This document shows, piece by piece, positions 1 to 4,580 of a stretch of DNA of 4,580 bases. The stretch lies in IMG/VR virus record IMGVR_UViG_2681813263_000015; one strand, 5' to 3'. Origin of the DNA: a virus. Lineage: Duplodnaviria > Heunggongvirae > Uroviricota > Caudoviricetes. The position numbers and the translations under genes were made by a program. Each line of letters starts with the position of its first letter. Within the stretch, counting starts at the first letter, position 1. The notes beneath the pieces are model-generated. The model saw only the letters and a program-made list of their open reading frames with translations. It did no database searches and was not told the origin of the DNA.

Positions 1-176
1 AAACACTATCAATAAGTTGGAGTCATTACCCCAATTTTTTACGTACGTAAACCACTAAATGATATTTGCGAGAATGCTACCGAAAACTTACATCTTGAAA
101 TAATCACATTGATTAGATGAATATTTATCGCGCAGTGACATCATTTTTTAATAATAGTTCAAAAAAAGGGCTCACG

Positions 177-1259
177 ATGAAAAAATTAACAGTGGCAATT
201 TCTGCTGTAGCTGCATCAGTACTGATGGCGATGTCTGCTCAGGCAGCTGAAATTTATAATAAAGACAGTAACAAGCTGGATCTGTACGGGAAAGTTAATG
301 CTAAGCACTACTTCTCCTCTAATGATGCAGATGATGGTGATACTACTTATGCCCGTCTTGGCTTCAAAGGTGAAACCCAAATCAACGATCAACTGACTGG
401 TTTCGGTCAGTGGGAATATGAATTCAAAGGCAACCGCGCTGAATCTCAAGGTTCCTCCAAAGATAAAACCCGTCTTGCCTTCGCTGGCCTGAAATTCGGT
501 GACTACGGCTCCATCGATTACGGCCGTAACTACGGTGTAGCATACGACATCGGTGCGTGGACTGACGTCCTGCCAGAATTCGGTGGTGACACTTGGACTC
601 AAACAGATGTGTTCATGACTGGTCGCACCACTGGTGTTGCAACTTATCGTAACAACGACTTCTTTGGTCTGGTTGATGGTCTGAACTTTGCTGCTCAGTA
701 TCAGGGTAAAAATGACCGCACTGACGTAACTGAAGCTAATGGTGATGGTTTCGGTTTCTCCACTACTTATGAGTATGAAGGATTCGGTGTAGGTGCAACC
801 TATGCTAAATCTGACCGCACTAATAATCAGGTTATCTACGGTAACAACAGCCTGAATGCATCTGGTCAAAATGCTGAAGTATGGGCAGCTGGTCTGAAAT
901 ATGATGCGAACAACATCTATCTGGCTACCACCTATTCTGAAACCCAGAACATGACTGTTTTTGGTAATAACCATATTGCCAACAAAGCACAAAACTTCGA
1001 AGTAGTTGCACAATATCAGTTCGACTTCGGTCTGCGTCCGTCCGTTGCTTACCTGCAATCTAAAGGAAAAGACTTGGGTGCGTGGGGTGATCAGGACCTG
1101 GTTGAATATATTGATGTAGGTGCAACCTATTACTTCAACAAAAATATGTCCACTTTTGTTGATTACAAAATCAACCTGATTGATAAGAGCGATTTCACGA
1201 AAGCATCTGGCGTTGCTACCGATGATATCGTTGCTGTAGGTATGGTTTACCAGTTCTAA
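177..1259 (+). CDS. nmpC: Outer membrane general porin, NmpC/OmpD family (360-aa precursor)
   Basis: The ORF track gives 117-1259; I place the start at ATG 177 ([29 protein letters not shown]), preceded by AAGGG 6 nt upstream. It has a classic Sec signal peptide with AQA-A cleavage motif, a Gly/Tyr/Asn/Asp-rich beta-barrel composition and the porin C-terminal signature ...VGMVYQF ending in Phe. The sequence is near-identical, from memory, to E. coli NmpC / Salmonella OmpD. Confidence 0.9.
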
Positions 1260-1274
1260 TTTGATTACTAAAAG

Positions 1275-1308
1275 ATATGTTGCGGGAGGCTTTGCCTCCC
1301 CAACATAT
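1275..1308. repeat. Imperfect inverted repeat / stem-loop 16 nt after the porin stop codon
   Basis: ATATGTTGCGGGAGGC-tttg-CCTCCCCAACATAT: about 15 bp of complementarity with one bulged C. No U-tract is visible in the 5 nt before the N run begins, so terminator function is unproven. Confidence 0.4.
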
Positions 1309-1313
1309 AAGTG

Positions 1314-1346
1314 NNNNNNNNNNNNNNNNNNNNNNNNNNNNNNNNN
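1314..1346. other. Run of 33 N (masked or unresolved sequence)
   Basis: Directly visible in the sequence. Confidence 1.
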
Positions 1347-1427
1347 CTCCCTCAAGCCACTTCCTTTAGGAGCACAACCTTGCTTCTAACTATATAAACC
1401 TTCTGTTATATATTACCCTTTATTTTT

Positions 1428-1452
1428 GGGGGCGTTGCAACGCCCCATTTTT
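1428..1452 (+). terminator. Rho-independent terminator, plus-strand orientation
   Basis: GGGGCGTT-GCAA-CGCCCC is a perfect GC-rich stem, followed on the plus strand by ATTTTTAATAATTTTT. On the minus strand the stem is followed by CAAAAATAAA, so it is not an efficient terminator in that direction. Most likely terminates the porin transcript. Confidence 0.7.
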
Positions 1453-1476
1453 AATAATTTTTAGTAAACAATTGGC

Positions 1477-1621
1477 NNNNNNNNNNNNNNNNNNNNNNNN
1501 NNNNNNNNNNNNNNNNNNNNNNNNNNNNNNNNNNNNNNNNNNNNNNNNNNNNNNNNNNNNNNNNNNNNNNNNNNNNNNNNNNNNNNNNNNNNNNNNNNNN
1601 NNNNNNNNNNNNNNNNNNNNN
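1477..1621. other. Run of 145 N (masked or unresolved sequence) covering the 3' end of the Q gene
   Basis: Directly visible. The X residues in the 1461-1901 track ORF are translated N. Confidence 1.
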
Positions 1622-1886
1622 AATGCTTACCTGCCAGTGACATGAATGTCATACCGACTACATAATAATCTACTAATAAATCGTGCAAATCGCTGTTGTT
1701 CTTTTTCAGACGGGCCATGCACCCGCAAATAATCATCGCGTCATCGTCACAACATTGCGGGCGAGATTTTACTTTTGAAGTAATTAATCCCTTAAAACCG
1801 GCGGCAATGGACGACCAGGTCACATCTTCATGATTATTAGCCGCCCACGCTCCCCAACGCTCAAGAACCATCTGAATATCACGCAT
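1503..1886 (-). CDS. quuD: Phage late-gene antiterminator Q (Q82/QuuD type); 3' end masked
   Basis: 88 residues are readable: [88 protein letters not shown]. This matches my recollection of K-12 QuuD (YbcQ), including the Cys-rich region. The start is ATG at 1886 with GGAG 7 nt upstream; the track's TTG at 1901 is an over-extension. The end coordinate 1503 is inferred from a remembered length of about 127 aa and lies inside the N run; only 1622-1886 is actually observed. Confidence 0.7.
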
Positions 1887-1971
1887 CAACTTACTCCACA
1901 AAAATCAGACCAGAACGCCAATTACAAGCAAAAATCAACAAAACAGTATTAGTTGATTGTTATCTCTGACT

Positions 1972-2112
1972 TCATACTCCTGCTCCTGTCAGGGTTTTGG
2001 CGTAATTCTTCAGTATTCGGTAATCGGTCAAAACAGAACCGGGGAAACGATATAAGCGCAGATGCCCCCAGCGGTGGCGAAGAAGTTCTGCCATATAAAA
2101 CTCAAACATCAT
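1972..2112 (-). CDS. ylcG: Small DLP12-type protein YlcG-like (46 aa)
   Basis: Hand translation of the minus strand gives [46 protein letters not shown], then TGA. Its ATG overlaps the rusA stop (ATGA). It occupies the rusA-to-Q position held by ylcG in K-12 and has the same length as I recall. Too short for the ORF track. Confidence 0.6.
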
Positions 2113-2471
2113 TCATTCCCCATTTCGGTGATGGTCAGTTCCAGCCTCCCACCTTTGGTAACAGGCATCTTCACAACGCGGTAATCAACGACCTGAGCAT
2201 CATCCAGCCAGAAACCTGCTTTGGTGAGTGCGTCAAAAGCGGCTTTTTGCAGATTATCCAGGTCACGGCGACGGCGATCCGGCATGTGGCACTCAATACG
2301 GATTTTCACTGGCATAGCCAGGCCGATATCCAGCATTGCGTTTTTAATGATTCGGGTGACGTTATCGCGGTATGCCTGCCCTTCTGCGCTGATGTGTGTG
2401 CGCCCGCGATTATGGCGGTAATAGCGGTTATTGCTCGGAGGCCAGGGTAATGTGATGCTGTAGGTATTCAC
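2109..2471 (-). CDS. rusA: Holliday junction resolvase RusA (crossover junction endodeoxyribonuclease), 120 aa
   Basis: The full-length protein [26 protein letters not shown]...[11 protein letters not shown] matches E. coli RusA from memory. It has a GTG start codon that overlaps the ybcO stop (GTGA). Confidence 0.92.
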
Positions 2472-2758
2472 GCCTTAATAACCCCCTCTTTCAGCCAGAT
2501 AACCTGCGTTCTCGCCATACCTTCCAGCGCGCATTCTTTTGCATACTCAGCATCGACAAAATATGTGCGGCGGTCGATTTCGTCGTGACAGGCAGAACAT
2601 GCAATGGTGGCAATCAGGTCTGGCGGTTTGATACCGGTACCGCACAATCCAGCCAGCCGGATATGTGCCAGTACTGACGTTTCAGGATTGCCATTACATA
2701 CGCCAGGGATTCTTACCTGGCATTCCCGACCACGCGCTGCTTTTCTCAAATCAGCCAT
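2468..2758 (-). CDS. ybcO: YbcO-like nin-region protein (DUF1364-type putative nuclease, Cys-rich), 96 aa
   Basis: The track ORF is 2468-2797; I place the start at ATG 2758 ([23 protein letters not shown]...), which gives 96 aa and has a strong AGGAGG 4 nt upstream. Conserved Cys/His residues (CQ..C...H...C..CH) suggest metal binding. Matches K-12 YbcO from memory. Confidence 0.85.
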
Positions 2759-2921
2759 GATTCCTCCTTGCTGCCAGTCGCAACCATTTTTTATCAACCA
2801 GGCTAGCGGTATATCCGAGCAGTGTTGGTATTTCGGATGGCTTCAGCTCAGGCTTACGCTTACGACGATTTGATACTCTGTAGATGTGCCCGTTCATGAC
2901 ACGAATAAGCGGTGTAGCCAT
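2751..2921 (-). CDS. ninE: NinE-like protein (56 aa)
   Basis: Hand translation gives [56 protein letters not shown], then TGA. Its ATG overlaps the ybcN stop (TAATG) and its 3' end overlaps the ybcO start by 8 nt. AGGAGG lies upstream. Position and length match DLP12 ninE. Not in the ORF track. Confidence 0.75.
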   Translation of the reverse strand: MATPLIRVMNGHIYRVSNRRKRKPELKPSEIPTLLGYTASLVDKKWLRLAARRNHG

Positions 2922-3376
2922 TACGCCTCCTGCTTATCGCGCAGCTGCTGGTATTCACAGCTCTGCGGAATTGTCAGGTGGCAGCCGATATTCATCGCCC
3001 AGGCTTCGACTTTGCACAGGAAGATGTACATCTCGCCGGTTTCCAGCTCTGACGTATGGCGGAGGGATTGGACGGTGGTGACCTCGCCGGACACGACATC
3101 TACACGGTCTTTGCTTTCGTAGCCGAGATAGGTGTGCTTCATCGCGTCTTTGACCCACTCAGGCGTAGCGAAGGTCTTGCCGCGGGCGATGAGATATTCG
3201 CTGATCTCCGTGTACCACATGTGGCTGAGCGCGTTCTGCGACAGGCTGCGCTTCTCGCGCCACGGCTTAACCTGCAGGCGTAAGCATTGCCCGGCATCCA
3301 GCAATGGCTGAATCTGCTGGCCGATGGCCGCGAAGTTACCGCGATGGAGTTTGATGCCGTCTACTGGCAGAGTCAT
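2921..3376 (-). CDS. ybcN: YbcN / NinB-family protein (151 aa)
   Basis: The full ORF MTLPVDGIKLHRGNF...EYQQLRDKQEA has GGGAGG 4 nt upstream of the ATG. It contains a KRSLSQN motif resembling the RSLDQN motif of lambda NinB (Orf-family recombination mediator). Matches K-12 YbcN from memory. Confidence 0.85.
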   Translation of the reverse strand: MTLPVDGIKLHRGNFAAIGQQIQPLLDAGQCLRLQVKPWREKRSLSQNALSHMWYTEISEYLIARGKTFATPEWVKDAMKHTYLGYESKDRVDVVSGEVTTVQSLRHTSELETGEMYIFLCKVEAWAMNIGCHLTIPQSCEYQQLRDKQEA

Positions 3377-3468
3377 ACGGCCTCCCTAACGGAAACCGCA
3401 GAATGCAGAAAATCGCAGGTGCATTTCTGCATCTGTGACAAGGTGATGAGTTCAGATTGTGGTCGCAT
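3373..3468 (-). CDS. Small ORF (31 aa), ylcH-like, translationally coupled to ybcN
   Basis: Hand translation gives MRPQSELITLSQMQKCTCDFLHSAVSVREAV, then TGA. The stop overlaps the ybcN ATG (ATGA) and AGGGGA lies 6 nt upstream of the ATG. It occupies the position of ylcH in K-12. Identity to ylcH is not verified, and a short ORF could arise by chance. Confidence 0.4.
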   Translation of the reverse strand: MRPQSELITLSQMQKCTCDFLHSAVSVREAV

Positions 3469-3487
3469 TTAAGTCCCCTTAAATGCG
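3464..3487. repeat. Perfect 10-bp palindrome with 4-nt spacer
   Basis: CGCATTTAAG-tccc-CTTAAATGCG. On the minus-strand RNA it would place the putative SD (GGGA) of the ylcH-like ORF in the loop and its AUG in the stem. It lies at the junction between the phage block and the AT-rich cassette. Confidence 0.5.
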
Positions 3488-3560
3488 CAGAAGTCACCGG
3501 AGTTGTTCAGGCTCCGATGAGAGGATTATGGCGGATTGATTACGATAAATCAAAACTATC

Positions 3561-3604
3561 TTGAAGCCAAAACAGTGATCTTCGCTTTAAAAACCTTGTA
3601 TACT
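3561..3604 (+). promoter_or_regulatory. Candidate sigma70 promoter region for the AT-rich cassette
   Basis: A -10-like TATACT at 3599-3604 (immediately preceded by TG) lies about 36 nt upstream of ATG 3641. A -35-like TTGAAG at 3561-3566 is present but not at canonical spacing to that -10. AT-rich surroundings; weak call. Confidence 0.25.
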
Positions 3605-3640
3605 TTCACCTAATCACAGCCAGAACTATGGATCTAACCA

Positions 3641-4018
3641 ATGACCAACAAAGAAAACAAAGATAAATATATTAACAAGTTCAAGAAAGAGCTTTCAAAA
3701 TATATACAACCAACTGCTGGAGTGGACATTCAATTATTTAACTCTAAGGATGGTGGTGGTGTAATTAAAGCCACTTTGAATAGAAGTGGAAAAAGAAAAT
3801 CATCTATTGCTGGTAATTTTACTAAATTAGGTGAGGCAATTACCTCGAGTGGGCAGAGGGTTTTTGGTGGTGATCTATCAAATGTGAATTTTTACGGAAC
3901 AAATACGATTTTTGATGGAGATACAATATTTTTAATTAAATCACCTGATTCAGAGGAGTGGTCATCACAAAAAGCTTCCAAAGACGTAGAGGGCATCGTA
4001 TTTGGAGGGAAAAAATGA
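3641..4018 (+). CDS. Hypothetical small soluble protein (125 aa), Gly/Lys/Ser-rich, no recognised domain
   Basis: Clean ORF with an in-frame stop immediately upstream (TAA at 3635-3637): MTNKENKDKYINKFKKELSKYIQPTAGVDIQLFNSKDGGGVIKATLNRSGKRK...GIVFGGKK. There is no signal peptide or TM segment and only a weak SD (GGAT). Composition is AT-rich relative to the flanking phage genes. Its stop overlaps the start of the next gene. Confidence 0.6.
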   Translation: MTNKENKDKYINKFKKELSKYIQPTAGVDIQLFNSKDGGGVIKATLNRSGKRKSSIAGNFTKLGEAITSSGQRVFGGDLSNVNFYGTNTIFDGDTIFLIKSPDSEEWSSQKASKDVEGIVFGGKK

Positions 4019-4443
4019 TTAACATTACTACTAAGGATGGCACTCAAGTCAGTGGTGAAGTAAGAGATCTAGTAATTCTTCTTGAAACTGATGGAAAAAC
4101 GGTGTCTGATTATTTGCAGCCAATCCCTCCCAAAAAAGATACACACTGGAGCATGATTTTCATTCCGGTAGCAATTTATATACTACTTAATCTTGTATAC
4201 ATTATTGCTCACCCATTATTTCCTGAAAAATATCTAAAAACATCAACATCTATATTTCTATTCATTTCCTTCATATTAAGTGCAATAGTAGCATATTTTG
4301 TTTTCCATAAGCATAAATCTGCCACTCTATCCATATGCAGCTTAGTGTTCTTAGTGTTAATTGTAGGTGCTAACGTAGGGTTTATCAGTTACAGCGACCT
4401 AACACAAAAAGCGACGCAAAAATTAGATAGTTTGTCTAAATAA
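4015..4443 (+). CDS. Hypothetical small membrane protein (142 aa): soluble N-terminal region of about 45 aa plus three predicted TM helices
   Basis: The track ORF is 3958-4443; I place the start at ATG 4015 (MINITTKDGTQVSGEV...), preceded by GGAGGG at 4005-4010 and overlapping the upstream stop (ATGA). Hydrophobic stretches at about residues 46-67, 78-98 and 104-125 are separated by short charged loops (EKYLK, HKHK). KK before TM1 suggests an N-in topology. Confidence 0.65.
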   Translation: MINITTKDGTQVSGEVRDLVILLETDGKTVSDYLQPIPPKKDTHWSMIFIPVAIYILLNLVYIIAHPLFPEKYLKTSTSIFLFISFILSAIVAYFVFHKHKSATLSICSLVFLVLIVGANVGFISYSDLTQKATQKLDSLSK

Positions 4444-4450
4444 TTATGTT

Positions 4451-4471
4451 GCCATGCGAAGTATGCATGGC
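4451..4471 (+). terminator. Stem-loop downstream of the cassette (possible weak terminator)
   Basis: GCCATGC-gaagtat-GCATGGC is a perfect 7-bp stem starting 8 nt after the stop codon. The following sequence (TGCATGTCTGCCTTCCATTT) is only moderately U-rich, so this is not a canonical intrinsic terminator. Confidence 0.3.
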
Positions 4472-4580
4472 TGCATGTCTGCCTTCCATTTAAAATGGGC
4501 TAAGACCTATAACCCTAAATATTATTCTTTATTATCTTCTTTACCACTTCGGTGATGCTGCCAACTTACTGATTTAGTGT

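Follow-up and report, generated by a model that had tools for sequence, protein, structure and literature searches.

A mosaic joint at the head of the nin operon of a lambdoid prophage borders a variable slot that holds a rare AT-rich two-gene cassette

The DNA considered here, a window of 4,580 bases (by which we mean the whole stretch that was analysed), contains a junction at which sequence of lambdoid phage type gives way, just to the right of a short ylcH-like ORF, to AT-rich cargo. This raises the question of what kind of boundary the junction represents, and whether it marks a place where lambdoid prophages exchange accessory genes, as the preliminary description of this DNA had suggested. 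The arrangement is of a known kind, namely a mosaic joint and, at the head of the nin operon, a slot for variable accessory genes, while the cargo itself, which we call A-B after its two genes, is uncharacterised.

The window is the span between two IS1 ends, as positions 1-30 and 4551-4580 match exactly the two termini of the 768-bp IS1A (record L146). The DNA inside these ends is a remnant of a lambdoid prophage of the DLP12/phage 82 type, and is laid out as follows:

Left part of the window, plus strand: ompC/nmpC-like porin gene (ORF list, family searches)
After the porin, minus strand: quuD, ylcG, rusA, ybcO, ninE, ybcN and the ylcH-like ORF, in that order
3554..3555, no strand: left mosaic joint, from nin-leader sequence to cargo, where shared homology ends
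3641-4443, plus strand: A, then B, overlapping ORFs to the right of the ylcH-like ORF
4522-4551, minus strand: last 30 nt of the 3′ end of P, cut by IS1
4551..4580, no strand: IS1 terminal inverted repeat, truncating P exactly at the right joint

Where the prophage is intact, as in E. coli A7 and BH100N, A-B takes up all the space from P to ylcH-ybcN and is encoded on the opposite strand. We consider this anatomy of the locus, and with it the reading of the junction as the edge of a variable slot, to be highly likely.

The composition boundary and the joints of the cassette

To locate the boundary by composition, a two-segment likelihood scan was run over positions 2921-4443, with a 2-lnL interval and 500 shuffles as control. 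The G+C change point is best placed at 3534 (interval 3512-3545, LLR 36.2), with a G+C content of 0.559 to its left versus 0.339 to its right, and none of the 500 shuffles reached the observed LLR. The same fall, from 0.56 to 0.34, is seen in the G+C profile that the preliminary description had called for, and its statement that composition turns AT-rich about 60-80 nt to the right of ylcH is thereby confirmed. By feature, G+C is 0.577 in ybcN, 0.472 in the leader with ylcH, 0.341 in A and 0.336 in B. The ylcH-like ORF that the same description had named as the end of phage-type sequence is real, but conserved sequence does not end there: it runs on for a further 86 nt, to 3554/3555, which lies 10 nt past the end (3545) of the stretch that had originally been singled out.

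This endpoint is shared across related phages. Homology to K-12, O157:H7, phage 82, HK639, CobraSix and XJ5.2 stops at 3554/3555 in each case. In a larger set of 125 ybcN-anchored loci (38 species genomes, 80 viral contigs and 7 annotated records), 47 lose homology at 3553-3555, 11 at 3541, another 11 at 3512 and 8 at 3497-3499, while in six loci homology continues unbroken past the joint, and there the cassette is present too. The left joint sits directly upstream of a -35-like hexamer. Since many unrelated right-hand sequences meet the leader at one and the same nucleotide, the boundary must have been reused in evolution. The originally flagged stretch thus contains a sharp and real boundary between conserved phage DNA and a rare AT-rich two-gene insert. 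The junction as such is ordinary, in that the position is known for carrying differing accessory genes in related phages.

The right-hand end of the insert is equally well defined. The cassette module of about 1 kb (3555-4551) lies on the strand opposite to ybcN and is the sole content of the slot in this window, and its right mosaic joint (4551/4552) is at the last sense codon of P. Comparison of P proteins shows that the 3′ end of P in carriers (4522..4551, minus strand) consists of eight extra codons (RSGKEDNKE) and a stop that come from the cassette module. Carrier P accordingly has 238 aa and ends in ...NGMVRSGKEDNKE before its stop, as compared to 230 aa and an end in ...NGMV in phi80 and HK639; to the right of the cassette, DNA homology resumes exactly at the Val codon of P. 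The splice is therefore exact enough for the module to replace the stop codon of P. Both joints fall at the borders of functional units, as would be expected if selection filters random joins.

The A-B module

The cassette side of the junction contains the following features:

3555..3640, plus strand: cassette 5′ region, with a -10-like TATACT at 3599-3604, about 36 nt upstream of the start of A
3641..4018, plus strand: cargo gene A, for a soluble and basic protein of 125 aa with pI 9.5 (RefSeq WP_000182282, "hypothetical")
4015..4443, plus strand: cargo gene B, whose 142-aa product has three transmembrane helices behind an N-terminal domain of about 40 aa (RefSeq WP_000608370, hypothetical)
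4451..4471, no strand: hairpin just past B, GCCATGC-N7-GCATGGC (from folds)
4497..4515, minus strand: terminator-like hairpin with a T-rich tail, directly past the P stop (consensus scan and fold)

The two genes are tightly packed, with the start of B overlapping the stop of A (ATGA). Diverged cassette alleles carry TGATATAGT at a distance similar to that of TATACT, and the consensus scan called neither a full sigma-70 promoter nor a -35 element upstream of A. At the other end of the gene pair, the core of the hairpin past B is kept in all three cassette alleles (including L017 and L144), and it has no clean T-run on the plus strand.

Family searches place A in phrog_18061 and B in phrog_16940, both PHROGs of unknown function. 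For A, nothing usable was found in Pfam, NCBIfam, PADLOC (A alone and 72 family members) or a PDB sequence profile, and the four PADLOC matches obtained with the 72 family members are each single-member and at chance level. B likewise has no Pfam, NCBIfam or PADLOC family, and its matches to membrane families are all below threshold. Against PADLOC-DB 2.0, including its Rex-type models, A and B gave no family at E <= 1, and their protein accessions are absent from the literature searched and from the DefensePredictor supplements. Hydropathy places the membrane segments of B at 43-70, 74-100 and 100-129, and its AF2 model consists of three long helices, whereas that of A is of low confidence (pLDDT 58.5). 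Both models were built from shallow alignments; structure prediction was uninformative, with no similar solved structure.

More can be learned from the distribution of the pair. In a profile search, the A family comprises about 111 representatives or clusters at 50% identity, with close homologues of A and B confined to Enterobacteriaceae. All remote homologues of A that were examined (about 30% identity) are followed by an overlapping gene for a protein of 125-128 aa with a short N-terminal domain and three transmembrane helices, and a comparison of one such partner with B by hhalign gave 77% probability (E = 2e-5). As every remote A examined thus has a B-like overlapping partner, A-B can be regarded as a conserved two-gene unit. 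The remote pairs lie in a prophage, after ligA, or in islands with toxin-antitoxin-like neighbours, such as a Gp49/HTH pair, and GNAT genes.

What might such a module do? Neither protein resembles a known defence protein, a Pfam family or a solved structure, such that any function has to be deduced from architecture and context. One precedent is the RexA/RexB abortive-infection pair of lambda, which, like A-B, is a prophage-encoded pair of a cytoplasmic protein and a small polytopic protein of the inner membrane. RexB is about the size of B. However, A has less than half the size of RexA, similarity between the two systems was detected neither by sequence nor by profile, and rexAB map to the immunity region. 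On the reading proposed here, A-B would be expressed in the lysogen from its own putative promoter, and would act at the inner membrane against superinfecting phage, either by exclusion or by abortive infection, in a Rex-like or toxin-antitoxin-like manner in which A would control the membrane protein B. Position, strand, composition and architecture are what speak for such a membrane-targeted role, which we regard as possible, though short of probable.

A toxin-antitoxin-like role or another conversion role is about as likely as this. A-B could be a self-stabilising toxin-antitoxin pair, or could serve a conversion or membrane function that is unrelated to phage, for instance in stress tolerance or competition, and there is a reasonable chance, if not quite an even one, that the answer lies here. 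The layout, with a gene for a soluble protein overlapping that of a small membrane protein behind it, would suit an addiction module too, the neighbourhood of the remote pairs (the Gp49/HTH pair, the GNAT genes) points the same way, and the slot has other occupants, emrE and a colicin-like/immunity pair among them. The case for defence, by comparison, consists of the opposite-strand position in a prophage, the AT-richness and the Rex-like architecture, with no PADLOC model matched.

The proposed leader of the nin operon

On the other side of the junction lies the head of the nin operon, and here the features are:

2921..3376, minus strand: ybcN, recombination mediator of the Orf/NinB family, 151 aa (Pfam, PHROG, NCBIfam, RefSeq)
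3373..3468, minus strand: ylcH-like ORF, 31 aa (ORF list and alignment)
3464..3487, minus strand: leader hairpin 2, 10-bp stem with GGGA loop (fold and covariation)
3494..3520, minus strand: leader hairpin 1, covarying stem with the conserved 9-nt loop CCUGAACAA (covariation)
3525..3553, minus strand: promoter-like element toward ylcH/ybcN, with -35 TTGATT at 3548-3553, a 17-nt spacer and -10 CATAAT at 3525-3530 (consensus scan)

The assignment of ybcN to the Orf/NinB family is based on a Pfam NinB match just above cut-off, on PHROG 72 (8e-51) and on NCBIfam PRK09741 (261 bits), and RefSeq lists the protein as "YbcN family protein". Among the longer genes of the nin block it comes first, upstream of ninE and of rusA or rap. 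The stop of ylcH overlaps its start (ATGA), and the ylcH-like ORF shares the core LSQMQKCTC with YlcH/orf33 of K-12, O157 and phage 82.

The sequence between these genes and the joint is structured. On the minus strand, positions 3462-3524 are predicted to adopt a two-hairpin fold with a free energy of -25.8 kcal/mol (z = -5.17). In hairpin 1, both sides have changed in seven of the ten pairs, and pairing is retained in 97.2% of cells over 34 distinct variants; none of 500 shuffles reached the observed values, and in slid controls 21-41% of cells were paired. Many of its pairs are G.U; read from the other strand they would turn into C.A mismatches, and this indicates that the structure is one of the minus-strand RNA. 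Hairpin 2 is paired in 97.3% of cells, with changes on both sides in three pairs. At its top, the closing pair and loop together contain the Shine-Dalgarno sequence of ylcH (GGGGA), and the AUG of that ORF is part of the 3′ arm. Further upstream, the -35 hexamer forms one half of the palindrome TTGATT-N6-AATCAA (3536-3553), and both the -35 and the -10 hexamers are retained across 66 unique leader variants. In record X92588 of phage 82, the two hexamers are marked as putative -35 and -10 elements and hairpin 1 as a "possible regulator-binding site", and a related leader precedes DUF1367 in Klebsiella-type prophages.

From these sequence features, we read the flagged stretch of about 160 nt as a putative regulatory leader of the nin operon; it is more than the mere end of ylcH. 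The region 3373-3545 very likely constitutes the conserved nin head, composed of the promoter-like element, a two-hairpin RNA leader, and ylcH in translational coupling to ybcN. K-12 genetics suggests that the nin operon of DLP12 lacks an adequate promoter (PMC4118853), and for this reason the promoter-like element may be weak or repressed.

Several known elements were considered as identities for the leader. No covariance model of Rfam matched at E <= 1 anywhere in the window. An intrinsic terminator of the tR2 type was rejected, as neither hairpin carries a U-run: GACUUCUG comes after hairpin 1 and CACAAUCUG after hairpin 2. A nut-like site at hairpin 1 is unsupported, since the motif occurs once per locus and was not seen near PR or PL in the regions covered. 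The lambdoid prophage sRNA svsR was also rejected, because it lies in cI.

A different view of the block would be that its 160 nt are kept not as a regulatory leader, but as a signal for recombination, be it a linker ("boundary") sequence or a site on which a recombinase acts. There are joints at both of its ends, since besides the one at 3554/3555 there is a third joint near 3394-3400 (the match to HK639 begins at 3394), and the block is about 94% identical in phages whose flanking genes are dissimilar at the DNA level, HK639 being an example. However, a DNA signal does not account well for a hairpin that stays paired through changes on both sides and that has G.U pairs and a conserved loop, all of which speak for a sense-strand RNA, nor for the conservation of the -35 and -10 hexamers and of the Shine-Dalgarno/AUG arrangement. 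Furthermore, short conserved blocks serve as crossovers for general recombination without any special signal (PMC3945230). We therefore find a role as recombination signal unlikely, and retain the regulatory leader as the preferred reading.

Taking the two sides of the junction together, one may tentatively go a step further. A-B may be the E. coli member of a widespread uncharacterised two-gene module and may act as a new prophage-borne exclusion or abortive-infection system, and the hairpin with the CCUGAACAA loop may at the same time be an unrecognised cis-regulatory RNA, of a protein-binding or antitermination type, for the recombination genes and Q. That both should hold is a speculative proposal, and rather doubtful.

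The slot, its contents and the movement of the cassette

How variable, then, is the site? The alignment anchored on ybcN and the catalogue of neighbours that had been proposed as a check comprise the 125 loci described above, 90 of which had enough flank for the boundary-adjacent sequence to be grouped, and this resulted in 55 clusters. The slot measures 869-5597 nt (median 2758) and adjoins a replication gene of the P, DnaB or DnaC type. Its occupants are for the most part ordinary genes of the early operon on the same strand, such as Ea22/DUF551-like mosaic genes, theta-like genes and small ORFs, with G+C contents of 0.42-0.56. XJ5.2, for example, has six small genes and a DnaB-type helicase in this place, phi80 an N15 gp45-like gene, and HK639 and CobraSix theta-like and other small genes, while emrE (K-12) and a colicin-like/immunity pair have also been seen in the slot.

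K-12 itself provides the closest parallel. The preliminary description had stated that DLP12 carries different cargo, ybcL and ybcM, and this is correct: both start immediately past the same joint, in the order ybcM, ybcL, ybcK, ylcJ, emrE, ren and P, with ybcM directly adjoining it. Like A-B, the K-12 ybcL-ybcM and emrE-ybcK segment occupies the same slot from the same joint (window position 3555) and is AT-rich (0.364). Its genes are unrelated to A and B (a Raf-kinase-inhibitor-like protein and an AraC-type regulator) and lie on the ybcN strand. O157:H7 has a 280-bp filler at the same nucleotide in place of ybcM-ybcL, followed by ybcK.

These fillings differ greatly in frequency. Among 5426 complete E. 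coli genomes, the K-12-type ybcM-ybcL is found at this joint in 3210 and the O157-type filler in 301, whereas the A-B cassette is present at >=99% identity in 46, with the same synteny in all, and as a diverged allele (72% identical) in two more. It is carried by six of the 125 ybcN-anchored loci and is missing from the other 119, which have the same ybcN and leader, as well as from >98% of the E. coli genomes with this nin block. E. coli 536, F11 and A0 34/86 are among its carriers. Other lambdoid prophages of Enterobacteriaceae have alleles with 67-76% protein identity in this slot, upstream of DUF1367 or NinB, and one of these alleles adjoins DndB-like, HNH and colicin-like/immunity genes. 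The variable-site interpretation would have been in difficulty if the same cassette, with a composition usual for such phages, were syntenic in essentially all related prophages, and since this is not the case, it holds. We thus see the slot between the joint and the end of the replication gene as very probably non-essential, 0.9-5.6 kb in size and phage-specific in its content.

Could the change in composition nonetheless be ordinary phage heterogeneity, with A and B being regular early genes that are AT-rich by chance rather than exchangeable cargo? Lambdoid early regions are patchworks in which most slot occupants are normal small phage genes, and both A and B belong to PHROG families. Yet the cassette is absent from the great majority of loci with the same surroundings, has the lowest G+C content of the 55 clusters and is encoded on the strand opposite to the surrounding operon, and A is not encoded by any sequenced phage in a collection of 50,697 records. 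We regard this explanation as very improbable, which leaves a variable slot with exchangeable cargo as the preferred interpretation.

Gene shuffling between the replication genes and orf/ninB has been described before (Curtis et al. 2014, PMC4118853). The more far-reaching idea that the site is a hotspot for the exchange of accessory genes is borne out as a pattern of variation, with 55 distinct neighbours in 90 loci, but most occupants are not AT-rich morons: a G+C content below 0.40 was found in three of the 55 clusters, namely the A-B cassette, the K-12 ybcM-ybcL and the O157 filler. Moreover, diversity at the joint can come from a tolerance of change rather than from a raised rate of recombination.

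It is instructive to compare this arrangement with known ones. In lambda, the ren/ninR region, likewise a gap between P and the Orf-family gene orf (ninB), has the same map position upstream of ninE, rusA/rap and Q; it too varies in content, is dispensable, and has closely spaced genes with ATGA overlaps. However, lambda has ren and then an intrinsic terminator-like hairpin with a T-run directly before ninB, in contrast to the promoter-like element, the two hairpins without T-run and the ylcH of the phage 82/DLP12 type. The term moron, as used by Hendrix and Juhala for lambdoid phages, covers lambda bor and lom as well as HK97 gp15. A-B resembles such modules in being an extra block between functional units in a minority of otherwise related phages, and in its composition, which is apart from that of its neighbours (0.34 vs 0.56). 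It may also have transcription signals of its own. Unlike morons, it is found on the opposite strand within the early-right operon, its promoter and terminator are putative, and it rewrites the last codons of P. There is also no relative with an empty site, in which P would abut the leader, among 81 loci, the shortest slot without the cassette being that of phi80 with 869 nt. It thus seems that the cassette has taken the place of other sequence and was not simply inserted.

The slot also shares its concept with fixed sites between conserved anchor genes that hold interchangeable accessory or defence cargo, and can be used as an anchor for discovery in the same way. It differs from such sites in that most occupants are ordinary phage genes of the early region, and in an unsystematic look at the slot sample, recognisable defence genes were not enriched. 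The hope that the locus would lead to further systems is therefore realised in part: the slot is flanked by the nin leader and by the end of the replication gene, which together form a precise anchor, conserved down to the nucleotide, for harvesting accessory cargo from lambdoid prophages of Enterobacteriaceae, but most of the slot contents are ordinary early-region sequence. What the locus adds is limited to the uncharacterised A-B membrane module, of which UPEC 536 and other well-studied strains have a copy, and to a structured leader RNA outside Rfam, and neither of them alters the current view of phage mosaicism.

With respect to the way in which the cassette travels, the comparison with BH100N (L002) is informative. 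Positions 3400-4551 are ~100% identical between the two carriers, whereas their ybcN alleles are 60-88% identical. Leader and cassette being identical next to a diverged ybcN, recombination inside the conserved block has transferred them from one ybcN allele to another. This agrees with experiments in which DLP12, its nin region included, exchanged DNA with infecting phages in a Red/RecA-dependent way (PMC3945230). A plausible scheme would be that illegitimate joins are rare and survive only at the borders of functional units, in this case where P ends and where, on their upstream side, the nin promoter and leader begin, and that the conserved flanks then allow homologous or homeologous recombination by Red/RecA to carry the block from phage to phage.

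Arrival of the cassette by transposition or another element-specific mechanism such as IS1, which would make the joint a transposon end, is the least credible of the explanations considered here, since, although two IS1 ends bound the window and the right one lies within 1 nt of the cassette/P joint, 45 carriers without IS1 in or beside the cassette have identical joints, and inspection of the two joints by eye reveals no terminal repeats, whether inverted or direct; delivery by IS1 was rejected on these grounds. A second IS1 is found inside gene A in strain CV839-06, where it is accompanied by its own 9-bp target duplication and thus represents a later insertion. IS1 prefers AT-rich DNA, and this preference explains both of the IS1 insertions.

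Sequence elements at the left joint of the cassette

Two elements lie close together at the left end of the AT-rich A-B cassette:

3536-3553, perfect palindrome TTGATT-N6-AATCAA, overlapping a -35-like hexamer
3494-3520, minus strand, leader hairpin whose stem covaries strongly and whose loop, CCUGAACAA, is conserved

The palindrome is placed exactly at the mosaic joint. Conservation is seen in its two half-sites but not in the spacer between them, a pattern that suggests a protein-binding site. The spacing does not match the FNR/CRP-type consensus.

The leader hairpin, for which Rfam holds no entry, is present in one copy per prophage. A related hairpin is found ahead of DUF1367 in the Klebsiella-type prophages (L017-L022, approximately 5707-5735), where the loop reads CCUGAGCAA or UCUGGACAA. 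Immediately 5' of ninB, phage lambda carries a hairpin that resembles an intrinsic terminator and is followed by a T-run (40596-40632; L147 1097-1133); in phage 82/DLP12-type phages the two-hairpin leader takes this place.

The right joint and IS1

At its other end, the cassette module has replaced the native stop codon of the replication gene P, and the P protein of cassette carriers is 8 residues longer (RSGKEDNKE) than that of phi80 and HK639 (window 4522-4551; 10223-10252 in L001, the intact carrier prophage of E. coli A7). The joint between the cassette and P lies at most 1 nt from the right IS1, through which the remainder of P and all sequence beyond it have been lost. Exact IS1A termini in fact occupy both ends of the window (1-30 and 4551-4580).

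A separate IS1A resides inside gene A in E. coli CV839-06 (L146 2687-3454), at the equivalent of window position ~3786. It is an independent insertion, and its target duplication is 9 bp long (TGAATAGAA). There are thus two cases of IS1 in or beside the 1-kb cassette, this one and that at the right joint of the window.

Porin gene and accessory genes

The ompC/nmpC-like porin gene (window 177-1259) is intact; the K-12 locus has a copy of IS5 immediately 3' of the porin gene. The window contains two runs of masked sequence (1314-1346 and 1477-1621), one 3' of the porin gene and the other within the 3' part of quuD, and this Q-type gene is therefore only partly readable.

In L144, a prophage with diverged A-B alleles, the slot between P and NinB (3665-9261) is not limited to A-B: it also contains DndB-like and HNH genes, together with a colicin-like gene and its immunity-like companion, and looks like a small accessory island. 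Other accessory positions of the prophages compared here adjoin the repressor, and there E. coli A7 carries an ImmA/IrrE and DUF4411 pair (L001 13679-15327) and both L020 and L022 a KilA-N/BstA_C gene (11685-12378).

Follow-up and report, generated by a model that had tools for sequence, protein, structure and literature searches.

A conserved gene pair for a soluble and a three-helix membrane protein in a lambdoid prophage cargo slot: a candidate anti-phage module

Background

Among the described prophage systems, one of the closest to the locus of this study is RexA/RexB of phage lambda, a pair from the immunity region that shares its transcript with cI, where RexA has 279 aa and RexB has 144 aa with four transmembrane (TM) helices. 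Another resemblance is offered by gp30/gp31 of mycobacteriophage Butters, reportedly a prophage-borne combination of a cytoplasmic and a multi-pass membrane protein that acts in defence against heterotypic phages. More generally, the exclusion proteins of prophages are commonly small membrane proteins. Small abortive-infection genes also occur within restriction-modification (R-M) operons, an example being the one for PrrC, a single anticodon nuclease, which resides inside the EcoprrI type I locus. Finally, a small upstream gene followed by a downstream gene with an ATGA overlap is the classic arrangement of type II toxin-antitoxin (TA) modules.

Herein we analyse a window of 4,580 nucleotides (the whole stretch of DNA under study), which carries an AT-rich cassette of two genes, named A and B below. 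As with RexA/RexB, the pair is prophage-encoded and joins one cytoplasmic protein with one small polytopic inner-membrane protein, and its expression in the lysogen is likewise presumed. However, A has 125 aa against the 279 aa of RexA, and B has 142 aa with three predicted TM helices against the 144 aa and four helices of RexB; the cassette lies between the replication gene P and the nin genes, antisense and far from the repressor gene, unlike the immunity-region location of RexAB; and, again unlike RexAB, the range of the pair reaches well beyond phages and Enterobacteria. In fact neither protein matches a Rex family in Pfam at E up to 1 or in PADLOC. The likeness to PrrC lies in two loci where the pair stands within or directly after an R-M operon and on its strand, in the orders mod-A-B-res (type III) and hsdM-hsdS-A-B, whereas A and B are separate proteins, one of them in the membrane and neither carrying a nuclease domain, and most copies lie away from R-M genes. 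As for the Butters pair, it belongs to another host phylum and has a membrane partner of different size and topology; it is likened here by description, and homology is not expected.

Results

Layout, borders and composition of the cassette

The element in the window is a DLP12-like prophage remnant, heavily decayed and with IS1 ends on both sides. Gene A (3641-4018, plus strand) encodes a soluble, basic protein of 125 aa, and gene B (4015-4443, plus strand) a protein of 142 aa with three TM helices; the two overlap by the 4 nt ATGA and make up a compact two-gene operon, which occupies the interval from gene P to ylcH/ybcN and runs antisense to the phage early-right operon. They diverge from a minus-strand nin block composed of a ylcH-like gene, ybcN, ninE, ybcO, rusA, ylcG and quuD, just as a first-pass annotation of this DNA had described. 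The left border of this cargo slot is the first gene of the nin block, the ylcH-like ORF of 32 aa (3370-3468, minus strand), for which a hypothetical 32-aa CDS is annotated at the equivalent position in E. coli 536 and which has K-12 ylcH as its positional counterpart; it is followed by ybcN (2921-3376, minus strand). The right border is formed by the last 29 nt of gene P (4522-4550, minus strand), which is truncated by IS1 at 4550/4551; in 46 E. coli genomes the corresponding stretch carries the annotation replication protein P. Positions 4551-4580 read as an IS1 terminal repeat, and the related locus L002 has an annotated IS1A element. An Rfam scan of the window found no RNA family. The window also carries an ompC/nmpC-like porin gene, and iss is present in the E. 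coli 536 prophage (L001).

The cassette differs sharply in composition from its surroundings. The G+C content is 34.1% in A and 33.6% in B, against 52.3% in rusA, 51.7% in ybcO and 57.7% in ybcN, and at third codon positions it is 26-28% in the two genes against 58-76% in the adjoining nin genes, so that the drop estimated earlier from short samples is seen over whole genes as well. The same annotation had set the foreign block at 3535-4471; a foreign block is indeed present, but both of its edges are displaced. On the left side, homology to lambdoid phages (HK639, phi80, CobraSix) reaches only to about 3554-3562, which puts the left edge at about 3556-3563. On the right side, the stretch of 107 nt that follows gene B (4444-4550, which takes in the final 29 nt of P) is found only in the 46 cassette-bearing E. 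coli genomes; therefore the foreign segment passes 4471 and extends at least to the IS1 end at 4551.

Regulatory signals around the cassette

The cassette leader (3556-3640, plus strand) contains a candidate promoter and a weak Shine-Dalgarno sequence. The promoter candidate is weak and sigma-70-like, with a -35 element GTGATC at 3575-3580, an 18-nt spacer and a -10 element TATACT at 3599-3604, all on the plus strand. Since its -35 element matches the consensus at only three of six positions, it does not appear in the list from the consensus scan, and we therefore only infer it. In the alignment of the Klebsiella and Enterobacter variants, the -10-like element and a TGGA(A)TC motif keep their positions. 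Gene A has a weak GGA as its Shine-Dalgarno sequence about 10 nt 5' of the ATG, and gene B has a GGAGG ribosome-binding site 6-7 nt 5' of its ATG; judged from this site and the ATGA overlap, B is predicted to be translationally coupled to A.

Directly 3' of the stop codon of gene B there is a G+C-rich hairpin, GCCATGC-N7-GCATGGC (4451-4471), whose fold z-scores are -3.4 and -2.7 and which is kept, with a variable loop, in the alignment of all enterobacterial variants. In the Klebsiella locus L040 the stem reaches 15 bp with z = -6 to -7.5 and is then followed by UUUAUUUU on the minus strand. This hairpin looks like a terminator or an insulator between the cassette and the converging early-right operon. 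Moreover, consensus scan and folding identify on the minus strand (4497-4515) a terminator-like stem-loop followed by a T run, shortly past the stop codon of gene P and in a tR2-like position. With its candidate promoter and putative insulating hairpin, the cassette could be expressed in the lysogen; AT-rich DNA is however often silenced by H-NS in E. coli, and so such expression is not assured.

Two genes under selection and outside the named families

Both genes are under strong purifying selection, with a dN/dS of about 0.1 (0.08-0.13) against the Klebsiella and Enterobacter variants, where synonymous sites are saturated. The low dN/dS, the full-length PHROG matches and the homologues across phyla show that A and B are real genes rather than chance reading frames. 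A is a full-length member of phrog_18061 (E 9.3e-85, residues 1-125 of 125) and B of phrog_16940 (E 2.3e-96, residues 1-142 of 142); these are their only PHROG matches, and both families are annotated as 'unknown function', cover the enterobacterial branch only, and record neither the pairing nor the wide family.

Protein A contains 17 Lys, 15 Gly and 13 Ser residues among its 125, has no hydrophobic segment and has a pI of 9.5. Its family consensus reads YINNFRR...GGAxxEF...AFGGNLxGFxFxGTNxIxExxRIxLIKD...EW...A..DV, and the family is wide, with 111 clusters at 50% identity in a profile search; the residues of A that hardly vary are Y10, G39, F84, G86, T87, K100, W107 and D115. No Pfam match is obtained for A even at E up to 1, and it is absent from the NCBIfam and PADLOC (v2.0.0) families. 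As for its relatives, 73 homologues from the wide family match no Pfam family above the curated cut-off, and against PADLOC v2.0.0 they give only scattered single-member matches (best E 0.002). Searches of A against the PDB by sequence and profile returned Spc97 (E 0.023) and FtsA (E 0.14), both of which we dismissed as chance. One homologue of 447 aa, P0104, is a single predicted protein that combines the A domain with an HNH endonuclease (Pfam E 1.3e-12); such a fusion would fit A as a sensor or regulator attachable to various effectors. Metagenome scans with P0104 and with the Bacteroides A protein yielded no usable match.

Protein B has a soluble, acidic N-terminal part of about 40 aa (pI 4.7), followed by three Kyte-Doolittle hydrophobic segments at about 43-70, 74-100 and 100-129. 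Its predicted topology is N-in/C-out with a short C-terminal helix, and a conserved basic loop comes after TM2, being HKHK here and RFK in distant relatives. In B, the positions that hardly vary are K7, G14, G27, Y33 and K101. B has no match in NCBIfam, PADLOC v2.0.0 or the PDB, and in Pfam nothing is found above threshold, either for B or for 10 of its distant homologues; the sub-threshold 7TMR-DISM and Yip1, both hydrophobic families, were dismissed as compositional. Thus the two proteins keep the character first given to them, a Gly/Lys/Ser-rich soluble one and one with three TM helices. Their AlphaFold models are of low confidence (pLDDT 58 and 68), and fold searches with these low-confidence models gave no informative match. 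The charge contrast between basic A and the acidic cytoplasmic N-terminal part of B may be taken as a weak hint of contact between them.

Neither protein was recognised in the first-pass annotation, and the wider searches have likewise supplied no name. In Pfam and PHROGs, A and B match neither SieB, Imm or other exclusion families nor any holin family; in Pfam and NCBIfam, A shows no antitoxin DNA-binding domain and B no known toxin. A class I three-TM holin was considered for B and rejected, given the lack of a holin match and the antisense place of the cassette in the early region, away from the lysis genes, which in a related prophage (essD/rrrD/rzpD) sit elsewhere. No paper on A or B was found by protein accession, locus tag or PHROG number, and the topic literature gave no description of the pair; HepS of Gifsy-1 (PMC13043305), which came under consideration, is a HEPN protein unrelated to A-B. 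Across the families searched, covering defence, Rex/Sie exclusion, toxin-antitoxin and holin proteins, the pair is absent from every named one.

The pair across bacteria

Our results revealed 22 intact loci in at least 10 phyla where the very next gene downstream of an A homologue, on the same strand, encodes a B-like protein. They include Nitrospira, Nitrosomonas, Neptuniibacter, Synechococcus, Deltaproteobacteria and Acidobacteria, as well as Myxococcales, Saganbacteria, Bacteroides, Flavobacterium and others. The distant loci were retrieved with a sub-family alignment, the wide alignments having no stretch conserved enough. In these 22 loci, the A homologues have 28-35% identity to the A of the window, and the partner proteins have 117-154 aa and mostly a 4-nt overlap with the A gene, together with the B-like layout seen in the alignment, namely a soluble N-terminal domain, three TM helices and a basic loop after TM2. 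Moreover, profile-profile comparison (hhalign) connects the two groups of B with a probability of 85.6% (E 5.6e-6, 108 columns). An all-against-all BLAST of 211 neighbouring ORFs found no conserved third gene. The foreign composition is also a recurrent feature, as the pair has a lower G+C content than the DNA on either side in 21 of 25 loci, with a mean difference of 8 points.

The known carriers are uropathogenic E. coli (536, F11), Klebsiella, Enterobacter, and environmental and gut phyla, and probably Shigella as well. Searching 50,697 deposited phage genomes by tblastn with A, B and the distant homologue P0140 gave no match, nor did searching 72,556 plasmids with A and P0140; consequently, mobility is known only from prophages and islands. 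Altogether, the cassette is one branch of a widespread conserved gene pair and not an enterobacterial oddity.

Genomic neighbourhoods and the cargo slot

Several neighbourhoods of the pair merit attention. In the Bacteroides locus L035, the order is an SNF2 helicase, two small genes, type III Mod, A, B and type III Res, all tightly packed on one strand; in L027, a HigBA-like TA and the type I genes hsdM and hsdS directly precede A and B. The neighbours in L011 are BrnA, Gp49/HTH, GNAT and Hypoth_Ymh genes, while in L003 the pair lies on an island that follows ligA and also bears an Xre-MbcA antitoxin gene, and in L046 the cassette adjoins a colicin-like pore former and its immunity gene. The copies in L006, L007 and L047 and all the enterobacterial ones are in prophages. 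By raw count, defence-type neighbours are seen in about 4-5 of 24 loci, and the neighbours of the distant homologues are mostly ordinary housekeeping genes. According to a preprint, one embedded case is already enough to suspect a role in defence (10.1101/2024.01.29.577857).

The slot itself, between the replication genes and ylcH/ybcN or ninB, is variable, as had been expected for accessory cargo and as comparison of the same prophage position bears out. K-12 DLP12 has emrE/ybcK there in addition to the ybcL/ybcM already named in the first-pass annotation, all upstream of ylcH-ybcN; HK639 has ren-like, eae-like and holE-like genes, and phi80 has an N15-gp45-like gene. The proteins of these cargoes are unrelated to A and B, and their genes are co-oriented with the nin genes, in contrast to the A-B cassette, which is antisense and has its own terminator-like hairpin. 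The same cassette occupies the same place in Klebsiella and Enterobacter prophages despite their different replication and nin modules. In E. coli CV839-06, gene A is interrupted by IS1 and B is intact.

Discussion

How might such a pair work? We consider it a serious possibility, though short of probable, that A-B is an anti-phage defence module following a logic like that of RexAB, with A as sensor or regulator and B as membrane effector. The cassette would be a branch of a self-contained, horizontally mobile two-gene module, a 'moron' set antisense in the interval from the replication genes to nin, with its own promoter and with a terminator hairpin insulating it from the early-right operon. 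B would enter the inner membrane with its N-terminus inside and three TM helices, and A, made beside it through translational coupling, would remain cytoplasmic and probably act on the cytoplasmic N-terminal domain and the basic TM2-TM3 loop of B. As the effector, B might then permeabilise or depolarise the membrane or exert a block there, and the most likely outcome would be a defence of the abortive-infection or exclusion type. The genomic company suggests such an anti-phage role: embedding in R-M operons, TA neighbourhoods, the HNH fusion and the patchy distribution over phyla all lend the defence reading circumstantial support. A bolder proposal, which we put forward more tentatively still, is that A-B may be the founding example of an undescribed two-component anti-phage system present in at least 10 phyla, with a new sensor and a three-helix effector; its A component could also be fused to an HNH nuclease, and the module would travel in prophage cargo slots and inside R-M operons.

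Much of this evidence has to be weighed against other readings of the pair. The gene order and the ATGA overlap are as in type II TA modules, TA genes are neighbours of the pair in both L011 and L027, the module is self-contained as well as mobile, and it remains intact within a heavily decayed, IS1-bounded prophage remnant; all of this would suit an addiction module in which B is a membrane toxin and A its antitoxin, stabilising the prophage or island with phage defence as a secondary effect. We think this unlikely, as Pfam and NCBIfam reveal neither a DNA-binding or known antitoxin domain in A nor a match of B to a known toxin family, the HNH fusion, with A domain and nuclease in one chain, fits a sensor better than the antitoxin of a membrane toxin, and the state of CV839-06, with A disrupted and B intact, would be hard to tolerate if B had to be neutralised by A, although polarity of the IS1 may silence B. 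A small predicted inner-membrane protein encoded by an antisense prophage moron could also serve superinfection exclusion, B blocking the entry of phage DNA without killing, as Imm and SieA do, and A being an assembly factor or regulator. To us this seems quite improbable: Pfam and PHROGs give no match to SieB, Imm or any further exclusion family, a cytoplasmic partner that is strictly conserved, like the occurrence in R-M operons at non-prophage loci, is more typical of intracellular sensing systems, and we know of no exclusion protein with such a two-part design.

The housekeeping character of most neighbours of the distant homologues, with no homology to defence proteins in PADLOC v2.0.0, speaks rather for an accessory role other than defence, either in host physiology (ion or small-molecule flux, envelope stress or colonisation) or in the phage cycle (lysis timing or replication control), and the same prophage does bear host-fitness morons, namely the ompC/nmpC-like porin gene and, in the 536 prophage, iss. 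Yet the patchy distribution over phyla, the consistently foreign G+C content, the embedding in R-M operons and the prophage cargo slots argue against such a role, which we regard as unlikely on the whole. Its phage-cycle form is made unlikely in particular because the pair exists outside phages, is antisense to the early operon and is absent from the 50,697 phage genomes, and because other lambdoid phages do without the cassette.

Conclusions

If A-B does act in defence as we tentatively propose, the immune repertoire of bacteria would gain a compact module of about 0.8 kb made of two new protein families, and the P-to-nin position of lambdoid prophages would be a further place for defence cargo beside the P2/P4 hotspots, which would be relevant to phage therapy against Klebsiella and E. 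coli. Even without a defence role, a soluble protein and a three-helix membrane protein that are strictly conserved as a pair, present in many phyla and without a Pfam entry, are a well-defined target for functional work.

The gene pair and its prophage setting

The window covers part of a DLP12-like lambdoid prophage. An intact ompC/nmpC-like porin gene (177-1259, +) occupies the Q-to-lysis moron position, and beyond it the minus strand carries quuD (the Q antiterminator gene; 1518-1901, partly N-masked), ylcG, rusA (2109-2471), ybcO, ninE, ybcN (2921-3376) and a ylcH-like ORF of 32 aa (3370-3468). In K-12 DLP12 the same porin gene, nmpC, is broken by IS5. Masked runs of N lie at 1314-1346 and 1477-1621, the second of which takes in the 3' part of quuD together with the adjoining spacer on the porin side. 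Positions 1-30 and 4551-4580 we take to be IS1 termini, recognised from the IS1 sequence, so that the window is presumably an IS1-bounded prophage remnant with a truncated replication gene P, which the right-hand IS1 cuts to its last 29 nt (4522-4550, -); the annotation of a related locus, L002, includes an IS1A element.

Between P and ylcH/ybcN lie two AT-rich genes, A (3641-4018, +) and B (4015-4443, +), which overlap in ATGA, B having GGAGG as its ribosome-binding site. The first-pass annotation had read them as overlapping plus-strand genes of 125 and 142 aa, the former encoding a Gly/Lys/Ser-rich soluble protein and the latter one with three TM helices, lower in G+C than the adjacent phage block, and all of this holds: protein A is rich in Lys, Gly and Ser, soluble and basic (pI 9.5); B has hydrophobic segments at about 43-70, 74-100 and 100-129; and the G+C content is 34% in both genes versus 52-58% in rusA, ybcO and ybcN, with GC3 of 26-28% versus 58-76%. 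About 40 acidic residues precede the TM segments of B, and its AlphaFold model consists of a small beta-hairpin and a helix, then three long helices. The limits proposed for the cassette, 3535-4471, needed correction on the left, where the edge lies rather at about 3556-3563, the point at which homology to HK639, phi80 and CobraSix ends. The right flank, 4444-4550, is confined to the cassette-bearing E. coli genomes.

Of 5,426 complete E. coli genomes, 46 (UPEC 536 and F11 among them) carry the cassette at >=99% identity, always between P and ylcH/ybcN and with both genes annotated as 'hypothetical' (WP_000182282.1, WP_000608370.1). A partial protein labelled Shigella sonnei matches protein A of the window at 100% identity, so the prophage remnant probably comes from Shigella. 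The cassette is present in 18 IMG/VR viral contigs; by tblastn it had no match in 50,697 deposited phage genomes, nor had A in 72,556 plasmids. The first-pass annotation placed unrelated genes in this slot in K-12 DLP12 and proposed that the cassette is variable cargo; comparison of the same position across prophages bears out both points, for the slot holds emrE, ylcJ, ybcK, ybcL and ybcM in K-12 DLP12, ren-like, eae-like and holE-like genes in HK639, and an N15-gp45-like gene in phi80, in each case in the orientation of the nin genes. Divergent cassettes, with 66-76% protein identity to A and B, are found in Klebsiella and Enterobacter prophages in equal position and equal antisense orientation. 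As these host prophages differ in their replication modules (O/P, DnaB-type, DnaC-type) and nin modules (NinB or DUF1367), the cassette moves as a unit among mosaic phages. In one related locus (L046), genes for a colicin-like pore former (377 aa) and a colicin-immunity-like protein adjoin the pair in the slot (4665-6348), and a DndB-like gene lies on its other side.

Selection, composition and transcription signals

Against the Klebsiella and Enterobacter variants, dN/dS of A and B is 0.08-0.13 with synonymous sites saturated, which indicates real genes under purifying selection. Moreover, a G+C content of 33-34% is kept in all enterobacterial cassette variants (window 3641-4443; L040, L046 7001-7803) despite this saturation, so the low G+C seems to be maintained rather than the fading trace of a recent import; H-NS-dependent control is one possible reason.

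Gene A is preceded, about 37 nt before its start, by a weak sigma-70-like promoter candidate, GTGATC-18 nt-TATACT (3575-3604, +), in which the -10-like element, together with a TGGA(A)TC motif, is conserved in position among the cassette variants; since a consensus promoter scan did not list this site, we infer the promoter only provisionally. A G+C-rich hairpin directly after the B stop (4451-4471) is conserved across every enterobacterial variant apart from its loop, which varies. In Klebsiella (L040 7804-7839) it has a 15-bp stem followed by UUUAUUUU on the minus strand, and because the U-run is found on that strand only, the hairpin resembles a terminator directed against the phage early-right operon that converges on the cassette. 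A second terminator-like stem-loop, after the P stop (4515-4497, -), was found by the consensus scan.

An A-B pair conserved across phyla

The first-pass annotation recognised neither protein, and in fact the only matches are two unnamed PHROGs of unknown function, of which A and B are each a full-length member; no family in Pfam, NCBIfam or PADLOC is above cut-off, and we found no paper mentioning or naming the proteins. Word-indexed homology searches returned enterobacterial relatives only, and an exhaustive search with an HMM of the A alignment gave 111 clusters at E <1e-3, nearly all of 120-135 aa and matched full length, with Y10, G39, F84, G86, T87, K100, W107 and D115 near-invariant. 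The A homologues have no Pfam, PADLOC or PDB-sequence match, and the structure models, built on shallow alignments and of low confidence, gave no informative fold match.

When the A homologues were placed on contigs from four metagenome sets and 23 genomes of at least 10 phyla, the next gene downstream on the same strand, usually with a 4-nt overlap, was found to encode a B-like protein of 117-154 aa in nearly all cases (22 intact pairs, the exceptions being frameshifted copies or contig ends). Their layout is fixed: the soluble N-part shows the pattern K.G..EG..EE.+.l...G.....Y, a Trp precedes TM1, the first of three TM helices, TM2 is followed by a basic RFK-type loop, and a short helix forms the C-terminus. 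Pairwise BLAST of the window's B against one distant partner was not significant; a profile-profile comparison of the B groups gave 85.6% probability (E 5.6e-6, 108 columns), and on this match together with the strict synteny we accept that B and its distant partners are homologous. In 21 of 25 loci the G+C content of the pair is below that of the flanking DNA, and no conserved third gene adjoins it.

Some members of the A family are longer. P0104 (447 aa) joins the A domain (residues 7-119) to an HNH endonuclease domain (191-231), after which come about 200 aa without annotation; the fusion, if genuine, suggests that the A domain has a sensing or regulatory role and can be linked to different effectors. 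P0116, P0132 and P0136 are extended at the N-terminus by 85-110 aa that match nothing in Pfam. P0013 (127 aa) has pentapeptide-repeat Pfam hits and agrees with the A C-terminus at 100% identity over its last 50 residues; it probably results from a frameshifted or chimeric gene call, its contig being 1.1 kb long.

Genomic neighbourhoods and possible function

In Bacteroides sp. UMGS1534 (L035 13-9919), the pair is embedded within a type III restriction-modification operon, where an SNF2 helicase gene, two genes of 220 and 231 aa, Mod, A, B and Res are tightly packed on one strand with gaps of 37 nt (Mod-A) and 93 nt (B-Res). A homologous SNF2 helicase gene lies 2 kb downstream of the pair in Nitrospira (L017). 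At L027 (2068-6734), a HigBA-like (Gp49/HTH) pair and type I hsdM and hsdS precede A-B on the same strand, with no hsdR seen within the locus; TA-type genes and a Hypoth_Ymh gene cluster around the pair at L011; and at L003 the pair lies in an island after ligA that also contains an Xre-MbcA antitoxin gene. In the prophages L006, L007 and L047 the pair is upstream of lysis and terminase genes, and the other neighbourhoods are ordinary. A link to defence drawn from such neighbours is guilt by association. Payne et al. (10.1101/2024.01.29.577857) argue that even one embedded instance gives grounds for suspecting defence.

We tentatively favour a defence module, at somewhat less than an even chance. 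The cassette would be expressed in the lysogen from its own candidate promoter, both stem-loops blocking antisense early-right transcription into it unless antiterminated. B would insert with its N-terminus in the cytoplasm, as the KK before TM1 and the HKHK after TM2 predict by the positive-inside rule; A, translationally coupled, would act on the cytoplasmic N-domain of B and its TM2-TM3 loop, and a phage cue would activate B, which would then compromise the membrane or block infection. Such a scheme is like RexAB in logic, but every test of membership came out negative with no family match of A or B, B has three TM helices versus four in the Rex membrane partner, and the cassette differs in location and co-transcription. 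In the defence catalogue used for comparison, PADLOC v2, the pair belongs to no system, and neither protein is a member of a holin family.

An addiction or toxin-antitoxin module is unlikely: in E. coli CV839-06 (L002 6242-7821) an IS1 inside gene A after about codon 49 is tolerated with B intact, an observation relevant to whether B is harmless only in the presence of A, and the pair belongs to no known TA family. Non-lethal superinfection exclusion seems distinctly improbable; A and B are members of no Sie or Imm family. An accessory role other than defence would also be rather unexpected, and within it a role in the phage's own cycle is unlikely because the pair also occurs in non-phage loci, runs antisense to the early operon and is absent from the sequenced lambdoid phages compared. 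To sum up, judged from sequence against Pfam, NCBIfam, PADLOC v2 and the literature, we rate A and B as two apparently undescribed protein families, and the A-B pair as a putative accessory or defence module of two genes, borne by prophages and islands, one of its components being a membrane protein.

What the first reader, a model, noticed from the sequence alone, without database searches (positions are those of the whole stretch)
4015..4443. Small three-TM membrane protein with cytoplasmic N-terminal domain: candidate effector or immunity component
The topology implied by the sequence (KK before TM1, HKHK between TM2 and TM3) is a roughly 45-residue soluble head plus three helices. This size and architecture resemble both membrane-disrupting abortive-infection effectors and pore-forming-bacteriocin immunity proteins (which are about 110-180 aa with 3-4 TM). 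Which role applies, if either, cannot be decided from sequence alone.
Basis: inference. Interest (0 to 1): 0.6.

Follow-up and report, generated by a model that had tools for sequence, protein, structure and literature searches.

The report
Orphan membrane protein in mobile two-gene module
The flagged gene really encodes a small three-helix inner-membrane protein, always paired with an upstream 125-residue soluble protein. The pair travels as an AT-rich unit between lambda-like prophages and tiny plasmids, in slots that elsewhere hold anti-phage genes, so it is a plausible but untested new phage-defence or exclusion module.

Summary
Observation confirmed. Window 4015-4443(+) is a real 142-aa gene: GGAGG ribosome-binding site, ATGA overlap with the upstream gene, and dN/dS 0.07-0.09. 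It has a roughly 44-residue charged head, three hydrophobic helices and an invariant K-rich TM2-TM3 loop, predicting N-in/C-out.

It has no significant match in Pfam, NCBIfam, PADLOC, PDB or BFVD. Its only family is PHROG 16940, function unknown.

It never travels alone. It is coupled to a 125-aa basic soluble protein (A, 3641-4018). The pair occurs in three co-diverged clades:
- lambdoid prophages, antisense between the replication module (gene P here) and ninB-position genes, in 46 of 5,426 complete E. coli genomes;
- a 4.27-kb mobilizable plasmid;
- a roughly 3.47-kb Rop plasmid.

In both plasmids it is the only cargo, in a rep-A-B operon. Related plasmids carry TIR+DUF4231, AIPR, a DUF4433 cluster or a methyltransferase in the slot after rep.

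Best reading (about 0.35): a new two-gene conflict module, with B as membrane effector and A as cytoplasmic partner. It is like RexAB in logic but not in sequence. The bacteriocin-immunity reading lacks any bacteriocin partner. Function is untested.

The parts
3556..4500 (+). AT-rich two-gene cassette (about 34% GC against about 52% in the flanking nin genes), inserted antisense between replication gene P and ybcN/ninB of a DLP12-like lambdoid prophage
   Evidence: GC profile and GC comparison. Homology to the K-12 DLP12 ybcN/ylcH flank stops at about window 3555.
3599..3604 (+). Candidate -10 hexamer TATACT (with TG just upstream) for the cassette's own promoter. Unverified.
   Evidence: Read from the sequence. 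The consensus scan did not list it. The upstream region is not conserved with the Klebsiella clade.
3641..4018 (+). Gene A: 125-aa basic (pI 9.5) soluble protein with no hydrophobic segment. Obligate partner of the flagged gene.
   Evidence: ORF. pI and hydropathy. PHROG 18061 only. No Pfam, NCBIfam or PADLOC hit. dN/dS 0.07-0.08. Co-occurs with B in every locus.
4004..4008 (+). Shine-Dalgarno GGAGG for gene B, 6 nt before the ATG and inside the 3' end of gene A (translational coupling)
   Evidence: Sequence.
4015..4443 (+). Gene B (the finding): 142-aa three-TM inner-membrane protein
4015..4146 (+). B residues 1-44: charged cytoplasmic head (beta-hairpin plus helix in a low-confidence model). 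The most constrained part of B among close relatives.
   Evidence: 30 of the first 36 residues are invariant in the prophage clade. Head dN/dS 0.011 against 0.18 for the TM region. Secondary structure.
4147..4209 (+). TM1 (aa about 45-65), with P51, N59 and Y62 invariant across all clades
4243..4305 (+). TM2 (aa about 77-97), ending in the conserved AYF motif (Y94 and F95 invariant)
4306..4317 (+). HKHK cytoplasmic loop (aa 98-101). K99 is invariant and the loop is net +2 in all clades.
4324..4389 (+). TM3 (aa about 104-125), carrying the G-A-N-V-G motif (N120 and G122 invariant)
4390..4440 (+). C-terminal amphipathic tail (aa 126-142, YSDLTQKATQKLD...), predicted periplasmic and highly conserved
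4445..4477 (+). Conserved hairpin immediately after the B stop codon (core GCCATGC / GCATGGC, 4451-4471). Likely 3'-end or terminator element of the cassette, without a T-run on the + strand.
   Evidence: The stem is conserved while the loop differs in Klebsiella loci. Folding z-scores are -2.2 (window) and -6.9 (Klebsiella).
2921..3376 (-). ybcN/NinB-family gene, the left flank of the slot (context, not part of the module)
   Evidence: Pfam NinB; annotation.
4522..4580 (-). 3' end of replication protein P, convergent with gene B (right flank; context)
   Evidence: Annotation of the identical locus L001, with the coordinate offset derived from it.

Best explanation
Gene B is the membrane component of a self-contained, horizontally mobile two-gene module (A, 125 aa soluble, plus B, 142 aa with three TM helices). 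The module most likely acts in inter-element conflict as anti-phage defence.

**Proposed mechanism (inferred, not shown).**
- Both proteins are made constitutively in the carrier cell. In the lysogen they come from the cassette's own promoter, antisense to the phage early-right operon. On plasmids they are co-transcribed with rep.
- B inserts N-in/C-out and presents its highly conserved head of about 44 residues to the cytoplasm.
- A is cytoplasmic and basic, and its translation is coupled to B. It binds or controls that head and acts as sensor or regulator.
- On infection, B oligomerises and compromises the inner membrane. The invariant Asn in TM1 and TM3 and the GxNxG motif are candidate helix-helix or pore-lining contacts. 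This aborts the infection.
- The logic matches lambda RexA/RexB, but the proteins are unrelated.
- During induction of the host prophage, antiterminated pR transcription running antisense through B and A could switch the cassette off. This is inference.

**Shown.** The gene, its three-TM architecture, the obligate pairing, the mobility, and the nature of the slots.

**Inferred.** The defence role, the A-B contact, and the membrane damage.
For: 1. **Real, constrained genes.** dN/dS is 0.07-0.09 for both.
2. **Obligate pair.** A precedes B, overlapping it by 4 nt in the prophage and 4.27-kb plasmid clades and by 17 nt in the Rop plasmids, wherever both are intact, across about 34 fetched loci. 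The two diverge in parallel: A is 76/43/35% and B 66/35.5/34% identical across clades.
3. **Mobile unit.** The pair is 34-37% GC in backbones of 48-57%. It is flanked by different phage genes in different prophages.
4. **Sole cargo of two unrelated minimal plasmids.** One is 4,271 bp: MobC, a 508-aa ORF in the relaxase position with no Pfam hit, Rep, A, B. The other is about 3,470 bp: Rep, A, B, Rop.
5. **The plasmid slot carries conflict genes.** 277 PLSDB plasmids share the rep gene (most at 80-95% identity) but lack A-B. Immediately after rep they carry DUF4231+TIR, an AIPR protein, a DNA methyltransferase or a DUF4433-containing cluster.
6. **The prophage slot is also variable.** The P-to-ybcN slot elsewhere holds a HEPN gene pair, among other cargo.
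7. **Constitutive expression is implied.** Antisense orientation with its own 3' hairpin in prophages, and terminators after B on plasmids, fit a carrier-state function.
8. **Topology suits a cytoplasmic partner.** The K-rich loop 2 is conserved, and the head is the most constrained region.
Against: - There is no experimental data, and no homology to any known defence protein. PADLOC-DB v2 gives nothing. hhalign against lambda RexB and RexA gives probabilities of 1.8% and 0.1%.
- The argument rests on guilt by association from about 10 plasmids and 4 prophage slots examined by hand. Those slots also hold non-defence cargo: emrE, a recombinase, an alpha/beta hydrolase, IS elements, or nothing.
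- The AlphaFold2 models are of low to moderate confidence (pLDDT 68 and 58.5), and fold searches were uninformative.
- No A-B complex model could be made.
- Natural isolates exist with A cut by IS1 or B cut by a Tn3-family element, so neither gene is indispensable to the carrier.
- The module is rare, in 0.85% of complete E. coli genomes.
Confidence: 0.35

Rival explanations
1. Non-abortive superinfection or entry exclusion. B sits in the inner membrane and blocks DNA entry of incoming phages (and perhaps plasmids) without killing the cell, in the manner of P22 SieA, T4 Imm or HK97 gp15. A is an accessory or stabilising factor.
For: B is a small polytopic inner-membrane protein encoded by temperate prophages in a lysogen-expressed orientation. 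It is also carried by mobilizable plasmids, which commonly carry exclusion functions; MbeD exclusion genes occur in the same plasmid family. A constitutive, non-toxic role would explain why the gene is tolerated with or without A.
Against: No PHROG or Pfam match to any annotated exclusion protein. The most conserved parts include a cytoplasmic head and a cytoplasmic partner. From general knowledge, known single-protein exclusion factors do not need these. The predicted periplasmic exposure is tiny: a loop of about 12 residues and a 17-residue tail.
Confidence: 0.2
2. Addiction (toxin-antitoxin-like) module that stabilises the element. B is a membrane toxin held in check by A, or the reverse. 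Loss of the plasmid or prophage kills or arrests the cell.
For: Two small, overlapping, co-transcribed genes. They are the only cargo on very small plasmids, where post-segregational killing is a classic function. Related plasmids carry RelE/ParE-NadS modules, and a DUF4433 cluster occupies the same slot.
Against: No match to any toxin or antitoxin family, and no DNA-binding domain detected in A. No antisense-RNA family was found. Carriers survive with A interrupted by IS1 and B intact, and with B interrupted and A intact, although polarity could mask toxicity. The plasmid backbone family already has its own RelE/ParE system.
Confidence: 0.15
3. Some other accessory or element-maintenance role unrelated to conflict. 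Examples: a small transporter or stress protein (as emrE in the same DLP12 slot), or a membrane tether for the replicating element, given the position next to replication genes in both plasmids and phages.
For: The module is adjacent to replication genes in all three contexts: a rep-A-B operon on plasmids, and next to P or DnaB-type modules in prophages. A is basic (pI 9.5). The K-12 and O157 slots hold emrE.
Against: Related replicons with rep mostly 80-95% identical function without A-B, so it is not a replication component. In prophages it lies on the opposite strand from the replication operon. There is no similarity to SMR or any other transporter family.
Confidence: 0.2
4. Orphan immunity protein against a pore-forming bacteriocin. 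B neutralises an incoming colicin-type pore in the inner membrane.
For: Its size and three-TM architecture resemble those of pore-forming-colicin immunity proteins (general knowledge). Small Col-type plasmids with a related backbone do carry bacteriocin immunity and lysis genes (rows H43 and H44).
Against: No colicin, microcin, lysis or exporter gene lies beside it in any of the prophage or plasmid loci. No Pfam or NCBIfam immunity family matches. The strict coupling to a cytoplasmic 125-aa partner and the strongly conserved cytoplasmic head are not expected for an immunity protein that acts within the membrane. A has no signal or leader peptide, and the AG at residues 26-27 is not conserved in the plasmid clades.
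Confidence: 0.05

Closest known systems
Lambda RexA/RexB exclusion system
   Same: A prophage-encoded pair expressed in the lysogen. A soluble cytoplasmic protein is encoded just upstream of a small polytopic inner-membrane protein of nearly identical size (RexB 144 aa, B 142 aa). The proposed logic is the same: sensor plus membrane effector.
   Different: No sequence or profile similarity (hhalign probabilities 1.8% and 0.1%). B has three hydrophobic segments rather than RexB's four (the four is from general knowledge). A is 125 aa against 279 aa for RexA. The location is between P and ninB on the antisense strand, not next to cI. A-B also lives on small plasmids.
TM-effector defence cargo of the same plasmid slot (DUF4231/SLATT-type protein plus TIR protein)
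   Same: It occupies exactly the same position, immediately after and overlapping rep, in related Col(Ye4449)-type plasmids. It too combines a membrane protein with a soluble partner.
   Different: B has no Pfam DUF4231 match and a different TM number and head. A is not a TIR domain.
Class I holins (for example lambda S) and other small hole-forming phage proteins
   Same: Small phage-encoded proteins with three TM helices that can permeabilise the inner membrane (general knowledge).
   Different: B has the opposite predicted topology (N-in/C-out) and a 44-residue cytoplasmic head. It is not in the lysis cassette; the prophage has its own essD/rrrD. It is antisense to the phage early-right transcription that runs through this region, and it is present on plasmids with no endolysin. 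No holin family matches.
Pore-forming colicin immunity proteins
   Same: Size range and three to four TM helices; carriage on small Col plasmids (general knowledge).
   Different: No cognate colicin gene, no family match, and an obligate cytoplasmic partner.
PHROG 16940 / PHROG 18061
   Same: B and A are full-length members (E-values 2e-96 and 9e-85).
   Different: Both PHROGs are annotated 'unknown function', so membership says nothing about mechanism.

Membership tests
Lambda RexAB | Sequence or profile homology to RexB (membrane) and RexA (soluble) | tested here: not met
   hhalign of alignments A5 and A6 against lambda RexB and RexA gave probabilities of 1.8% and 0.1%.
Lambda RexAB | Soluble gene immediately upstream of a small polytopic membrane gene, expressed in the lysogen | tested here: inconclusive
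   The gene order and sizes match. Expression in the lysogen is only inferred from orientation.
Lambda RexAB | Located in the immunity region beside cI | tested here: not met
   The cassette lies between P and ybcN/ninB. Lambda rexAB lies beside cI.
Lambda RexAB | Infection-triggered loss of membrane potential | not testable with these tools
   Needs infection assays with a membrane-potential dye.
Known anti-phage systems (PADLOC-DB v2.0.0) | HMM match of either protein to a model of a known or candidate defence system | tested here: not met
   Zero families at E<=1 for both A and B.
Pore-forming bacteriocin immunity proteins | Adjacent gene for a pore-forming colicin or microcin | tested here: not met
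   None in the gene tables of 7 prophage loci or 8 intact plasmid loci.
Pore-forming bacteriocin immunity proteins | Match to an immunity-protein family | tested here: not met
   No such family appears in the Pfam or NCBIfam scans.
Pore-forming bacteriocin immunity proteins | Small inner-membrane protein with 3-4 TM helices | tested here: met
   Three hydropathy peaks and three model helices.
Class I holins | Three TM helices with N-out/C-in topology, encoded next to an endolysin in the lysis cassette | tested here: not met
   The charge distribution predicts N-in/C-out. The gene lies about 4 kb from essD/rrrD on the opposite strand. No holin family hit.
Superinfection-exclusion membrane proteins (SieA, Imm, HK97 gp15 types) | Match to a PHROG or Pfam family annotated as superinfection exclusion | tested here: not met
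   Only PHROG 16940 (unknown function) matches significantly.
Type II toxin-antitoxin modules | Two small overlapping co-transcribed genes | tested here: met
   ATGA overlap in the window. Overlaps are also seen on plasmids.
Type II toxin-antitoxin modules | Recognisable toxin fold and DNA-binding antitoxin domain | tested here: not met
   No Pfam or NCBIfam domains in either protein. Fold searches were uninformative.
   The best Pfam hit is 7TMR-DISM_7TM at 21.4 bits against a cut-off of 29. All other hits are weaker.

The most novel reading that the evidence does not exclude
A-B is a previously unrecognised, minimal (about 0.8 kb) two-gene anti-phage system with no detectable sequence or profile relationship to any described defence family. 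A small cytoplasmic sensor gates a three-TM membrane effector through its conserved cytoplasmic head. The system is shared between lambdoid prophages and the smallest Col-type plasmids. In prophages it may be silenced during the element's own lytic cycle by antisense read-through from pR.
Probability: 0.3. Interest if true: 0.65.

Novelty: new variant of a known kind. Interest (0 to 1): 0.5.

Why it matters
If the pair is a defence or exclusion system, it would add an unrelated, very compact analogue of RexAB. RexAB is one of the oldest phage-exclusion systems, and its mechanism is still not fully resolved. A-B is small enough for full mutational and structural dissection.

The work also points to two variable slots as places to mine for further orphan conflict genes in clinical Enterobacteriaceae. 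One is the P-to-ninB junction of lambdoid prophages. The other is the position just after rep in Col(Ye4449)-type plasmids. For phage therapy against E. coli and Klebsiella, prophage- and plasmid-borne modules of this kind are potential unrecognised resistance determinants.

If the pair is only an addiction or housekeeping module, the interest is modest.

Tried and rejected
- **Family scans.** Pfam, NCBIfam and PADLOC gave no significant hit for either protein. PHROGs gave only unknown-function families.
- **PDB sequence search.** Profile searches for both proteins gave nothing below E=0.3.
- **Exhaustive HMMER search.** The B profile against 1.84 billion representatives gave only 7 hits. A 571-aa protein (P0036) with repeats resembling the B head motif scored E=3.5e-5; I judged it a short helical-motif resemblance and did not pursue it.
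- **Double-glycine leader idea for A** (A as a microcin precursor, with cleavage after A26-G27). Rejected: the AG is not conserved in the plasmid clades and no exporter gene is present.
- **Public collections.** No match in INPHARED phages by DNA or protein. No match in PLSDB plasmids by protein. The GTDB species-representative scan found no relative.
- **Rfam scan** of 3300-4580 for an antisense-RNA antitoxin found none.
- **Promoter scan.** No convincing sigma-70 site upstream of A. The upstream region is not conserved between clades, so the promoter remains a guess.
- **Literature.** Searches on accession numbers, PHROG ids and lambdoid hotspot terms found no paper on these proteins.

Full report
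**Where the window comes from**

The window is a stretch of a DLP12-like lambdoid prophage of Escherichia coli. An identical locus is annotated in strain A7. The gene order in window coordinates is:

| Gene | Coordinates | Strand |
|---|---|---|
| Prophage porin (ompC/nmpC type) | 177-1259 | + |
| quuD (partly masked by N) | about 1503-1886 | - |
| ylcG | 1972-2112 | - |
| rusA | 2109-2471 | - |
| ybcO | 2468-2758 | - |
| ninE | 2751-2921 | - |
| ybcN/NinB | 2921-3376 | - |
| Hypothetical gene A | 3641-4018 | + |
| Hypothetical gene B (the finding) | 4015-4443 | + |
| 3' end of replication protein P | 4522-4580 | - |

Pfam confirms NinB, YbcO and RusA. The two-gene stretch is about 34% GC, against about 52% for the nin genes.

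**Checking the observation**

The flagged ORF translates to 142 aa. Its ATG lies 6 nt after a GGAGG and overlaps the stop of gene A as ATGA. So the conserved start is 4015, not the GTG at 3958 that gives the longest mechanical ORF. Most homologues are exactly 142 aa and share the N-terminus.

Hydropathy gives three strong 19-residue peaks at residues 47-65, 79-97 and 106-124. An AlphaFold2 model gives helices 44-68, 71-100 and 103-141, after a poorly modelled head with a beta-hairpin and a helix. Its mean pLDDT is 68, about 75-80 in the TM region.

A composition-preserving shuffle gives three segments in 5.5% of trials. By itself this is not strong. The same three peaks recur at the same positions in relatives only 34-36% identical, and the TM2-TM3 loop is net +2 in every clade while the TM1-TM2 loop is -1 to +1. 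By the positive-inside rule the head is cytoplasmic and the short C-terminal tail periplasmic.

Both genes are under purifying selection, with dN/dS 0.07-0.09. Within B the head is more constrained than the TM core (0.011 against 0.18 at 90% identity).

**What it is not**

- Neither protein has a significant match in Pfam, NCBIfam or PADLOC-DB.
- The only significant hits are PHROG 16940 (B) and PHROG 18061 (A), both of unknown function.
- Profile searches of PDB sequences were negative.
- Profile comparison with lambda RexB and RexA was negative.
- No Rfam family lies in or around the cassette.
- No paper mentions the accession numbers or PHROG ids.

**The unit is a two-gene module**

Family B is tiny. 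A word-indexed search of 5.8 billion proteins gave 17 clusters, all at least 63% identical. A full HMMER scan of 1.84 billion representatives gave only 7 hits. Family A is equally small.

Context look-ups show three clades.

| Clade | Element | Arrangement | Identity to window (A / B) |
|---|---|---|---|
| I | Lambdoid prophages of E. coli, Enterobacter and Klebsiella | A-B antisense to the early-right operon, between the replication module and the NinB or DUF1367 gene; neighbours are otherwise mosaic | 76% / 66% (Klebsiella loci) |
| II | 4,271-bp circular plasmid: MobC, a 508-aa ORF in the relaxase position (no Pfam hit), Rep (Replicase/PriCT_1), A, B | rep-A-B operon with overlapping genes | 43% / 35.5% |
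| III | About 3,470-bp plasmid: Rep, A, B, Rop | rep-A-B operon | 35% / 34% |

tblastn over all fetched loci finds A directly followed by B in every case. The exceptions are three related metagenome contigs where a Tn3-family element has inserted into B, and one locus with a frameshift in B. In one E. coli strain, IS1 has cut A while B is intact.

The pair is 34-37% GC in every backbone. It occurs in 46 of 5,426 complete E. coli genomes. It is absent from INPHARED phages and PLSDB plasmids.

**What the slots tell us**

*The plasmid slot.* 277 PLSDB plasmids share the clade-II rep gene (most at 80-95% identity) but not A-B. So A-B is cargo, not replicon machinery. In ten related plasmids inspected, the position just after rep holds the following.

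| Cargo just after rep |
|---|
| DUF4231 protein overlapping rep, plus a TIR protein |
| TIR protein; the gene table lists no DUF4231 gene here |
| AIPR-family (abortive-infection-type) protein overlapping rep |
| DNA methyltransferase |
| Three-gene cluster containing a DUF4433 protein |
| Small lipoprotein-like ORF plus a two-TM ORF |
| Nothing recognisable |

*The prophage slot.* The P-to-ybcN slot is also variable.

| Strain or lineage | Cargo |
|---|---|
| K-12 | emrE-ylcJ-ybcK-ybcL-ybcM-ylcH (renD lies just upstream, interrupted by IS3) |
| O157:H7 | ren, emrE, ybcK |
| Strain R6 | alpha/beta hydrolase plus IS66 |
| Strain 02E060 | HEPN protein with a small partner, plus an antirepressor fragment |

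Both homes of A-B are therefore permissive cargo slots with a clear, though not exclusive, representation of defence and toxin-antitoxin genes.

**Expression signals**

In prophages, a strong hairpin follows the B stop codon. Its stem is conserved between E. coli and Klebsiella while its loop differs. On plasmids, canonical GC-hairpin plus T-run terminators lie about 45 nt after B. The promoter of A is not resolved.

Because the cassette is antisense to the pR operon, it must use its own promoter in the lysogen. Antiterminated pR transcription during lytic growth would run antisense through it. I propose, as inference, that this could silence the module during the prophage's own induction.

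**Best explanation and rivals**

The evidence fits a self-contained mobile conflict module. B would be the membrane-acting component and A its cytoplasmic partner. The logic is that of RexA/RexB, or of the TIR plus DUF4231 cargo found in the same plasmid slot. The proteins are unrelated to either. I put about 0.35 on abortive-infection-type defence.

| Rival | Weight | Main point |
|---|---|---|
| Non-killing superinfection or entry exclusion | 0.2 | Fits a lysogen-expressed membrane protein; does not explain the cytoplasmic partner |
| Addiction module | 0.15 | Fits the sole-cargo position on tiny plasmids; no toxin or antitoxin family match |
| Unrelated accessory or maintenance role | 0.2 | The module is next to replication genes, and the slot also holds emrE |
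| Orphan bacteriocin immunity | 0.05 | No bacteriocin, lysis or export gene accompanies it anywhere |

The invariant polar residues inside the helices are candidate oligomerisation or pore-lining positions. They are N59 in TM1, and N120 and G122 in the GANVG motif of TM3. That reading is inference.

**Novelty and verdict**

The proteins are orphan families with no described function. The kind of system proposed, a soluble partner plus a small membrane effector on mobile elements, is well known. I therefore rate it a new variant of a known kind, of moderate interest (0.5). The interest depends on a simple plaque-assay experiment.

Noticed in passing
window 177-1259 (+): An intact prophage-borne OmpC/NmpC-type porin gene lies between the Q antiterminator and the lysis genes. 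The mechanical ORF extends upstream to 117. In K-12 DLP12 the equivalent nmpC is split by IS5.
   Followed up: partly
window 1314-1346 and 1477-1621: Two runs of N mask part of the intergenic region after the porin gene and part of the quuD (Q antiterminator) gene. Features there cannot be read.
   Followed up: no
window 3396-3431 (- strand): Two terminator-like hairpins lie just upstream of the ybcN/ninB start on the minus strand. This is where a lambda tR2-type terminator would sit. Part of this stretch (the AGAAAATCGC core) aligns with the Klebsiella loci.
   Followed up: partly
L052 1662-2519 (E. coli CV839-06): An IS1 element has inserted into gene A, leaving a 49-aa stub, while gene B stays intact. 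This is a natural 'A-minus' genotype.
   Followed up: partly
L031, L032, L037 (about 6375-6725 and 2485-2569): In three related metagenome plasmid contigs, a Tn3-family transposon interrupts gene B at about nt 353 while gene A is kept. The extra frameshifts there look like homopolymer sequencing errors.
   Followed up: partly
L039 (NZ_CP053742.1) 300-2496; L042 1892-4541; L048 655-3363; L043 3944-4669: The position immediately after rep in Col(Ye4449)-type and related small plasmids is a cargo slot. It holds TIR+DUF4231, AIPR, a DUF4433-containing cluster, or a DNA methyltransferase. It may be a small-plasmid defence hotspot worth a systematic census.
   Followed up: partly
L038 (NZ_CP089003.1) 2644-3142: In the same post-rep slot sit an unannotated 84-aa lipoprotein-like ORF (signal peptide and LITSC lipobox), overlapping the rep stop, and a convergent 71-aa two-TM ORF.
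   Followed up: no
L001 13499-15147: An ImmA/IrrE metallopeptidase plus DUF4411 gene pair sits next to the prophage repressor, in the rexAB-equivalent position of the same prophage.
   Followed up: no
L005 and L007 13311-14072: Klebsiella prophages carrying A-B also carry a KilA-N/BstA_C (BstA-type abortive infection) gene just after the repressor. Other loci have NYN or CbiA/AAA_31 genes there.
   Followed up: no
L046 5678-6474 (E. coli 02E060): A HEPN-domain gene overlapping a small hypothetical gene occupies the same P-to-ybcN slot as A-B in another DLP12-like prophage.
   Followed up: no
P0036 (571 aa), residues about 290-450: A protein from the 1.84-billion-protein representative library (which holds no annotation or source context) carries four to five tandem repeats (…VRDLVKKFENEGLTVEDYL…) that match residues 12-40 of the B head at E=3.5e-5. 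The meaning is unclear; it may be only a shared helix-turn-helix-like motif.
   Followed up: no

Follow-up and report, generated by a model that had tools for sequence, protein, structure and literature searches.

Gene content and setting of the locus

The stretch of DNA analyzed here (the window; 4,580 nucleotides) is part of a DLP12-like lambdoid prophage of Escherichia coli. It carries the following prophage features:

177-1259, plus strand: intact gene for an OmpC/NmpC-type porin (Porin_1, E = 3e-153)
1281-1301, 3' of the porin gene: GC-rich hairpin, GCGGGAGGC-ttt-GCCTCCC
Q antiterminator region, partly masked by N
2109-2471, minus strand: rusA
2468-2797, minus strand: ybcO
ylcG and ninE, minus strand
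2921-3376, minus strand: ybcN, just over the Pfam NinB threshold (24.0 vs 23.8 bits)

The DLP12 copy of the porin gene in E. coli K-12 (nmpC) is interrupted by IS5. Masking by two runs of N (1314-1346 and 1477-1621) affects the interval from the porin terminator to the 3' part of the Q gene, so that the 3' part of quuD is unreadable in the window. The ybcN allele is a rare one, with matches in 31 of 5,426 complete E. coli genomes.

At positions 1-30 the window has AAACACTATCAATAAGTTGGAGTCATTACC and at 4551-4580 it has GGTGATGCTGCCAACTTACTGATTTAGTGT; these are exact IS1 termini that point the same way and are identical to the ends of an IS1A copy found at another locus (L076, described below). 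A 4.5-kb prophage fragment holding the porin gene, Q, the nin genes and the two genes studied here is thus bracketed by IS1. This could be a composite-transposon-like structure, or else a contig broken at repeats. IS1 interrupts the replication gene P ~30 nt short of the 3' end, and the prophage is defective.

Between ybcN and P lie two intact overlapping genes, which we designate A and B. They are carried on the plus strand and are therefore antisense to the early-right operon; their strand is opposite to that of all of their neighbors, and their GC content is 30-36%, compared with 50-61% in the flanking nin genes. The features of this unit are as follows:

3599-3604, plus strand: candidate -10 element TATACT with TG before it, ~36 nt before the ATG of A, from an alignment of six upstream regions
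3630-3633, plus strand: weak Shine-Dalgarno (SD) sequence of gene A, GGAT, 7-8 nt before the ATG (anti-SD duplex, -3.1 kcal/mol)
3641-4018, plus strand: gene A, encoding a 125-aa soluble basic protein (WP_000182282.1), with an ATG start and a TGA stop
4004-4009, plus strand: strong SD sequence of gene B, GGAGGG, within the last codons of A, where it encodes the GG(K) tail (anti-SD duplex, -9.8 kcal/mol)
4015-4443, plus strand: gene B, encoding a 142-aa membrane protein (WP_000608370.1), whose start overlaps the stop of A (ATGA)
4451-4471, plus strand: perfect 7-bp hairpin, GCCATGC-7 nt-GCATGGC, with no T-run, 8 nt after the stop of B, read from the sequence
4497-4515, minus strand: terminator-like hairpin with a T-run between the convergent genes P and B, from a terminator scan

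Prophages that carry the same ybcN allele and lack the pair have only co-directional small genes in this slot (ren, ead/Ea22, DUF551, HNH and a pol III theta homolog). This suggests that the pair was inserted independently as a cassette, or moron. More generally, the P-to-NinB slot seems to collect conflict genes. In one prophage (L003, 5665-7348; GCA_030132385.1), it holds a 377-aa protein that weakly matches Colicin and, convergent with it, a 174-aa protein that weakly matches colicin immunity; DndB-like and HNH genes are nearby.

Proteins encoded by the pair

The ATG of gene A is the earliest start possible downstream of the preceding stop, and the protein contains no internal methionine. 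The identical open reading frame is present in RefSeq as a "hypothetical protein" (WP_000182282.1). With the same frame in RefSeq and no alternative in-frame start, the gene call of the initial annotation stands. The A protein contains 17 lysines (13.6%) and 15 glycines (12%), has a pI of 9.5 and has no hydrophobic segment. Neither A nor B matched any entry in Pfam, NCBIfam or PADLOC. The sole match of A was a full-length one to PHROG 18061 ("unknown function"; residues 1-125 of 125, E = 9.3e-85), in agreement with the earlier view that this protein has no recognizable domain. B likewise matched PHROG 16940 ("unknown function") over its full length (residues 1-142 of 142, E = 2.3e-96). A literature search revealed no paper naming either protein accession or PHROG number, and a search on lambdoid hotspots returned nothing specific.

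The B protein of the window comprises a soluble N-terminal region of ~44 aa followed by hydrophobic helices at about residues 45-66, 79-97 and 104-125. Loop 2, between the second and third transmembrane (TM) helices, carries positive charge, and no signal peptide is present. On this basis the N-terminal domain is probably cytoplasmic; the topology is uncertain, as the C-terminal tail is positively charged too.

Translation and transcription signals

The initial annotation had contrasted a weak SD sequence before A with a strong one before B. This was confirmed in the window, and the GGA core of the weak site is conserved in divergent enterobacterial copies. The same asymmetry, with A weaker and B stronger, was present at 12 of the 13 non-Bacteroidota loci examined, which makes it a trait of the family and no accident of the window. 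Low expression of A, which had been read from this difference, is not implied by the SD sequence alone. The leader of A and the beginning of its coding region are rich in adenine and have hardly any structure (fold energy of -3.1 kcal/mol from -30 to +30), and the ATGA overlap may allow translational coupling between the two genes.

The three glycine clusters pointed out previously are all present (DGGG at residues 37-40, FGGD at 75-78 and FGGKK at 121-125), but the last is a by-product of the overlapping ribosome-binding site of B. One of the three clusters is thereby explained, since the FGGKK tail is encoded by the same bases as the SD sequence of B; its GGKK is not conserved in the wider family and is modeled with low confidence.

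In the alignment of six upstream regions, the GTAT core of the candidate -10 element was invariant amid otherwise divergent sequence. No good -35 element accompanied it, and since a consensus scan made no call at TATACT, the promoter of the pair is a putative one. The terminator scan also made no call at the hairpin at 4451-4471, which may be a transcript-end or stabilizing structure.

A and B are conserved as one unit

Homologous loci were found with a degenerate DNA pattern for F-x-G-T-N...I-K...W...D, which covers part of the A family. The pattern matched 22 loci among 185,579 GTDB species genomes and a further 26 IMG/VR contigs, and all 48 matches were confirmed as true A members by the family profile. 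The genome loci are from Bacteroidota, Gamma-, Beta- and Alphaproteobacteria, "Deltaproteobacteria," Verrucomicrobiota and Cyanobacteria. A was followed by a B-family protein at every one of the 22 genome loci and on 25 of the 26 viral contigs. The protein encoded after A is about 125-185 aa long (mostly 125-145 aa), and the two genes overlap by 4 bp at most loci, as they do through ATGA in the window. The lookup was also made in reverse: all three B-family proteins checked have an A-sized gene overlapping upstream. In one case, the protein encoded after A has two TM helices and is unrelated to the B family.

Distance matrices for A and B were correlated (r = 0.80, Mantel p <= 5e-4). For both genes, dN/dS was 0.07-0.09 (for A, against homologs with 92% and 76% amino acid identity), and both are under strong purifying selection. 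A functional tie between A and the downstream membrane protein, as suggested from the window, is supported by the conservation of the pair across phyla. A and B are best explained as a self-contained, horizontally mobile two-gene module that pairs a soluble protein with a small membrane one.

Protein families and predicted structure of A

Word-based searches with A returned enterobacterial relatives only. A profile scan of 1.84 billion representatives (E <= 1e-3) gave a family of 111 clusters at 50% identity, nearly all of them 120-135 aa long. This family, together with the dN/dS values, establishes A as a real gene. Conserved residues of the family are Y10, G39, Q72, F75, F84, G86, T87, N88, I99, K100, W107 and D115, and K100 is invariant in the alignment. 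A Pfam scan of 88 family members found no domain, with only scattered chance matches. One member consists of an A domain fused to an HNH nuclease (A-HNH).

The B family comprises 79 clusters, none of which has a Pfam domain. Its members share a soluble N-terminal stretch of ~35-40 aa followed by three TM helices, an N-terminal motif, MK(I/L)G.(I/V)EGTPEEIKDF..N.GL...DY, and a basic loop after the second TM helix, (Q/H)x(R/K)(F/H)K. A B-family profile built without enteric members matched the B protein of the window at E = 1.3e-11.

An AlphaFold2 model of A was built from the 88-sequence family alignment and had a pLDDT of 92.7 and a pTM of 0.87; it replaced an earlier run with 9 close homologs (pLDDT, 58.5). 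The N-terminal half of the model consists of a helix (residues 4-19), three strands (27-35, 40-47 and 52-60) and a second helix (63-69). The C-terminal half begins with a long conserved loop and continues with two strands (87-92 and 95-100) and helices at 104-121. A beta-rich fold had been proposed for A; the model is instead alpha/beta, with five strands and four helices, and is not mainly beta. Sequence searches of the PDB with the A and B profiles gave chance-level matches only. A is thus modeled as a cytoplasmic alpha/beta protein with a confidently predicted fold and no solved counterpart.

Several sequences in the searches were unusual. P0013 (127 aa, from a single 1,145-nt ENA contig) has a pentapeptide-repeat N terminus joined at DLSNVNF to the last 48 residues of A with 100% identity. 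The chimera probably arose at this short pentapeptide-like sequence, as an artifact of assembly or recombination. P0013 and the DLSNVNFYG stretch of A prompted us to consider a pentapeptide-repeat identity for A, which was rejected: A has no match to PF00805 or PF13599, and the model shows a loop and a beta-hairpin at this position rather than a beta-helix. P0130 (1,251 aa, with cadherin repeats) was set aside as a spurious repeat match, and P0012 (97 aa) seems to combine a truncated A with unrelated sequence.

Distribution, carriers and neighbors

The pair was present in 46 of 5,426 complete E. coli genomes. Its carriers include lambdoid prophages of E. coli, Klebsiella and Enterobacter whose flanks are otherwise mosaic. 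It is also found directly after rep on ColE2-type mobilizable plasmids and as isolated islets among chromosomal housekeeping genes. On three small plasmid-like contigs (L013, L014 and L017), rep (Replicase PF03090 plus PriCT_1) overlaps the start of A by 11 nt; given this overlap, the pair may be cotranscribed and translationally linked with rep on these plasmids. In searches with tblastn, A had no match among INPHARED phages or PLSDB plasmids, and P0031 had none in PLSDB.

Among 132 neighboring open reading frames, no Pfam family was seen more than twice. Most chromosomal neighborhoods consist of ordinary metabolic genes with no recurring partner. Defense genes were close to the pair at 3 of 23 chromosomal loci (a raw count). 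At one (L026), A-B lies 112 bp upstream of brxA-brxB-brxC (BREX). At a second (L022), A begins 35 bp after a type III methyltransferase gene, with a Snf2/HKD helicase gene nearby. At the third (L020), the PADLOC candidate gene PDC-M49A is ~900 bp from B. This proximity is suggestive of a role in conflict. Separately, we noted that pair-bearing Klebsiella-type prophages (L007 and L009 13685-14446) encode a KilA-N/BstA_C protein, the product of a BstA-like abortive-infection gene, beside the repressor.

Broken copies also were found. In E. coli CV839-06 (L076, 1742-2655), IS1A is inserted within A after codon 49 and is flanked by a 9-bp target duplication, TGAATAGAA; B is intact. On two IMG/VR contigs (L043, 12580-13381, and L050, 10014-10815), a single-base indel relative to the window breaks B and A is intact.

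Comparison with known systems

In its logic, the pair appears closest to RexA/RexB of phage lambda, to which it is not homologous: hhalign gave a probability of 0.04% for the A family against RexA and 1.3% for the B family against RexB. Both systems consist of two adjacent genes of lambdoid prophages, with prophage expression being presumed for A-B, and in both a soluble protein is accompanied by a membrane protein of ~140 aa. In the Rex system as in A-B, the membrane partner appears to be made in larger amounts than the soluble one. The two nevertheless differ in several respects. A is 125 aa long, compared with 279 aa for RexA, and B has three TM helices and a soluble N-terminal domain whereas RexB has four TM helices. 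In addition, A-B lies between P and ybcN and Rex lies next to cI, and A-B is found across phyla and on plasmids.

The pair resembles a moron in its low GC content, its position on the opposite strand, the conserved -10-like element and the hairpins after the last gene, and in being present or absent among otherwise similar prophages. The term describes packaging and not function, however, and the promoter and terminator of A-B are putative.

A soluble component coupled to a small membrane protein also is found in Kiwa (KwaA/KwaB) and in the TM effectors of CBASS, Pycsar and retron systems. As in defense systems that join a sensor to a TM effector, the soluble domain can be joined to another type of effector, as it is in the A-HNH fusion. 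Unlike them, A-B has neither a nucleotide cyclase nor a reverse transcriptase, nor any other known sensor domain, and A is much smaller than known sensors. In searches against PADLOC-DB v2.0.0, the proteins of the window had no match at E <= 1, and four distant A proteins, five distant B proteins and the A-HNH fusion had no meaningful match except for the HNH part.

With type II toxin-antitoxin systems the pair shares a compact bicistronic form with overlapping genes, carriage on plasmids and prophages, and occurrence as scattered islets. It differs from them in that its membrane protein is unlike type II toxins and the strengths of its ribosome-binding sites are opposite to the usual excess of antitoxin. 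No DNA-binding domain of the kinds found in antitoxins (HTH, RHH, AbrB or Phd/YefM) was detected by Pfam in A or in 88 family members, and the model of A shows no HTH or RHH layout.

A holin identity was considered for B and rejected. Its size and number of TM helices fit, but B is encoded several kilobases away from essD-rrrD-rzpD and on the other strand, has no match among Pfam holin families and also occurs outside phages.

Proposed function

On the evidence of sequence and genomic context, participation in phage or plasmid conflict is the most likely role of the pair, and we put it forward as a candidate. Within this, we tentatively propose that A-B serves as a module for phage exclusion or abortive infection, with A controlling the membrane effector B, a proposal to which we give a little less than an even chance. 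The pair would have its own promoter and be expressed from the repressed prophage, with B made in excess of A. A, as a sensor or regulator, would bind B at its cytoplasmic N-terminal domain, and a trigger provided by an infecting phage would then cause B to permeabilize or depolarize the inner membrane. This reading draws on the pairing of the genes, purifying selection, the mobile carriers and the cassette features. It draws also on the defense neighbors, the swapping of effectors (A-HNH and the two-TM partner) and the SD asymmetry at 12 of 13 loci. Several results speak against it. PADLOC, including its candidate systems, matches no member of either family; A and B have no sequence similarity to RexA and RexB; and the chromosomal neighborhoods are mostly metabolic, with no recurring partner. 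In addition, the conserved polar residues of A (Q72, T87, N88, K100 and D115) could mark an enzyme or ligand site and a quite different role. A broader version of the proposal, which we hold to be doubtful, is that A-B represents an unrecognized but widespread abortive-infection system. Here, a sensor of ~125 aa with a novel fold would gate a three-TM effector through its cytoplasmic N terminus, and the sensor would be reused, for example with an HNH nuclease.

The position of the pair directly after rep on small ColE2-type plasmids is what might be expected of an addiction module resembling a toxin-antitoxin system, in which A, in the cytoplasm, would neutralize the small membrane toxin B (or the roles would be reversed) and the carrier prophage or plasmid would be stabilized. 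The small bicistronic unit with overlapping genes, its toxin-antitoxin-like scatter among unrelated neighborhoods, one pair that adjoins PIN and DUF4160/DUF2442 genes (L011) and the inactivation of some copies, through two frameshifts in B, all fit this explanation. We nonetheless consider it unlikely. A has no recognizable DNA-binding domain, and the upstream gene has the weaker ribosome-binding site at 12 of 13 loci, the opposite of the usual antitoxin excess. Strain CV839-06 is viable with IS1 in A and B intact, although a polar effect of IS1 on B could account for its viability. Neither family has a PADLOC match, a weak point given that PADLOC is not a dedicated toxin-antitoxin collection. 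Of the two arrangements that the initial annotation had named side by side, toxin/antitoxin and sensor/effector, we tentatively favor the latter.

A mobile membrane function of the housekeeping type, such as a small channel, a transporter accessory or an envelope-stress module with a ligand-binding cytoplasmic partner, would have no role in conflict and would account for the mostly metabolic or housekeeping chromosomal neighbors, for the spread of the pair over many phyla and for Q72, T87, N88, K100 and D115 of A as parts of a ligand or catalytic site. It is harder to reconcile with a sparse and patchy distribution (46 of 5,426 complete E. coli genomes, and 22 matches in 185,579 species genomes for a pattern that covers part of the family), carriage on prophages and plasmids, the absence of a conserved neighbor and the copies that adjoin BREX and restriction-type genes; we regard it as rather unlikely. 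Finally, the pair might serve the phage itself during the lytic cycle, as a holin/antiholin-like timer of lysis or a replication accessory, rather than being a cassette expressed in the lysogen. In size B matches class I holins, it also has three TM helices and a charged tail at its C terminus, and the P-to-nin slot holds lytic-cycle accessory genes in related prophages. The pair, however, runs counter to the early-right operon and is distant from the lysis genes essD-rrrD-rzpD, it also occurs on plasmids and at chromosomal sites without phage genes, and it is intact in the window although the prophage is defective, with P cut by IS1. A lytic-cycle function is a very improbable explanation.

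Implications

A-B is a well-defined but uncharacterized gene pair and a candidate new conflict system. If it is a defense or addiction module, it would be a very compact one (~800 bp), built from two protein families without annotation. In that case, its carriage by prophages of clinically relevant E. coli, Klebsiella and Enterobacter could affect host range in phage therapy. Even without a known function, two "hypothetical proteins" become a defined and testable gene pair with named conserved features, namely, T87, N88, K100 and D115 in A and, in B, the N-terminal EGTPEEI-like motif and the basic loop between TM2 and TM3.
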